NCBI RefSeq assembly: GCF_003334315.1 | Contig: NZ_QOWR01000016.1 | Direction: 5' to 3' (one strand) | DNA: 64,000 nucleotides | Source of the DNA: Escherichia coli | GTDB taxonomy: Bacteria; Pseudomonadota; Gammaproteobacteria; Enterobacterales; Enterobacteriaceae | In this document: in pieces, positions 1 to 64,000 of the stretch | Numbering within the stretch: the first letter of the stretch is position 1 | Layout: every line of letters starts with the position of its first letter | The notes under the pieces: generated by a model | What the model was told of the DNA's origin: nothing | What the model saw: the letters and a program-made list of their open reading frames with translations, nothing else | Databases searched by the model: none | Made by a program: the position numbers and the translations under genes

Positions 1-38
1 AGCTTGTTTGTGATTTCAACAGTTTGCTTGACGGTCAT
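1..38 (-). CDS. npr: NPr phosphocarrier protein (PtsO), 5' end only (first ~12 codons; rest lies outside window)
   Basis: Reverse complement of window start reads ATG ACC GTC AAG CAA ACT GTT GAA ATC ACA AAC AAG CT = [13 protein letters not shown], the NPr N-terminus; start overlaps rapZ stop as expected for the rpoN operon. Confidence 0.7.
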
Positions 39-889
39 GGTTTACGTTTTTCCAGCGTACGATGGCGTGACTGGACGTTTTTACCGCGCGAGCGGAAGTA
101 GTCTGCCAGTTGCTCTGCAATATACACCGAACGGTGCTTCCCGCCGGTACAACCAATGGCGACCGTCAAGTAGCTACGGTTGTTGGTTTCCAGCATAGGT
201 AACCATAGCTCAAGATAGCTTCGCGTCTGGTAGATAAAATTGTGTACTTCTGTGTGGCGGTCGAGGAACGCGGCGACAGGTTTATCAAGACCTGTCATTG
301 GACGCAGTTTCGGATCCCAGTGCGGGTTCGGCAAGAAGCGCACGTCAAAGACGTAATCTGCATCGATAGGGATACCGTGTTTGAAGCCGAAAGACTCAAA
401 GACCATGGTCAGTTCGCGTTCACGTTTACCCAGCAGACGGGTACGCAGCATTTCAGCCAGCTCGTGAACGGACATTTCTGAGGTATCGACAATCAGATCC
501 GCTCGCGAACGCAGAGGCTCCAGCAAATCGCTTTCTTTGTCGATAGCACTTTCCAGCGACAGGTTTTTGCTGGAAAGCGGATGCAGTCGGCGCGTGTCAC
601 TGTAACGACGAATTAAGGTATTACGGTCGGCATCCAGGAACAGGAGTTGCGGTGAGAAAGCGTCAGGCAGGTTACTCATCGCCTGTTCGAATATTTCTGG
701 TGACTCCGGCATATTACGAACATCAATGCTGACGGCGGCAGAAATCTCGCGATCGGCCAGGGTTCGAGCCAGATCGGGTAACAACACTACGGGAAGGTTA
801 TCCACGCAGTAAAAACCCATATCTTCCAGCGCACGCAGGGCGACAGATTTACCTGAACCTGAACGTCCGCTGACGATCATCAGTACCAT
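35..889 (-). CDS. rapZ: RNase adaptor protein RapZ (YhbJ), P-loop NTPase
   Basis: 284-aa [18 protein letters not shown]alker A; recognised as E. coli RapZ; synteny with ptsN/hpf/rpoN. Confidence 0.95.
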
Positions 890-934
890 GTACTGTTTCT
901 CCTCACAACGTCTAAAAGAGACATTACCGAATAA

Positions 935-1426
935 CTACGCTTCATCCGGAGTACCTTCGGTATCCGTAATGATTTGATACAGCTCTTCATCGCTCTGGGC
1001 TGCGCGTAAACGGCGGCAGATGGTTTTGTCCGCCAGACGTTTCGCCACCAGCGACAGAGTATGCAGGTGCGTTTTAGTTTGGTCTGCCGGCACCAGCAGG
1101 GCAAAAAGTAAGTCCACCGGTTGGTTGTCGATGGCATCGAAAGCTATAGGCGTTTCGAGCTGAACGAAAACGCCAACGGCGCGCAGAGTATCTTCTTCCA
1201 GTTTGCCATGCGGAATGGCAATACCATTGCCGATACCGGTACTGCCCATTTTTTCCCGCGTCAGGATAGCTTCAAAAACCACCTGAGGCGGCAGGCTAAG
1301 TTGTTTCGCCGCCAGCTCGCTGATGATTTCCAGGGCGCGTTTTTTGCTCTGACAGTGGACGCGGCTTCGCGTACATTCCCTGTTAAGAACACTGCTAAGC
1401 TGTAGAGTTGTATCATTATTTGTCAT
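935..1426 (-). CDS. ptsN: PTS EIIA-Ntr nitrogen regulatory protein
   Basis: Track ORF 935..1450 trimmed to internal Met giving 163 aa starting MTNNDTTLQLSSVL; matches E. coli PtsN. Confidence 0.95.
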   Translation of the reverse strand: MTNNDTTLQLSSVLNRECTRSRVHCQSKKRALEIISELAAKQLSLPPQVVFEAILTREKMGSTGIGNGIAIPHGKLEEDTLRAVGVFVQLETPIAFDAIDNQPVDLLFALLVPADQTKTHLHTLSLVAKRLADKTICRRLRAAQSDEELYQIITDTEGTPDEA

Positions 1427-1543
1427 AATTTCACCTAAGAACCTGCCCACTCAAACAGTGGAACAGGCTCGGAGCATTAACCGTACAAATGGCCCGTTGT
1501 GCCGCACAACAGGCCGCCATGCACATGCTAATTGCCCGGACAA

Positions 1544-1831
1544 TTAGTGTTGTTTCAGTTTATCTTTATGTTTGGTCAACTGGCGTGCCAGCTTATCAAT
1601 TAAGCCATCAATGGCAGCGTACATGTCCTGACCTTCCGCGCTGGCATGAATTTCACCACCGTTTACATGCAGTGTTGCATCTGAGGTGTGGGTGACTTTC
1701 TCCACTTTCAGAACAACATAGACCTGGTTGATTCGGTCAAAATATTGCTCAAGTTTGGCAAATTTGGCTGTAACAAATTCGCGCAGTGCCTCGGTGATCT
1801 CGACGTTATTTCCGGTAATGTTGAGCTGCAT
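1544..1831 (-). CDS. hpf: Ribosome hibernation promoting factor
   Basis: Track ORF trimmed to Met giving 95 aa MQLNITGNNVEITEALREFV; matches E. coli Hpf (YhbH). Confidence 0.95.
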   Translation of the reverse strand: MQLNITGNNVEITEALREFVTAKFAKLEQYFDRINQVYVVLKVEKVTHTSDATLHVNGGEIHASAEGQDMYAAIDGLIDKLARQLTKHKDKLKQH

Positions 1832-1853
1832 AGTGTCTTCCTTATCGGTTGGG

Positions 1854-3287
1854 TCAAACGAGTTGTTTACGCTGGTTTGACGGCGGAATGGATAAAGACT
1901 CTCGGTACTTCGCAACAGTGCGGCGTGCCACCATGATACCTTGTTCCGACAGCAAAGAGGTTAACTTGCTGTCGCTCAACGGTTTCGCTGGGTTTTCCGC
2001 CGCGATTAATTTCTTCACCAGCGCACGAATCGCCGTGGAGGAAGCTTCGCCGCCGCCCTCGGTATTGACGTGACTGGAAAAGAAATACTTCAGTTCAAAA
2101 ATGCCTCGTGGACTATGCAGGTATTTTTGCGTGGTCACGCGAGATATCGTCGATTCATGCATTTCGACAGCCTGGGCGATATCGGCCAGTACCATCGGTT
2201 TCATATATTCTTCACCTTGCTCAAAGAAGGCTTGCTGCTGTTCAACGATACAGCGACTCACGCGCAGTAGCGTATCGTTACGGCTTTCCAGACTCTTGAT
2301 CAACCATTTGGCATCCTGCAGATTGCTGCGGATAAACTGGCTGTCACCATCGTTGCGCGCGTTATTGCACATCGAGGCGTAGTGCTGGTTGATTTGCAGA
2401 CGCGGAATGCTGTCACTGTTGAGTTCTACCGTCCAGTGACCGTTATGCTTACGCACCAGCACATCTGGAATGACATACTCAGGTTCGCCAGTCTGGATCG
2501 ACTGCCCGGGGCGCGGATCGAGCGACTGGATCAGATTGACGGCTTCTTTCAGCACATCTTCTTTCAGACGCGTGACGCGCATTAAAGTGCGGAAGTCGTG
2601 ATTGGCTAACAGATCGAGATGATCGCTAATGATCAGTCTGGCCTCTTCCAGCCACGGCGTGGTCTTATCGAATTGGGAGAGTTGGATCAGCAGACAGTCA
2701 CGCAGATCTTTTGCCGCCACACCGACCGGATCAAACCGTTGGATCCGCTTAAGGACGGCTTCAACTTCGTCGATGTCGATCTCTTCATCGCCTATACTTT
2801 CGAGAATATCTTCCAGCGGGACAGTCAGATAACCGGTTTCATCAACGGCATCGACGATAGAGGTAGCAATAGCGCGGTCAGTGTCGGAAAACGGTGTCAG
2901 CTCAACCTGCCACATCAGGTAATCCTGCAAGGTCTGCGTCGTTTCGCCCTGGTAGACCGGCAGCTCGTCGTCAATGTAGTCACCGCTGGTGCCGGATGGT
3001 GTACCAGCGGTGTAAATGGTGTCCCAACTGGCATCGAGCGGCAGCTCTTCCGGCATCTCTTTTTGTTCGAGCGCGTCGGCGGTGTCCAGCGTTTCACTGT
3101 CTTGCGTTTCGCGGGTGTCGATTTCTTCATGAGTGTCGATTTGCTCAAGCAGCGGATTACTCTCCAGCGCCTGCTGTAGCTCCTGCTGAAGTTCCAGCGT
3201 CGACAACTGCAACAGACGAATTGCCTGTTGGAGCTGTGGCGTCATCGCCAGTTGTTGGCTAAGCCTGAGTTGCAAACCTTGCTTCAT
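1854..3287 (-). CDS. rpoN: RNA polymerase sigma-54 factor
   Basis: 477-aa ORF with Gln-rich N-terminus and C-terminal RpoN box region ([10 protein letters not shown]); matches E. coli RpoN. Confidence 0.97.
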
Positions 3288-3334
3288 GTTCAGAATCGTA
3301 CTCTCCTGCTAAAACGTCGCAAACTTCTACCCTA

Positions 3335-4060
3335 TCAGAGTCTGAAGTCTTCCCCAAGGTATACACGCTTAACGTGTTCGTCTTGTAAGATTTCTGTAGG
3401 CGTGCCGTGGGCGATCAAATGCCCCTGACTGACGATATAAGCGCGTTCACAAACCGCCAGTGTTTCACGCACGTTGTGGTCAGTGATCAGCACGCCCAGG
3501 CCGCTGTCGCGCAGGTGCTCAATGATGCGTTTAATGTCGATAACCGAGATCGGGTCAACCCCGGCAAACGGTTCGTCGAGCAGAATAAATTTCGGATTCG
3601 CAGCCAGTGCGCGGGCAATTTCTACACGGCGACGTTCACCCCCGGAGAGTGACTGCCCCATGCTGTCACGCAGGTGCTCAATGTGAAACTCTTCCATCAG
3701 CTCGTTCGCGCGGTCTTCACGTTGTTCAGCAGACAAGTCGTCACGAATTTGCAGTACCGCCATCAGGTTATCGTAAACGCTGAGGCGACGGAAAATGGAG
3801 GCTTCCTGTGGCAGATAGCCGATACCGCGGCGCGCGCGTGCATGCAGAGGCAGCAGACTGATATCGTCATCATCAATAATGATGTTGCCCGCATCGCGCG
3901 GCACAATGCCTACAACCATGTAGAAAGTGGTGGTCTTACCGGCACCGTTTGGCCCCAGCAGACCGACAATTTCCCCGGAGTTGACGGTCAGGCTGACGTC
4001 TTCTACCACGCGACGGCCTTTATAGGCTTTTGCAAGGTTCTTTGCAGTTAATGTTGCCAT
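3335..4060 (-). CDS. lptB: LPS export ABC transporter ATP-binding protein
   Basis: 241-aa ORF with Walker [10 protein letters not shown] and ABC signature LSGGERRR; matches LptB. Confidence 0.97.
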
Positions 4061-4066
4061 AACGAA

Positions 4067-4624
4067 TTAATTACCCTTCTTCTGTGCCGGGGTCTGGCCT
4101 TTGTTGTTTTTGTCCTGCAGCTGCGACGGCACCAGAACGGTTGTTACGCGCTTGCCTTTGTCGCTGAAAGCCTGCATTTTCTGCTCTTTCACCAGGTAAG
4201 TGATCTTATCGCCCTTAATGTTGCTATCGACCTGCTGCAGATAAGCATTACCCGTCAGAACGACAAAATCTTTTGCCAGTTCGTAGTGCATCTGGGAAGC
4301 GTGACCTTCAACGGGTTTACCGTTGTCCTGCATCTGGTAGAACGTTGCCGGTTTACCGTAGCCGTCAATCACTTCTTTACCTTGTTCGCCGCCCGGACGG
4401 GTAACGACCACTTTGTCGGCATTAATTTTGATGGTGCCCTGGGTGACGATGACATTACCGGTAAAGGTAACCACGTTGCCTTGCATATCAAGAGATTGCT
4501 GGTCCGATTCAATGTGGATCGGCTGATCAGTGTCTCCGGTTATGGCAAATGCCGGAATGCTGGCGGCCAGAAGTGAGCTGGCAAGCACAAGATTAAGGCT
4601 GAGTTTGTTTGTTTTGAATTTCAT
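4067..4624 (-). CDS. lptA: LPS transport periplasmic protein LptA
   Basis: Track ORF 4067..4645 trimmed to Met giving 185 aa MKFKTNKLSLNLVLASSLLAASIPAFA (signal peptide); matches LptA. Confidence 0.93.
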   Translation of the reverse strand: MKFKTNKLSLNLVLASSLLAASIPAFAITGDTDQPIHIESDQQSLDMQGNVVTFTGNVIVTQGTIKINADKVVVTRPGGEQGKEVIDGYGKPATFYQMQDNGKPVEGHASQMHYELAKDFVVLTGNAYLQQVDSNIKGDKITYLVKEQKMQAFSDKGKRVTTVLVPSQLQDKNNKGQTPAQKKGN

Positions 4625-5168
4625 AGGATGTTCTAACCTTTTCAATCAGCTCGGCGTTCTTGCTGCGTAAGTTGCCGCGCATTTTCAGACCGCTGGAGTT
4701 AAATGTTGTTCCGTATAACGTGACGAGGTCTTCAGAGGTAACATCCTGCGTCACCAGATTGATCTGCGCGTTATCCGTCGTGATTCTGCGAAGTTGAGAG
4801 TCTGGCACAAGTGCGTTGACTTCAACGTGTCCATATAAATAGAGCATCCGGTCATTGGTCAGCTTGGCTTTATCTGCTTTTACGGACCATGTCGGGATTT
4901 TATCCTTATCAAACGTGGTAAGTACCGGCTGCGTAAACCACGAAACGGCCTGATCGGAATAATATTCAACGTGTTGAGCAATCAATCGATAGCTTAGTGC
5001 CCCTTCTGGGTTATAGACGAGCGTGTCCGTATGCTCGCTTTTATAGGTGGGATCATTGTTGTTGACGACCACCTGGGCGGTATCGTCTTTTTCGGCCATA
5101 TTAATGCCGATCATCACCAGAACCGCCAGTGATAGCACAATGATAACCCAACGTCTGGCTTTACTCAT
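4593..5168 (-). CDS. lptC: LPS export system protein LptC
   Basis: 191-aa ORF with N-terminal membrane anchor MSKARRWVIIVLSLAVLVMIG; matches LptC; 3' end overlaps lptA start. Confidence 0.93.
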   Translation of the reverse strand: MSKARRWVIIVLSLAVLVMIGINMAEKDDTAQVVVNNNDPTYKSEHTDTLVYNPEGALSYRLIAQHVEYYSDQAVSWFTQPVLTTFDKDKIPTWSVKADKAKLTNDRMLYLYGHVEVNALVPDSQLRRITTDNAQINLVTQDVTSEDLVTLYGTTFNSSGLKMRGNLRSKNAELIEKVRTSYEIQNKQTQP

Positions 5169-5731
5169 ATCGATTGCCCTTTGGCTTCATCCAGTTTGCC
5201 CTGCGCCAGGAGTAATAAGTCGCAAACTTCGCGCACTGCGCCACGACCGCCAGCAATGCGCGTCACGTAATCGGCGCGCGGGATCAACAGTGGATGCGCA
5301 TCGGCCACGGCGACGCTTAAACCCACTTTTTCCATTACCGGCCAGTCGATGAGATCATCGCCGACATAAGCCACATTTTCCGGGGCAATCGCCAGTTTTT
5401 CCAGCAGATCGCTAAAGGCGATCAGTTTGTTTGACTGCCCCTGATACAAGTGAGTGATCCCCAATGTGGCACAACGATCTTCTACCAGTTTAGCCTTTCG
5501 CCCGGTAATGATAGCGACTTCAATATCAGAGGTGAGCGCACAACGAATGCCATAACCGTCACGAACATTGAACGCTTTCAGCTCTTCGCCATTATTGCCC
5601 ATATAAATCAGGCCATCTGACAGTACGCCATCGACATCGAGGATCAGCAGACGAATGTTCTCTGCTTTTGCTATAACGTCGGCGCTGACAGGGCCGTAAC
5701 AGGTCGCAAGCGACGCACCTGCTTTGCTCAT
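5165..5731 (-). CDS. kdsC: KDO 8-phosphate phosphatase (HAD family)
   Basis: 188-aa ORF with HAD motif ILDVDGVLSDG; matches KdsC. Confidence 0.95.
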   Translation of the reverse strand: MSKAGASLATCYGPVSADVIAKAENIRLLILDVDGVLSDGLIYMGNNGEELKAFNVRDGYGIRCALTSDIEVAIITGRKAKLVEDRCATLGITHLYQGQSNKLIAFSDLLEKLAIAPENVAYVGDDLIDWPVMEKVGLSVAVADAHPLLIPRADYVTRIAGGRGAVREVCDLLLLAQGKLDEAKGQSI

Positions 5732-5751
5732 TGTTGTTTATCCTTGAATCT

Positions 5752-6738
5752 TTACACTACGCCTGCACGCAGTAAATCATGCATATGTAACACACCGAGT
5801 AAATGGTCGCCATCGGCAACCATCACGGAGGTGATATGGCGGGACTGCATTAAGTTCAGTGCCTCAACGGCCAGAATGCCAGGGCGCACACGTATTCCCC
5901 CCGGCGTCATCACATCGGCAATACTTAACTGACGAACATCCACGCCCATATCGAAGACACGGCGTAAATCACCGTCGGTAAAGATGCCTTCAATCATCAT
6001 ATTGTCATCGCAAATGACAGTCATACCAAGATTTTTGCGGGTAACTTCCAGCAACGCGTCACGCAGACTGGCCGTTTTCTTAACATGCGGGATCTCATCG
6101 CCCGTATGCATAATATCGTTTACGCGCAGCAGAAGTTTACGACCCAGTGCGCCGCCTGGGTGTGAGAGCGCAAAATCTTCAGCAGTAAAGCCGCGTGCTT
6201 TTAACAGCGCGACAGCGAGGGCATCGCCCATAACCAGCGTGGCGGTGGTGCTGCTGGTCGGTGCCAGCCCTAACGGACAGGCTTCTTTCGCTACTTTAAC
6301 ACACAGATGCACATCTGCGGCGCGCGCCATGCTGCTCTCCGGGCGACCGGTGATGCAGATTAACGGTACGTGAAGACGCTTAAGCACTGGAATTAAGGCC
6401 GTGATTTCGCTGGATTCACCAGAGTTAGAGATAGCAATCACCACATCCTGTGGGGTAACCATGCCTAAATCACCATGCGCGGCTTCACCAGGATGGACGA
6501 AAAATGAAGGTGTACCGGTGCTGGCAAACGTTGCCGCCATTTTTCGCCCAATATGCCCCGATTTTCCCATCCCCATGACGACAACTTTCCCTTTACACCA
6601 GAACATCTTTTCACAGGCAAGCGTGAAATTCTGATTGATGTATTGATCAAGCTCCGCCAGGCATTCACGTTCAATCGCCAGGACTTCTTTACCTGCTTGC
6701 TGAAAGTCAAAACCCGGTTGTAACTCTACGTGCGACAT
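5752..6738 (-). CDS. kdsD: D-arabinose 5-phosphate isomerase (SIS + CBS domains)
   Basis: Track ORF trimmed to Met giving 328 aa MSHVELQPGFDFQQAGKEVLAIERECLAEL; matches KdsD. Confidence 0.95.
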   Translation of the reverse strand: MSHVELQPGFDFQQAGKEVLAIERECLAELDQYINQNFTLACEKMFWCKGKVVVMGMGKSGHIGRKMAATFASTGTPSFFVHPGEAAHGDLGMVTPQDVVIAISNSGESSEITALIPVLKRLHVPLICITGRPESSMARAADVHLCVKVAKEACPLGLAPTSSTTATLVMGDALAVALLKARGFTAEDFALSHPGGALGRKLLLRVNDIMHTGDEIPHVKKTASLRDALLEVTRKNLGMTVICDDNMMIEGIFTDGDLRRVFDMGVDVRQLSIADVMTPGGIRVRPGILAVEALNLMQSRHITSVMVADGDHLLGVLHMHDLLRAGVV

Positions 6739-6751
6739 AATGCGTTTCCAG

Positions 6752-7729
6752 TTATTCAACGAGTATTGGCGATAACCAGTACAACATCGCCAGCCATACG
6801 ATAAATCCGCCAGTTAATAATACCCCTACACCACGGCCCGGTTGCGGGGAGCGCCGCCAGCACAGCAACGCAAAAATAATGCTCACCAGCAACATCACGC
6901 TGTAGTCACGACTGTACGCCAGTGGATCAATCTCTCCTGGCGTTATCAGCGCGGGTAAACCCAACACGATGACAATATTAAAAATGTTTGCGCCAATGAT
7001 ATTTCCGACAGCAATGTCGTTTTCACCTTTGCGAACCCCCGCTATTGCGGTTGCCAGTTCCGGCAGGCTGGTTCCGATAGCAATTGCCGTCAGACCCATC
7101 GTCAACTCGCTGATGGCAAAGTAATTCGCCAGCACCGTGGCGTTATCAACCACCATCCGCGTGGCCACTGGCATGATGATAAGCGCAATGCCGAGCCATA
7201 AAAACGTGACGGGCAATCCGCCGTCACGCGGCAGCTCTGCAAGCTGCTCTCTGGTCAGGCTGTCAGTCCCCTGACGTTCAGCCTGACGTGCAAGTTTAAC
7301 AATGAACAGCAGCCATAGCACAGCCAGAAAGAGGAGAAAGATACCATCGCTGCGACTAAGTTGTCCGTCATAGAGTACGGAACCGGCCACCACGCTGACC
7401 AACAACATTAAGGGTAATTCACGGCGTAGAACATCAGAATGGACGGTAAAAGGACGAACCAGCGCAGCCAGACCGAGGATCAGCAATATATTGATAATGT
7501 TTGAGCCGAGGGCTGTACCAACGGCTAAATCGCGTTGTTCGTGCAGAGACGCGGCAAGCGAGACGATGACTTCTGGTAACGATGTACCAATACTGACCAC
7601 CGTCATGCCGATGATCAGCGGCGGGATGCCAAAGGTTCGGCAAAGAATAGACGCGGCAAAAACCAGGCGGTCGGCACTGTAAACGACCAAAAGTAAACCA
7701 ACAATTAACAGTGCCGTAGCTAAAAGCAT
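6752..7729 (-). CDS. yrbG: Ca2+/Na+ antiporter family inner membrane protein
   Basis: 325-aa polytopic membrane ORF, duplicated GTSLPE motifs typical of CaCA family; matches YrbG. Confidence 0.9.
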   Translation of the reverse strand: MLLATALLIVGLLLVVYSADRLVFAASILCRTFGIPPLIIGMTVVSIGTSLPEVIVSLAASLHEQRDLAVGTALGSNIINILLILGLAALVRPFTVHSDVLRRELPLMLLVSVVAGSVLYDGQLSRSDGIFLLFLAVLWLLFIVKLARQAERQGTDSLTREQLAELPRDGGLPVTFLWLGIALIIMPVATRMVVDNATVLANYFAISELTMGLTAIAIGTSLPELATAIAGVRKGENDIAVGNIIGANIFNIVIVLGLPALITPGEIDPLAYSRDYSVMLLVSIIFALLCWRRSPQPGRGVGVLLTGGFIVWLAMLYWLSPILVE

Positions 7730-7938
7730 CTAACGTCCTTTCTTCAGGTATACTCGCCGGTCCGCTGAAGATTTTCAGAAAGCCGTAACGGATGCTTAAT
7801 TTTGACTTTATGCGGCTAAAAAGTAAAACAAATGCCAGCTTTCGCTAACCACGGCGGGTAATATTCTGTAAATATGTTGGGTTCAAGGTTAAATTGAGCG
7901 CCATGCTTAGAAAATCAACGCAAGACGAAGGGTGAATT

Positions 7939-9538
<1,600 letters not shown>

Positions 9539-9542
9539 GTTC

Positions 9543-10094
9543 ATGCAAACGAAAAAAAATGAAATTTGGGTGGGTATCTTTTTATTAGCAGCACTGCTGG
9601 CGGCGCTGTTTGTTTGCCTGAAGGCGGCGAACGTGACGTCCATACGTACTGAACCGACCTACACGCTTTATGCGACGTTCGATAACATTGGCGGCCTGAA
9701 AGCGCGCTCTCCGGTCAGTATTGGTGGCGTTGTTGTGGGTCGGGTGGCGGATATTACGCTGGACCCGAAAACCTATCTGCCGCGCGTAACGCTGGAAATT
9801 GAACAACGTTATAACCACATTCCAGATACCAGTTCGCTGAGCATTCGTACTTCCGGCCTGCTGGGGGAACAATATCTGGCATTAAACGTCGGTTTTGAAG
9901 ACCCGGAACTGGGGACTGCTATCCTGAAGGATGGCGATACAATTCAGGACACTAAGTCTGCGATGGTGCTGGAAGATCTCATTGGTCAGTTCCTTTACGG
10001 TAGTAAAGGCGATGACAATAAGAATAGTGGCGATGCGCCAGCTGCTGCGCCAGGTAATAATGAAACCACTGAACCTGTGGGTACAACGAAATAA
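9543..10094 (+). CDS. mlaD: MCE-domain phospholipid-binding protein MlaD
   Basis: Track ORF trimmed to MQTKKNEIWVGIFLLAALLAALFV giving 183 aa; matches MlaD. Confidence 0.93.
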   Translation: MQTKKNEIWVGIFLLAALLAALFVCLKAANVTSIRTEPTYTLYATFDNIGGLKARSPVSIGGVVVGRVADITLDPKTYLPRVTLEIEQRYNHIPDTSSLSIRTSGLLGEQYLALNVGFEDPELGTAILKDGDTIQDTKSAMVLEDLIGQFLYGSKGDDNKNSGDAPAAAPGNNETTEPVGTTK

Positions 10095-10747
<653 letters not shown>

Positions 10748-10748
<1 letters not shown>

Positions 10749-11041
10749 TGAGCGAGTCACTGAGCTGGATGCAGACGGGTGACACGCTGGCGTTATCCGG
10801 AGAGCTGGATCAGGACGTTTTGCTACCGCTTTGGGAAATGCGTGAGGAAGCGGTGAAGGGGATTACCTGCATCGATCTTAGCCGTGTCTCCCGCGTGGAT
10901 ACGGGGGGACTGGCACTGCTGCTCCATCTTATCGATCTGGCGAAAAAGCAGGGCAACAATGTGACGCTTCAGGGGGTAAACGACAAAGTGTATACCCTGG
11001 CGAAATTGTATAATTTGCCTGCTGATGTTCTGCCTCGTTAA
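10748..11041 (+). CDS. mlaB: STAS-domain protein MlaB
   Basis: 97-aa product MSESLSWMQTGDTLALSGELD; start overlaps mlaC stop (TAATG); track ORF 10652 is an out-of-context upstream extension. Confidence 0.9.
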
Positions 11042-11200
11042 ATTTTTTCAGGCCGGATATGGCGTTAACCGCCTGTCCGGCAAACCTGCCTGCAAGTCGA
11101 GCCTTGTCTGATTTATCAGCGAGGCTTTTTGCTTATTTATGCCAGCGCAACTTTGCTCTAAGATGTTTCGCTGGTTTATTAACTGATGATTGAAGATCCC

Positions 11201-11455
11201 ATGGAAAATAATGAAATTCAGAGCGTGTTGATGAACGCTCTCTCCCTCCAGGAAGTCCACGTTTCCGGCGATGGCAGCCACTTTCAGGTTATTGCCGTGG
11301 GTGAGTTGTTTGACGGCATGAGTCGGGTTAAAAAACAGCAGACGGTCTATGGTCCGCTGATGGAATATATTGCGGATAACCGCATTCATGCTGTGTCGAT
11401 CAAAGCGTATACCCCTGCGGAGTGGGCGCGCGATCGCAAACTGAACGGCTTTTGA
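11201..11455 (+). CDS. ibaG: BolA-family acid stress protein IbaG (YrbA)
   Basis: 84-aa product [28 protein letters not shown]; matches IbaG. Confidence 0.9.
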
Positions 11456-11509
11456 GCTATGGGCGATTCGCCGGTAGCGGATATGAATTGTTAACTGAGA
11501 ACAAACTAA

Positions 11510-12769
<1,260 letters not shown>

Positions 12770-12816
12770 TCGTCTGAAAGCTGGCAGCCCCGTACGCGGG
12801 GCTACCGCCAGACCAC

Positions 12817-13095
12817 TCATTTTTTCGGTTTAGTGTAGCTACGCATCAACTGCGTTCTGTCGATAAACTCATGGGTCTGCGGATCATGGTAGCGTGATGG
12901 CCAGATAACCCAGGGGTCAGTTCCCAGGGCCTTCGCAATAATCATCTCTCCTTTCGGCCATGGGCGCGATAATGCATTCGCCAGCGTTGAGGAACTCAAA
13001 CCATTTCTGCGAGATTCCGCCGCCATTGACGTTCCCTTCTTGCGCAAACCCGCAATGATGTCAGCGGGATGCCAGTCAATGAAATTACTTTCCAT
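12817..13095 (-). CDS. sfsB: Ner-like DNA-binding regulator SfsB (Nlp)
   Basis: 92-aa ORF MESNFIDWHPADIIAGLRKKGTSMAAESRRNGLSSSTL; matches SfsB/Nlp. Confidence 0.9.
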   Translation of the reverse strand: MESNFIDWHPADIIAGLRKKGTSMAAESRRNGLSSSTLANALSRPWPKGEMIIAKALGTDPWVIWPSRYHDPQTHEFIDRTQLMRSYTKPKK

Positions 13096-13323
13096 CTTTC
13101 CTCACTCCTTAAGTTAGTCGCTTTCATTCAGAACACTTCTTCTGTCGAGCATCACTATACTCCTGATGGCCGATTGCTCTAAAAAGTTCCTGTAAAGAGT
13201 GTGAATATTCAGAATATATAAAGATGTATACACTGGTTTTTCAGTGCATTATTACGCTGAATAAGTATTCTTATGGAGTTTACTGGAATCATCCCGCGCA
13301 CTGCGCGGGATGAGGGGAGGGGA

Positions 13324-14295
13324 TTAACGATCGCGTTGAACAGCGATGTGCGCGAGGCCGATGAGTGCTTCTCGCCAAGGGGTGTCCGGGAGCACCTGTA
13401 ACGCTGCGATGGCTTTGTCTGCTTCTTCCTCGGCGCGCTGACGCGTCCATTCAAGAGATCCACAAGCGTTCATTGCTTCCAGAACCGGTTCCAGAAGATG
13501 GCGACCGTTACCCTGTTCGATGGCGGTACGGATCATCTGTGCCTGTTCTGGTGTGCCATGATGCATCGCATGCAGCAGCGGCAGCGTCGGTTTACCTTCG
13601 TTCAGATCGTCGCCGACGTTTTTACCTAACTGTTCGCCATCGGCATTGTAATCGAGTAAATCGTCGATCAACTGGAAAGCAGTGCCGAGATAGCGCCCAT
13701 AATCCTGCAGGCCTTTCTCCTCCTCCGGCGTACAGCCAGCCAGAATTCCGGAACACTGCGCGGCAGCCTCAAACAGACGCGCGGTTTTGCTATAGATAAC
13801 GCGCATGTAGTTTTCTTCAGTGATGTCCGGATCGTTAACATTCATCAGTTGCAGAACTTCACCTTCTGCGATGACGTTTACGGCTTCTGACATGACTTCC
13901 AGCACTTTGAGTGAACCGAGGCTGGTCATCATCTGGAAAGCGCGGGTATAAATAAAATCGCCTACCAGCACGCTGGCGGCATTGCCAAATGCGGCGTTGG
14001 CGGTAGCTTTACCCCTGCGCATATCTGATTCATCCACAACGTCGTCGTGCAGCAGAGTCGCCGTGTGGATAAACTCGATCAGGGCAGCAATGGTGACATG
14101 CGCATTTCCCTCATAGCCAACAGCTCGTGCAGCCAGTACAGCAATCATCGGACGAATACGTTTACCGCCGCCGCTGACGATGTAATAGCCTAACTGATTG
14201 ATCAGTTGGACGTCGGAATTAAGCTGCTCAAGGATTGCCGCATTAACACCCGCCATATCTTGCGCGGTTAACTCATTGATTTTTTCTAAATTCAT
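13324..14295 (-). CDS. ispB: Octaprenyl diphosphate synthase
   Basis: 323-aa ORF with polyprenyl synthase DDxxD motifs (LLHDDVVDESD, LIDDLLDY); matches IspB. Confidence 0.96.
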   Translation of the reverse strand: MNLEKINELTAQDMAGVNAAILEQLNSDVQLINQLGYYIVSGGGKRIRPMIAVLAARAVGYEGNAHVTIAALIEFIHTATLLHDDVVDESDMRRGKATANAAFGNAASVLVGDFIYTRAFQMMTSLGSLKVLEVMSEAVNVIAEGEVLQLMNVNDPDITEENYMRVIYSKTARLFEAAAQCSGILAGCTPEEEKGLQDYGRYLGTAFQLIDDLLDYNADGEQLGKNVGDDLNEGKPTLPLLHAMHHGTPEQAQMIRTAIEQGNGRHLLEPVLEAMNACGSLEWTRQRAEEEADKAIAALQVLPDTPWREALIGLAHIAVQRDR

Positions 14296-14517
14296 CGCAA
14301 AAGCCGGGCTTTTCGCCCCGATTACCTTACTGTGAACAAAGGCAACTTAGGGTTTATGGTTAGGAATATAGGGTGATTGTACTGAAAAAATGGCACAGAT
14401 AAACGTTACCGTACAAGTTGTGTTTTTTTTCTTCGTGTATTGACTGTAGCACTTGTCAAAGGCGTGCGTTTTGCGTAATATTCGCGCCCTATTGTGAATA
14501 TTTATAGCGCACTCTGA

Positions 14518-15143
<626 letters not shown>

Positions 15144-15169
15144 GTTTTTCGCGTCCCGGTAACGGATGA

Positions 15170-15198
15170 AAGCCCCGCAACACGTTGCGGGGCTTTTT
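15170..15198 (+). terminator. Intrinsic terminator after rpmA
   Basis: AAGCCCCGCAACACGTTGCGGGGCTTTTT hairpin plus T-tract. Confidence 0.75.
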
Positions 15199-15269
15199 AC
15201 ATTCGATAACCGGTAAAAATGCGCATGGTGCGACGTTAATCCGCAAATGCGCTTTGCAGGGAATACGGT

Positions 15270-16235
15270 ATGAAGCAGCAGGCAGGCATTGGCATTCTTT
15301 TGGCGCTCACCACAGCAATTTGCTGGGGGGCGTTGCCAATCGCAATGAAGCAGGTGCTGGAGGTGATGGAACCTCCGACAATCGTGTTTTACCGTTTCTT
15401 GATGGCGAGTATTGGCCTGGGTGCCATTCTTGCGGTGAAGAAGAGGTTGCCGCCATTACGCGTGTTTCGTAAGCCACGCTGGTTGATTTTGTTGGCAGTG
15501 GCGACCGCCGGGCTGTTTGGGAACTTCATCCTGTTCAGCTCATCCTTGCAATACCTGAGTCCGACCGCTTCGCAGGTGATTGGGCAACTCTCGCCAGTTG
15601 GCATGATGGTTGCCAGCGTATTTATCCTGAAAGAGAAAATGCGCAGCACTCAGGTTGTAGGGGCATTGATGCTCCTGAGCGGCCTGGTGATGTTTTTTAA
15701 CACCAGTCTGGTCGAGATATTTACAAAGCTCACCGATTACACCTGGGGAGTTATCTTTGGGGTCGGTGCTGCGACGGTTTGGGTGAGTTATGGCGTGGCG
15801 CAAAAGGTTTTATTGCGTCGGCTGGCCTCACCGCAGATCCTGTTTTTACTGTACACTTTATGTACAATTGCGCTCTTCCCTCTGGCAAAGCCTGGAGTGA
15901 TAGCGCAGCTTAGCCACTGGCAGCTCGCATGTTTAATTTTTTGCGGACTGAATACATTGGTAGGATATGGCGCCCTGGCGGAAGCGATGGCTCGCTGGCA
16001 GGCAGCGCAGGTGAGCGCGATCATCACGCTCACCCCACTGTTTACGCTGTTTTTTTCAGATCTTTTATCACTGGCCTGGCCCGATTTCTTCGCCAGACCG
16101 ATGTTAAACCTTTTAGGTTATCTCGGTGCGTTTGTCGTGGTTGCGGGCGCGATGTATTCCGCCATTGGTCATCGTATTTGGGGCGGATTACGTAAGCATA
16201 CAACGGTGGTATCGCAACCCCGCGCAGGCGAATGA
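15270..16235 (+). CDS. yhbE: EamA/DMT-family inner membrane transporter
   Basis: 321-aa polytopic ORF matching YhbE; sits between rpmA and obgE as in E. coli. Confidence 0.88.
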   Translation: MKQQAGIGILLALTTAICWGALPIAMKQVLEVMEPPTIVFYRFLMASIGLGAILAVKKRLPPLRVFRKPRWLILLAVATAGLFGNFILFSSSLQYLSPTASQVIGQLSPVGMMVASVFILKEKMRSTQVVGALMLLSGLVMFFNTSLVEIFTKLTDYTWGVIFGVGAATVWVSYGVAQKVLLRRLASPQILFLLYTLCTIALFPLAKPGVIAQLSHWQLACLIFCGLNTLVGYGALAEAMARWQAAQVSAIITLTPLFTLFFSDLLSLAWPDFFARPMLNLLGYLGAFVVVAGAMYSAIGHRIWGGLRKHTTVVSQPRAGE

Positions 16236-17423
<1,188 letters not shown>

Positions 17424-17439
17424 TCACTGATGATAAACG

Positions 17440-17550
<111 letters not shown>

Positions 17551-17576
17551 CAAAGCGCACTTTGTCAATAATCTGA

Positions 17577-17606
17577 AGCCCCGGCCATGTGCCGGGGTTT
17601 CTTTTT
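17577..17606. terminator. Hairpin terminator between convergent obgE and dacB
   Basis: AAGCCCCGGCCATGTGCCGGGGTTTCTTTTT; A-rich upstream and T-rich downstream, so it could work in both directions. Confidence 0.65.
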
Positions 17607-17608
17607 GA

Positions 17609-19042
17609 CTAATTGTTCTGATAAATATCTTTATACAAACGGCTTTCAAAACGCACTAACGGAATACGGCGATTACGCTGATCCGCAGGTTCTACTGCAT
17701 AGCCAGAAAGATATTGCACAAACGCCATTCGTTGCCCGCTCGCTGTGGTAATGAATCCCGCCAGGTTATATACCCCCTGCAACGAACCGGTTTTCGCTGA
17801 GACTTTTCCATCCACGCCCGCCTGATGCAGACCTGCACGGTACTGCAAAGAGCCGTCATAGCCCGCCAGCGGCAGCATGGAGATAAAGTTAAGTTCATTG
17901 TCGTGTTGGGCAATGTATTGCAGCACCTGCATCATGGTGGCGGGGGCAATCAGGTTATGCCGCGAAAGCCCTGAACCATCGGCAATAATGGTGTTTCCAA
18001 TATCGACACCGGCTTGCTGGCGCAGGATCTGACGCACGGCGTCCGACCCGGCCCGCCATGTTCCAGGCACATTGAAGCGCGCATGGCCTATCATGCGGAA
18101 AACCGTATCGGCGATCATGTTGTCCGACTTTTTCAGCATAATCTTAAGCAGATCGTGCAGCGGGGCCGACTGTTTACTGGCAACTACCGTTCCAGGTTCG
18201 TTAACCTGAGTCTGGCGCAGCAGTGTTCCGCTCCAGGTGATACCCGCCTGTTTTAACTCATCTTTCAGAATTGCACCGGCATAGCTGGCTCCATCCTGCA
18301 CGGCAAAAGCCAACGGGAGCGGCTCAGAACGTTGTGGCAGGCATCCCGTCAGCGTAAAGCGGTTCAGGTCGCCTGGCACCACATCCAGTTCGCAGTATTG
18401 CGCTTCGGCAGAACCACGGGGGAGGGTGCGTACCTGGCTGAACATCGTAACGGGGTAATAAGATGCCACGCGTATAAAAGCCATATCACCAGGCTTTGGG
18501 GCACTGTAGAGCGAGACGGAGAAACAGTTGCGGTCAACTATGGCGGCGGCAGGCGGAGCGCTAAAGCATTGTGTCATGTCATTCCATGGCCAGCCGGGGG
18601 CTTTATCGTGGCTGGCGAAAATGGAGGTATCTATCAACACATTGCCATCGATTTGGTTGACGCCAGATTTTTTCAAAGTCGCGACCATATTGCGAATTTC
18701 CTGACGTTTTAACGTCGGATCGGCACCAAATCGCGCCACTAAGTCACCCTTAAGTACGCCGTTTTCCACATTGCCTTTGGTTTCAAGCGTCGTGGTAAAA
18801 CGAAAATCGGGGCCGAGTTGAATCAACGCCGCCAGCGCAGTAATCACTTTCTGGGTACTGGCAGGCAGCGCCATCTGCTGACTGTGGTAATCAATAGCGG
18901 GGGCCGACGCGCCGACTTTTTGCACCATCAGGGCAAGGTTGGCACCAGCGGGGAGTTGAGTAATGTACTCATCAACATTTGCGGCCTGAACACTGAACGC
19001 TATACAGCTGGTCAATCCGATGATAAATCTGGAAAATCGCAT
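17609..19042 (-). CDS. dacB: D-alanyl-D-alanine carboxypeptidase/endopeptidase PBP4
   Basis: 477-aa ORF with signal peptide and STQK active-site motif (PASTQKVITALAAL); matches DacB. Confidence 0.96.
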   Translation of the reverse strand: MRFSRFIIGLTSCIAFSVQAANVDEYITQLPAGANLALMVQKVGASAPAIDYHSQQMALPASTQKVITALAALIQLGPDFRFTTTLETKGNVENGVLKGDLVARFGADPTLKRQEIRNMVATLKKSGVNQIDGNVLIDTSIFASHDKAPGWPWNDMTQCFSAPPAAAIVDRNCFSVSLYSAPKPGDMAFIRVASYYPVTMFSQVRTLPRGSAEAQYCELDVVPGDLNRFTLTGCLPQRSEPLPLAFAVQDGASYAGAILKDELKQAGITWSGTLLRQTQVNEPGTVVASKQSAPLHDLLKIMLKKSDNMIADTVFRMIGHARFNVPGTWRAGSDAVRQILRQQAGVDIGNTIIADGSGLSRHNLIAPATMMQVLQYIAQHDNELNFISMLPLAGYDGSLQYRAGLHQAGVDGKVSAKTGSLQGVYNLAGFITTASGQRMAFVQYLSGYAVEPADQRNRRIPLVRFESRLYKDIYQNN

Positions 19043-19118
19043 AATCTCGCGCTAACAACCTGGAATCGAGCCGTCATACTACGGCGCAACGCCCTATAAA
19101 GTAAACGATGACCCTTCG

Positions 19119-19146
19119 GGAACTTCAGGGTAAAATGACTATCAAA
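19119..19146 (+). promoter_or_regulatory. Candidate sigma-E (sigma-24) promoter upstream of greA
   Basis: GGAACTT -16 nt- TCAAA matches the sigma-E -35/-10 consensus; greA is a reported sigma-E regulon member. Confidence 0.6.
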
Positions 19147-19161
19147 ATGTGAATTGTAGCT

Positions 19162-19197
19162 GACCTGGGACTTGTACCCGGGTCGGTATTTTTTTGC
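19162..19197 (+). terminator. graL: Intrinsic terminator/attenuator in greA leader (end of GraL leader RNA)
   Basis: GC-rich hairpin GACCTGGGACTTGTACCCGGGTC followed by a run of 8 T, about 100 nt upstream of the greA start. Confidence 0.6.
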
Positions 19198-19289
19198 TTC
19201 TGGTCCCGGTGAGGAGTTATGCCGGGCAGGCCGAACAGCCGGGGTGGGTGAAGACTTGCCCCATCAGGAATATTCAAGAGGTATAACAA

Positions 19290-19766
<477 letters not shown>

Positions 19767-19810
19767 GAATTACCCAATACTCAAGATGTTGATGTATTGT
19801 AAAGAAAGGA

Positions 19811-19836
19811 AAAAGGCCGCTATGCGGCCTTTTATC
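19811..19836. terminator. Hairpin terminator between convergent greA and yhbY
   Basis: AAAAAGGCCGCTATGCGGCCTTTTAT. Confidence 0.7.
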
Positions 19837-19921
19837 AACGAACAGAGCGTGGCATTTTGCTCTCCTGCCTGCGGAAAACCCCTCGTTTTACACAGCAAAT
19901 GTGTGTAACTTTAGGATAATC

Positions 19922-20215
19922 TTAGCGTGGCAGCGAGATTTTACGTTCTTTAGTTGGGCGATAAAGCACCAGCGTTTTACCGATGACCTGTACATTACAG
20001 GCGCCGGTTTCGCGCACGATAGCTTCCACGATCAAGGTTTTAGTTTCGCGATCTTCGGTGGCGATTTTCACCTTGATGAGTTCATGGTGCTCTAACGCTT
20101 GTTCAATCTCGGCCAGCACCCCTTCGGTCAAACCATTACTGCCAAGCAGAACAACTGGCTTGAGCGGATGTGCCAGACCTTTCAGGTGCTGTTTTTGTTT
20201 AGTACTCAGATTCAT
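19922..20215 (-). CDS. yhbY: CRS1/YhbY-family RNA-binding protein
   Basis: 97-aa ORF MNLSTKQKQHLKGLAHPLKPVVLLG; matches YhbY. Confidence 0.93.
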   Translation of the reverse strand: MNLSTKQKQHLKGLAHPLKPVVLLGSNGLTEGVLAEIEQALEHHELIKVKIATEDRETKTLIVEAIVRETGACNVQVIGKTLVLYRPTKERKISLPR

Positions 20216-20239
20216 CGTATTTTTTGCTTACGTTGGGAT

Positions 20240-20280
20240 TGAAAACGGGTCATTCTACCGCCATCTCCCATATATCACCA
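20240..20280 (+). promoter_or_regulatory. Possible sigma-32 heat-shock promoter of rlmE-ftsH operon
   Basis: ATTGAAA ... CCGCCATCT resembles CTTGAAA-N13-15-CCCCATNT; rlmE-ftsH are known heat-shock genes; match is imperfect. Confidence 0.35.
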
Positions 20281-20340
20281 AATAGGCGCGTAAAAATTTA
20301 CGCAATTGGTTACGATGAGTTATCCCCATGGGAAAGTTAA

Positions 20341-20970
20341 ATGACAGGTAAGAAGCGTTCTGCCAGCTCCAGCCGCTGGCTTCAGGAACACTTTAGCGAT
20401 AAATATGTTCAACAGGCACAGAAAAAGGGGTTACGTTCCCGTGCCTGGTTTAAACTTGATGAAATACAGCAAAGTGACAAACTCTTTAAACCGGGAATGA
20501 CGGTTGTCGACCTTGGTGCTGCTCCGGGTGGTTGGTCACAATATGTGGTCACCCAAATTGGCGGCAAAGGCCGCATCATCGCTTGCGATCTTTTACCTAT
20601 GGATCCTATCGTTGGTGTGGACTTTCTTCAGGGCGATTTTCGTGATGAACTGGTGATGAAAGCACTGCTGGAGCGCGTTGGCGACAGCAAAGTCCAGGTT
20701 GTCATGTCCGATATGGCACCAAACATGAGCGGAACACCGGCGGTGGATATCCCCCGTGCCATGTATCTGGTGGAACTGGCGCTAGAAATGTGTCGTGATG
20801 TATTAGCGCCAGGTGGCAGTTTTGTAGTGAAGGTGTTCCAGGGCGAAGGTTTCGATGAGTATCTAAGGGAAATTCGCTCCCTGTTTACGAAGGTTAAAGT
20901 TCGTAAGCCGGACTCTTCTCGTGCACGTTCGCGGGAAGTGTATATTGTAGCGACCGGGCGTAAACCCTAA
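20341..20970 (+). CDS. rlmE: 23S rRNA U2552 2'-O-methyltransferase (FtsJ/RrmJ)
   Basis: 209-aa ORF with SAM-binding motif [12 protein letters not shown]; matches RlmE. Confidence 0.96.
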
Positions 20971-21069
20971 CCGGGAGATTTCAGACGAAAGTTTGAAAGA
21001 TGCTGGATATAGAGTATCCTGACGCTGTTTTTAACACAGTTGTAATAAGAGGTTAATCCCTTGAGTGAC

Positions 21070-23004
21070 ATGGCGAAAAACCTAATACTCTGGCTGGTCA
21101 TTGCCGTTGTGCTGATGTCAGTATTCCAGAGCTTTGGGCCCAGCGAGTCTAATGGCCGTAAGGTGGATTACTCTACCTTCCTACAAGAGGTCAATAACGA
21201 CCAGGTTCGTGAAGCGCGTATCAACGGACGTGAAATCAACGTTACCAAGAAAGATAGTAACCGTTATACCACTTACATTCCGGTTCAGGATCCGAAATTA
21301 CTGGATAACCTGTTGACCAAGAACGTCAAGGTTGTCGGTGAACCGCCTGAAGAACCAAGCCTGCTGGCTTCTATCTTCATCTCCTGGTTCCCGATGCTGT
21401 TGCTGATTGGTGTCTGGATCTTCTTCATGCGTCAAATGCAGGGCGGCGGTGGCAAAGGTGCCATGTCGTTTGGTAAGAGCAAAGCGCGCATGTTGACGGA
21501 AGATCAGATCAAAACGACCTTTGCTGACGTTGCGGGCTGCGACGAAGCAAAAGAAGAAGTTGCTGAACTGGTTGAGTATCTGCGCGAGCCGAGCCGCTTC
21601 CAGAAACTCGGCGGTAAGATCCCGAAAGGCGTCCTGATGGTCGGTCCTCCGGGTACCGGTAAAACGCTGCTGGCGAAAGCGATTGCAGGCGAAGCGAAAG
21701 TTCCGTTCTTTACTATCTCCGGTTCTGACTTCGTAGAAATGTTCGTCGGTGTGGGTGCATCCCGTGTTCGTGACATGTTCGAACAGGCGAAGAAAGCGGC
21801 ACCGTGCATCATCTTTATCGATGAAATCGACGCCGTAGGCCGCCAGCGTGGCGCTGGTCTGGGCGGTGGTCACGATGAACGTGAACAGACTCTGAACCAG
21901 ATGCTGGTTGAGATGGATGGCTTCGAAGGTAACGAAGGTATCATCGTTATCGCCGCGACTAACCGTCCGGACGTTCTCGACCCGGCCCTGCTGCGTCCTG
22001 GCCGTTTCGACCGTCAGGTTGTGGTTGGCTTGCCAGATGTTCGCGGTCGTGAGCAGATCCTGAAAGTTCACATGCGTCGCGTACCATTGGCACCCGATAT
22101 CGACGCGGCAATCATTGCCCGTGGTACTCCTGGTTTCTCCGGTGCTGACCTGGCGAACCTGGTGAACGAAGCGGCACTGTTCGCTGCTCGTGGCAACAAA
22201 CGCGTTGTGTCGATGGTTGAGTTCGAGAAAGCGAAAGACAAAATCATGATGGGTGCGGAACGTCGCTCCATGGTGATGACGGAAGCGCAGAAAGAATCAA
22301 CGGCTTACCACGAAGCGGGTCATGCGATTATCGGTCGCCTGGTGCCGGAACACGATCCGGTGCACAAAGTGACGATTATCCCACGCGGTCGTGCGCTGGG
22401 TGTGACTTTCTTCTTGCCTGAGGGCGACGCAATCAGCGCCAGCCGTCAGAAACTGGAAAGCCAGATTTCTACGCTGTACGGTGGTCGTCTGGCAGAAGAG
22501 ATCATCTACGGGCCGGAACATGTTTCTACCGGTGCGTCCAACGATATTAAAGTTGCGACCAACCTGGCACGTAACATGGTGACTCAGTGGGGCTTCTCTG
22601 AGAAATTGGGTCCACTGCTGTACGCGGAAGAAGAAGGTGAAGTGTTCCTCGGCCGTAGCGTAGCGAAAGCGAAACATATGTCCGATGAAACTGCACGTAT
22701 CATCGACCAGGAAGTGAAAGCACTGATTGAGCGTAACTATAATCGTGCGCGTCAGCTTCTGACCGACAATATGGATATTCTGCATGCGATGAAAGATGCT
22801 CTCATGAAATATGAGACTATCGACGCACCGCAGATTGATGACCTGATGGCACGTCGCGATGTACGTCCGCCAGCGGGCTGGGAAGAACCAGGCGCTTCTA
22901 ACAATTCTGGCGACAATGGTAGTCCAAAGGCTCCTCGTCCGGTTGATGAACCGCGTACGCCGAACCCGGGTAACACCATGTCAGAGCAGTTAGGCGACAA
23001 GTAA
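21070..23004 (+). CDS. ftsH: ATP-dependent zinc metalloprotease FtsH
   Basis: 644-aa product [18 protein letters not shown] Walker [14 protein letters not shown] zinc motif; track ORF starts 3 codons upstream at TTG. Confidence 0.96.
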
Positions 23005-23036
23005 GTTCCCGCATCAGATGACTGTATTTGTACCGA

Positions 23037-23067
23037 AAACCCCGGGGCGTGCTCCGGGGTTTTTTCT
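23037..23067 (+). terminator. Intrinsic terminator after ftsH (upstream of folP)
   Basis: AAAACCCCGGGGCGTGCTCCGGGGTTTTTTC. Confidence 0.75.
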
Positions 23068-23093
23068 TATCAATTCATACCAGGGATAACATC

Positions 23094-23942
23094 ATGAAAC
23101 TCTTTGCCCAGGGTACTTCACTGGACCTTAGCCATCCTCACGTAATGGGGATCCTCAACGTCACGCCTGATTCCTTTTCGGATGGTGGCACGCATAACTC
23201 GCTGATAGATGCGGTGAAACATGCGAATCTGATGATCAACGCTGGCGCGACGATCATTGACGTTGGTGGCGAGTCCACGCGCCCAGGGGCGGCGGAAGTT
23301 AGCGTTGAAGAAGAGTTGCAACGTGTTATTCCTGTGGTTGAGGCAATTGCTCAACGCTTCGAAGTCTGGATCTCGGTAGATACATCCAAACCAGAAGTCA
23401 TCCGTGAGTCAGCGAAAGTTGGCGCTCACATTATTAATGATATCCGCTCCCTTTCCGAACCTGGCGCTCTGGAGGCGGCTGCAGAAACCGGTTTACCGGT
23501 TTGTCTGATGCATATGCAGGGAAATCCAAAAACCATGCAGGAAGCTCCGAAGTATGACGATGTCTTTGCAGAAGTGAATCGCTACTTTATTGAGCAAATA
23601 GCACGTTGCGAGCAGGCGGGTATCGCAAAAGAGAAATTGTTGCTCGACCCCGGATTCGGTTTCGGTAAAAATCTCTCCCATAACTATTCATTACTGGCGC
23701 GCCTGGCTGAATTTCACCATTTCAACCTGCCGCTGTTGGTAGGTATGTCACGAAAATCGATGATTGGGCAGCTGCTGAACGTGGGGCCGTCCGAGCGCCT
23801 GAGCGGTAGTCTGGCCTGTGCGGTCATTGCCGCAATGCAAGGCGCGCACATTATTCGTGTTCATGACGTCAAAGAAACCGTAGAAGCGATGCGGGTGGTG
23901 GAAGCCACTCTGTCTGCAAAGGAAAACAAACGCTATGAGTAA
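23094..23942 (+). CDS. folP: Dihydropteroate synthase
   Basis: Track ORF trimmed to [32 protein letters not shown] giving 282 aa; matches FolP. Confidence 0.95.
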
Positions 23943-25272
23943 TCGTAAATATTTCGGTACCGATGGGATTCGTGGTCGTGTAGGGGATGCGCCGATCACA
24001 CCTGATTTTGTGCTTAAGCTGGGTTGGGCCGCGGGTAAAGTGCTGGCGCGCCACGGCTCCCGTAAGATCATTATTGGTAAAGACACGCGTATTTCTGGCT
24101 ATATGCTGGAGTCAGCACTGGAAGCGGGTCTGGCGGCAGCGGGCCTTTCCGCACTCTTCACTGGCCCGATGCCAACACCGGCCGTGGCTTATCTGACGCG
24201 TACCTTCCGCGCAGAGGCCGGAATTGTGATATCTGCATCGCATAACCCGTTCTACGATAATGGCATTAAATTCTTCTCTATCGACGGCACCAAACTGCCG
24301 GATGCGGTAGAAGAGGCCATCGAAGCGGAAATGGAAAAGGAGATCAGCTGCGTTGATTCGGCAGAACTGGGTAAAGCCAGCCGTATCGTTGATGCCGCGG
24401 GTCGCTATATCGAGTTTTGCAAAGCCACGTTCCCGAACGAACTTAGCCTCAGTGAACTGAAGATTGTGGTGGATTGTGCAAACGGTGCGACTTATCACAT
24501 CGCGCCGAACGTGCTGCGCGAACTGGGGGCGAACGTTATCGCTATCGGTTGTGAGCCAAACGGTGTAAACATCAATGCCGAAGTGGGGGCTACCGACGTT
24601 CGCGCGCTCCAGGCTCGTGTGCTGGCTGAAAAAGCGGATCTCGGTATTGCCTTCGACGGCGATGGCGATCGCGTGATTATGGTTGACCATGAAGGCAATA
24701 AAGTCGATGGCGATCAGATCATGTATATCATCGCGCGTGAAGGTCTTCGTCAGGGCCAGCTGCGTGGTGGCGCTGTGGGTACATTGATGAGCAACATGGG
24801 GCTTGAACTGGCGCTGAAACAGTTAGGAATTCCATTTGCGCGCGCGAAAGTGGGTGACCGCTACGTACTGGAAAAAATGCAGGAGAAAGGCTGGCGTATC
24901 GGTGCAGAGAATTCCGGTCATGTGATCCTGCTGGATAAAACTACTACCGGTGACGGCATCGTTGCTGGCTTGCAGGTGCTGGCGGCTATGGCACGTAACC
25001 ATATGAGCCTGCACGACCTTTGCAGCGGCATGAAAATGTTCCCGCAGATTCTGGTTAACGTACGTTACACCGCAGGTAGCGGCGATCCACTTGAGCATGA
25101 GTCAGTTAAAGCCGTGACCGCAGAGGTTGAAGCTGCGCTGGGCAACCGTGGACGCGTGTTGCTGCGTAAATCCGGCACCGAACCGTTAATTCGCGTGATG
25201 GTGGAAGGCGAAGACGAAGCGCAGGTGACTGAATTTGCACACCGCATCGCCGATGCAGTAAAAGCCGTTTAA
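23935..25272 (+). CDS. glmM: Phosphoglucosamine mutase
   Basis: 445-aa [20 protein letters not shown] with active-site SASHNP; matches GlmM; overlaps folP 3' end. Confidence 0.97.
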
Positions 25273-25290
25273 AGCGTTAGATAACTGGCT

Positions 25291-25318
25291 AAAAAGGCGG
25301 CGATTGTCGCCTTTTTTC
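25291..25318 (+). terminator. Intrinsic terminator after glmM
   Basis: AAAAAGGCGGCGATTGTCGCCTTTTTTC. Confidence 0.7.
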
Positions 25319-25499
25319 TCAGCGAACACATCGGTTTTGCTGTTTTTTTCCGCAGTTGATACAATGCGATAAAATTGCCCTTGCGAAGGTCATTCGCTTT
25401 GGTTAGTATTCACACCCGCTTCAGTGGGAAAGATTAAAAACTCCCGCTTTATTGGTTGAAGCATTGGTACGCGGCAACTCCGCAAGGAACAGGTTGATT

Positions 25500-25832
25500 A
25501 TGTACGAAGCTCTTTTAGTAGTTTTCCTTATTGTGGCAATTGGCCTTGTTGGTCTGATCATGCTGCAGCAAGGTAAAGGCGCTGATATGGGAGCCTCCTT
25601 CGGAGCAGGCGCTTCCGCTACGCTGTTTGGTTCAAGTGGTTCTGGTAACTTCATGACCCGCATGACGGCGCTGCTGGCAACGTTATTCTTCATCATCAGT
25701 CTGGTGCTGGGTAACATCAATAGCAACAAAACCAATAAAGGTAGCGAATGGGAAAATCTGAGTGCACCGGTGAAAACCGAACAAACTCAACCAGCTGCTC
25801 CGGCTAAGCCGACCAGCGATATCCCGAACTAA
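25500..25832 (+). CDS. secG: Protein translocase subunit SecG
   Basis: Track ORF trimmed to MYEALLVVFLIVAIGLVGLIMLQQGKGADMG giving 110 aa; matches SecG. Confidence 0.95.
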   Translation: MYEALLVVFLIVAIGLVGLIMLQQGKGADMGASFGAGASATLFGSSGSGNFMTRMTALLATLFFIISLVLGNINSNKTNKGSEWENLSAPVKTEQTQPAAPAKPTSDIPN

Positions 25833-25846
25833 AAAGTAGTATCCGT

Positions 25847-25933
25847 GCCGAGGTGGTGGAATTGGTAGACACGCTACCTTGAGGTGGTAGTGCCCAATAG
25901 GGCTTACGGGTTCAAGTCCCGTCCTCGGTACCA
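25847..25933 (+). tRNA. leuU: tRNA-Leu
   Basis: GCCGAGGTGGTGGAATTGGTAGACACGCTACCTTGAGGTGGTAGTGCCCAATAGGGCTTACGGGTTCAAGTCCCGTCCTCGGTACCA: long-variable-arm class II tRNA with CCA end, immediately 3' of secG as for E. coli leuU. Confidence 0.9.
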
Positions 25934-25941
25934 AATTCCAG

Positions 25942-25975
25942 AAAAGAGACGCTGAAAAGCGTCTTTTTTCGTTTT
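25942..25975 (+). terminator. Intrinsic terminator after leuU tRNA
   Basis: AAAGAGACGCTGAAAAGCGTCTTTTTTCGTTTT. Confidence 0.75.
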
Positions 25976-26391
25976 GGTCCTGGTCTGAGGAATGGTTGTC
26001 AGGTATCTGTATCTCGTCCAGTTGCTTTACTCGTAGCTGGTACCTTGAAACGATGGTGCCGGTACGCCTTAGTTATAAACTTTTCCCTTCTGCTGACATA
26101 ATTGGCACTTTATTGTGTCAACTCCAGTTCCGGTACGAATACGGATATGTTTACTTCTCGATAAACCATCCTGCTCCTGTCAGTATAACTACTGATGGCT
26201 ACGTTCTGCGTAATGTTTAGAGACGCATTGATAATGTTATTTAATTACTGAGAACGCAATGGCCGCATCATTTAAAAAGAAAAAACTAACAGTGTTTCGG
26301 TCTGATATGGATCAGAGTTGAAAAACATGTCTGATATAAAATTAAACATTGTTGATAATTGTTTATATTGGTTGTGAACTTGGATTTCTGG

Positions 26392-28017
26392 ATGACAGTA
26401 TTCAACAAATTTGCTAGAACTTTTAAATCTCATTGGTTGTTGTATCTTTGTGTTATTGTTTTTGGTATTACGAACTTAGTCGCTTCTTCCGGAGCGCATA
26501 TGGTTCAGCGCTTGCTGTTCTTCGTTCTGACCATCCTGGTTGTAAAACGTATATCATCCCTTCCGCTTCGCCTGCTTGTTGCCGCACCATTTGTGTTACT
26601 GACTGCGGCAGACATGAGTATTAGCCTCTATTCATGGTGTACCTTTGGTACAACTTTCAATGATGGATTTGCGATTAGTGTGCTCCAGAGTGATCCGGAT
26701 GAAGTTGTCAAAATGCTGGGGATGTATATCCCTTATCTATGTGCCTTTGCTTTTTTATCCCTTCTTTTTTTGGCAGTAATAATAAAATATGATGTTTCCT
26801 TGCCGACAAAAAAAGTGACAGGAATATTATTGCTGATTGTCATTTCGGGCAGTTTATTTTCCGCTTGTCAATTTGCTTATAAAGATGCAAAAAATAAAAA
26901 AGCGTTCAGTCCATATATACTAGCGTCGCGATTTGCTACCTATACGCCGTTTTTCAATCTCAACTATTTTGCTTTAGCAGCGAAAGAGCATCAAAGATTA
27001 CTCTCAATTGCAAACACGGTGCCGTATTTTCAATTATCAGTCAGGGATACAGGTATTGATACCTACGTGTTGATTGTGGGGGAGTCTGTACGTGTCGACA
27101 ATATGTCTTTGTATGGATATACACGCTCTACGACACCGCAAGTTGAAGCACAAAGAAAACAGATCAAACTGTTTAATCAAGCAATAAGCGGCGCACCTTA
27201 CACTGCGCTGTCGGTTCCCCTTTCTTTAACTGCTGATTCTGTTTTGAGTCATGACATTCATAATTACCCCGACAACATTATTAATATGGCTAATCAAGCA
27301 GGATTTCAGACTTTCTGGCTAAGCTCGCAATCCGCTTTTCGGCAGAATGGTACAGCAGTTACCAGTATCGCCATGCGCGCCATGGAAACAGTTTATGTCA
27401 GAGGATTTGATGAATTGTTGTTGCCGCATTTATCGCAAGCATTACAGCAAAATACGCAGCAAAAGAAACTGATTGTTCTTCATTTAAATGGAAGCCATGA
27501 ACCGGCTTGTAGCGCCTATCCGCAATCCAGCGCCGTGTTTCAACCGCAGGACGATCAGGATGCCTGCTATGACAACTCCATTCATTACACAGATAGTTTG
27601 CTAGGTCAGGTTTTTGAATTATTAAAAGATCGCCGCGCCTCGGTCATGTATTTTGCCGACCACGGCCTGGAACGTGACCCTACGAAGAAGAACGTCTATT
27701 TTCATGGAGGCAGGGAGGCTAGCCAGCAGGCATATCATGTCCCGATGTTTATCTGGTATAGCCCCGTTCTTGGGGATGGCGTGGATCGCACAACGGAAAA
27801 CAACATCTTTTCGACAGCTTACAATAATTACCTTATTAATGCGTGGATGGGGGTAACAAAGCCGGAACAGCCGCAAACGCTTGAGGAAGTGATTGCACAC
27901 TATAAAGGAGACTCACGGGTTGTGGATGCAAACCATGATGTTTTCGATTATGTGATGCTCAGAAAGGAGTTTACAGAGGATAAGCAAGGTAACCCCACCC
28001 CTGAAGGGCAGGGTTGA
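26392..28017 (+). CDS. yhbX: Inner membrane sulfatase/phosphoethanolamine-transferase-family protein (OpgE/EptA-like)
   Basis: 541-aa product from ATG MTVFNKFARTFKSHWLL with N-terminal TM helices and C-terminal sulfatase-like domain; matches YhbX; track ORF begins 11 codons upstream at a non-ATG codon. Confidence 0.85.
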   Translation: MTVFNKFARTFKSHWLLYLCVIVFGITNLVASSGAHMVQRLLFFVLTILVVKRISSLPLRLLVAAPFVLLTAADMSISLYSWCTFGTTFNDGFAISVLQSDPDEVVKMLGMYIPYLCAFAFLSLLFLAVIIKYDVSLPTKKVTGILLLIVISGSLFSACQFAYKDAKNKKAFSPYILASRFATYTPFFNLNYFALAAKEHQRLLSIANTVPYFQLSVRDTGIDTYVLIVGESVRVDNMSLYGYTRSTTPQVEAQRKQIKLFNQAISGAPYTALSVPLSLTADSVLSHDIHNYPDNIINMANQAGFQTFWLSSQSAFRQNGTAVTSIAMRAMETVYVRGFDELLLPHLSQALQQNTQQKKLIVLHLNGSHEPACSAYPQSSAVFQPQDDQDACYDNSIHYTDSLLGQVFELLKDRRASVMYFADHGLERDPTKKNVYFHGGREASQQAYHVPMFIWYSPVLGDGVDRTTENNIFSTAYNNYLINAWMGVTKPEQPQTLEEVIAHYKGDSRVVDANHDVFDYVMLRKEFTEDKQGNPTPEGQG

Positions 28018-28024
28018 TGTCGAA

Positions 28025-29383
<1,359 letters not shown>

Positions 29384-29419
29384 TTAATTAACTGATGATG
29401 AGCCTGGATTTCCGCTCTC

Positions 29420-29455
29420 ACTGAATTTTTATGCAAAATAAATGAGTTTTCATTT
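29420..29455 (-). promoter_or_regulatory. Tandem ARG boxes (ArgR operator) in argG promoter
   Basis: On the argG strand the region reads AAATGAAAACTCATTTAT TTTGCATAAAAATTCAGT, two adjacent 18-bp sites resembling TNTGAATWWWWATTCANT, 50-90 bp upstream of the argG start. Confidence 0.55.
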
Positions 29456-29593
29456 AATCATCTTTTATCGGAGACAGGAAGAGTTTAGTGTGTTTTTTGT
29501 AAAATAATGCGCTTAAGGGAGAGCAGGAGAAGGCAAAAGTATTCAACAAATGAAAGTGAACTGGATATTCATTCACATGATTAGCAATAAACG

Positions 29594-29623
29594 TTGACAA
29601 AATGTGGCGTGGATCACTATAAT
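29594..29623 (+). promoter_or_regulatory. Near-consensus sigma-70 promoter upstream of metY (distal)
   Basis: TTGACA -18 nt- TATAAT read directly from sequence about 95 bp upstream of the tRNA. Confidence 0.5.
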
Positions 29624-29671
29624 GCCTGCAGATTTTACGTCCCGTCTCGGTACACCAAATCCCAGCAGTAT

Positions 29672-29700
29672 TTGCATTTTTTACCCAAAACGAGTAGAAT
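29672..29700 (+). promoter_or_regulatory. sigma-70 promoter of metY (proximal)
   Basis: TTGCAT -17 nt- TAGAAT ending about 15 nt upstream of the mature tRNA 5' end. Confidence 0.6.
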
Positions 29701-29715
29701 TTGCCACGTTTCAGG

Positions 29716-29792
<77 letters not shown>

Positions 29793-29913
29793 CTTTCCCT
29801 TAGAGTCCTTTTTCAAATATACTGTGAAGACTTCGGCCTTCGTAGTGGGATTTGAAAAAATCCTTCTGGAAAGTGCTCCAGACCGCAGTTGCGGTTATAG
29901 GGTTCAGTTATAT

Positions 29914-29940
29914 AAAGCCCCGATTTATCGGGGTTTTTTG
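29914..29940 (+). terminator. Intrinsic terminator/attenuator between metY and rimP
   Basis: AAAGCCCCGATTTATCGGGGTTTTTTG hairpin plus T-tract. Confidence 0.7.
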
Positions 29941-29998
29941 TTATCTGACTACAGAATAACTGGGCTTTAGGCCCTTTTTTTATGTCTTGGGGGTGGGC

Positions 29999-30451
29999 TT
30001 GTCCACATTAGAGCAAAAATTAACAGAGATGATTACTGCGCCAGTTGAGGCCCTGGGTTTTGAACTGGTTGGCATCGAATTTATTCGCGGTCGCACATCC
30101 ACACTGCGCATCTATATTGATAGTGAAGATGGCATCAATGTTGATGATTGTGCTGATGTGAGCCACCAGGTAAGTGCTGTGCTGGATGTTGAAGATCCCA
30201 TCACCGTTGCTTATAACCTGGAAGTCTCCTCACCGGGTCTCGATCGCCCACTGTTCACGGCTGAACACTACGCCCGTTTTGTCGGAGAAGAGGTGACTCT
30301 GGTTCTCCGTATGGCGGTACAAAACCGTCGTAAATGGCAGGGCGTTATCAAAGCGGTAGACGGTGAAATGATCACAGTTACCGTCGAAGGTAAAGATGAA
30401 GTGTTCGCGCTGAGTAATATCCAGAAGGCGAACCTGGTTCCCCACTTTTAA
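29999..30451 (+). CDS. rimP: Ribosome maturation factor RimP
   Basis: 150-aa product (M)[24 protein letters not shown] from a TTG start; matches RimP (YhbC). Confidence 0.9.
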
Positions 30452-30478
30452 TAGTCTGGATGAGGTGAAAAGCCCGCG

Positions 30479-31966
<1,488 letters not shown>

Positions 31967-31990
31967 TAAACTGTAGCAGGAAGGAACAGC

Positions 31991-34663
31991 ATGACAGATG
32001 TAACGATTAAAACGCTGGCCGCAGAGCGACAGACCTCCGTGGAACGCCTGGTACAGCAATTTGCTGATGCAGGTATCCGGAAGTCTGCTGACGACTCTGT
32101 GTCTGCACAAGAGAAACAGACTTTGATTGACCACCTGAATCAGAAAAATTCAGGCCCGGACAAATTGACGCTGCAACGTAAAACACGCAGCACCCTTAAC
32201 ATTCCTGGTACCGGTGGAAAAAGCAAATCGGTACAAATCGAAGTCCGCAAGAAACGCACCTTTGTGAAACGCGATCCGCAAGAGGCTGAACGCCTTGCAG
32301 CGGAAGAGCAAGCGCAGCGTGAAGCGGAAGAGCAAGCCCGTCGTGAGGCAGAAGAATCGGCTAAACGCGAGGCGCAACAAAAAGCTGAACGTGAGGCCGC
32401 AGAACAAGCTAAGCGTGAAGCTGCTGAACAAGCGAAACGTGAAGCTGCGGAAAAAGACAAAGTGAGCAATCAACAAGACGATATGACTAAAAACGCCCAG
32501 GCTGAAAAAGCCCGCCGTGAGCAGGAAGCTGCAGAGCTCAAGCGTAAAGCTGAAGAAGAAGCGCGTCGTAAACTCGAAGAAGAAGCACGTCGCGTTGCTG
32601 AAGAAGCACGTCGTATGGCGGAAGAAAACAAATGGACTGATAACGCGGAACCGACTGAAGATTCCAGCGATTATCACGTCACTACTTCTCAACATGCTCG
32701 CCAGGCAGAAGACGAAAGCGATCGTGAAGTCGAAGGCGGCCGTGGCCGTGGTCGTAACGCGAAAGCAGCGCGTCCGAAGAAAGGCAACAAACACGCTGAA
32801 TCAAAAGCTGATCGTGAAGAAGCACGCGCAGCAGTACGTGGCGGTAAAGGCGGAAAACGTAAAGGTTCTTCGCTGCAGCAAGGCTTCCAGAAGCCTGCTC
32901 AGGCCGTTAACCGTGACGTTGTGATCGGCGAAACTATCACCGTTGGCGAACTGGCGAACAAGATGGCGGTTAAAGGCTCTCAGGTCATCAAAGCGATGAT
33001 GAAACTGGGCGCAATGGCAACCATCAACCAGGTTATCGATCAGGAAACCGCACAGCTGGTTGCTGAAGAGATGGGCCATAAAGTTATCCTGCGTCGTGAA
33101 AACGAGCTGGAAGAGGCGGTAATGAGCGACCGTGACACGGGTGCTGCGGCTGAACCGCGCGCGCCGGTTGTGACCATCATGGGTCACGTTGACCACGGTA
33201 AAACCTCTCTGCTGGACTACATTCGTTCAACGAAAGTGGCCTCTGGCGAAGCGGGCGGCATTACCCAGCACATTGGTGCATACCACGTTGAAACTGAAAA
33301 CGGCATGATCACCTTCCTGGACACCCCGGGGCACGCCGCGTTTACTTCAATGCGTGCTCGTGGTGCGCAGGCAACGGACATCGTAGTCCTGGTTGTTGCT
33401 GCCGACGACGGTGTGATGCCGCAGACCATCGAAGCAATCCAGCACGCGAAAGCGGCGCAGGTACCGGTGGTGGTTGCAGTGAACAAGATCGATAAACCAG
33501 AAGCTGATCCGGATCGCGTTAAGAACGAACTCTCCCAGTACGGCATCCTGCCGGAAGAGTGGGGCGGTGAAAGCCAGTTCGTACACGTATCTGCGAAAGC
33601 GGGTACCGGTATCGATGAACTGCTGGACGCTATCCTGCTGCAGGCGGAAGTTCTGGAGCTGAAAGCGGTACGTAAAGGTATGGCGAGCGGTGCGGTTATC
33701 GAATCCTTCCTCGATAAAGGTCGTGGTCCGGTTGCTACCGTTCTGGTACGTGAAGGTACTCTGCACAAGGGCGATATCGTTCTGTGTGGCTTCGAATACG
33801 GTCGTGTTCGTGCGATGCGTAACGAACTGGGTCAGGAAGTGCTGGAAGCGGGTCCGTCCATTCCGGTGGAAATCCTCGGCCTGTCCGGCGTACCGGCTGC
33901 GGGTGATGAAGTTACCGTTGTACGTGACGAGAAGAAAGCGCGTGAAGTTGCACTCTATCGTCAGGGTAAATTCCGCGAAGTTAAACTGGCGCGTCAGCAG
34001 AAATCTAAACTCGAGAACATGTTCGCCAACATGACCGAAGGCGAAGTTCACGAAGTGAATATCGTCCTGAAGGCAGACGTACAGGGTTCTGTCGAAGCGA
34101 TCTCCGACTCCTTGCTGAAACTGTCTACTGACGAAGTTAAAGTGAAGATCATCGGTTCTGGCGTAGGTGGTATCACCGAAACCGACGCCACCCTGGCTGC
34201 GGCGTCCAACGCCATCCTGGTTGGCTTTAACGTACGTGCTGATGCCTCTGCACGTAAAGTGATTGAAGCGGAAAGCCTGGATCTGCGTTACTACTCCGTC
34301 ATCTATAACCTGATTGACGAAGTGAAAGCGGCGATGAGCGGTATGCTGTCTCCGGAACTGAAACAGCAGATTATCGGTCTGGCGGAAGTTCGTGACGTGT
34401 TCAAATCGCCGAAATTTGGTGCCATCGCAGGCTGTATGGTTACCGAAGGTGTGGTTAAACGTCACAACCCGATCCGCGTTCTGCGTGACAACGTGGTTAT
34501 CTACGAAGGCGAGCTGGAGTCCCTGCGCCGCTTCAAAGATGACGTTAACGAAGTCCGTAACGGTATGGAATGTGGTATCGGCGTTAAGAACTACAACGAC
34601 GTCCGCACTGGCGATGTGATCGAAGTATTCGAAATCATCGAGATCCAACGTACCATTGCTTAA
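31991..34663 (+). CDS. infB: Translation initiation factor IF-2
   Basis: 890-aa [32 protein letters not shown] with repetitive charged N-terminal region and GTPase G-domain ([12 protein letters not shown]); matches IF2. Confidence 0.97.
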
Positions 34664-34681
34664 GGTTTTTAGGGTTCCATG

Positions 34682-34757
34682 CGGGATAAGGCGTTTACGC
34701 TGCATCCGGCATGGATTGCCTGATGTGACGCTGGCGCGTCTTATCAGGTCAACGTGA
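34682..34757. repeat. REP element between infB and rbfA
   Basis: CGGGATAAGGCGTTTACGCTGCATCCGGCA ... GCCTGATGTGACGCTGGCGCGTCTTATCAGGTC. Confidence 0.75.
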
Positions 34758-34784
34758 ACAGCCCTTCCACCTGAAATTAATTTT

Positions 34785-34810
34785 AAAAAGGGGCTAACAG
34801 CCCCTTTTTT
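34785..34810 (+). terminator. Terminator-like hairpin immediately upstream of rbfA RBS
   Basis: AAAAAGGGGCTAACAGCCCCTTTTTT then GTCAGGAGAA and the rbfA ATG; possible attenuator within the nusA-infB-rbfA operon. Confidence 0.55.
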
Positions 34811-34826
34811 GTCAGGAGAATTTATT

Positions 34827-35228
34827 ATGGCGAAAGAATTTGGTCGCCCGCAGCGCGTAGCGCAGGAAATGCAAAAAGAGATCGCTCTCATCCTGCAGCG
34901 TGAAATTAAAGATCCTCGCCTGGGCATGATGACCACCGTTTCCGGTGTCGAAATGTCTCGCGACCTGGCGTATGCCAAAGTATATGTGACGTTCCTCAAC
35001 GACAAAGATGAAGACGCGGTTAAAGCGGGCATCAAAGCGTTGCAAGAAGCTTCTGGTTTCATCCGCAGCCTGCTGGGGAAAGCGATGCGCCTGCGTATCG
35101 TGCCGGAACTGACCTTCTTCTACGACAACTCTCTGGTTGAAGGGATGCGCATGTCAAACCTGGTGACCAGCGTGGTCAAACATGACGAAGAACGTCGTGT
35201 TAACCCGGACGACAGCAAGGAGGACTAA
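34827..35228 (+). CDS. rbfA: Ribosome-binding factor A
   Basis: Track ORF trimmed to [24 protein letters not shown] giving 133 aa; matches RbfA. Confidence 0.95.
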
Positions 35229-36172
35229 TGAGTCGTCCTCGTCGTCGCGGTCGCGACATTAACGGCGTTTTGTTGCTGGATAAACCTCAGGGTATGTCCA
35301 GCAACGATGCGCTGCAAAAAGTGAAACGTATATATAACGCCAACCGTGCCGGGCATACCGGTGCGCTGGACCCGCTGGCGACCGGCATGTTGCCGATTTG
35401 CCTCGGGGAAGCGACGAAGTTTTCCCAGTATCTGCTGGACTCCGACAAACGCTATCGGGTCATTGCGCGTCTTGGACAGCGTACCGATACTTCTGATGCC
35501 GACGGACAGATCGTTGAAGAACGTCCGGTAACCTTTAGCGCAGAGCAGCTGGCAGCGGCACTGGATACTTTCCGTGGCGATATCGAACAGATCCCTTCGA
35601 TGTATTCAGCACTGAAATATCAGGGCAAAAAACTGTACGAATATGCGCGTCAGGGCATTGAAGTTCCGCGTGAAGCGCGTCCGATTACCGTTTATGAATT
35701 GCTGTTTATTCGCCATGAAGGCAATGAGCTGGAGCTGGAAATTCACTGCTCAAAAGGCACTTATATCCGCACCATCATTGATGACCTGGGTGAAAAACTC
35801 GGCTGTGGCGCGCATGTTATTTACCTGCGCCGTCTGGCGGTAAGTAAATATCCGGTTGAACGGATGGTGACCCTGGAGCACCTGCGTGAACTTGTTGAGC
35901 AAGCTGAACAGCAGGATATTCCAGCCGCGGAGTTACTTGATCCATTACTGATGCCAATGGACAGTCCAGCTTCGGACTATCCGGTGGTGAATCTTCCGTT
36001 AACGTCTTCTGTTTACTTCAAAAATGGTAACCCGGTTCGTACATCTGGTGCGCCACTGGAAGGACTGGTTCGCGTCACGGAAGGTGAGAACGGCAAATTT
36101 ATCGGTATGGGCGAAATTGACGATGAAGGCCGCGTTGCGCCTCGTCGCCTGGTGGTTGAATACCCGGCGTAA
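35228..36172 (+). CDS. truB: tRNA pseudouridine-55 synthase
   Basis: 314-aa ORF with catalytic [14 protein letters not shown]; matches TruB; start overlaps rbfA stop. Confidence 0.96.
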
Positions 36173-36224
36173 TGTTAACCGTCTTGCGATAACAGGTCGC
36201 TACGAGTAGAATACTGCCGCTTAA

Positions 36225-36590
<366 letters not shown>

Positions 36591-36606
36591 TTCTTGCGAG
36601 TTTCAG

Positions 36607-36635
36607 AAAAGGGGGCCTGAGTGGCCCCTTTTTTC
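36607..36635 (+). terminator. Intrinsic terminator after rpsO
   Basis: AAAAGGGGGCCTGAGTGGCCCCTTTTTTC. Confidence 0.8.
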
Positions 36636-36836
36636 AAGCTGACGGCAGCAATTCACTGGAAACTAATGTATTGTTGCTATGAATGATCTTCCGTTGCAGA
36701 GGTTCGCGCGGCTAATGAGAGGCTTTACCCACATAGAGCTGGGTTAGGGTTGTCATTAGTCGCGAGGATGCGCAGAAGATCGGGTATTAACACCAGTGCC
36801 GTAAGGTACTGTCTAAGAAAGAGAAAGGATATTACA
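36636..36836 (+). promoter_or_regulatory. pnp 5' leader (autoregulatory region with RNase III-processed stem-loop; sRNA SraG reported in this intergenic region)
   Basis: About 200-nt untranslated region between rpsO terminator and the UUG start of pnp; regulatory role is from published E. coli work, not seen directly. Confidence 0.5.
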
Positions 36837-38972
36837 TTGCTTAATCCGATCGTTCGTAAATTCCAGTACGGCCAACACACCGTGACTCTGGAAACCGGCA
36901 TGATGGCTCGTCAGGCTACTGCCGCTGTTATGGTTAGCATGGATGACACCGCGGTATTCGTTACCGTTGTTGGCCAGAAAAAAGCCAAACCAGGTCAGGA
37001 CTTCTTCCCACTGACCGTTAACTATCAGGAGCGTACCTACGCTGCTGGTCGTATCCCGGGTAGCTTCTTCCGTCGTGAAGGCCGCCCAAGCGAAGGCGAA
37101 ACCCTGATCGCGCGTCTGATTGACCGCCCGATTCGCCCGCTGTTCCCGGAAGGCTTCGTCAACGAAGTTCAGGTTATCGCCACCGTGGTTTCTGTTAACC
37201 CGCAAGTTAACCCGGATATCGTCGCGATGATTGGTGCTTCCGCAGCGCTGTCTCTGTCTGGTATTCCGTTCAATGGCCCGATTGGTGCTGCCCGCGTAGG
37301 TTACATCAATGACCAGTACGTACTGAACCCGACTCAGGACGAGCTGAAAGAGAGCAAACTGGATCTGGTTGTTGCCGGTACTGAAGCCGCTGTACTGATG
37401 GTTGAATCTGAAGCTCAACTGCTGAGCGAAGACCAGATGCTGGGCGCAGTAGTGTTCGGTCATGAACAACAGCAGGTTGTTATTCAGAACATCAATGAAC
37501 TGGTGAAAGAAGCCGGTAAACCGCGTTGGGACTGGCAGCCGGAGCCGGTAAACGAAGCGCTAAACGCGCGCGTTGCTGCACTGGCTGAAGCTCGCCTGAG
37601 CGATGCTTACCGCATCACCGACAAACAAGAGCGTTATGCGCAGGTTGATGTCATCAAATCTGAAACCATCGCGACGCTGCTTGCTGAAGACGAAACCCTG
37701 GACGAAAACGAACTGGGTGAAATTCTGCACGCGATCGAGAAAAACGTTGTTCGTAGCCGCGTACTGGCAGGCGAACCGCGTATCGACGGTCGTGAAAAAG
37801 ATATGATCCGTGGTCTGGATGTGCGTACTGGCGTGCTGCCGCGTACTCACGGTTCTGCGCTGTTCACCCGTGGTGAAACGCAGGCGCTGGTTACCGCAAC
37901 GCTGGGTACTGCTCGTGACGCGCAGGTTCTTGATGAACTGATGGGCGAGCGTACCGATACCTTCCTGTTCCACTACAACTTCCCTCCGTACTCCGTAGGC
38001 GAAACCGGCATGGTCGGTTCTCCGAAGCGTCGTGAAATTGGTCACGGTCGTCTGGCGAAGCGCGGCGTGCTGGCAGTCATGCCGGATATGGACAAATTCC
38101 CGTACACCGTACGTGTTGTGTCTGAAATCACTGAATCCAACGGTTCCTCTTCTATGGCTTCCGTGTGCGGCGCGTCTCTGGCGCTGATGGACGCAGGTGT
38201 GCCGATCAAAGCTGCCGTTGCGGGTATCGCAATGGGTCTGGTGAAAGAAGGCGACAACTACGTTGTACTGTCTGACATTTTGGGCGACGAAGATCACCTG
38301 GGCGATATGGACTTCAAAGTTGCAGGTTCCCGCGACGGTATCTCTGCACTGCAGATGGATATCAAAATTGAAGGTATCACCAAAGAGATCATGCAGGTTG
38401 CGCTGAACCAGGCTAAAGGTGCGCGTCTGCATATCCTGGGCGTAATGGAACAGGCGATCAACGCGCCGCGTGGCGATATCTCTGAGTTCGCACCGCGTAT
38501 CCATACCATCAAGATCAACCCGGACAAGATCAAAGATGTTATCGGTAAAGGCGGTTCTGTAATCCGTGCTCTGACCGAAGAAACTGGCACCACCATCGAA
38601 ATCGAAGATGACGGTACTGTGAAGATTGCAGCGACCGACGGCGAGAAAGCGAAACATGCTATTCGTCGTATCGAAGAGATCACTGCAGAAATCGAAGTGG
38701 GCCGCGTCTACACTGGTAAAGTGACCCGTATCGTTGACTTTGGCGCATTTGTTGCCATCGGCGGCGGTAAAGAAGGTCTGGTCCACATCTCTCAAATCGC
38801 TGACAAACGCGTTGAGAAAGTGACCGATTACCTGCAGATGGGTCAGGAAGTACCGGTGAAAGTTCTGGAAGTTGATCGCCAGGGCCGTATCCGTCTGAGC
38901 ATTAAAGAAGCGACTGAGCAGTCTCAACCTGCTGCAGCACCGGAAGCTCCGGCTGCTGAACAGGGCGAGTAA
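36837..38972 (+). CDS. pnp: Polynucleotide phosphorylase
   Basis: 711-aa product from TTG start, (M)[26 protein letters not shown]; track ORF 36750 is an upstream extension; matches PNPase including C-terminal KH/S1 region. Confidence 0.95.
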
Positions 38973-38982
38973 GGTTGCCATT

Positions 38983-39010
38983 TGCCCTCCGCTGCGGCGG
39001 GGGGCTTTTA
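38983..39010 (+). terminator. Intrinsic terminator after pnp
   Basis: GCCCTCCGCTGCGGCGGGGGGCTTTT. Confidence 0.65.
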
Positions 39011-39080
39011 ACCGGGCAGGACGCCTTGTTAGCAACCGGGAACAGGACGTTCATTCAACCGTGGTCTTCGGGAGTGGGAA

Positions 39081-39965
39081 ATGAAGCCTTTTTTGCGCTG
39101 GTGTTTCGTTGCGACAGCACTTACGCTTGCAGGATGCAGTAATACTTCCTGGCGTAAAAGTGAAGTCCTCGCGGTACCATTGCAACCGACTTTACAGCAG
39201 GAAGTGATTCTGGCACGTATGGAACAAATCCTTGCCAGTCGGGCTTTAACCGATGACGAACGCGCACAGCTTTTATATGAGCGCGGAGTGTTGTATGATA
39301 GTCTCGGTCTGAGGGCATTAGCGCGTAACGATTTTTCGCAAGCGCTGGCAATCCGACCGGATATGCCTGAAGTATTCAATTACTTAGGCATATATTTAAC
39401 GCAGGCAGGCAATTTTGATGCTGCCTATGAAGCGTTTGATTCTGTACTTGAGCTTGATCCAACTTACAACTACGCGCACTTGAATCGCGGGATCGCATTA
39501 TATTACGGCGGTCGTGACAAGTTAGCGCAAGATGATCTGCTGGCGTTTTATCAAGACGATCCCAATGATCCTTTCCGTAGTCTGTGGCTTTATCTCGCCG
39601 AGCAGAAGCTCGATGAGAAGCAGGCTAAAGAAGTGTTGAAACAGCACTTCGAAAAATCGGATAAGGAACAGTGGGGATGGAACATTGTCGAGTTCTACCT
39701 GGGCAACATTAGCGAACAAACGTTAATGGAAAGGCTCAAGGCGGACGCAACGGATAACACCTCGCTCGCTGAGCATCTCAGTGAAACCAACTTCTATTTA
39801 GGTAAGTACTACCTAAGTCTGGGGGATTTGGACAGCGCCACGGCACTGTTCAAACTGGCGGTTGCCAACAACGTTCATAACTTTGTTGAGCACCGATACG
39901 CATTGTTGGAATTATCGCTCCTGGGCCAGGACCAAGATGACCTGGCAGAATCGGACCAGCAATAG
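39081..39965 (+). CDS. nlpI: TPR-repeat outer membrane lipoprotein NlpI
   Basis: 294-aa ORF with lipobox LTLAGCS; matches NlpI. Confidence 0.95.
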
Positions 39966-40071
39966 CTGACGTACACATCAGCCCGTAATCTTTTTTGATT
40001 GCCATCACCTTAACGGGTGAGGGCGTTGTTGTTCGTTAATACACCTACTTTGAGCCGGTTCACACTTTTCA

Positions 40072-64000: not shown

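Follow-up and report, generated by a model that had tools for sequence, protein, structure and literature searches.

The window (the whole stretch of 64,000 nucleotides analysed here) is a segment of Escherichia coli chromosome whose genes here run in the order obgE (+), dacB (-), greA (+), yhbY (-), rlmE (+) and ftsH (+). The list of open reading frames places dacB at 17609-19042 on the minus strand and greA, with 158 codons for amino acids, at 19290-19766 on the plus strand. The ATG at 19290, which an earlier reading made from the sequence alone had taken as the greA start, is the one in that list, and the RefSeq annotation under the match agrees. The element of interest sits in the dacB-greA intergenic region, directly upstream of greA and on the same strand (plus, as for all features described below), and the RefSeq annotation of matching genomes places it likewise. 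A 501-nt query around the feature matched all of the complete E. coli genomes searched (5426/5426), many of them at 100% identity, under dacB and greA annotations. Between 19069 and 19204 there is not a single difference from K-12 MG1655. Over 18505-20505 there are 10 single-base differences, all of them outside 19069-19204, and two of these (19211 and 19262) fall in the read-through leader of the window strain. Because 19069-19204 is identical to K-12 MG1655, experiments done in K-12 apply directly to the element in the window.

We conclude, with a probability of about 95%, that the element is the published promoter and leader control region of greA in E. coli, known as GraL. The sequence-only reading had proposed this name, and the proposal is borne out by a match to the Rfam family RF01769 at 127.5 bits, by the identity to K-12 and by the published coordinates, which map exactly onto the window: +1 is 19141, +1 to +18 is 19141-19158, +19 to +48 is 19159-19188, +59 is 19199 and +150 is 19290. 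The find is therefore not new, as GraL has been in the literature since 2010, forms a curated Rfam family and has had its 3' end mapped genome-wide. The RefSeq record of MG1655, which we checked, carries no GraL feature, and in Conway 2014 GraL appears only through citation of the GraL paper. In the literature, the greA promoter region also serves as a standard template for sigma-70 as well as for sigma-24. What the present analysis contributes is an assignment of the 5' part of the Rfam model to promoter DNA, the sequence conservation of the lower terminator stem, and an additional covarying hairpin in the leader.

Two strong, overlapping promoters, P1 for sigma-70 and P2 for sigma-E, have been described upstream of greA (Potrykus 2010, PMC2836576). 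The sigma-70 promoter, which is interleaved with P2 at 19108-19136, had been overlooked in the sequence-only reading. In a consensus scan it reads ATGACC-N17-TAAAAT, with the -35 hexamer at 19108-19113 and the -10 hexamer at 19131-19136; P1 was originally assigned from TTGACA N17 TATAAT (Potrykus 2010, PMC2836576). Its start lies at 19141, since the greA AUG is numbered +150 (Dylewski 2019, PMC6829880) and the ATG is at 19290. Transcription from P1 is primed with ApU (Potrykus 2010, PMC2836576), and 19141-19142 reads AT. We aligned the equivalents of 19069-19204 from 94 distinct Enterobacterales sequences. In this alignment, the ATGA of the P1 -35 is invariant and the CCC nearly so, while in the -10 the bases T, A, A and T never vary and each of the remaining two is conserved to 90% or more.

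The sigma-E promoter had been recognized from the sequence as GGAACTT-N16-TCAAA, and this match is exact: the -35 element GGAACTT lies at 19119-19125 and, after a 16-nt spacer, the -10 element TCAAA lies at 19142-19146, in agreement with the published consensus GGAACTT N16 TCNAA (Potrykus 2010, PMC2836576). It is the sole exact match on either strand of the 64-kb window (19119-19146), and no exact match arose in any of 100 dinucleotide-preserving shuffles of the window; with one mismatch allowed, 0.32 matches to the motif are expected. Among the 94 aligned sequences, AACT of the -35 and TCA of the -10 are invariant and the final AA is at least 90% conserved. P2 initiates with ApA 11 bp downstream of P1 (Potrykus 2010, PMC2836576), which places its start at 19152, where 19152-19153 reads AA. 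The GraL chain lengths of 49-59 and 37-47 nt given later (Dylewski 2019, PMC6829880) imply a distance of 12 nt, and we therefore attach an uncertainty of 1 nt to the P2 start. These published starts, at 19141 and about 19152, supply the 5'-end mapping that had been suggested as a check on the leader.

Downstream of the promoters lies a terminator hairpin, supported by folding and covariation, with its 5' arm at 19159-19169, a loop at 19170-19176 and its 3' arm at 19177-19187. The sequence is GCUGACCUGGG / ACUUGUA / CCCGGGUCGGU, forming 11 pairs of which 7 are G-C. The predicted free energy is -19.6 kcal/mol (z -3.67), a stability reached by 1 of 200 shuffles; for the mapped 54-nt transcript as a whole (19141-19194) the z score is -3.97 and none of 200 shuffles is as stable. 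The fold of this transcript consists of an unpaired tail and the terminator only, and the single-stranded 5' tail, which spans +1 to +18 counted from P1 (19141-19158), is unpaired in both the minimum free energy and the centroid folds. Read base by base, the termination zone A-U7-GCUU at 19188-19199 comprises A19188, T19189-T19195, G19196, C19197, T19198 and T19199, that is, seven consecutive U residues starting 2 nt past the stem. The hairpin seen in the sequence-only reading thus stands, but its 8-T tract is a run of seven (T-A-T7), and the stem begins 12 nt past the end of TCAAA rather than about 20. Its placing of the terminator about 100 nt before the start codon holds, as the T run stops 95 nt short of the greA ATG.

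The published description of this terminator is the same: an 11-bp stem followed by AU7GCU2, which stops about two thirds of transcripts (Potrykus 2010, PMC2836576), with the hairpin at +19 to +48 and a termination zone that reaches to +59 from P1 (Dylewski 2019, PMC6829880), equivalent to 19159-19188 and 19199. That the locus would yield a short leader RNA and make greA depend on read-through had been predicted from the sequence, and both are properties of GraL. In the same 2010 study, pure RNA polymerase released RNA from immobilised templates with no need of other factors, and termination was imprecise, its 3' ends being scattered across about 10 nt. This gave two arrays of GraL RNAs, of 40-50 and 50-60 nt, which were also found in vivo, and the basal G-U pair of the stem was seen to affect the precision of termination (Potrykus 2010, PMC2836576). 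Deletion or disruption of the hairpin raises greA expression according to the literature.

The 3' end in vivo is available from Term-seq data (supplementary files 1 and 3 of Adams 2021, PMC7815308). A short transcript ending near 19197 had been anticipated, and the published main 3' end, at MG1655 3328811(-), falls on the sixth U of the run, at 19194 in the window; the conversion was made through greA at MG1655 3328239-3328715 (-) and the identical sequence. Counted from the start codon of greA this strong end is at -96, the surrounding sequence reads AAAATGTGAATTGTAGCTGACCTGGGACTTGTACCCGGGTCGGTATTTTTTTGCTTCTGGT, and it was recorded in at least two growth conditions, with 65,239 reads in LB at OD 0.4 and 61,204 reads in a second one. 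The site has a Rho score of 0.67 ('No'), falls outside Rho termination regions and has an intrinsic-terminator score of 5.2 (Adams 2021, PMC7815308). The 3' end of the greA leader is thus Rho-independent.

Several other readings of the structure were considered and set aside. A terminator serving the opposite strand was rejected, as the scan gave none on the minus strand at the hairpin and transcription of dacB leads in the other direction, away from the hairpin. The shuffle statistics and the covariation exclude a chance hairpin. A long-range structure of the full leader was likewise dropped, the fold of 19141-19310 (z -1.25) being indistinguishable from shuffles, and pairing of the terminator's base with the beginning of the coding region, at which that fold hinted, is unsupported.

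To follow the element across species, we scanned species-representative genomes with a DNA pattern anchored on the N-terminal coding sequence of greA. This gave 120 loci, mostly from Enterobacterales with a few from Pasteurellaceae and others, of which 118 were usable. A sigma-E-like motif at the 16-nt spacing is present in 98 of the 118 if up to two mismatches are tolerated and in 84 if no more than one is; as the -35 element, 50 loci have TGAACTT, 23 GGAACTC and 14 GGAACTT. In 85 of the 98 loci with the motif, a hairpin that is ungapped and followed by a T-rich tail starts 39-46 nt after it, so the short 5' tail of GraL is conserved in length. The threshold of RF01769 is exceeded at the loci of Salmonella, Klebsiella, Erwinia, Pantoea, Hafnia, Edwardsiella, Serratia, Sodalis, Cedecea and others, and is not reached at those of Haemophilus, Chelonobacter, a Plesiomonas metagenome-assembled genome, Hamiltonella, Gullanella and Magnetococcales. 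The U tract falls into two classes among genera.

The terminator stem itself is strongly supported by covariation. Among the 94 aligned sequences, 96.5% of its cells are paired, and both sides have changed in 7 of the 11 pairs (48 cells); none of 500 shuffles reaches any of these measures, and pairing falls to 57-59% when the partner is shifted by one column. A smaller comparison of four species had found that 17 of 18 stem mutations kept pairing (Potrykus 2010, PMC2836576). In the lower eight pairs the sequence itself is conserved, with six pairs unchanged in 85-91 of the 94 sequences. Of these, 87 retain the U19166-G19180 wobble and 69 the basal G19159-U19187 pair, while the apical pair covaries freely. 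The lower stem is thus conserved in sequence beyond what pairing requires, which fits the published result on swapped arms described below, and conservation of the basal pair agrees with its published effect on the precision of termination.

GreA regulates its own synthesis, as the sequence-only reading had noted, and according to the published work it does so in cis through the GraL terminator. Deletion of greA leads to a roughly 3-fold derepression and overproduction of GreA to repression, and this autorepression requires catalytically active GreA (Potrykus 2010, PMC2836576; Dylewski 2019, PMC6829880). The requirements in cis were dissected with reporter fusions (Dylewski 2019, PMC6829880). 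Autoregulation survives both replacement of the promoter by lacUV5 and loss of the sequence beyond +59, is weakened when +1 to +18 is scrambled, and is abolished when the hairpin arms are swapped, a change that keeps termination in vitro. The effect of GreA on termination is absent from purified transcription (Potrykus 2010, PMC2836576; Dylewski 2019, PMC6829880). Hfq, the Nus factors and sigma-E have been excluded in the literature as the missing partner of GreA.

Taken together, these observations give the following course of events. P1 and P2 act as interleaved promoters 11 nt apart, and the RNA forms the 11-bp hairpin after 18 nt (P1) or 7 nt (P2), followed by A-U7-GCUU. The terminator then releases about two thirds of polymerases at adjacent positions within 19189-19199, mainly at 19194, to yield short GraL RNAs of 37-59 nt, and the remaining third or so continues through 95 nt of leader into greA, whose expression is thereby set by read-through. 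Activity of sigma-E at P2 provides an input from envelope stress. In vivo, more catalytically active GreA means more GraL and less read-through, a feedback that needs the GraL 5' tail and both hairpin arms and dispenses with the promoter and the downstream leader. A function in trans is reported for released GraL as well, and nudE is its likely target. The promoters, the starts, factor-independent release, the 3' end in vivo, and autorepression with its cis requirements are all experimental results from the literature, obtained with an identical sequence. For the step in which GreA and a further factor push more polymerases into termination, our best guess is that cleavage-competent GreA, together with a partner, changes the state of polymerases within the first 60 nt and thereby sends a larger share of them into termination; here we infer, and since autorepression has not been reproduced in a purified system, the feedback step may be indirect.

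An entirely different architecture is suggested by the Rfam model, and its relation to the mapped starts has to be weighed with the other alternatives. The model RF01769, the 'Enterobacteria greA leader', aligns from end to end (positions 1-124 of 124) with 19073-19194 and scores 127.5 bits where the gathering score is 60 (E 2e-24); its consensus structure places five helices between 19073 and 19143, of which about 90% of cells can pair in the 94 sequences. Naville and Gautheret 2010, who also reported a detectable antiterminator in each class of greA/rnk leaders, took such leaders as attenuators; on that reading, a riboswitch-like leader would begin near 19073 and an antiterminator would compete with the terminator. 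The upstream helices nevertheless lie 5' of, or across, the mapped starts at 19141 and about 19152, and hence cannot be part of the RNA. In the study from which the family comes, candidates were drawn from the boundary of the upstream gene to the terminator, regardless of where transcription starts (Naville and Gautheret 2010). Nor do the helices covary in the 94 sequences: there is one cell with a double change, 280 of 500 shuffles pair equally well, and substitutions break pairs in 17, 55, 24 and 20 sequences. As they lack covariation and precede the mapped starts, the roughly 68 nt of RF01769 that lie 5' of the P1 start (19073-19140, the 5' two thirds) are promoter DNA and not structured RNA. 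Furthermore, the 54-nt transcript folds with no alternative structure to sequester a terminator arm, and the 18 nt (P1) or 7 nt (P2) before the stem leave no room for a leader peptide; the list of open reading frames has no start in those 18 nt, and Rfam gave no match to a riboswitch family. GreA, finally, raises termination rather than relieving it (Dylewski 2019, PMC6829880). On the helix mapping and the mapped starts we reject the attenuator, to which we would give hardly any credence, and the weakness of the 5' boundary of RF01769 gives no reason to doubt that the element belongs to the family.

Two further alternatives accept the GraL architecture and question its parts. One is that the sigma-E motif is fortuitous or vestigial, all relevant transcription coming from P1, so that greA is not truly under the control of envelope stress. 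Reporter fusions with P1 alone and with P1 and P2 together are nearly equal in activity (Potrykus 2010, PMC2836576), as this reading would have it; P2 thus adds little in the absence of envelope stress. Most Enterobacteriaceae have TGAACTT or GGAACTC instead of the full -35 consensus, and TCAAA overlaps the P1 start, so that part of its conservation could stem from P1. Against this stand the uniqueness of the exact motif in the window and in its shuffles, the invariance of AACT and TCA, and a series of direct experiments. Sigma-E holoenzyme transcribes P2 in vitro to give products 11 nt shorter than those of P1, and the shorter GraL set is visible on northern blots too (Potrykus 2010, PMC2836576); greA belongs to the core sigma-E regulon (Rhodius 2006); and in vivo a native fusion responds to induction of sigma-E where the lacUV5 replacements do not (Dylewski 2019, PMC6829880). 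A vestigial P2 is thus very improbable. The other alternative holds that GraL is mainly a stand-alone small RNA acting in trans, and that read-through into greA is a by-product of its leaky terminator. The released RNA does have the usual 3' end of a small RNA, a hairpin with a U tail. Overexpression of GraL alters the expression of more than 100 genes and affects fitness (Potrykus 2010, PMC2836576), and later work gave about 40 synthetic-lethal genes in a screen and proposed nudE as a target in trans (Dylewski 2019, PMC6829880). However, the downstream 5' ends P3 and P4 are all but inactive as promoters (17 and 6 Miller units; Potrykus 2010, PMC2836576), and greA therefore depends on read-through from P1 and P2; the cis requirements for autoregulation have been demonstrated; GraL in single copy is barely detectable on northern blots (Potrykus 2010, PMC2836576); and its direct target was 'elusive' in 2010 (Potrykus) and nudE only 'most likely' in 2019 (Dylewski). 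We regard a primarily trans-acting GraL as unlikely, while a function in trans is compatible with the role in cis and additive to it, the evidence for trans action being the weaker of the two.

Conservation in the intergenic region extends beyond GraL. The 14-bp block AAAGTAAACGATGA at 19098-19111 is invariant in the 94 distinct Enterobacterales sequences, and CATACTACGG at 19075-19084 is nearly invariant in the same set. On the other side of the terminator, the greA read-through leader (19200-19289) contains a hairpin at about 19241-19262, which covaries across genera, and the Shine-Dalgarno sequence GAGG at 19278-19281. Both the invariant block and the leader hairpin lie outside the GraL papers and outside the valid part of the Rfam model. 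It is a tentative and rather doubtful suggestion that they are control elements not previously characterized. The block may go beyond the back-to-back promoter hexamers of dacB and greA and be an operator for a shared regulator; in a comparison by eye, neither the CpxR nor the sigma-28 consensus fitted it. The hairpin may control the stability or the translation of greA mRNA, given that the read-through leader is dispensable for autoregulation by GreA (NDS fusion; Dylewski 2019, PMC6829880), and it may be the source of the 5' ends called P3 and P4.

The element in the window shares locus, sequence, promoters, 11-bp stem and AU7GCU2 tail with the GraL/RF01769 system, with no differences in the element itself. 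Other leaders resemble it in part. The leaders of rnk and other members of the greA/rnk family likewise carry a premature intrinsic terminator 5' of a Gre-family gene, and their short form has also been suggested to act in trans, whereas the rnk and greA leaders are unrelated in sequence and share no common motif (Naville and Gautheret 2010). Pasteurellaceae have a different hairpin upstream of greA, of 13 bp with a T tract at -73 to -44, and no match to RF01769. [quoted passage not shown] However, SreA, as a riboswitch, binds a ligand and has alternative structures, whereas GraL has neither aptamer nor antiterminator, and its effector (GreA with a further factor) increases termination without any switching. 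Finally, the premature 3' ends catalogued in 5' untranslated regions by Adams 2021 are similar in lying about 100 nt upstream of the start codon and in being intrinsic and not Rho-dependent; the entries of that catalogue are mostly uncharacterized, whereas the GraL site has detailed biochemistry behind it and ends that are unusually imprecise, covering about 10 nt.

In summary, the published puzzle at this locus is that GreA boosts termination at a sequence-specific hairpin in vivo but fails to do so in vitro. If the invariant block proved to be a shared operator, it would connect the proofreading of transcription (greA) with the remodelling of the cell wall (dacB). GreA is E. coli RNA polymerase's chief factor for transcript cleavage and proofreading; the cell therefore has to keep its amount within narrow limits, and does so by means of the greA leader.

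A strongly conserved block lies in the promoter region between greA (19290-19766, plus strand) and dacB (17609-19042, minus strand). Across the 94 distinct Enterobacterales sequences in our alignment of the segment equivalent to 19069-19204, AAAGTAAACGATGA (19098-19111) showed no variation and CATACTACGG (19075-19084) was nearly invariant, while the 13 nt separating them varied in sequence without any indels. Read on the minus strand, this block contains TTTACT (19105-19100) and TAGTAT (19081-19076) with an 18-nt spacer, an arrangement compatible with a divergent promoter for dacB, set back to back against the -35 element (19108-19113) of P1, the sigma-70 promoter of greA. This candidate was missed by the promoter scan because it agrees with the consensus at only eight of 12 positions. 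Transcripts of dacB were not seen by primer extension (Potrykus 2010, PMC2836576). The invariance at 19075-19111 seems greater than a pair of hexamers would require.

The published coordinates of this region differ slightly. P1 and the sigma-E promoter P2 were placed 11 bp apart (Potrykus 2010, PMC2836576), whereas the chain lengths reported for GraL, the short RNA released at the leader terminator (49-59 nt versus 37-47 nt; Dylewski 2019, PMC6829880), imply a distance of 12 nt; the corresponding window positions are 19141 for P1 and 19152-19153 for P2. Similarly, the dacB AUG was published as -98 (Dylewski 2019, PMC6829880) but falls at -99 in the window sequence if there is no position zero, a discrepancy of one nucleotide. 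GraL is also absent from the RefSeq annotation of MG1655, despite its publication and the existence of an Rfam family: the interval between greA and dacB (NC_000913.3, 3328716-3328962) carries neither a GraL nor a greA leader feature.

Beyond the terminator, RNA folding placed a hairpin, GGGGUGGGU-GAAG-ACUUGCCCC, in the plus-strand read-through leader at 19241-19262, 28-49 nt upstream of the greA ATG and outside the Rfam greA leader family RF01769. Its four basal pairs covary between genera (GGGG/CCCC, GGAG/CUCC and GGAA/UUCC), and double-change cells numbered 40, compared with 10.9 +/- 2.7 in shuffled alignments, none of which (0/500) scored as high. The strongly conserved ACAGGAAUGUU-yAAGAGGUAUAACAAAUG follows on its 3' side. 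The hairpin is not needed for GreA autoregulation (Dylewski 2019, PMC6829880), and it may be linked to the greA 'P3/P4' 5' ends, which have been regarded as processing sites (Potrykus 2010, PMC2836576).

At the other end of the gene, the terminator scan found a hairpin, AAAAGGCCGC-UAU-GCGGCCUUUU (19811-19833), between the convergent greA and yhbY, and it looks like a bidirectional terminator for both. In published Term-seq data, a minus-strand 3' end at 19808 is the yhbY terminator, and strong greA-sense 3' ends occur at 19937 and 20013, within yhbY on its antisense strand (Adams 2021, PMC7815308). Thus, some greA transcription seems to run past the hairpin and overlap yhbY. Further curated Rfam elements scoring above gathering thresholds in the 64-kb window (25847-25930, 29716-29789, 29881-29981, 34680-34750, 36263-36377 and 36607-36778) are two tRNAs, the rimP leader, naRNA4, the S15 (rpsO) leader and, on the minus strand, SraG, all expected in this section of the E. 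coli chromosome.

The U tract of the GraL terminator (19187-19199) falls into two classes among the genera aligned: U-A-U7-GCUU in Escherichia, Salmonella, Citrobacter and Hafnia, and U4-C-U4(-5)-GCUU in the majority of the remaining Enterobacteriaceae. The unusual imprecision of termination has been examined only for the former, uninterrupted U7 type. In the Pasteurellaceae, Chelonobacter oris and Pasteurella testudinis (loci L072 and L110) carry a 13-bp hairpin with a T-rich tract at -73 to -44 from the greA ATG (arms GACUACAGCAUAA and UUAUGUUGUAGUU). This hairpin is unrelated to the E. coli GraL terminator, and no RF01769 match was found in L072, the one locus of the two that was scanned. 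Differences between the two species' hairpins are compensatory. These hairpins are consistent with a terminator being retained in greA leaders while its sequence turns over.

Follow-up and report, generated by a model that had tools for sequence, protein, structure and literature searches.

How did yhbX come to lie between the tRNA gene leuU and argG in Escherichia coli? In the 64-kb window analysed here, the initial annotation read positions 25934–28024 as an AT-rich islet carrying an old horizontally acquired gene, with long A/T runs, about 420 bp of upstream sequence, a tRNA gene at one boundary and a gene end 7 bp from the convergent argG stop. Our analysis indicates that ~25976–28033 is very probably a small, old, horizontally acquired one-gene islet, composed of yhbX and its AT-rich upstream region, in a re-used slot. 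yhbX itself is an already known gene of a known family, and the variation in the slot is ordinary genome variation.

Layout and composition of the leuU–argG slot

The slot and its anchors contain the following features:

25847–25933, plus strand: leuU, tRNA-Leu(GAG) (ARAGORN; Rfam tRNA, 52.8 bits), the left anchor of the slot
25941–25970, plus strand: leuU/secG intrinsic terminator hairpin and T-run (terminator scan)
25976–26391, plus strand: AT-rich non-coding spacer, ~38–39% GC, presumed yhbX promoter region
26392–28017, plus strand: yhbX coding sequence, 541 aa (RefSeq annotation, ATG at 26392)
26428–26880, plus strand: N-terminal hydrophobic membrane anchor of YhbX, residues ~13–163 (Kyte–Doolittle; several predicted transmembrane segments)
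27061–27792, plus strand: sulfatase/alkaline-phosphatase-fold catalytic domain of YhbX, residues 224–467 (Pfam PF00884, E = 3e-56)
28018–28033, no strand: right junction, consisting of a 7-nt spacer, the argG stop and the last two argG codons (alignment)
28025–29368, minus strand: argG, argininosuccinate synthase (ORF list and annotation), the right anchor, convergent with yhbX

Both anchors are conserved, with leuU 100% identical in Salmonella and 90–98% identical in other genera, and ArgG 94–97% identical at the amino-acid level across Enterobacteriaceae. The layout matches the initial annotation: leuU forms one boundary, the upstream region measures 421 bp between the terminator and the yhbX ATG (458 bp when counted from the end of leuU), and the yhbX and argG stop codons are separated by 7 nt (28018–28024). 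The mechanical ORF of yhbX begins at TTG 26359, and the RefSeq start is the ATG at 26392. The variable segment has sharp breakpoints, one at ~25976 just past the leuU terminator and the other at ~28033 within the final two argG codons, so that it extends ~9 nt into that gene. The hairpin at 25941–25970 is also found in genera with an empty site and is the last sequence that every allele and genus shares before the variation begins.

The promoter and terminator scans perform no better than on shuffled sequence; with that reservation, they place a weak sigma-70-like site at 26331–26359 and no minus-strand terminator-like site downstream of argG in this window. An RNA polymerase–sigma SELEX site has been placed in the leuU–yhbX spacer (PMC5493296), and an Rfam scan of 25300–30000 gave no family in the spacer or in yhbX. 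On the other side, argG–yhbX is one of the overlapping convergent pairs detected by RNA-seq (PMC12288877).

The stretch at 25934–28024 has a GC content of 42.1%, compared with 51.3% across the whole window, which alone served as the background for all composition statistics. By part, GC is 38.6% in the upstream spacer and 43.1% in yhbX, versus 49.2% in secG, 52.6% in argG and 54.4% in glmM. Only 0.9% of 2091-bp tiles of the window are equally AT-rich, and the stretch has the second-lowest GC, above that of 58911–61001. It contains seven homopolymeric A/T runs of at least 6 nt (mean 2.0 per tile; 2.9% of tiles reach seven).

Codon usage deviates in the same gene. Relative to 40 annotated neighbouring genes, yhbX has z-scores of −4.0 for GC, −2.3 for GC1 and −2.4 for GC3 (0.421), and both its GC3 and its local codon adaptation index (0.345) are the lowest of the 41 genes. 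Its codon-usage chi-square per codon is 0.74, versus ~0.06–0.27 in other genes longer than 1 kb. GC2 is normal (z = −0.6), and the low GC is therefore not explained by amino-acid composition or membrane character; GC3 is 0.56–0.65 in the other membrane-protein genes of the window (mlaE, mtr, yhbE and yrbG).

Occupancy of the slot within and beyond E. coli

We compared 16 Enterobacteriaceae loci, taken as non-Escherichia, with conserved rimP–metY–argG…leuU–secG synteny, and none carries yhbX in the leuU–argG slot. The sample comprises Citrobacter (3), Enterobacter (3), Pluralibacter, Phytobacter, Kluyvera, Superficieibacter, Pseudocitrobacter, ‘Escherichia sp. ESNIH1’, one MAG, Salmonella enterica, Klebsiella pneumoniae and K. 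aerogenes; E. albertii, E. fergusonii, E. marmotae and the cryptic clades lie outside it. The Salmonella and Klebsiella loci come from chromosome-sized PLSDB records mislabelled as plasmids, an ArgG-anchored contig scan having given none. Because yhbX is missing from all 16 loci, it is not a gene held at this position by all related genera. A 2014 paper that lists the phosphoethanolamine (PEtN) transferases of S. enterica LT2 and of C. rodentium likewise has no YhbX entry (PMC4013655).

At 10 of the 16 loci the slot is about 114–565 bp long and contains the leuU terminator, REP-like repeats and the argG terminator. Other loci hold unrelated cargo: 2.8 kb in Pluralibacter, 1.7 kb in Kluyvera, 3.6 kb in ESNIH1, a YwqG-family gene in Salmonella, and either an HTH gene with an IS element or YfaZ in Klebsiella. 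The cargo measures ~1–3.6 kb in every genus.

Within E. coli, yhbX is present in 5179 of 5426 complete genomes (~95%), and the spacer at 25976–26391 travels with it, both being covered in 5167 genomes. A different AT-rich cassette (37% GC), encoding an HTH-domain protein of 317 aa, occupies the slot in 237 of the 5426 (~4%); it matches the yhbX allele up to ~25975. One genome has a 273-bp slot holding a remnant of the HTH gene, and ~9 further complete genomes contain neither cassette. PADLOC returned no match for YhbX, and weak HTH matches alone for the alternative gene.

The right junction distinguishes these alleles. The comparison covered the C-terminal end of ArgG and the hairpins beyond it in 10 genera, in the HTH allele and in strain E7-1N7. 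ArgG ends in …KGQ* in the yhbX allele and in …KVK* in the HTH allele, with 4 of 6 nt differing. The …KVK* end, which is that of Citrobacter sp. R56, is also kept in the E7-1N7 remnant. The terminator hairpin of argG is retained in the HTH allele, in E7-1N7 and in other genera but is gone from the yhbX allele.

YhbX and its relatives

YhbX is a membrane-anchored protein of the sulfatase/phosphoethanolamine-transferase family, as the initial annotation proposed and as Pfam, NCBIfam and structural alignment all indicate. Its PDB matches are the catalytic domains of EptA, EptC and MCR-1/2 (E = 1e-11 to 1e-24). It aligns over nearly its full length with Neisseria meningitidis EptA (PDB 5FGN; residues 41–459), with the alignment of the transmembrane region starting at residue 41. 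Residues E231, T271, H369, D423, H424, H438 and H449 correspond to E240, T280, H383, D452, H453, H465 and H478 of NmEptA, so the catalytic threonine nucleophile and all Zn-site residues of PEtN transferases are intact. EptA/PmrC and MCR share the YhbX architecture of an N-terminal membrane domain followed by a sulfatase-fold domain, which in YhbX is presumably periplasmic by homology with EptA. As an inner-membrane enzyme, YhbX would be predicted by homology to transfer phosphoethanolamine from phosphatidylethanolamine to an acceptor in the envelope.

The initial annotation also called for placement in the EptA, EptB or OpgE subfamily by HMM search, and here the protein fits none. For the lipid A transferase EptA, YhbX reaches 94.5 of the 660 bits required by NF008619 and 122 of the 561 required by NF007160. 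The scores are 105 (cut-off 493) for the Kdo transferase EptB (NF008593), 142 (cut-off 404, NF007933) and 124 (cut-off 900, NF012179) for CptA/EptC, and 32–71 (cut-offs 1075–1250) for the models of the MCR mobile colistin-resistance transferases. The CptA subfamily model is its second-best NCBIfam match, and no OpgE model is among its NCBIfam matches. An annotated opgE product (OpgE, or YbiP, adds PEtN to osmoregulated periplasmic glucans) is 28.6% identical over 60% of YhbX, and the product of Providencia cptA, a heptose-I phosphate PEtN transferase, is 25.4% identical. The sub-cut-off CptA score and the low identity to both proteins mark YhbX as a separate subfamily. Judged by sequence, then, YhbX is classed within the phosphoethanolamine transferase family (the ‘YhbX/YhjW/YijP/YjdB family’), apart from EptA, EptB, CptA/EptC and OpgE. 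Pfam EptA_B_N was not detected in YhbX, and we found no support for lipid A as its acceptor. A published comparison names YhbX, YbiP and CptA as the closest E. coli matches of Proteus PMI3040 and states that YhbX has no established function (PMC4013655). Literature searches turned up no open-access paper whose title or abstract names yhbX and nothing relevant under b3173; they retrieved no evidence on H-NS binding at yhbX, and any silencing of the gene by H-NS would be putative.

Homologues are sparse. The distribution was taken from a search of 50% representatives, since the direct homologue search returned near-identical E. coli entries alone. Among 1.84 billion cluster representatives, 121 match YhbX at E ≤ 1e-30. 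Outside E. coli, the closest clusters reach 41–48% identity and come from Buttiauxella, Mixta, Pectobacterium and Microvirgula, where the genes lie in different genomic contexts, one of them inside a restriction/defence island; the Buttiauxella noackiae copy is likewise AT-rich relative to its host. The cluster-representative search found no donor of yhbX and no relative more than 50% identical outside E. coli. A paralogue 64.5% identical to YhbX is carried by plasmid pRHB40-C01_2 and by a chromosomal island that bears integrase and IS remnants, and it is full-length in 455 of the 5426 E. coli genomes (~8%).

Several apparent divergent orthologues of yhbX were rejected. Clusters P0157 and P0151 (74–88% identity) are fragment clusters that represent assembly artefacts. 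Locus L097 aligns without a gap over 8354 nt at 83.6% identity and probably reflects converted or erroneous reads, and L098 is an assembly full of frameshifts (98% identity).

Origin and consequences of the islet

Within E. coli, yhbX has a dN/dS of 0.05–0.17 and is maintained by purifying selection. Its within-species dS reaches 0.051, compared with 0.060 for argG, and together these values indicate that yhbX is an old, maintained gene. The deviant GC and codon usage, the absence from all syntenic loci and this depth of divergence bear out the initial annotation's reading of an old horizontally acquired gene. The gene is absent from the syntenic site in related taxa (the closest Escherichia species being outside the sample), and its homologues are sporadic.

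An ancestral enterobacterial gene, AT-rich as a weakly expressed membrane protein and lost independently elsewhere, would agree with that dS, as deep as in core genes, with the near universality of yhbX in E. coli and with the lack of mobility genes, IS elements or att-like repeats flanking the islet (annotation and repeat search). Yet none of the 16 syntenic loci in other genera carries yhbX, and 10 of these keep intact short spacers with both terminators. The low GC1 and GC3 with normal GC2, set against the ordinary GC3 of other membrane-protein genes in the window, speak against it, as do the low identity (<50%) and non-syntenic positions of the nearest homologues and the existence of a paralogue carried by a plasmid and by an island. 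Moreover, it is the yhbX form that lacks the ancestral argG end and terminator common to other genera and the HTH allele. We regard ancestry at this site as barely credible and as largely refuted by the present data.

The initial annotation took the tRNA boundary as part of the signature of acquisition. Adjacency to leuU stands, but it does not count as a sign of integrase-mediated insertion. A classical genomic island that a site-specific integrase had inserted into the tRNA gene leuU, intact or since decayed, would fit the position directly downstream of a tRNA gene, the foreign composition and the different cargo of different lineages. Yet the E. coli slot contains no annotated or recognizable integrase gene or fragment, and a repeat search found no direct repeat of the leuU 3′ end at the distal boundary. 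Without either, the yhbX islet is not a classical tRNA-integrated island. The left junction lies past the terminator, ~42 nt beyond the tRNA rather than within it, the right junction lies inside argG, and the small size of the cargo in every genus is a further argument against such an island, which we consider very unlikely.

The reading we prefer is acquisition into a re-used slot. The space between the convergent units secG–leuU and argG appears to be permissive and repeatedly re-used in Enterobacteriaceae, holding just the two terminators and REP-like repeats in most sampled genera and unrelated cargo in others. Arrival of the yhbX cassette would have overwritten the last two codons of argG and deleted its terminator, so that yhbX and argG now end 7 nt apart with no terminator between them. 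Within the species, homologous recombination across the conserved flanks probably swaps the yhbX and HTH cassettes. As in other hypervariable-slot islets of E. coli, conserved core flanks, sharp breakpoints and alternative, unrelated AT-rich cargo are seen here. Unlike those islets, the yhbX islet comprises one gene, is nearly fixed in the species, has no integrase or att sites, and has removed its neighbour's terminator and last two codons.

The order of events within Escherichia is less clear. The ancestral-type argG C-terminus and terminator hairpin, retained in the HTH allele and E7-1N7 and lost with yhbX, would fit the HTH cassette being the older state that yhbX replaced, as opposed to independent insertions or the reverse order. 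However, yhbX is the majority allele with a core-like dS, the HTH cassette could have come with ancestral-type flanks by homologous recombination from another lineage, and the proposed order rests on a sample without outgroup Escherichia species. We regard HTH-first as a possible but somewhat doubtful order.

Acquisition would mean that a gene present in most E. coli and counted as ‘core’ is foreign cargo, and that the species still segregates an alternative cassette. Markers and synthetic operons are inserted at the leuU–yhbX and argG–yhbX junctions, which are used as neutral landing pads (10.1101/2023.02.03.527047, PMC12421378), and for users of these sites it is relevant that in K-12-type strains argG lacks its own terminator. 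A bolder reading, spanning E. coli yhbX, its accessory paralogue and the Buttiauxella, Mixta and Pectobacterium copies, is that YhbX-type proteins form a distinct mobile, AT-rich PEtN-transferase subfamily with an acceptor unlike those of EptA, EptB, EptC and OpgE, and hence an undescribed surface modification, and that, with the argG terminator gone from the yhbX allele, convergent read-through could tie yhbX expression to that of argG; we think this unlikely, but if true the modification may affect polymyxin, phage or immune recognition. YhbX is among the few E. coli K-12 phosphoethanolamine-transferase paralogues still lacking an assigned acceptor, and the plasmid- and island-borne paralogue offers a second handle for functional work on it.

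Layout and composition of the yhbX islet

K-12-type E. coli chromosomes match the window at 99.8–100% identity, with the local order glmM, secG, leuU, yhbX, argG (convergent), metY, rimP, nusA (RefSeq annotation, MG1655p). The features that frame the islet are:

25847–25933, leuU (tRNA-Leu)
25941–25970, leuU terminator
26392–28017, + strand, yhbX
28025–29368, − strand, argG

The initial annotation placed 7 nt between the yhbX and argG stop codons and ~420 bp from the terminator to the start of yhbX, and both figures are correct. For the leuU–yhbX spacer (25976–26391), a genomic SELEX study covering minor sigma factors lists an RNA polymerase holoenzyme binding site in its heat-shock sigma table (PMC5493296); the spacer also serves as a neutral site for marker insertion (10.1101/2023.02.03.527047). 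A rimP leader lies downstream of metY at 29881–29981 (Rfam RF01770, 102 bits), as expected for the metY-rimP-nusA-infB operon.

The contrast in AT content with the flanking genes that had been noticed by inspection is borne out by measurement. The islet has a GC content of 42.1%, compared with 51.3% across the window; just 0.9% of tiles of equal length are as GC-poor, and A/T runs are enriched. The spacer (38.6% GC) and the yhbX coding sequence (43.1%) lie below secG (49.2%), argG (52.6%) and glmM (54.4%). Of the 41 annotated genes, yhbX ranks last in GC (z = −4.0), in GC3 (0.421; z = −2.4) and in local codon-adaptation index, with a codon-usage chi-square per codon several times that of other genes of similar length. 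GC2 is unremarkable (z = −0.6) and GC3 runs at 0.56–0.65 for the window's other membrane proteins, so the bias is mutational or codon-level rather than a by-product of hydrophobic residues. Within the window, only 58911–61001 (40.7% GC over 2091 bp) exceeds the islet in AT content; it overlaps several − strand ORFs around 59220–61735 and may be another foreign segment.

The leuU–argG slot

Syntenic loci (rimP-metY-argG...leuU-secG-glmM) of other Enterobacteriaceae were gathered with ArgG as anchor; chromosome-sized entries of the plasmid collection supplied further loci from Salmonella enterica, Klebsiella pneumoniae and K. aerogenes. YhbX was found by tblastn in none of the 16 loci with both anchors present. 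The leuU–argG gap spans only 114–565 bp in 10 of these. It is made up of the leuU terminator, palindromic REP-like repeats and, immediately past argG, a G+C-rich hairpin with a trailing T-run that is argG's own terminator. The remaining six hold cargo unrelated to yhbX.

Slot contents in the six cargo-bearing loci
Pluralibacter: 2.8 kb, outer-membrane-protein-like ORFs among contents
Kluyvera: AraC-type regulator and a second, unclassified ORF
'Escherichia sp. ESNIH1': 3.6 kb, four unclassified ORFs on both strands
Salmonella: YwqG-family gene
K. pneumoniae: HTH gene and IS3-family element
K. aerogenes: HTH gene and YfaZ-like gene

These contents make the slot hypervariable, with yhbX confined to E. 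coli among the sampled loci. An ancestral gene would combine normal composition with presence in all related genera, and yhbX shows neither; its deviant composition and absence from the 16 syntenic loci of other Enterobacteriaceae support the horizontal acquisition proposed in the initial annotation. A second variable slot neighbors this one: secG and glmM, ~230 bp apart in E. coli, are separated by ~3.9 kb of extra DNA in Citrobacter youngae (locus L004, 9961–13836) and C. werkmanii (L005, 9968–13841). In Pluralibacter gergoviae (L006), rimP-metY-argG is conserved, yet the 8 kb of sequence following argG (downstream, at 9332) yielded no leuU, secG or glmM, indicating either a large insertion or a rearrangement at the slot.

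Within E. coli, yhbX and its spacer are present in 5179 of 5426 complete genomes. Another 237 (~4%) carry an alternative cassette of ~1.16 kb and 37% GC, located in E. coli FDAARGOS_944 at L002 4577–5740, in the same slot as 25976–28033 of the window. Its 317-aa gene (WP_038339034.1) lies on the opposite strand; the first 40–60 residues alone match helix-turn-helix families (XRE/HTH_19-like), leaving ~250 further residues without assignment, and relatives of 45–51% identity are plasmid-borne in a Serratia and a Rhizobium. The two forms have the same sequence up to and including the leuU terminator, diverge from ~25976 and re-converge inside argG, where 4 of the 6 nt in the final two codons differ (ArgG …NKGQ* in K-12, …NKVK* in the HTH form). 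The hairpin terminating argG survives in the HTH form, as does an ending of the …KVK* or …KAK* type found in Citrobacter and others; the yhbX form has neither. The yhbX cassette thus replaced ~9 nt of argG and deleted its terminator. A terminator scan found no terminator-like site between or just past the two stop codons, and the loss fits the appearance of argG–yhbX in an RNA-seq-based listing of overlapping convergent pairs (PMC12288877).

An artificial 'empty junction' query retrieved a single complete genome, E7-1N7, with a 273-bp leuU–argG spacer (L099 1735–2007). This is not a pristine empty site: alongside an ancestral-type argG end and terminator it contains a 78-nt HTH gene remnant (78% identity), marking a decayed cassette.

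The initial annotation had described the islet as tRNA-bounded. It does adjoin leuU, and the classical island signature is absent: the islet has no integrase, the 3' end of the tRNA is not repeated directly according to a repeat search, and the left junction lies beyond the leuU terminator. leuU is a neighbor rather than a demonstrated attachment site. What the genera share is a space flanked by two convergent terminators, which takes up insertions without harm.

The YhbX protein and its mobile relatives

YhbX is of the membrane-anchored sulfatase/phosphoethanolamine-transferase type, as originally proposed, with hydrophobic segments at residues ~13–163 and a Pfam Sulfatase domain at 224–467. 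In phmmer searches of the PDB, residues 41–459 align with full-length Neisseria meningitidis EptA (5FGN), while EptC and MCR-1/2 match the C-terminal domain. Every residue of the nucleophile and metal site is retained (E231, T271, H369, D423, H424, H438, H449). YhbX reaches none of the curated NCBIfam cut-offs, and an annotated opgE matches it at 28.6% identity across 60% of its length.

YhbX scores against NCBIfam models (cut-off in parentheses)
Generic phosphoethanolamine-transferase domain: 156 bits (500)
CptA: 142 bits (404)
EptA NF007160: 122 bits (561)
EptA NF008619: 94.5 bits (660)
EptB: 105 bits (493)
MCR family: ≤71 bits (≥1075)

YhbX thus genuinely belongs to the phosphoethanolamine-transferase family, within which it forms its own subfamily. 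By homology, a Thr271-phosphoethanolamine intermediate would form from phosphatidylethanolamine and the group would then pass to a periplasm-facing acceptor. YhbX has no established function (PMC4013655), and none of the open-access papers mentioning the gene names it in title or abstract.

Scanned with HMMER without a profile, 1.84 billion cluster representatives yielded only 121 clusters at E ≤ 1e-30. The closest full-length ones outside E. coli share 41–48% identity (Buttiauxella noackiae, B. gaviniae, B. massiliensis, Mixta gaviniae, a Pectobacterium and Microvirgula); a Providencia homologue has ~36%. The B. noackiae copy, AT-rich for its host (42.6% versus 50.6% GC), lies between elaA-elaB-menF-type genes and kdp, that of Mixta at another, unrelated locus, and that of B. 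massiliensis inside a type I restriction/TIR/HNH/WYL/AlpA island. A paralogue with 64.5% amino-acid identity to YhbX and 43.7% GC resides once on a plasmid, the 62-kb circular pRHB40-C01_2 (L100 438–2099), and, in E. coli YZMc3-1, in a chromosomal island with integrase and IS fragments (L101 7001–8674). It is full-length in 455 of the 5426 genomes, and ~1450 further E. coli genomes keep only a ~98-nt 3' remnant inside a 'hypothetical protein'. These scattered contexts and the plasmid and island paralogue make the subfamily demonstrably mobile.

Two kinds of match are misleading. Apparent 'plasmid' copies of core genes (argG, yhbX) are chromosome-sized or chromosomal-fragment records filed in PLSDB (NZ_OL790696.1, NZ_CP134663.1, CP125156.1, NZ_LN868944.1 and others). 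A Logan contig from SRR3359616 (L097) matches 21392–29745 at 83.6% over 8354 nt with zero gaps, a pattern that disfavors a divergent species and suggests chemically converted (e.g. bisulfite) or error-laden reads; such sequence yields spurious 'divergent YhbX' fragment clusters in protein collections.

Age and maintenance of yhbX

The gene, its family and the general phenomenon are all already known. The initial observation is confirmed and its interpretation supported, refined by exact breakpoints, by argG being deprived of its terminator and final two codons, and by the absence of evidence for an integrase or att site, and extended by the alternative cassette and the mobile paralogue. Strain L6-21 (H1/H13) is 100% identical to the window apart from an IS in yhbX; IS1 or the IS5-like ISKpn26 breaks the gene there and in CFS3292 (H14) and KMi006 (H42), so yhbX is dispensable. 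Compared between K-12 and further lineages of E. coli, yhbX has no stop codons and a dN/dS of 0.05–0.17, marking it as a functional gene under purifying selection. Its dS reaches 0.051, compared with up to 0.060 for argG; diversity as deep as in core neighbors is consistent with acquisition before the species radiation. The retained AT-richness suggests slow amelioration, and putative xenogeneic silencing of yhbX by H-NS is plausible.

Follow-up and report, generated by a model that had tools for sequence, protein, structure and literature searches.

The 416-bp interval between the leuU terminator and yhbX of Escherichia coli (positions 25976-26391 of the 64,000-nucleotide stretch of DNA analysed here, hereafter the window) is in all likelihood ordinary non-coding upstream DNA of an accessory yhbX cassette, with a promoter and leader in its proximal part, filler in its distal part and an ORF that is open by chance. 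According to this model, the proximal part (26221-26391) would provide the core promoter (26331-26359) and a short 5' UTR of yhbX with a weak Shine-Dalgarno (SD) sequence. The distal part (25976-26220) would be weakly constrained filler that arrived together with the cassette, and it may add a weak sigma-32-type promoter (26043-26072). An antisense transcript coming out of yhbX would be stopped by Rho within the spacer.

Anatomy of the leuU-yhbX locus

The locus is the leuU-yhbX locus of E. coli, reversed in orientation relative to K-12, and a window position is converted into an MG1655 version 3 coordinate by subtracting it from 3348005. On the plus strand, glmM (23935-25272) and secG (25500-25832) precede leuU, the gene for tRNA-Leu(GAG) (25847-25933; identified by ARAGORN, by the Rfam tRNA model with 52.8 bits and by the RefSeq annotation), which closes the secG-leuU unit and is the upstream neighbour of the spacer. 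Not a single SNP was found in leuU among eight E. coli sequences. The intrinsic terminator of leuU (25941-25975, plus strand) consists of a 13-pair hairpin (25941-25970) followed by TTTTTTCGTTTT, and the hairpin has the strongest local fold z-score (-3.9). Because the hairpin and TTTTTTCGTTTT precede position 25976, the unassigned interval is exactly 25976-26391, as delimited in an earlier reading made from the sequence alone: the terminator ends at 25975, and the ATG of yhbX is located at 26392 according to both PGAP and the K-12 annotation. The RefSeq-annotated yhbX gene (26392-28017, plus strand) encodes 541 amino acids and faces argG on the minus strand (28025-29368). The same reading called the intergenic stretch long, with which we agree, as the 458 bp between leuU and yhbX are long for E. 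coli. The K-12 RefSeq annotation, which includes curated sRNAs and small proteins, is empty between leuU and yhbX.

The spacer was aligned from 14 E. coli strains picked across the identity range, and each of these sequences was inspected at the level of single bases. Comparisons are confined to the species, since no genome from outside E. coli was retrieved, and conservation is thus judged among E. coli sequences of at least 97% identity. The distal spacer (25976-26220, about 44-47% GC) is fast-evolving and weakly constrained, with SNPs at 5.7% of the sites (14/245) as opposed to 2.9% in the proximal spacer (26221-26391) among eight strains. The latter, the upstream region of yhbX on the plus strand, is AT-rich (about 32% GC) and carries 2-bp and 1-bp indels at 26255-56, at 26278-79 and after 26284, which mark it as non-coding.

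YhbX is an inner-membrane protein of the phosphoethanolamine-transferase family with the sulfatase fold. It matches the NCBIfam models P_eth_NH2_trans, CptA and EptA at the domain level, all below the equivalog cut-offs, as well as Pfam PF00884. The matches listed by a YhbX protein search were all from E. coli and rounded to 100% identity. A scan with YhbX peptides found no relative among the species-representative contigs, a collection from which Escherichia seems to be absent. The SNP density of yhbX (6.35%) is similar to that of the distal spacer, and the SNPs in its first 300 nt are distributed over the three codon positions as 5:5:9. Annotations of strains 99-3311 and O145 RM9873-C1 mark the gene as frameshifted, and insertions of IS5 (SWYHX138.261ft) and IS26 (Z1323CEC0017) break it in other strains. 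yhbX thus appears to be weakly constrained and often broken, and fast-evolving filler in front of it is no surprise.

The spacer and yhbX form a replaceable cassette

At an identity of at least 97%, 5179 of the 5426 complete E. coli genomes contain the spacer and the other 247 lack it; it occurs once per genome and always beside yhbX. In three genomes the match reaches only 80-90% identity; these could be divergent lineages, or the matches could be partial or spurious. In place of the entire block between 25976 and the final two argG codons, strain Ec40743 (L002, 6043-7211) and a stray contig (L010) carry an unrelated gene; it codes for 317 aa with an Xre-type HTH at the N-terminus, and the other residues, about 270, are unassigned apart from weak matches to PADLOC candidate families. 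The locus has therefore at least two alternative contents, one of which is the spacer with yhbX. Homology between the two alleles stops exactly at 25975, directly after the leuU terminator, and the spacer has no homology to the alternative HTH allele. At the right junction (28018-28033), the argG product ends in ...NKGQ* in the window but in ...NKVK* in the alternative allele. The stop codons of yhbX and argG are convergent and 7 nt apart, and published Term-seq data place the 3' end of argG about 37 nt inside yhbX (MG1655 3320017-19, plus strand). From the spacer into the 5' half of yhbX the GC content is 32-44%, versus about 52% in the flanks. Because the spacer and yhbX are always linked, are replaced jointly and are low in GC, we consider them to be one acquired, replaceable cassette (25976-28030), with the left edge after the leuU terminator and the right edge within the two terminal argG codons. 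The gap between leuU and yhbX is the upstream part of this cassette. We also looked for an exact 26-nt pattern of the leuU 3' end and trailer among the species-representative contigs. It had one match, in the 1.5-kb contig L010 with the alternative allele; this contig is E. coli-like and filed under a Collinsella MAG, probably as a result of contamination.

The cassette resembles tRNA-adjacent genomic islands in being a variable low-GC block with alternative contents directly downstream of a tRNA gene. It differs from them in several respects: the junction follows the terminator instead of lying within the 3' end of the tRNA, an integrase and a direct repeat of the tRNA end are absent, yhbX is the only gene within about 2 kb, and the cassette reaches into the last codons of argG.

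The position of the distal spacer at the edge of a replaceable cassette beside a tRNA gene could also indicate that 25976-26220 is a decayed gene or the end of a mobile element, which arrived with yhbX and is now functionless. The GC content of 44-47% between the AT-rich promoter region and the core genome, and the SNP density close to that of the weakly constrained yhbX, are in line with such an origin. However, the plasmid and phage collections contained nothing similar to the spacer other than records of E. coli chromosomal type, and E. coli genomes have no further copy of it. The sole long frame of this segment, the one of the six frames that was compared, has no protein-level similarity. 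Likewise, no integrase, no tRNA-derived direct repeat and no meaningful or terminal repeats were detected in the cassette. We therefore regard a decayed remnant as unlikely and prefer to view the distal spacer as weakly constrained filler of the cassette.

Candidate promoters and leader of yhbX

The sequence-only reading had taken the interval for the yhbX promoter and 5' UTR. The linkage within one cassette, the AT-rich and better conserved proximal part with its sigma-70-like site, and the weak in vitro binding of RNAP-sigma32 holoenzyme to the spacer (PMC5493296) speak for this assignment; the promoter itself is a predicted one. A sigma-70-like site on the plus strand (26331-26359; CTGATA-17-GATAAT) with 9/12 matches is the only promoter-like match in 25800-26500, where 1.4 are expected by chance. 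Both hexamers are unchanged in the 14 E. coli sequences, and the SNPs at 26344 and 26345 fall between them. Transcription from this site is predicted to start at about 26366, which would leave yhbX with a leader of about 25 nt and a weak SD sequence. It is probable that 26221-26391 comprises the core promoter and the short 5' UTR of yhbX. The supplements of Kim 2012, of SMRT-Cappable-seq and of Romero 2014 contain no entry for yhbX or leuU and no mapped transcription start site (TSS) of yhbX, so the promoter positions rest on consensus matches that are no commoner than chance.

The spacer is similar to the ordinary promoter and 5' UTR of an acquired AT-rich gene in its AT-richness before the start codon, its sigma-70-like site and its short predicted leader. 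The length-polymorphic A-tracts, the linkage within one cassette and the Rho-ended antisense transcription described below are likewise features of ordinary upstream regions of acquired genes. It is unlike them in being 416 bp long, several-fold the length that a core promoter requires, and in the 245 bp of the distal part, which have no assigned role.

An imperfect palindrome, GGTCTGATATGGATCAGAG, is present in the proximal spacer at 26299-26318, and a second element, GTCTGATAT, lies 29 bp downstream (26329-26337), where it overlaps the predicted -35 hexamer. The palindrome and the repeat could be an operator; in some strains the palindrome carries SNPs at 26300 and 26313. A GalR operator listed for yhbX (PMC5110547) was also considered, and it falls in the 3' part of yhbX (27883-27898), not in the spacer.

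A hypothetical second promoter is the sigma-32-like motif CCTTGAAA-N14-CGCCTTAG at 26043-26072 on the plus strand, which points toward yhbX. Compared with the sigma-32 consensus that we used (CTTGAAA as -35 and CCCCATNT as -10, 13-15 bp apart), the -35 element is exact (26044-26050), and the -10 element CGCCTTAG has 4/7 matches at a spacing of 14 bp. Using an in vitro SELEX-chip assay, Shimada et al. located a weak RpoH-holoenzyme peak (3.2 versus a cut-off of 3.0) at 3319952, between yhbX and leuU, and attributed it to yhbX (PMC5493296). Assuming MG1655 version 2-like coordinates, 3319952 corresponds to about window position 26076. The rrmJ-yhbY peak of the same dataset fits what we take to be the version 2 positions of those genes. 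The motif together with the RpoH peak is suggestive but weak.

If this promoter (26043-26072) were used, the yhbX transcript would begin with about 310 nt of leader that span most of the spacer. This 5' UTR would be regulatory and might act through premature Rho termination or through pairing with an sRNA. Besides the orientation of the motif and the SELEX peak, this reading draws on the scarcity of the exact CTTGAAA heptamer (four on both strands of the 64-kb window, that is, in 128 kb of strand), on the fold z-score of the full spacer on the plus strand (-2.61; see below), on the excess of C over G on the plus strand between 26000 and 26200, and on a Rho-dependent 3' end in the 5' UTR of the paralogue eptB (Adams et al., bioRxiv 10.1101/2020.07.18.207399). 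Another of the CTTGAAA heptamers, at 36638 on the minus strand, is located inside SraG and gave no promoter lead. The eptB 5' UTR lies, as does the spacer, upstream of an enzyme of the same superfamily, and an eptB-like long leader of yhbX is conceivable if the sigma-32-like promoter is used. Unlike for eptB, however, neither a 3' end on the gene strand nor a Rho region in the 5' UTR has been reported for yhbX, and the two have no sequence similarity. Other observations also speak against this leader: the peak barely exceeds its cut-off and was obtained in vitro, the -10 element is poor, and SNPs at 26044, 26065 and 26071 cross the motif. Neither Term-seq 3' ends nor Rho regions are listed for the yhbX strand of the spacer, and the SMRT-Cappable-seq and Kim 2012 supplements have no yhbX TSS. 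Moreover, a cat cassette inserted between 26081 and 26082, which would sever the leader, served as a neutral ftsH-linked marker in otherwise wild-type MG1655 (Fivenson et al., bioRxiv 10.1101/2023.02.03.527047), with no consequence noted in a study that did not address yhbX phenotypes. We consider transcription of yhbX from the sigma-32-like site with a long regulatory leader quite unlikely. That YhbX, an orphan phosphoethanolamine transferase, would thereby be placed under heat-shock or envelope-stress control, possibly with attenuation by Rho or an sRNA, seems more doubtful still. If true, sigma-32 control would be the first regulatory handle on YhbX, an uncharacterised envelope-modification enzyme of E. 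coli. With the spacer read as an ordinary upstream region, the remaining biological thread is the transcription of the poorly expressed and weakly constrained yhbX, including the possible weak heat-shock promoter, and it is relevant only to envelope modification or to pervasive transcription in acquired DNA.

Antisense transcription and the small RNA question

Published DirectRNA-seq data recorded with and without bicyclomycin contain a Rho-dependent termination region on the minus strand of the spacer, centred at 26262 (Adams et al., Supplementary file 2). This region, at MG1655 3321743 (plus strand), is classified as 'orphan' with a Rho score of 2.86 (p 2.4e-5), and 199 reads upstream are reduced to 22 downstream (bioRxiv 10.1101/2020.07.18.207399). 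The data describe a low-level antisense transcript that exits the AT-rich 5' part of yhbX toward leuU and is stopped by Rho before it reaches leuU. Such antisense transcription is typical of pervasive transcription in AT-rich acquired DNA.

The earlier suggestion that the interval might hold an unannotated small RNA is not supported. A search of the spacer against Rfam gave no match, either at the gathering score or at E-values up to 10, and weak matches to STnc50 and isrK overlap the leuU terminator. A terminator scan of 25800-26500 returned only the terminator of leuU, and none was found in 25976-26500 on either strand. On the yhbX strand, the Term-seq tables list no 3' end from yhbX to the mature end of leuU (Adams et al., bioRxiv 10.1101/2020.07.18.207399). 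When the full 416 nt were folded and compared with shuffled sequences, z-scores of -2.61 and -0.26 were obtained for the plus and minus strands, respectively. The minimum among 120-nt windows of the spacer was -2.3, and in the rest of the window the mean was -0.41 with an SD of 1.23 and 8% of the 120-nt windows below -2. The RNA structure of the spacer is thus not exceptional and lies within the window background. RNA covariation has no power with sequences that are at least 97% identical.

An independent small regulatory RNA on either strand might still be argued for from the length of the intergenic region, from the plus-strand z-score over the full 416 nt and from the published minus-strand transcription. 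However, the minus-strand signal is the diffuse Rho-termination region of a low-abundance antisense transcript rather than a discrete RNA, the minus strand folds no better than shuffled sequences, and the local z-scores stay within the background. The indels and the SNP density of 5.7% speak against a constrained structure, and the lack of an Rfam family, of a terminator besides that of leuU, of a yhbX-strand 3' end and of any K-12 annotation points in the same direction. We judge such an RNA to be very unlikely.

The 74-codon frame is open by chance

The open frame of 74 codons noticed by the sequence-only reading (25996-26220, plus strand) is present in the ORF list. It does not start with ATG as was claimed, since 25996-25998 is TTG; the first in-frame ATG, at 26053, leaves 55 codons, and an ATG at 25992-25994 belongs to a different frame that opens only 14 codons. 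The described absence of a ribosome-binding site applies to the ATG at 26053, which has nothing SD-like before it, but not to the TTG, which has GAGGA 4 nt upstream (25987-25991). The TTG lies 20 nt beyond the strong leuU terminator, without room for a promoter. The richness in Cys and aromatic residues was confirmed by counting the translation (3 Cys and 12 Phe/Tyr/Trp per 74 residues), and it is the composition that any open frame on the T-rich non-coding strand yields. Among 5000 dinucleotide-preserving shuffles of the 416 bp, 8.7% contained a closed ORF of at least 74 codons (p about 0.09), so a frame of this length is no more than chance gives; the 64-kb window has 181 ORFs of at least 74 codons over its six frames.

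The frame is unbroken in 11 of the 14 strains that were read. A nonsense change of TGG to TGA at 26040 occurs in 99-3311 and O145 RM9873-C1, and a change of CAA to TAA at 26119, which shortens also the version starting at ATG 26053, occurs in SCU-316 and in a database protein from another strain (P0005). The only deletion seen in the ORF, of 6 bp at 26134-26139, is in-frame. Natural strains thus carry premature stops between conserved flanks, and the small-protein reading fails by the refutation test that the sequence-only reading had itself proposed. The 16 SNP sites of the ORF in the 14 sequences comprise 11 non-synonymous ones, two of them the nonsense changes, and 5 synonymous ones (pN/pS about 0.66); in this small sample they show no excess of synonymous or third-position changes as expected under purifying selection. 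They are distributed over the codon positions as 8:1:7, and those of the adjoining secG as 1:1:7, with 7/9 at third positions.

No family in Pfam or NCBIfam matches the ORF. A word-indexed search of 5.8e9 proteins found five entries, all of them E. coli-type stray gene calls with inconsistent ends (41, 56, 63, 105 and 109 aa), including the truncated version P0005 and a stop-loss version (P0002). A full HMMER pass over 1.84e9 representative proteins added one marginal match (P0126, E = 1.5e-4), a 322-aa repeat protein that we judged to be a chance match: it is a single match with 28 aligned residues, and its summed score is inflated by the 35-aa repeats of the subject. Apart from this match, no homologue of the ORF outside E. 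coli was found in the two collections. For MG1655 33217xx-33220xx, the supplement of Stringer et al. 2021 (Ribo-RET and similar methods) lists nothing, and the cat insertion of Fivenson et al. lies in the middle of the ORF. The ORF is not conserved and, as far as available data show, untranslated.

We conclude that these 74 codons are open by chance on a T-rich strand and that the ORF is not a gene. A small protein encoded in the spacer (74 aa from TTG 25996 with GAGGA, or 55 aa from ATG 26053), for which transcription would pass the leuU terminator or begin at an internal promoter and which might be the product of a young gene restricted to E. coli, is extremely unlikely: the open frame with its SD-like GAGGA, its retention in most strains with a lone in-frame deletion, and the scarcity of SNPs at second codon positions (1/16; not significant, chi-square p about 0.07) are outweighed by the nonsense alleles at both sites, the stop-loss version, the 11/16 SNPs that alter the protein, the missing homologues and domains, a length expected by chance, the TTG close behind a terminator, the ATG without SD, the Ribo-RET supplement without an entry and a tolerated cat disruption. 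The ORF shares with spurious 'hypothetical protein' calls in intergenic DNA the sporadic calls with differing ends and without a domain, the Cys/Phe/Tyr skew from T-rich DNA and the stop codons segregating in the population, with no notable difference from them. One candidate for a small protein or sRNA can thus be struck off the list.

A scan of the whole window against Rfam at the gathering level returned known elements only, all outside the spacer, in addition to two tRNAs: the greA leader (19073-19194, plus strand), the rimP leader (29881-29981, plus strand), naRNA4 (34680-34750, plus strand), the S15 leader (36263-36377, plus strand) and SraG (36607-36778, minus strand).

Follow-up and report, generated by a model that had tools for sequence, protein, structure and literature searches.

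The stacked promoters upstream of the Escherichia coli initiator tRNA gene metY are the known P-1 and P0, and P-1 appears to mark one border of an old insertion of argG between leuU and metY

The stretch of Escherichia coli DNA that was analysed (64,000 nt, referred to as the window) contains argG and, divergent from it, the metY-rimP-nusA-infB operon, in which the rimP ORF lies between metY and nusA (ORF list, K-12 annotation). The features of the region are collected in Table 1. Throughout its 347 nt the spacer between argG and metY is identical to that of K-12 MG1655. Among 638 aligned bases the sole difference from K-12 MG1655 is at position 29762 in metY, which is G here and A in that strain; with G at this position the initiator tRNA is, in that stretch, the same as that of metZ, unlike the K-12-specific minor species. 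When the 432 bases around the site were compared with the complete E. coli genomes, all 5,426 gave a match, and the query coverage was at least 80% in 5,423 of them. The Rfam rimP leader RF01770, a known cis-regulatory family, was matched with 102 bits at 29881-29981, where it covers the terminator-like hairpins between metY and rimP.

Table 1. Coordinates of the genes, promoter elements, candidate regulatory sites and repeat copies of the leuU-infB region in the window
Feature	Position	Strand	Basis or remark
leuU, tRNA-Leu(GAG)	25847-25933	+	last 18 nt and 8 nt of flank (25916-25941) form the left repeat copy
predicted intrinsic terminator, ending the secG-leuU transcript	25941-25970	+	13-bp stem, then T run; abuts the left repeat copy
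block between the repeat copies	25942-29638		3.7 kb; terminator, yhbX, argG, argG regulatory region, P-1
yhbX	26359-28017	+	ORF list; inside the block
argG	28025-29368	-	ORF list, K-12 annotation; divergent from metY-rimP-nusA-infB
ARG-box-like pair, TGAATTTTTATGCA and TGAGTTTTCATTTA	29422-29456		21 bp apart, over the predicted argG promoter; 1 and 3 mismatches
single ARG-box-like site, TGGATATTCATTCA	29562-29575		about -68 to -55 from the P-1 start; 2 mismatches
P-1 -35 hexamer, TTGACA	29594-29599	+	sequence reading, consensus scan; agrees with the published P-1 core
CRP-like site, TGTGGCGTGGATCACT	29603-29618		within the P-1 spacer; 8/10 consensus positions
P-1 -10 hexamer, TATAAT	29618-29623	+	sequence reading, consensus scan
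P-1 discriminator, GCCTGC (5/6 G/C), and +1 A at 29630	29624-29630	+	sequence reading
leuU 3'-end remnant (GTCCCGTC-TCGGTACACCA) and 8 nt of 3' flank	29639-29665	+	right repeat copy, bounding the yhbX-argG block
P0 -35 hexamer, TTGCAT	29672-29677	+	sequence reading; core printed in PMC6511841
P0 -10 hexamer, TAGAAT	29695-29700	+	sequence reading, consensus scan; core printed in PMC6511841
metY, initiator tRNA-fMet, anticodon CAT	29716-29792	+	ARAGORN; Rfam tRNA, 61 bits; MG1655 alignment
P2 promoter core, 3' of metY	29792-29833	+	identical to P2 printed in PMC6511841
nusA	30479-31966	+	ORF list, K-12 annotation
infB	31991-34663	+	ORF list, K-12 annotation

An earlier note on this DNA had described two stacked promoters upstream of metY, the distal one an almost perfect match to the sigma-70 consensus, both facing the operon. 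When the letters were read again, both hexamer pairs were found at the same positions, on the + strand and upstream of the tRNA-Met(CAT) gene, and the layout of the operon that they face is that of the K-12 annotation. The hexamers of the distal element (P-1, 29594-29623) are separated by 18 nt and those of the proximal element (P0, 29672-29700) by 17 nt, and in both they resemble TTGACA and TATAAT at the 16-18 nt spacing of sigma-70 promoters. In the consensus scan the P-1 hexamers matched in 12 of 12 positions. A perfect TTGACA-N16-18-TATAAT occurs once in the window, counting both strands, against 0.01 expected from shuffled sequences, which places the P-1 element far beyond chance. P0 was picked up by the scan in a shifted register (TTTGCA-18-TAGAAT, 9/12), the register read originally, TTGCAT-17-TAGAAT, scoring 8/12. 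By itself P0 is not above chance, since three promoter-like sites were found against 2.7 expected in a 2.5-kb region, and the case for its being real rests on the literature and on conservation. P0 is situated about 78 bp downstream of P-1, and the leader that a transcript from the P-1 start at A29630 carries ahead of the tRNA (to 29716) measures 86 nt, in agreement with the roughly 90 extra nucleotides anticipated. The P-1 discriminator has the high G+C content characteristic of stringently controlled promoters; that of P0, TTGCCAC (4/7 G/C), is less clear than that of P-1.

Both elements are promoters of the metY-rimP-nusA-infB operon that had been mapped before, namely P-1 and P0, and the promoter finding itself is already known. 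P0 was reportedly described by Ishii, Kuroki and Imamoto in 1984 (PNAS 81:409) and P-1, reportedly, by Granston, Thompson and Friedman in 1990 (J Bacteriol 172:2336). Brandi et al. (2019, PMC6511841), who credit Ishii 1984, Regnier 1989 and Granston 1990 for the operon promoters, list P-1 and P0 5' of metY and P2 3' of metY, and print the P-1 core as ACGTTGACAAAATGTGGCATGGATCACTATAATGCCTGCAGATT and the P0 core as TATTTGCATCTTTTACCCAAAACGAGTAGAATTTGCCACGTT. The window agrees with the printed cores in 43 of 44 nt (P-1), in 41 of 42 nt (P0) and exactly (P2); P-1 and P0 are each off by one spacer base, both being natural alleles. The published promoters and those in the window are the same objects, the latter without difference from MG1655. 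As they were mapped 35-40 years ago and were re-examined in 2019, their rediscovery adds nothing on E. coli. In genomic SELEX, TTGACA-18-TATAAT was reported as a constitutive RpoD promoter for metY.

That both promoters function is evident from the published experiments. By primer extension, 5' ends were found at P-1, P0 and P2 in strains K-12 and MRE600 as well as in an RNase III mutant (PMC6511841), hence at both upstream promoters and not at a single start. The P-1 and P0 signals were very weak at 37 °C; the P-1 starts became more abundant upon cold shock, and also when RNase III was mutated (PMC6511841). Fusions to cat demonstrated that both upstream promoters are active, isolated P-1 being the strongest and increasing about 4-fold after cold shock (PMC6511841). 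The output of P-1 was much lower with P0 and P2 present, a drop that the authors put down to P-1 and P0 being close together and competing with each other, and the total expression from the native three-promoter arrangement was low (PMC6511841). The latter value and the faint signals at 37 °C could also be understood if P0 alone mattered in vivo and the distal hexamers were silent or occluded, for instance by permanent binding of CRP or ArgR, or were a side effect of the divergent argG control region. Such an explanation is contradicted by the detection of P-1 starts, by their rise under the two conditions mentioned and by the strength of the isolated P-1 fusion. According to the same authors the P-1 core 'matches completely the consensus', its +1 adenine follows six bases, five of them G/C, as in stringently controlled promoters, and a 'stringent box' is present; they describe ppGpp control of the metY operon as 'not directly demonstrated' (PMC6511841).

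The conservation of the elements was followed within E. coli and among related species. The 30-nt P-1 core occurs as two alleles, with G (3,953 genomes) or A (1,465 genomes) midway through the spacer; together they account for 5,418 of the 5,426 complete E. coli genomes, and the 12/12 match is thus fixed in this species. The polymorphic base is 29609, inside the N6 centre of the CRP-like site, and it has been speculated that this base alters the cold response of metY between strains (PMC6511841). For the wider comparison a RimP scan yielded 80 loci from different Enterobacterales species, and 77 species were compared. Fifty-eight argG-type loci were picked solely by a remnant of leuU located between P-1 and P0 (see below), that is, independently of the -35 sequence. 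All 58 have TTGACA-18-TAnnnT at -121 or -122 from metY, the -10 being TATACT in 32, TATAAT in 15, TACAAT in six, TAAACT in four and TACACT in one. In the alignment of the 58 species the information content was 0.20 bits per column for the 40 nt preceding P-1, 0.60 for the spacer, 1.70 for the -10 and about 1.5 for the leader; the value for the P-1 -35 is circular in that alignment, because TTGACA had been selected by a regular expression, and the count among the remnant-selected loci is the independent test. Retention of the hexamers and of the 18-nt spacing in 58 of 58 species, with the surrounding DNA randomised, is also hard to reconcile with a silent P-1. The P0 pattern TTGCxx-17-TAxxxT was present in all 58 argG-type sequences and in all 13 distinct sequences of the species in which intact leuU is adjacent to metY, with TAAAAT or TAGAAT as the -10 in the former and TAGTAT or TAATAT in the latter.

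It has been published that metY expression is lowered by cAMP-CRP and by ArgR, and that one CRP site is common to metY and argG. Neither this regulation nor the origin of the leader entered the earlier interpretation, which missed both. In the window, sites of the type TGTGA-N6-TCACA numbered 21 against 28 expected, so that the single match in the P-1 spacer is not above chance. Bound to this candidate site, a CRP dimer would occupy the interval separating the -35 from the -10, in keeping with the repression that has been reported. The overlap with the P-1 spacer could also be taken to favour occlusion of P-1. In the cross-species alignment the site is kept at 8-9 of 10 positions only in Escherichia and Kluyvera, and permanent occlusion cannot therefore explain the conservation of P-1. 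With this, the alternative of a silent distal promoter is largely refuted, and we regard it as extremely improbable. The two members of the ARG-box-like pair begin at 29422 and 29443, and 21 bp is the usual spacing of paired ARG boxes. Matches to TGAATwwwwATTCA in the window (31 against 23.5 expected) were not clearly above chance, and neither was the single match at 29562-29575 by itself. As consensus scans alone did not exceed chance, the CRP and ArgR candidates were read only jointly with the literature. Fis had also been suggested as a regulator to look for; the strict Fis motif had no match in the metY spacer, but this motif has no discriminating power here.

A comparison with metZWV, the other locus for initiator tRNA in E. 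coli, was likewise proposed in the earlier note. The metZWV promoter reads TTGCAT-16-TATAGT; it shares its -35 with P0, has a near-consensus -10 and, like P-1, a GC-rich discriminator (GCGCATCC), and it has been published that it is lowered by ppGpp. Unlike metY, metZWV has a single apparent promoter, whose spacer is 16 nt long and whose -35 is closely preceded by an A-tract, and it has neither a 12/12 element nor a divergent gene with a shared CRP site. Stacked sigma-70 promoters before a stable-RNA gene are known from rrn P1 and P2, where the upstream promoter is strong and regulated and has a GC-rich discriminator. The region upstream of metY is similar in layout and in the discriminator of its upstream promoter. 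It differs in that P-1 has perfect hexamers and an 18-nt spacer, as opposed to the 16-nt spacer and imperfect -35 generally known for rrn P1, in that P-1 overlaps a candidate CRP site, and in the lack of a match to the strict (here uninformative) Fis motif.

The explanation that in our view best accommodates these data, and which as a whole we hold to be highly probable, is that the elements are the sigma-70 promoters P-1 and P0, that P-1 is held in check, and that the site has a history of argG insertion. The P0 transcript would start a few bases upstream of the tRNA and that of P-1 at A29630, giving a precursor with the 86-nt leader; processing enzymes would free the tRNA from both. Owing to its perfect hexamers P-1 should be intrinsically very strong, and three restraints can be envisaged. 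The first is ppGpp, of which P-1 is a likely target because of its GC-rich discriminator. The second would be CRP, acting at the candidate site that sequence reading places within the spacer, and the third competition or interference with P0 downstream.

The history of the site emerged from a comparison of its surroundings among species. In 15 species that have no argG at metY, the distance from the end of an intact upstream tRNA-Leu(GAG) gene to metY is 59 nt, with P0 alone in between. The genera with leuU adjacent to metY include Pantoea, Mixta, Cedecea, Buttiauxella, Atlantibacter, Franconibacter and Siccibacter; in Cedecea the order is secG, leuU, metY, rimP, nusA (rimP by homology), and a terminator-like site between leuU and metY was not found there. 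In the 58 argG-type species the leader opens, 9 nt past the P-1 start, with GTCCCGTCCTCGGTACCA, which is the last 18 nt of leuU. The 18-mer of leuU was found without mismatch in about 33 other species, where it is as far from metY as the genuine 3' end of leuU is. The spacer that follows the remnant, AAATCCCAGCA...TTGCAT, is common to the two arrangements, and the 18 nt of leuU have the same offset from metY in both (-76 against -77).

The E. coli remnant was missed by an ungapped search with the leuU 18-mer, as it carries two indels, and was detected by gapped alignment. The copies at 25916-25941 and 29639-29665 are identical in 24 of 28 columns. Their alignment score of 33, compared with 13.0 ± 1.9 for shuffled sequences, was reached by none of 2,000 shuffles, and the pair is the best non-self match in the window. 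P-1 ends 9-15 nt ahead of the right copy. In Salmonella (leuU, 6266-6352; argG, 6549-7892) argG is the sole gene of the block; the top direct repeat (TTCAAGTCCCGTCCTCGGTACCAA and TTTACGTCCCGTCCTCGGTACCAA) matches in 22 of 24 positions, with 1,826 bp between the copies, and the sequence of the E. coli left-edge terminator also follows leuU. In Klebsiella the block contains, besides argG, a 133-aa ORF, a YfaZ-family gene and a cNMP-binding/HTH gene between leuU and argG. No integrase or other mobility gene was found in the block of Salmonella, E. coli or Klebsiella. The G+C content of argG (0.51-0.54) is like that of the flanks, so that its base composition does not deviate from them, and only yhbX is low (0.375-0.44).

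The interval from leuU to the argG 3' end varies between genera (window 25942-28017; locus L083, 6354-6548; locus L084, 4306-6584), which in Salmonella measures only about 200 bp and has REP-like palindromes. An exact 14-nt direct repeat (AGTATTCAACAAAT) was noticed at 26397-26410, near the start of yhbX, and at 29538-29551, at a distance of about 45 nt on the upstream side of the P-1 -35; chance could account for it.

From these features we infer a single old insertion of the argG block just 3' of leuU, duplicating the 3' end of the tRNA gene. The block resembles the genomic islands that occupy tRNA 3' ends and have an att duplication on their flanks: it is bounded by a direct repeat extending from the T-loop to just past CCA, an intact tRNA gene stands on one side and a 3' fragment of it on the other, related species lack the block at this site, and additional cargo varies beside the tRNA. 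It is unlike such islands in having no mobility genes, in carrying the housekeeping gene argG as core cargo with host-like G+C, and in being fixed across a large clade.

The direction of the change was judged from a neighbour-joining tree of rimP-nusA, in which the leuU-adjacent state fills the outgroup and a basal grade, and the species with argG and P-1 form one large clade. This tree is crude and has no bootstrap values, and the argG-type genera Entomohabitans and Shimwellia fall among the leuU-adjacent genera in it. These two genera would suit the opposite order of events, in which the arrangement with argG in between came first, recombination between the repeats removed the block from the 15 leuU-adjacent species, and P-1 is no later than P0; recombination between direct repeats of 24-31 nt would indeed restore a clean leuU-metY junction. 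Yet the outgroups Pantoea and Mixta and all sampled basal lineages are leuU-adjacent, and the argG-type state is essentially one clade. An adjacency of secG, tRNA-Leu, tRNA-fMet and rimP, which we take to be present also in Pseudomonas, counts against loss as well. Moreover, argG is needed for arginine synthesis and its repeated loss would demand a second copy elsewhere, and the repeat itself would still require an event of insertion or duplication. We therefore consider repeated loss improbable.

On the insertion model, P0 would be the ancestral promoter of the short leuU-metY spacer, and P-1 would either have arrived with the inserted argG block or have evolved at its right edge. In species without the insertion secG, leuU and metY would be co-transcribed, which we infer solely from the absence of a terminator. 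The terminator at the left edge of the block would have severed metY from the secG-leuU read-through, and P-1 at the right edge would now provide upstream transcription in its place. The specific proposal that P-1 is the outward-facing promoter of an ancient argG cassette of at least about 1.8 kb, that it replaced the read-through and that the leuU fragment was co-opted, is one that we favour slightly. The insertion would also have placed the expression of the initiator tRNA and of NusA and IF2 beside the CRP/ArgR control region of argG. The coupling of initiator tRNA to arginine and cAMP signals is thereby suggested to be a historical by-product of the landing site of argG and to be limited to part of the Enterobacteriaceae.

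The one new point of this work would be the position of P-1, on the border of an old insertion of argG that separated leuU from metY. The comparative origin, well supported at the sequence level, is a modest and testable addition; it would account for the stacking of two promoters in front of this operon and for the source of the 86-nt leader, and would provide a clear example in which a promoter of perfect consensus coincides exactly with the boundary of an insertion. Literature searches on leuU with metY or with argG returned no paper describing the insertion, which may be noted elsewhere.

A different source of P-1 was also considered. A MAFFT alignment hinted that the P-1 core might be a decayed copy of the tRNA-Leu body; among 57 species the mean z was 0.27, the median 0, and z exceeded 2 in four, and the idea was rejected. 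In a Salmonella locus (L048) the sequence GGAATAAGGTTGACA, at the P-1 -35 and immediately before it, is similar to GGAATTGGTAGACA of the tRNA-Leu D-arm, and in Pluralibacter (L041) GAATGAGTTGACACGCT at the same place matches GAATTGGTAGACACGCT in 14 of 17 positions. Descent of the P-1 -35 from the TAGACA of a duplicated tRNA, at which these two loci hint, was likewise discarded, the signal being absent in most species (same mean z).

The leuU fragment, together with the old spacer, is far better conserved than would be expected of a fossil, the DNA 40 nt away being randomised. The 27-nt tRNA-Leu fragment is almost invariant in at least 58 species, and this suggests co-option, either as DNA upstream of P0 or as a processing signal. 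Relative to the P0 start the conserved stretch spans about -37 to -68, a position from which it may act as upstream DNA for P0; alternatively, it may guide how the P-1 transcript is processed. Such a fragment of a dead tRNA, short and strongly constrained, would be directly accessible to mutagenesis.

The conservation of the leader, at about 1.5 bits per column far above that of the adjacent DNA, could also mean that it is a functional structured RNA, such as a tRNA-like processing signal or a regulatory leader, and not a fossil. A small invariant hairpin, GAUUU/AAAUC, is predicted in it; the pairs of this 5' hairpin never vary and are hence uninformative on structure either way. The fold of the leader was no more stable than that of shuffled sequences (z = -1.06, 32 of 200 shuffles folding as well), the covariation term was only -0.64 kcal/mol, and no Rfam match was obtained in 29630-29715 at E ≤ 1. 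Moreover, P0 and its upstream region are in the same stretch and could explain the constraint at the DNA level. For want of stability, covariation or an Rfam match, RNA structure in the P-1 leader was rejected, and a functional RNA in place of a fossil seems doubtful to us.

A few loci deviate from the two arrangements described. In Trabulsiella guamensis (L017) tRNA-Met is absent upstream of rimP. Three loci (L021, L026 and L071) show a third arrangement, which has no leuU remnant and in which another distal promoter-like element, TTGCAA-18-TATAAT, is present; L071 carries two tandem tRNA-fMet genes.

Follow-up and report, generated by a model that had tools for sequence, protein, structure and literature searches.

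Repeat blocks encoding probable charged helices in Escherichia coli infB and their rare whole-unit length variants

Much is already known about the N-terminal part of IF2. NMR work, as summarised in a review (PMC4611024), described residues 98–157 as a mobile helix with a repetitive hydrophilic sequence and found that the N-terminal domain tumbles independently. Biochemical work and, later, N-terminomics have documented three IF2 isoforms (PMC13245402, PMC11005335). Domain II is the target of lamotrigine, and laboratory selection yields only in-frame indels there (PMC4371806, PMC10486304). The suppressors of Stokes et al. 2014 (PMC4371806), 20 out of 20, comprised three deletion classes and one duplication class, and the deletion of residues 176–192 (PMC10486304; Singh et al. 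2023) is the only lamotrigine-resistance allele with published coordinates. The locus studied here falls within this described system of Enterobacteriaceae IF2 domains I and II with tandem translation, having the same gene, the 98–157 helix, a domain II that begins at residue 158, and GUG158 and AUG165 (PMC10486304, PMC13245402, PMC4611024). Nothing differs in kind; our additions are a catalogue of natural indels and a quantified synonymous constraint at the internal start. The feature itself, with its repetitive-sequence helix, three isoforms and lamotrigine-targeted domain II, is already known and is textbook material for IF2 specialists.

Charged single α-helix (SAH) domains of the ER/K type are found, for example, in myosin VI and X and in caldesmon. 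The IF2 segment resembles them in its high content of Glu and Arg/Lys, its excess of opposite-charge i/i+4 pairs and its near lack of hydrophobic residues, and it is likewise a predicted long isolated helix, partly verified by NMR (PMC4611024). It differs from them in that Ala and Gln abound, Ala recurs every fourth residue and the unit is 8 residues long, and the region is mobile by NMR (PMC4611024), its monomeric stability and its lever or spacer role being putative. The locus also resembles the coding tandem repeats with copy-number polymorphism of other bacterial genes, in that units are gained and lost in frame at direct repeats with recurrent junctions. However, infB is an essential cytoplasmic housekeeping gene, its repeats are imperfect with no more than 15 nt of exact identity, and its variants are rare (~1%) with no sign of diversifying selection.

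The window, i.e., the whole stretch of 64,000 nucleotides of E. coli DNA that was analyzed, contains open reading frames in the operon order rimP-nusA-infB-rbfA-truB, and nusA, infB, rbfA and truB are annotated at homologous loci in RefSeq. Judged by its sequence, the plus-strand frame of 31991–34663 is infB, encoding IF2. The original prediction had named this gene and placed the repeats in its N-terminal region, and the translation and profile matches agree with it. TIGR00487 (NCBIfam) matched residues 306–889 of the product with 987.9 bits (cutoff 424.4), and Pfam matches were IF2_N (1–50 and 314–364), IF2_assoc (56–94), GTP_EFTU (393–549) and IF-2 (665–779), in addition to EF-G_D2 and GTP_EFTU_D2. 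An end-to-end match (765 bits) aligned residues 1–390 with the same residues of 3jcj_f, a full-length chain. Many E. coli genomes carry an infB with 100% identity to the gene in the window, and every matching E. coli record annotates it as infB.

Table 1. Positions of the features discussed, numbered from the first nucleotide of the window.
Feature	Position	Strand	Basis or remark
infB CDS (IF2-alpha, 890 aa)	31991..34663	+	ORF list and translation, Pfam, NCBIfam, E. coli annotation
Repeat block 1, codons 96–159 (end of IF2 domain I)	32276..32467	+	eight 24-nt registers, lag identity
Repeat block 2, 24/21-nt units, codons ~172–212 (start of IF2 domain II)	32504..32626	+	repeat finding, lag identity
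Longest exact direct repeat, 15-nt AGCGGAAGAGCAAGC	copies 32299-32313, 32323-32337	+	rank 1/3930 in-frame runs; site of natural −24 and +24
Second-longest exact direct repeat, 14-nt GAAGAAGCACGTCG	copies 32579-32592, 32600-32613	+	rank 2; site of natural −21 and +21
Non-repetitive A-rich spacer separating blocks 1 and 2	32450..32503	+	predicted mRNA accessibility
Conserved internal translation-initiation region, codons 153–160 around GTG158	32447..32470	+	codon conservation
GTG codon 158, start of IF2-beta (IF2-2)	32462..32464	+	in frame; documented PMC13245402, PMC11005335, PMC10486304
ATG codon 165, start of IF2-beta' (IF2-3)	32483..32485	+	in frame; documented PMC13245402
214-aa antisense ORF, codon-aligned frame	32150..32794	−	ORF list; bounded by TCA codons 54 and 271
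rimP leader	29881-29981		Rfam
tRNA	29716-29789		

Tandem Repeats Finder reported period-24 arrays at 32299–32355, 32342–32456 and 32543–32606 and a period-21 array at 32579–32626. In a second repeat search, the 24-nt register that starts at 32276 contained 8 copies, with units 60–72% identical to the reference copy, and block 1 was seen to consist of six good octad units (32300–32443) with one degenerate unit at either end. The strings that the original prediction had quoted occur once each, at 32321 and 32432, and the imperfect tandem nucleotide repeats that it had described for 32290–32640 are well founded, as the lag-24 identity of that interval reached 0.559, whereas the maximum under the null was 0.396 ± 0.016 (z = 10.5, 0/2000 codon shuffles). 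Block 1 alone gave a lag-24 identity of 0.673 (z = 10.7 against the codon-shuffle null), and block 2 alone was weak (lag 21, z = 2.9, 15/2000 shuffles), about the same as a G-domain control. In the protein, the lag-8 identity within block 1 was 0.63 and the lag-7 identity 0.11, with the octad consensus A-[AE]-E-Q-A-[KRQ]-R-E, and block 2 mixes periods of 7 and 8 residues (0.41 at lag 7, 0.37 at lag 8). Where residues were identical between units, the same codon was used at 43.5% of positions versus the 50.9% expected from infB codon usage; recent DNA duplication or gene conversion that keeps the units alike is ruled out by this comparison. Codon identity between units does not exceed what codon usage alone would give, and maintenance of the repeat is therefore at the level of the protein and not through recent DNA duplication.

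The charged segment has 54% charged residues and 8 hydrophobic residues among 119, and its opposite-charge i/i+4 pairs numbered 38 versus 16.6 ± 3.2 in shuffled sequences. AlphaFold2, run on the single sequence with no alignment, returned one helix over residues 96–216 (pLDDT 87–96, pTM 0.30); a long charged helix is a common default outcome of such predictions. The NMR evidence for a helix covers residues 98–157, and the helix in block 2 is that of the AlphaFold2 model. Overall, the DNA very probably encodes two repeat-built, highly charged (Glu/Arg/Lys/Ala/Gln) α-helical segments of enterobacterial IF2. The charged segment would be a single helix, semi-rigid and with its length under selection, that acts as a spacer or tether between the N-terminal IF2N subdomain and the ribosome-binding and GTPase parts. 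The N-terminal region of IF2 has been reported to be dispensable for basic initiation (PMC10486304, discussion), which counts against a function as spacer or ruler.

Between the blocks lies the spacer with the internal starts, an arrangement in which block 1 (residues ~96–157) closes domain I, unique to the long isoform IF2-alpha, and block 2 (residues ~170–215) opens domain II. That the gene has in-frame internal starts for the shorter isoforms had been stated with the original prediction; both fall within 32290–32640 and are conserved as well as documented (PMC13245402, PMC11005335). Codon 158 is GTG in 81/81 Enterobacteriaceae loci and codon 165 is ATG in 72/81. GCG153 and GAA154 are each invariant (81/81 loci), AGC159 is used in all 76 loci that retain Ser, and the normalised synonymous entropy of the first 380 codons was lowest at codons 151–160 (0.094). 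No mRNA stretch in the first 1.3 kb was predicted to be more accessible than the spacer, which has a mean unpaired probability of 0.64 (32450–32499) and a maximum of 0.73 at 32470, with ATG165 at the 98th and GTG158 at the 87th percentile of accessibility. Judged by anti-SD duplex energies, the spacer has no strong Shine-Dalgarno sequence: the best duplexes at the internal starts were −4.1 and −2.3 kcal/mol versus −6.5 kcal/mol at the annotated start. It would be the unstructured spacer, and not a Shine-Dalgarno sequence, that permits internal initiation at GUG158 and AUG165. ATG378, which has an SD-like site upstream, was considered as a fourth start and rejected, as its GAGG is found in only 9/81 genera and is probably due to chance.

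Across the Enterobacteriaceae, block 1 had the E. coli length in 69/80 loci and exactly one more 8-residue unit in 11/80 loci from several genera, i.e., seven octads in most genera and eight in those 11. Block 2 showed, across the aligned sequences, at most a gap of 1–2 columns at its end (refpos 214) in no more than 8/82. Synonymous variation between genera was ordinary across codons 91–200, the internal start excepted. Low SNP density within the species was rejected as a signal specific to the repeats; the trough extends over ~30800–33400 and takes in the 3′ part of nusA.

A comparison of repeat number between strains, which had been suggested together with the original prediction, revealed length polymorphism in E. 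coli; an invariant repeat number across strains, named there as the refuting outcome, was thus not what the genomes show. Whole-unit in-frame indels were present in at least 55 of 5426 complete genomes (~1%), in at least 12 distinct alleles with sizes of −96, −48, −24, −21, +21, +24 and +48 nt; 29 of the 55 indel records belong to a single clonal series (Esc1-29 plus CNR20191027), and independent events are far fewer than records. This modest catalogue of polymorphism is what is new here. The alleles were found by a search with concatenated junction probes and were then checked on the fetched loci. The query carried a 103-nt wild-type background match (query 2617–2719), through which 5353 records matched; variants ranked on top, and single-probe variants without the background could be hidden. 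A stringent E-value count for block 2 returned 35 genomes without a near-full-length match, these being 34 known indel records and one record split at its origin. Since this unbiased count is fully explained by the alleles found, block 2 is accounted for despite ascertainment bias. The same count for block 1 returned 23 genomes versus 21 probe-detected records. At least one probe-detected block-1 record (23CRST038) passes the E-value threshold, and unidentified block-1 records number roughly 2–9, a bound in which the 64 records with <99% identity over 32200–32720 were used.

The two longest exact direct repeats were each sites of both loss and gain. At the repeat of 32299, −24 was observed in Z1323PEC0008 and ETEC4077 and +24 in XJ5.2, SY033 and M15; at the 14-nt repeat in block 2, −21 was observed in H32 and AR_0149 and +21 in CMZE046. 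Other alleles were −96 in N68, −48 in STEC2018-553, a +24 of AQQKAERE, a +48 and a +24 plus +24. A +24 of AAEQAKRE arose through three different DNA crossovers that give the same 898-aa protein, and N10, with 0 SNPs, and DETEC-S565, with 4, share an identical +24 on different SNP backgrounds. Events fell mostly on the longest microhomologies, those ranked 1, 2, 3, 5 and 8 of 3930 in-frame runs, an enrichment at long repeats that is partly ascertainment, as the probe set was biased towards microhomology sites. Exact probe matching was uninformative as to microhomology class owing to SNPs and filtered probes, and microhomology was measured directly instead; the Esc5 event was placed by eye because of a GCT/GCC SNP. 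The indels would arise where imperfect direct repeats slip during replication or recombine unequally. Little microhomology was present in NR301 (4 nt), in 02B17CRGN002 (5 nt) and in the laboratory deletion of residues 176–192 (3 nt), and with such events of 3–5 nt simple slippage does not explain all of the changes. The view that the region is slippage-prone is borne out as far as whole-unit indels occur, but it is tempered by the imperfection of the DNA repeats and the rarity of the variants. Purifying selection on helix length would keep the indel alleles rare, with a low mutation rate as the alternative cause of their rarity.

The published 176–192 deletion maps to 32516–32566 in block 2. 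Natural and lamotrigine-resistance alleles are alike in that the latter are in-frame deletions or a short duplication at the repeat-rich start of domain II, and the natural −24 (residues ~194–201), −21 and +21 of block 2 lie immediately downstream of the 176–192 deletion in the same block. They differ in that the resistance alleles were selected in the laboratory, whereas those reported here are from sequenced isolates under no known selection and were compared by position only, the published alignments being figures. In addition, the natural block-1 alleles are in domain I, outside the reported target.

Several other readings of the region were weighed. The term heptad-like, with which the repeats had originally been described, suggests a coiled coil through which IF2 would dimerise or bundle, and some lag-7 identity is indeed present in block 2. 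Such a coiled coil is very unlikely: the period of block 1 is 8 residues and not 7, so that the heptad description fails there, and the few hydrophobic residues form neither an a/d seam nor any hydrophobic periodicity, i.e., the combination of a 7-residue period with hydrophobic a/d positions was not found. What was found is the charged composition and the opposite-charge i/i+4 pattern typical of single helices of the ER/K type with no hydrophobic seam, and the independent tumbling of the N-terminal domain by NMR (PMC4611024) also argues against a coiled coil. The antisense ORF has to be considered as well, as it is present in the window and E. coli genomes have a low SNP density in this region, and it might be a real overlapping gene that constrains the repeats. 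We attach next to no probability to this. The infB gene lacks TTA and CTA codons altogether and has only four TCA codons; because of this the codon-aligned antisense frame is open throughout the gene, in stretches of 54, 217, 142, 40 and 438 codons; the longest of these is in the non-repetitive C-terminal half, where a longer, 571-aa antisense ORF lies outside the repeats. The 214-aa ORF is open in only 24/81 related genera and broken by 1–5 stops in 57/81, synonymous entropy shows no regional drop over codons 91–200 apart from the internal start, and the SNP trough mismatches the limits of the ORF. From the sequence evidence, the ORF at 32150–32794 is a by-product of codon usage and not a gene; the ORF that the repeats had been said to produce does exist, but its cause is the codon usage of the whole gene.

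The preferred reading of two repeat-built charged helices was also set against the possibility that the repeats reflect composition alone, in a charged region of low complexity without length variation or consequence at the DNA level. In line with that possibility, 98.8% of genomes are ≥99% identical over 32200–32720, the wild-type length was present in 98/98 full-length rows sampled, and a 1997 paper, cited in PMC12345225, calls E. coli IF2 extremely conserved in its title. Periodicity far above the codon-shuffle null makes it extremely unlikely nonetheless, and the whole-unit indel alleles already refute it unless all of them are assembly artefacts. The opposite possibility is that the array is an adaptive contingency locus, a hot spot maintained because frequent changes in unit number tune IF2, for example for cold adaptation, ribosome maturation or drug tolerance. 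Mutation has recurred at the same sites on different SNP backgrounds, three crossovers have led to one protein, and under lamotrigine only such indels were selected (PMC4371806). We nevertheless consider a contingency locus unlikely, given that the units are imperfect, with synonymous differences and a codon identity below expectation, the reverse of what a maintained hypermutable tract would show. Units of 21–24 nt that are 60–72% identical, a longest exact repeat of 15 nt and events that are all in frame likewise do not fit a hypermutable or phase-variable locus. Moreover, only ~1% of genomes are variants, Enterobacteriaceae hardly differ in unit number, and none of the natural alleles has a known phenotype.

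As for the meaning of the natural repeat-number alleles, it is doubtful, though conceivable, that they are functional variants and that microhomology hot spots provide an essential translation factor with standing, recurrent and adaptive variation in length. If that were true, the block-2 alleles (−8, −7 and +7 residues) would make isolates in the wild insensitive to inhibitors of the lamotrigine type and shift ribosome maturation at cold temperature, and the block-1 alleles (−32 to +16 residues) would alter how far the N-terminal domain specific to IF2-alpha can reach, a domain that has been linked to the repair of DNA damage. For annotators, infB length differences of 21–96 nt are real, and the long antisense ORFs of this region are codon-usage artefacts. 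Indel sites in this essential translation factor are largely predictable from microhomology, some of the natural variants fall in the segment in which resistance to a ribosome-biogenesis inhibitor has arisen in the laboratory, and the natural alleles are ready-made material for probing the role of helix length.

Analysis of the N-terminal part of infB, which encodes IF2, confirmed the charged repeats of the original prediction at 32290-32640, with both of its quoted strings being found (at 32321 and 32432). These repeats, already a known feature of IF2, form block 1 (32276-32467, residues ~96-159, end of domain I) and block 2 (32504-~32635, residues ~172-212, start of domain II), with a spacer at 32450-32503. 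Tandem Repeats Finder reported three arrays of period 24 (32299-32355, 32342-32456, 32543-32606) and one of period 21 (32579-32626); a repeat search placed eight copies in a 24-nt register starting at 32276. Lag-24 identity across 32290-32640 was 0.559; in 2000 codon shuffles with composition kept, the null maximum was 0.396 ± 0.016 (z = 10.5, 0/2000). Against such shuffles, block 1 alone was strongly periodic (z = 10.7) and block 2 alone (32504-32635) weakly so (z = 2.9; a G-domain control does as well). The repeats had been described as heptad-like, which is wrong for block 1, as the protein period of this main block, whose units include AAEQAKRE, is eight residues (identity 0.63 at lag 8 and 0.57 at lag 16, just 0.11 at lag 7). 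Periods 7 and 8 are mixed in the block 2 protein. Same-residue positions in different units had the same codon in 43.5% of cases, below the 50.9% that codon usage in this gene predicts. The DNA similarity of the units therefore follows from the peptide repeat and not from recent duplication or homogenisation.

The surrounding genes are those of the E. coli rimP-nusA-infB-rbfA-truB-rpsO-pnp region, and the Rfam matches in the window were all expected there. The infB product scored 988 bits against TIGR00487 (IF-2 equivalog; cutoff 424, residues 306-889), and residues 97-215, the site of the repeats, were without any Pfam or NCBIfam model. These residues are 54% charged (Ala 29/119, hydrophobic only 8/119) and contain 38 opposite-charge i/i+4 pairs vs 16.6 ± 3.2 in shuffles. 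AlphaFold2, run on the single sequence without an alignment, gave one helix at residues 96-216 (pLDDT 87-96; pTM only 0.30). The segment resembles ER/K-type single helices and is a putative member of that class. Searched by sequence in the PDB, the N-terminal part of IF2 matched a 49-residue IF2N fragment and full-length cryo-EM chains.

Features of infB and its surroundings, and natural length alleles of the repeat blocks
Feature	Position	Strand	Remarks
infB ORF	31991-34663	+	890-aa product
IF2_N	residues 1-50		Pfam, infB product
IF2_assoc	residues 56-94		Pfam, infB product
Second IF2_N	residues 314-364		Pfam, infB product
GTP_EFTU	residues 393-549		Pfam, infB product
IF-2	residues 665-779		Pfam, infB product
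GTG, codon 158	32462-32464	+	in frame; non-repetitive spacer between blocks
ATG, codon 165	32483-32485	+	in frame; non-repetitive spacer between blocks
naRNA4	34680-34750	+	Rfam gathering score; between infB and rbfA
SraG	36607-36778	-	Rfam gathering score; antisense between rpsO and pnp
S15 leader	36263-36377	+	Rfam gathering score
rimP leader	29881-29981	+	Rfam gathering score
greA leader	19073-19194	+	Rfam gathering score
Two tRNAs	29716-29789; 25847-25930	+ (both)	Rfam gathering score
Block 1, -96 nt			four units; N68
Block 1, -48 nt			two units; STEC2018-553
Block 1, -24 nt	32299-32322		Z1323PEC0008, ETEC4077 (aligned); N18-04097, ETEC4079 (matching probe pattern)
Block 1, +24 nt	32299-32322		XJ5.2 (aligned); three more (matching probe pattern)
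Block 1, +24 nt			extra AAEQAKRE; seven records, several countries
Block 1, +24 nt			AQQKAERE; NR301
Block 1, +48 nt			two units; OkiPb01695
Block 1, +24 and +24 nt			two separate units; SY033, M15
Block 2, -24 nt			one unit; CNR20191027 and its 28 Esc derivatives (one clone)
Block 2, -21 nt			one unit; H32, AR_0149, AH21H025
Block 2, +21 nt			one unit; CMZE046

The internal in-frame starts mentioned in the original prediction were compared across the window plus 80 Enterobacteriaceae loci. GTG158, GCG153, and GAA154 were each invariant (81/81), and ATG165 was kept in 72/81. Normalised synonymous entropy was the lowest of the first 380 infB codons at codons 151-160 (0.094), and 3/10 invariant four-fold-or-more codons fell at 153-159; the others were CTG20, GCT25, TCG80 and GTC85 (32228-32245), GCG112 (32324-32326), CGT290, and CTG339. 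The Shine-Dalgarno match is poor at both internal starts (-4.1 and -2.3 kcal/mol; annotated start -6.5), and the spacer is, by computation, the most accessible mRNA part in the first 1.3 kb of infB (mean unpaired probability 0.64 over 32450-32499; maximum 0.73 at 32470). Three IF2 isoforms are documented, and the N-terminomics mapping that had been proposed for these starts is already in print (PMC13245402, PMC11005335). Within 33110-33124, the top anti-Shine-Dalgarno match in this 1.3 kb, GAAGAGGCGG (-8.8 vs -6.5 kcal/mol at the annotated start), precedes the in-frame ATG378 (33122-33124). ATG378 was invariant in 81/81 genera; most have GAA as codon 375, which leaves GAGG in just 9/81. The site is probably a chance match and not a fourth start.

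The original interpretation was mostly right, its errors being the heptads and the attribution of the 214-aa antisense ORF (32150-32794, minus strand) to the repeats. This ORF is a by-product of codon usage. It lies in the codon-aligned antisense frame, where stops come only from sense TTA, CTA, and TCA, and infB lacks TTA and CTA and has TCA at just four positions, hence the long open stretches (54, 217, 142, 40, and 438 codons), the longest in the non-repetitive half. The ORF was interrupted in 57/81 genera, and the synonymous entropy comparison found no unusual constraint on sense synonymous sites across it.

The original prediction also called for comparing unit number between strains, and length polymorphism was found. 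A 521-nt stretch over the repeats occurred in 5426/5426 complete E. coli genomes, with 100% identity to infB in many. Each infB query also had exactly one plasmid-record match, and a few genomes matched in 2-4 places, which means that a handful of assemblies have a second infB copy, full or partial. None of 98 full-length rows sampled from ordinary search tables had a non-wild-type length. The weakest block 1 match, strain N68, has lost four units in frame, with the 10-nt repeat AGCGTGAAGC flanking the deletion. When 94 predicted deletion and duplication junctions were searched against the 5426 genomes, 55 records had matches exceeding the wild-type background. In alignments of representative loci, all events were in-frame whole units. 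Independent counts at a stringent E-value limit agreed: a near-full-length match was absent in 23 genomes for block 1 and in 35 for block 2, the latter being exactly 34 known indel records and one whose record origin splits infB. Combining these counts with the 64 records at <99% identity over the 521-nt stretch, carriers number ~55-64/5426 (1.0-1.2%).

The indels lie at the best local direct repeats (15, 14, 11, 10, and 8 nt; ranks 1, 2, 3, 5, and 8 of 3930 in-frame runs), and a few have microhomology of only 4-5 nt. The Esc crossover falls inside a 17/18 match on a GCC187 background. Three different DNA crossovers gave the same 898-aa protein of the extra-AAEQAKRE allele, and the same event on different SNP backgrounds suggests that indels arise recurrently. 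Indels in IF2 domain II are also known from lamotrigine resistance, where 20/20 spontaneous E. coli suppressors mapped to this domain as three in-frame deletion classes and one short duplication (PMC4371806). In a second study, the deletions removed between a few and 17 residues (PMC10486304); the largest, residues 176-192, corresponds to 32516-32566 inside block 2. The natural block 2 alleles are located directly downstream of it.

Within E. coli, three divergent strains have few SNPs in the nusA 3' part and infB 5' half (30800-33400; 0-8 per 200 nt, in most cases 0-5), with up to 19 per 200 nt in the G-domain part and truB (33400-36200). Identity was ≥99% in 98.8% of genomes at 32200-32720 and only 37% at 33200-33720. 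This trough is wider than the repeats and not repeat-specific; it could be from recombination mosaicism or constraint.

Between genera, block 1 had the E. coli length in 69/80 loci and exactly one extra 8-residue unit in 11/80; the latter belong to several genera, among them Phytobacter, Kosakonia, Mangrovibacter, Franconibacter, and Siccibacter. Gaps in block 2 were of at most 1-2 columns, at its end (reference position 214), in ≤8/82 aligned sequences. Two records look mislabelled: CACSKA010000008.1, titled Chryseobacterium sp. 18061, has an infB N-terminus typical of enterobacteria (84% identity), and NZ_JAALBX010000005.1, "Citrobacter freundii M-21", has the 8-unit form that otherwise occurs in the Kosakonia and Phytobacter group. 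What this adds to the knowledge of IF2 is modest: which natural whole-unit indel alleles exist, how common they are, and how they relate to microhomology. Together, the steady supply of indels, the low frequency of carriers in E. coli, and a length that is nearly fixed across genera suggest selection on the length of the repeat region.

Follow-up and report, generated by a model that had tools for sequence, protein, structure and literature searches.

The probable t3 terminator before rbfA in Escherichia coli: a hairpin kept across Enterobacteriaceae and Erwiniaceae and the variable repeats beside it

Described systems closest to the infB-rbfA spacer

The rplL-rpoB attenuator is a leaky internal terminator, and its principle is comparable to that of t3, the terminator described ahead of rbfA in Escherichia coli. 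Between malE and malF, intercistronic REPs stabilise the upstream mRNA. At the locus considered here, both t3 and the REP pair before rbfA are already known, and partial termination is the accepted description.

Terminator t3 was placed just upstream of rbfA in K-12 by Brandi et al. (2019; NAR 47:4638; PMC6511841), who credit the terminators of the operon to Plumbridge & Springer (1983). Their northern blots detected an RNA of ~4.8 kb covering rimP-nusA-infB, which is negative with an rbfA probe and "likely" ends at t3, and a read-through RNA of ~6.7 kb that contains rbfA. Steady-state mRNA levels followed the order nusA > infB > rimP > rbfA, with infB at about twice the level of rbfA (Brandi et al. 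2019). As published, read-through sometimes extends to rpsO-pnp, and published summaries state that metY-rpsO holds multiple terminators. Cold shock proteins have also been implicated: papers that cite Bae et al. (2000) credit CspA, CspC and CspE with lowering intrinsic termination in metY-rpsO and with raising the expression of nusA and rbfA, but Brandi et al. (2019) dispute Csp antitermination as the cause of cold induction.

The repeats have a literature of their own. Naville & Gautheret (2010; Genome Biol 11:R97; PMC2965389) presented the BIME before rbfA, together with those of gatY and cvpA, as a candidate attenuator; the spacer analysed here precedes that same rbfA gene and carries an element of that kind. 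Its repeats also resemble the REP/BIME repeats of E. coli described by Gilson, Hofnung and Higgins in being Y and Z imperfect palindromes that are inverted, extragenic, transcribed and multicopy.

Layout and structure of the spacer

We analysed a stretch of 64,000 nucleotides of E. coli DNA (the window), in which the infB-rbfA spacer occupies 34664-34826 (163 nt), bounded exactly by the infB stop and the rbfA ATG. It is identical, base for base, to positions 3313179-3313341 (minus strand) of MG1655 (NC_000913.3), and a 701-nt query over the infB-rbfA junction matched 5426/5426 complete E. coli genomes, 100% identical ones included. An earlier note on this DNA had located a REP element and a terminator-like hairpin in the spacer, and its coordinates, the sequence it quoted and its distance of about 16 nt to the rbfA ATG are all correct in the window sequence. 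The features, with the evidence for each in brackets, are as follows.

31991-34663, + strand: infB (IF2) coding sequence, whose TAA stop ends at 34663 (open reading frame list; infB annotation in all matching E. coli genomes and K-12).
34676-34715, + strand: REP 1, Y-type, inverted, with an extended stem UCCAUGC/GCAUGGA (fold; motifs CATCCGGC and GGATAAGG; within the RF02564 match).
34716-34753, + strand: REP 2, Z-type, forward, which forms a BIME with REP 1 (REP consensus; fold; copy number).
34754-34784, + strand: A/T-rich linker from the BIME to the terminator, GTGAACAGCCCTTCCACCTGAAATTAATTTT (spacer comparison).
34785-34810, + strand: probable intrinsic terminator t3, AAAAAGGGGCTAACAGCCCCTTTTTT, made up of an A-tract (34785-34789), GGGGCU (34790-34795), the loop AAC (34796-34798), AGCCCC (34799-34804) and a U-tract (34805-34810) (sequence, fold, pattern, conservation, literature).
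34814-34818, + strand: rbfA Shine-Dalgarno AGGAG, 3 nt past the U-tract with GTC between (sequence).
34827-35228, + strand: rbfA coding sequence, 133 aa (open reading frame list; K-12 annotation; Pfam PF02033 on homologues).
35228: start of truB (open reading frame list; K-12 annotation).

On the + strand between infB and rbfA, the t3 element begins 122 nt past the infB stop, and 16 nt (34811-34826) separate the end of its T-tract from the rbfA ATG. In locus, sequence and position it is, without difference, the t3 described as a partial terminator of the K-12 metY-rimP-nusA-infB(-rbfA-truB) operon, in another E. coli strain. The earlier note had suggested that partial termination sets the ratio of infB to rbfA-truB, and this is supported: the spacer is that of K-12, in which t3 was placed by Brandi et al. 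(2019), the 4.8 and 6.7 kb RNAs were seen and rbfA stood at about half of infB. A scan found no sigma-70-like promoter in the spacer, consistent with a dependence of rbfA on read-through. The sole candidate for a small open reading frame in the spacer, of 33 aa from a TTG, overlaps the infB stop and the REP; nothing favours it and it was rejected.

What is the function of 34785-34810? We take this segment, with a probability of about 85%, to be the known leaky Rho-independent terminator t3 of the metY-rimP-nusA-infB-rbfA-truB unit. Once polymerase has left infB, the newly made G+C hairpin of 6 bp and the U6 would release part of the transcripts, and the released product would be a rimP-nusA-infB mRNA with its 3' end just ahead of the rbfA Shine-Dalgarno. 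Polymerases that are not released would read through into an rbfA-truB(-rpsO-pnp) message, and rbfA-truB would be expressed as a fixed fraction of infB. The BIME, on this account, would be a genome-wide repeat inserted in the infB 3' UTR and variable among lineages. The structure, the K-12 identity, the conservation of the hairpin and the variability of the repeats come from our analysis, and the t3-ended and read-through RNAs and their ratio of ~2:1 from the literature; we infer the efficiency of termination at t3 and any modulation by NusA or Csp proteins.

The predicted structure is that of a terminator of middling stability. The G+C stem of 6 bp with its loop of 3 nt folds at -9.5 kcal/mol, A5:U6 pairing extends it to 11 bp at -14.8 kcal/mol, and the uninterrupted U6 at 34805-34810 adjoins the stem directly. 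These values lie between those of t2 in the rimP leader (-7.4, weak) and of the rpsO terminator (-23.7 in context), so the word "strong" in the earlier note overstates what is a moderate hairpin. The hairpin is nevertheless more than a chance feature: the pattern GGGGC-N3-9-GCCCC-TTTT occurs three times in the 64-kb window against 0.01 expected, the three matches being the t3 hairpin counted on both strands and the rpsO terminator. A consensus terminator scan of 29000-40000 did not report t3, and on the sense strand it also failed to pick up the rpsO terminator. The scan missed t3 because the A5:T6 pairs extend the stem and use up the T-tract, and we rejected the miss as evidence against t3, as an artefact of the scanner. 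Simple scans may undercount terminators with a symmetric A-tract and U-tract.

The same stem recurs nearby. The form GGG(G)C-loop-GCCC(C)-U is found in t2 of the rimP leader (29962-29979), in t3 (34790-34808) and in the rpsO terminator (36612-36632); t3 and the rpsO terminator carry the strict form and the relaxed form also takes in t2. In ~205 kb of other E. coli sequence, comprising three 50-kb K-12 regions and the remainder of the window, no match to the strict form was found and one to the relaxed form, the tufA terminator. By Poisson, two further relaxed matches in the 9.4-kb metY-pnp cluster have a probability of ~1e-3, or 2e-2 at the upper 95% bound of the background rate; since t3 had been seen before the pattern was chosen, this enrichment is only a lead. 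Naville & Gautheret (2010, PMC2965389) had called one such stem, the GGGc…gCCC of the rimP-leader terminator, unusual. Because NusA is encoded in the operon, it is conceivable that the t3, t2 and rpsO terminators, with their common GGG(G)C-loop-GCCC(C)-U5-7 form, are a set tuned to the level of NusA (or Csp), although we regard this as unlikely. If it were true, NusA autoregulation would reach the infB:rbfA-truB ratio. Separately, the hairpin stays at its fixed place beside the rbfA Shine-Dalgarno even in lineages with a decayed U-tract, a hint of a second role on the read-through RNA, for instance as a 5' stabiliser or ribosome standby site.

Terminators t1 and t2 of the rimP leader and the rpsO terminator resemble t3 in being partial intrinsic terminators within a unit that fix the stoichiometry of upstream and downstream genes. 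Compared with other leaky terminators, t3 stands out in that only 3 nt separate it from the next Shine-Dalgarno and in that repeats precede it. At the rpsO terminator, an Rfam match to SraG (36607-36778, minus strand) has its 3' end, at 36607, just beyond the hairpin (36612-36632), which thus appears to be a bidirectional terminator for rpsO and the antisense sRNA SraG.

Upstream of t3, the earlier note had seen a REP in the spacer. A REP is present, yet it is not single: two lie there in inverted orientation, as a BIME that spans 34676-34753, and both are wholly extragenic. They fold as two adjacent long hairpins (34676-34715 and 34716-34752), at -44.5 kcal/mol together and with z = -6.2 against shuffles. 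REP 2, taken at 34718-34753, fits the REP consensus GCC(G/T)GATG...CTTATC(A/C)GGCCTAC, an imperfect palindrome of about 35-40 nt, with 2 mismatches, where 0 matches are expected by chance. An 80-nt BIME query found a median of at least 40 places to a genome in E. coli; almost every genome had that many, and 40 or more were counted in 4714 records. The pair also matches Rfam naRNA4/REP (RF02564) at 34680-34750, at full length (model positions 1-77) and with 68.1 bits against a gathering threshold of 59.5; the match reflects common REP sequence only, and a naRNA4 gene at the locus was rejected.

What might the REPs do? The malE-malF REPs are likewise placed between two cistrons of unequal expression; here, in contrast, a true terminator stands 3' of the REPs, which puts them in the 3' UTR of an RNA that terminates at t3. 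By analogy with other REPs, the very stable hairpins of the BIME most likely form a secondary barrier that protects the infB segment against 3' exonucleases, and the REPs may add a little attenuation. The extended stem of REP 1 starts 13 nt past the infB stop, and the canonical REP core comes later, at ~34680. PMC12306157 cites Liang et al. (2015) for the finding that REPs less than 16 nt from a stop codon stall terminating ribosomes and reduce expression of the gene upstream, and REP 1 might have a slight effect on IF2 synthesis, a borderline case given the position of its core.

Conservation of the hairpin and variation of the repeats

We compared the window with 79 other Enterobacteriaceae species and four Erwiniaceae loci (Erwinia, Tatumella, Izhakiella and Pantoea), 84 sequences in all; counts out of 80 refer to the window and the 79 other Enterobacteriaceae. 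Stems of unequal length fall in different registers in the alignment (A2), and because these registers are unfit for formal pair counting, hairpins were counted sequence by sequence. Across the comparison set the infB-rbfA spacer ranges from 59 to 289 nt, and in 84/84 sequences a G+C hairpin, in 40 distinct versions, stands directly before the Shine-Dalgarno; in alignment A2, GGAGA of the Shine-Dalgarno region is invariant.

The hairpin varies mostly in its loop, with 30 distinct loop sequences among the 80 Enterobacteriaceae on a stem G4-7C/GC4-7 that is followed by a T-rich tail. Most sequences have the stem GGGGC/GCCCC; Cedecea, Buttiauxella, Atlantibacter and Erwinia have GGGGGGC/GCCCCCC, and Tatumella, Izhakiella and Pantoea have GGGAGGCC/GGCCUCCC at the corresponding place. 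Basal Enterobacteriaceae and Erwiniaceae keep the hairpin with an interrupted tail: GATTTG (GAUUUG), TGTTAG (UGUUAG), TTATTAG, GAAUUAUUUG or GAATTATTTG. From the end of the stem to the rbfA ATG there are two classes of distance, 21-23 nt and 27-30 nt, the longer one having 6-7 extra nt (TCTTTAT and variants) inserted after the T-tract and before the Shine-Dalgarno (A2 columns 40-48). Carriers of this insertion include Salmonella, Klebsiella pneumoniae, many Citrobacter and Raoultella (for example loci L004, L006, L007, L014 and L045).

Within E. coli, the t3 hairpin and the rbfA start were found in 5425/5426 genomes, and in 473/5426 identity over the 105 nt that surround the hairpin drops to 90-95%. 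The loop and inner pair are polymorphic, being TAACA in the window and K-12, TTATG in E69 (L002) and TATG in 22AH104 (L082), and the GGGGC/GCCCC stem and T-tract are constant among these loop variants. In strain 22AH104 (L082, NZ_AP043972.1; 3385-3400 and 4695-4715), an IS4-family element of ~1.3 kb sits inside the t3 hairpin, with its transposase gene on the opposite strand and a duplication of ~10 bp, GGCTATGGCC. Upstream of this element a partial hairpin remains that lacks a T-tract; the hairpin on its downstream side, before rbfA, has the T-tract. The insertion is a natural break of the link between infB and rbfA in a viable strain.

Does such a hairpin act by termination at all? The retention of the hairpin where its U-tract is interrupted suggests that termination may not be its only selected role. 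It could be mainly an element of RNA stability or processing, either a barrier to 3' exonucleases at the end of infB or a 5' stem that protects the rbfA-truB mRNA, with little release of transcripts. Three observations point this way: (i) the hairpin is kept despite a degraded U-tract in Erwiniaceae, Atlantibacter, Shimwellia and the Klebsiella oxytoca group; (ii) its distance to the Shine-Dalgarno is fixed; and (iii) no curated Term-seq 3' end lies in the spacer. As to the last, the list for MG1655 in three growth conditions (Adams et al. 2021) has no same-strand 3' end in 3311708-3318213, hence none at t3 or at the REPs, and the supplements of that paper hold no entry that names rbfA or infB. 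The list is thresholded and is also without a rimP entry, so that the absence of a t3 3' end from it is weak evidence, though this absence does argue against a dominant 3' end at t3. The available supplements of the TERMITe and SMRT-Cappable-seq papers likewise make no mention of rbfA or infB.

Against a role in stability of this kind stands the perfect U5-6 after the stem in E. coli and in the majority of Enterobacteriaceae (51/80 sequences have the tail TTTTTTGT), which a pure stability hairpin would not need. A stem of 6 bp is, moreover, a poor exonuclease barrier next to neighbouring REPs of -44.5 kcal/mol. In the literature the element is regarded as a terminator, and overproduction of Csp proteins is reported to raise rbfA expression. 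We therefore rate the chance that the hairpin is mainly such an element as low, and prefer partial termination at t3.

The segment from the infB stop to the hairpin (34664-34784 in the window; loci L002-L086) behaves quite differently from the hairpin, with a length that ranges from 24 to 247 nt in the comparison set. No repeat was found in it in Cedecea, Buttiauxella, Atlantibacter, Shimwellia or the Erwiniaceae. In most genera there is one REP, of another type (GCCGGGTAAGCGAAGCGCCACCCGGC), and the Y+Z BIME is confined to Escherichia, Pseudocitrobacter and some Citrobacter and Kluyvera loci. An ERIC-like element occupies the segment in several Salmonella, Raoultella, Citrobacter and other loci (L006, L015, L017, L038, L039, L047, L050 and L056), accompanied by a further internal insert in L012 and L020. 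The ERIC-like assignment rests on 19/22 matches to each of what we take to be the ERIC primer sequences. The linker GTGAACAGCCCTTCCACCTGAAATTAATTTT is common to E. albertii and Pseudocitrobacter, and its GTGAACAGCCC part is also found in two Citrobacter loci. An IS10R in the infB-rbfA spacer has been reported for one laboratory strain. The segment is a hotspot of repeat insertion, in which REP, BIME, ERIC-like and IS elements come and go.

These differences bear on the proposal that the BIME, and not the hairpin, is the attenuator, Rho-dependent or structural, and was exapted for rbfA, gatY and cvpA. The rbfA BIME belongs to the largest enterobacterial attenuator cluster of Naville & Gautheret (2010, PMC2965389), who also cite BIME-associated attenuation and bidirectional termination. 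However, repeat content before rbfA is not conserved: the genera named above have none, most others have the single REP or, in several cases, an ERIC-like element, the Y+Z BIME is restricted, and neither REP of the E. coli spacer has a U-tract. Since the repeat varies and is frequently missing, and the small hairpin downstream is present in every sequence compared, the claim of a conserved position holds only in a subset of genera. Repeats that vary beside a universal hairpin are dispensable and the hairpin is not, and an attenuator made of the BIME is accordingly improbable. From the comparison of species, it is the hairpin beside the Shine-Dalgarno that is selected, with the repeats as passengers in a permissive site.

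Control of rbfA translation is the least probable of the readings: a CCUGA (34770-34774)/UCAGG (34812-34816) helix that encloses the hairpin would mask part of the Shine-Dalgarno on read-through RNA, and it is present in the MFE and centroid folds of 34765-34830 (-20.5 kcal/mol, z = -3.2), but it has only 5 bp, and nearly every other species has UCUGG as its 3' partner, giving a U-U mismatch, and a different upstream partner, so that neither conservation nor covariation is seen and the helix was rejected.

Meaning for the operon and the family

Partial termination at t3 thus carries little value as a discovery, as it concerns a described terminator in one of the best-studied operons of E. coli. 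The locus is a worked example of a leaky terminator that sets the ratio of IF2 to RbfA and TruB, proteins of ribosome maturation. A narrow question, the cold regulation of t3 read-through, is debated between Csp antitermination (Bae et al. 2000, as represented in citing papers) and the account of Brandi et al. (2019). The analysis makes a modest addition to the description of the locus: in Enterobacteriaceae and Erwiniaceae, the conserved part is the small hairpin beside the Shine-Dalgarno.

Follow-up and report, generated by a model that had tools for sequence, protein, structure and literature searches.

Work on the autoregulation of the E. coli rpsO-pnp region is reportedly due to Portier, Regnier, Robert-Le Meur, Jarrige, Carzaniga and Park. 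The rpsO-pnp leader with its RNase III-dependent PNPase autoregulation is the same locus as the one analyzed here; the hairpin, the Shine-Dalgarno sequence (SD), the UUG and the terminator are identical, and no difference was found (PMC5029454). The published controls of pnp comprise RNase III, PNPase, RNase E, CsrA, S1 competition, and SraG, none of which acts via the identity of the start codon (Fontaine et al. 2016; PMC5029454). SraG (PsrO, RF00082), matched at full length on the minus strand, inhibits 30S binding to the pnp mRNA, with the published block lying at the pnp UUG (PMC5029454). It differs from the present subject in that its target is the pnp leader and not codon identity.

Another described system is the rimP leader (RF01770) of the metY-rimP-nusA-infB operon. 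The match to this family ends 18 nt before the rimP TTG and includes t1 and t2, but the family covers terminator/attenuator hairpins only and is silent on the UUG start. The autoregulation of infC (IF3) via AUU is similar in that a weak non-AUG start is found on a negative-feedback gene. In infC, the start codon is an operator because the regulator itself, IF3, discriminates the codon class, whereas IF3 accepts UUG and GUG as members of the canonical class. The resemblance of pnp to infC is superficial, and the published pnp regulators, unlike IF3, do not read the codon (PMC5029454). What the present analysis adds to the rpsO-pnp system is the distribution of the codon: UUG is fixed in Enterobacterales/Orbaceae, and GUG or AUG is used in other Gammaproteobacteria.

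Start codons and ribosome-binding sites of pnp, rimP and ubiT

The window (the whole stretch of DNA analyzed, 64,000 nt) represents the E. coli metY-rimP-nusA-infB-rbfA-truB-rpsO-pnp … ubiVU/ubiT region. The pnp region matched 5,426 of the 5,426 complete E. coli genomes (100% identical). The RefSeq annotation of E. coli ER1709 was converted to window coordinates (window = locus L001 + 25299) and places the CDS starts of rimP, pnp, and ubiT exactly at 29999, 36837, and 46729, with product lengths of 150, 711, and 174 aa, respectively. The earlier note had proposed UUG starts for pnp (36837) and rimP (29999) and a GUG start for ubiT (46729); these codons are present there, and the RefSeq starts agree with them. 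Its further statement that the open reading frame track uses upstream ATGs was incorrect, as only pnp has an in-frame upstream ATG, and the three longest ORFs begin with TTG at 36750 (pnp), 29987 (rimP), and 46705 (ubiT).

A total of 63 annotated CDS were mapped in the window, of which 59 start with ATG, two with TTG (rimP and pnp), and two with GTG (ubiT and diaA). The diaA start at 52196 on the minus strand was absent from the earlier list. In E. coli, about every sixth to tenth gene lacks an AUG start, so that such starts are common, and initiation at UUG or GUG is several-fold less efficient than at AUG. The probability of finding at least two TTG starts in 63 genes was 0.57, assuming about 3% TTG per gene. 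Clustering of non-AUG starts in the window was considered and rejected, since they were found in only 4 of the 63 CDS and there was no enrichment. The three non-AUG starts are an ordinary, already known feature because they had been annotated in E. coli before. They are of little importance beyond annotation hygiene: the longest-ORF rule misplaces the three starts, and the curated starts are right.

The reading preferred here, with a probability of about 90% for the explanation as a whole, is that these codons are the genuine, annotated starts of the three genes, with SD-positioned 30S subunits, near-cognate UUG or GUG, purifying selection, and leader control in the case of pnp. An SD located 5-8 nt upstream would position the 30S subunit at each codon, and the initiator tRNA would read the near-cognate UUG or GUG. 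The positions, SDs, conservation, hairpins, and lack of conserved alternative starts come from the present analysis; for pnp, the literature supplied the cleavage and the toeprint as well as what CsrA and SraG do.

The pnp initiation codon (TTG, 36837-36839, plus strand; 711-aa PNPase) was assigned by sequence, translation, RefSeq, conservation, and a published toeprint. It is followed by CTT AAT CCG and lies 246 nt from the rpsO stop codon. The 30S/tRNAfMet toeprint was reported at +15 of the pnp UUG, and a TTG-to-TGA mutant of this start was used to block pnp translation (PMC5029454). The SD of pnp (AAGGA, 36825-36829, plus strand) is located 7 nt before the TTG and forms a duplex of -5.4 kcal/mol with the 16S 3' end. 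Its A-GG-A is conserved in the alignment of pnp leaders (A1), and a CsrA site overlaps it (PMC5029454).

The rimP initiation codon (TTG, 29999-30001, plus strand; 150-aa RimP), assigned by sequence, RefSeq, and conservation, is followed by TCC ACA TTA GAG, and the protein reads (M)STLEQKL. Its SD (GGGGGTG, 29989-29995, plus strand) has a spacing of 5 nt and a 16S 3' end duplex of -9.7 kcal/mol; Vibrio, Aeromonas, Idiomarina, and Rheinheimera carry GGAG-type motifs at the corresponding place. The rimP UUG is also overlapped, in a different frame, by an invariant ORF of nine codons beginning with ATG (29982-30011).

The ubiT initiation codon (GTG, 46729-46731, plus strand; 174-aa UbiT) was assigned on the same three grounds and has an in-frame TTG directly after it. 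The GTG is followed by TTG GAT AAA, and the protein reads (M)LDKLRSR. Since the codon after the GTG is TTC in two genera, the GTG and not the adjacent TTG is the conserved start. The SD of ubiT (AGGGAG, 46715-46720, plus strand) is located 8 nt before the GTG, with a duplex of -7.7 kcal/mol. The literature and supplement search found no in vivo start-site or N-terminal evidence for rimP or ubiT. The riboproteogenomics supplements (PMC11005335) contained no match for the pnp, rimP, or ubiT starts, and the INRI-seq tables had no entry for pnp or ubiT.

Leader structures and transcription starts

The earlier note had placed all three genes behind long structured leaders. This was confirmed for pnp, whose leader fold scored z = -4.5 against shuffled sequences, and for rimP (z = -4.1, RF01770), but not for ubiT, whose 5'UTRs are short and whose fold scored z = -1.0.

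The long hairpin of the pnp leader (36685-36781, plus strand; 37 bp, loop 36732-36739) was delineated from minimum free energy folds, conservation, and the literature; its cleavage by RNase III sets PNPase autocontrol in motion. A hairpin of 34-43 bp is found at the equivalent place in nearly all Enterobacterales. According to 32 aligned sequences, its basal half is invariant, and compensatory changes affect 8 of the 23 predicted pairs and cluster in the apical half. RNase III sites were reported at +39 and +77 from P2 (PMC5029454), and an rnc-dependent RNA-seq cleavage peak annotated psrO/pnp was observed in vivo (PMC5371410). These reports support the earlier statement that the leader is the known site of RNase III and PNPase autoregulation; its length, given as roughly 200 nt, is closer to 160 nt. 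A simple promoter scan gave no sigma-70 consensus for pnp P2; the P2 start was therefore placed near 36678 from the published cleavage positions, which together with the hairpin loop give a P2-transcript leader of about 160 nt. A small second hairpin predicted by folding (36794-36811, plus strand) follows the RNase III hairpin and precedes the pnp SD. Its sequences in alignment A1 are variable and, by eye, seemingly self-complementary; RNAalifold made no call.

In the published control of pnp, which the preferred explanation adopts, the 37-bp hairpin is cut by RNase III, and the 5' strand of the leftover duplex is removed by PNPase. CsrA then occupies sites including the SD, and the poorly translated message is inactivated by RNase E, with further layers provided by SraG as an antisense sRNA and by competition involving S1.

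The SraG (PsrO) gene, overlooked in the earlier note, spans most of the interval that the note had covered, on the minus strand (36607-36778; RF00082, 164.3 bits against a gathering threshold of 50, model positions 1-177, full length). Its transcription start has been re-mapped, which puts the actual 5' end 42 nt beyond the RF00082 match, near 36820 (PMC5029454). A bidirectional terminator (36599-36640), located by terminator scan and fold, serves both rpsO (as T1, plus strand) and SraG (minus strand), the two terminators being one element (PMC5029454).

The structured rimP leader (29809-29981, plus strand) was defined by its fold (z = -4.06), Rfam RF01770, motif positions, and the literature. 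The RF01770 match at 29881-29981 reached 102 bits against a gathering threshold of 47 (model positions 1-102). The leader contains a likely RNase III hairpin (29809-29859, plus strand), assigned from the spacing of the sites, and terminators t1 (29917-29939, plus strand) and t2 (29962-29981, plus strand), both assigned by motif position. The t1, t2, and RNase III sites of the metY-rimP leader have been described (PMC6511841), and an in vivo RNase III peak lies in the rimP-metY intergenic region (PMC5371410).

For ubiT, the FNR site F2 of the P2 promoter was located by its motif, TTGATTTATACCGC (46657-46670, plus strand). Published distances from F2 (33 nt and 19 nt; PMC10470549) put the transcription start of the FNR-dependent P2 near 46704 and that of P1 near 46637. 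The 5'UTR thus measures about 25 nt in the P2 transcript and about 91 nt in the P1 transcript. The region 46637-46750 folded no better than shuffled sequences, 34 of 200 shuffles being as good, and the Rfam scan gave no match in the ubiT leader.

Conservation of the weak codons and control of pnp

The comparison of start codons across Enterobacteriaceae, suggested in the earlier note, was carried out on tables built from the tblastn register for 79 pnp, 57 rimP, and 37 ubiT loci, within 80 gammaproteobacterial loci. The pnp TTG was found in all Enterobacterales/Orbaceae loci (46/46), and other Gammaproteobacteria had GTG or ATG. The rimP TTG was present in 47 of 57 loci, with ATG in nine Vibrio, and the ubiT GTG in 36 of 37. 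Of about 5,420 complete E. coli genomes, none matched a 63-mer in which one of the three start codons was changed to ATG. Among the four-fold sites in fully conserved pnp codons, 1 of 31 was invariant, with a mean majority fraction of 0.61 (46 Enterobacterales/Orbaceae). The three non-AUG codons are invariant in large clades with saturated synonymous sites and are thus held by strong purifying selection across distantly related taxa; this is a small addition of comparative data.

Tentatively, the weak UUG may be a functional part of pnp autoregulation, as the earlier note had stated, and the UUG of rimP may have an analogous part in the control exerted by its leader; an AUG would then weaken or abolish repression. 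The two UUG genes, pnp and rimP, belong to one transcription unit and both lie behind RNase III-cleaved leader hairpins. The UUG is invariant across Enterobacterales despite saturated neutral sites, and ATG replaces TTG in both genes in Vibrio. Moreover, pnp control is a competition at the translation initiation region (CsrA, S1, and SraG versus 30S), which a slow codon could plausibly sensitise; the weak pnp codon would hold ribosome loading low, letting repressors and RNases compete. However, the published summary of pnp control omits start-codon identity (PMC5029454), and a test of the codon was not found in the literature searched. The full-text search for pnp and UUG returned PMC5029454 as the only relevant paper, UUG elsewhere occurring in unrelated contexts. 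The taxa also argue against such a role: insect-symbiont Pantoea kept the TTG with a decayed hairpin, Idiomarina has long hairpins with GTG, and several Vibrio have leader hairpins of 20-25 bp with an ATG start. A strict coupling of hairpin and weak codon across taxa was therefore rejected, given the Pantoea TTG without a hairpin, the Idiomarina hairpins with GTG and the Vibrio hairpins with ATG; the taxon-level association is suggestive, is confounded by phylogeny, and is based on two genes. In addition, rnc, another RNase III-autoregulated gene, starts with AUG.

Somewhat more doubtful is the proposal that selection maintains the pnp and rimP UUGs as parts of a control of expression gated by RNase III, or, in a more speculative variant, that the mini-ORF 29982-30011 modulates rimP initiation. 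If the UUGs were such parts, a UUG-to-AUG change would lower the autoregulatory gain beyond raising the expression level.

It is improbable that the non-AUG codons are neutral historical accidents without effect on expression. The commonness of non-AUG starts in E. coli and the lack of enrichment in the window are compatible with neutrality. Yet a single T-to-A or G-to-A change gives ATG, and the first base is nevertheless invariant in 46/46 pnp and 36/37 ubiT loci. It is also invariant in all E. coli genomes, whereas only 1/31 of the pnp four-fold sites is.

Upstream in-frame codons

The in-frame ATG located 23 codons before the pnp TTG (36768-36770, plus strand) would give a protein of 734 aa and was judged not to be a start. 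An older K-12 annotation reportedly used this 734-aa ORF. The ATG lies inside the 3' arm of the leader hairpin, and it has no SD spacing because GAGG abuts it directly. Apart from E. coli and E. albertii, just two loci have an in-frame ATG at or near -23 or -24 codons, and most genera have an in-frame stop between the equivalent of ATG 36768 and the pnp TTG. The 734-aa ORF was rejected on account of the toeprint at the UUG, the burial in the hairpin stem, and these stops.

The alternative in-frame TTG 29987 and GTG 29993 of rimP are unusable as starts because the rimP SD overlaps them. Both are conserved equally with TTG 29999 within Enterobacterales, so the choice of TTG 29999 rests on SD geometry and distant taxa. 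Outside Enterobacterales, most taxa lack the upstream candidates, TTG 29999 is usually the sole start-capable in-frame codon nearby, and in several Vibrio the start is immediately preceded by an in-frame TAA. The TTGs upstream of ubiT (46705 and 46708) precede the SD and are missing in most genera; with the P2 transcript starting at about 46704, they sit at or before its first nucleotide.

Although the upstream codons of all three genes are in frame without an intervening stop in E. coli, it is highly improbable, and already largely refuted, that the annotation is wrong and that the real starts are ATG 36768 or TTG 36750 (pnp), TTG 29987 or GTG 29993 (rimP), and TTG 46705 or 46708 (ubiT). Such candidates are absent or interrupted by stops in most genera for pnp and ubiT, and for rimP they are conserved only in Enterobacterales. 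The sole INRI-seq entry among rimP, pnp, and ubiT is a minor out-of-frame ATT site located 20 nt into rimP.

Annotated start codons and alternative initiation sites

The 1-kb segment around the pnp start has 100% identity to many E. coli chromosomes, and each of the 5,426 complete E. coli genomes contains a match to it. According to the RefSeq annotation of strain ER1709 (window = position in the fetched ER1709 locus + 25299), the gene order is metY, rimP, nusA, infB, rbfA, truB, rpsO, pnp, nlpI, yrbN, deaD, mtr, yhbW, ubiV, ubiU (minus strand), ubiT, and yhbS. The plus-strand start codons are TTG for pnp (36837-36839; product of 711 aa), TTG for rimP (29999-30001; opening (M)STLEQKL, 150 aa), and GTG for ubiT (46729-46731; opening (M)LDKLRSR, 174 aa). 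The RefSeq CDS starts fall on exactly these bases, so the non-AUG starts named in the earlier note are confirmed; they are the current public annotation and already known, and the interpretation attached to them was partly supported. Among the 63 annotated CDSs mappable onto the window, 59 begin with ATG, two with TTG (rimP and pnp), and two with GTG (ubiT and diaA); the number of TTG starts is not above chance (P(≥2 in 63) = 0.57, assuming about 3% TTG per gene). The diaA GTG (52196, minus strand), preceded by AAGGA, is a fourth non-AUG start, absent from the earlier note. In infB, codon 158 is GTG (32462-32464, +) and codon 165 is ATG (32483-32485, +), which correspond to the internal starts known for the short IF2 isoforms. 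Detection of an internal infB initiation site by Ribo-RET has been reported. The infB-rbfA intergenic region, the described location of terminator t3, contains a match to the REP-derived nucleoid-associated RNA naRNA4 (Rfam RF02564, 68 bits; 34680-34750, +).

Upstream ATGs had been attributed to the ORF track; one was found in frame for pnp (36768), but rimP and ubiT have none, and the longest ORFs of the three genes begin with TTG at 36750, 29987, and 46705. The pnp ATG was rejected as a start: in E. coli it is part of the 3' arm of the pnp leader hairpin, immediately preceded by GAGG. Besides E. coli and E. albertii, just two other loci had an ATG at or close to 23 codons upstream, and most enterobacterial genera carry a stop in frame between the TTG and any upstream candidate. 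The in-frame rimP GTG (-2 codons) and TTG (-4 codons), conserved within Enterobacterales, were rejected as overlapping the Shine-Dalgarno (SD) sequence GGGGGTG (29989-29995, +; -9.7 kcal/mol) and missing from most non-enterobacterial loci; several Vibrio carry an in-frame TAA immediately before the rimP start. The upstream ubiT TTGs, also rejected, are located 5' of the SD; the TTG codon directly after the GTG is TTC in two genera. For the pnp UUG, a toeprint of 30S subunits and tRNAfMet 15 nt away has been published, and a TTG-to-TGA mutation served to block translation (PMC5029454).

Start-codon conservation in Gammaproteobacteria

A sample of 80 gammaproteobacterial pnp loci, each taken with 10-kb flanks, was searched for the codon aligning with the first residue of the respective E. 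coli protein. The pnp start was TTG in 46/46 Enterobacterales and Orbaceae loci, GTG in Photobacterium, Aeromonas, Idiomarinaceae, other Alteromonadales, and some Pasteurellaceae, and ATG in most Vibrio and a few others. For rimP, 47 of 57 loci start with TTG and nine, all Vibrio, with ATG, the remaining locus being an alignment offset; ubiT began with GTG in 36 of 37. The two UUG genes shifted jointly in Vibrio: most of the loci compared (L056-L063, L072, and L076) have ATG for pnp and rimP, with ubiT staying GTG. Photobacterium combines a GTG pnp with a TTG rimP. In the 46 taxa with a TTG pnp start, the first position of that codon was never A, and among 31 four-fold degenerate sites lying in fully conserved codons, only one was invariant (mean majority fraction 0.61). 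No 63-mer with ATG at the pnp, rimP, or ubiT start was matched among about 5,420 E. coli genomes, the best hits all having one mismatch. All Enterobacterales and Vibrionaceae in the sample use the rare TTA for Leu4 of rimP (30008-30010), which suggests that the nucleotide sequence immediately downstream of the start is constrained.

Leaders of pnp, rimP, and ubiT

Long structured leaders, which had been proposed for all three genes, were found for pnp and rimP (fold energy against shuffled sequence, z = -4.5 and -4.1) but not for ubiT (z = -1.0). The 36636-36860 region folds at -77.7 kcal/mol, with 0/200 shuffles as good, around a predicted 37-bp core hairpin (36685-36781, +). This hairpin is the published RNase III substrate, which bears out the assignment of the interval to the RNase III/PNPase autoregulation leader; an rnc-dependent RNA-seq peak at MG1655 3311286 is annotated psrO/pnp (PMC5371410). 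Because the published RNase III cuts (+39/+77) must straddle the hairpin loop (36732-36739), the start of promoter P2 was placed near 36678. The leader length of roughly 200 nt should accordingly be corrected to 246 nt from the rpsO stop or about 160 nt from the presumed P2 start. Nearly all Enterobacterales carry a hairpin of 34-43 bp that ends 50-65 nt upstream of the TTG. In a 32-sequence alignment, its basal stem (TTCGCGCGGCTAATGA / TCATTAGTCGCGAGG) was invariant, and compensatory double changes affected 8/23 pairs, mostly in the apical half. Insect-symbiont Pantoea (L048, L049, and L070) retain the TTG, but only 11-15 bp of the hairpin are left, and the pnp intergenic region shows no excess of folding over shuffled sequence (z between -0.2 and -2.6). 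A separate 14-bp hairpin (36644-36678, +), between the rpsO terminator and the putative P2 start, would occur only in rpsO-pnp read-through transcripts.

The rimP leader (209 nt, metY to TTG) contains a predicted hairpin of roughly 20 bp (29809-29859, +), terminators t1 (29917-29939, +) and t2 (29962-29981, +), and a match to the Rfam rimP leader RF01770 (29881-29981, +; 102 bits vs a threshold of 47). Both terminators and two RNase III sites have been described (PMC6511841), and an RNase III peak lies at MG1655 3318176 in the rimP-metY intergenic region (PMC5371410). The rimP and pnp peaks are 6,890 nt apart and the hairpin centres 6,899 nt apart, therefore both peaks fall within the predicted hairpins. 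Directly after the t2 T-tract, a 9-codon ATG ORF (MSWGWACPH*; 29982-30011, +) with no SD upstream overlaps the rimP TTG out of frame, its TAG stop being formed in part by the Leu4 TTA. Its approximately 30 nt are essentially invariant in nearly all Enterobacterales sampled, with occasional single-base differences; the ATG is ACG in one insect-symbiont locus and missing in Vibrionaceae. The PIRT-seq candidate CDS115, a 48-aa GTG ORF with translation reported by a transposon-reporter screen and failed western blot validation (PMC12350097), maps to 29824-29970 (+), running through the likely RNase III hairpin and t1.

The 208 nt between ubiU and ubiT form a divergent promoter region, in which the FNR site F2 was located at 46657-46670 (+). 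The ubiTp2 start is 33 nt downstream of F2 and the ubiTp1 start 19 nt upstream of it (PMC10470549), which gives 5'UTRs of about 25 nt and about 91 nt, respectively. The longer UTR had no fold excess over shuffles (34/200 as good), and an Rfam search of the ubiT upstream region gave no family match.

The UUG codon and other layers of pnp control

The sole non-trivial claim of the earlier note, that the weak UUG is part of pnp autoregulatory control, appears unlikely, with a probability of about 0.2-0.25. It is favoured by the strict conservation of the codon, by control acting through competition at the initiation region, by rimP likewise having UUG behind an RNase III-cleaved leader, and by the joint turn of both genes to ATG in Vibrio. 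However, the loss of the hairpin with TTG retained in symbiont Pantoea, long hairpins with GTG in Idiomarina, and 20-25 bp hairpins with ATG in several Vibrio are against it or neutral, and the taxon-level association of codon with hairpin is phylogenetically confounded.

Most of the pnp start interval is covered by the gene of the antisense sRNA SraG (PsrO; Rfam RF00082, 164 bits), absent from the earlier note, at 36607-36778, probably to about 36820, on the minus strand. Its 5' end was re-mapped 42 nt further upstream by Fontaine et al. (PMC5029454), that is, to about 36820, 17 nt from the pnp TTG. SraG pairing stops the 30S toeprint at the UUG and generates new RNase III cuts; further layers include RNase III, PNPase, RNase E, CsrA, and S1 competition, with CsrA binding two sites, one over the SD, only after processing (PMC5029454). 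Judging by the GGA-motif description, the invariant GAGGATG on the 3' side of the hairpin stem and AAGGA in the SD fit as candidate CsrA sites. SraG and rpsO have a bidirectional terminator in common.
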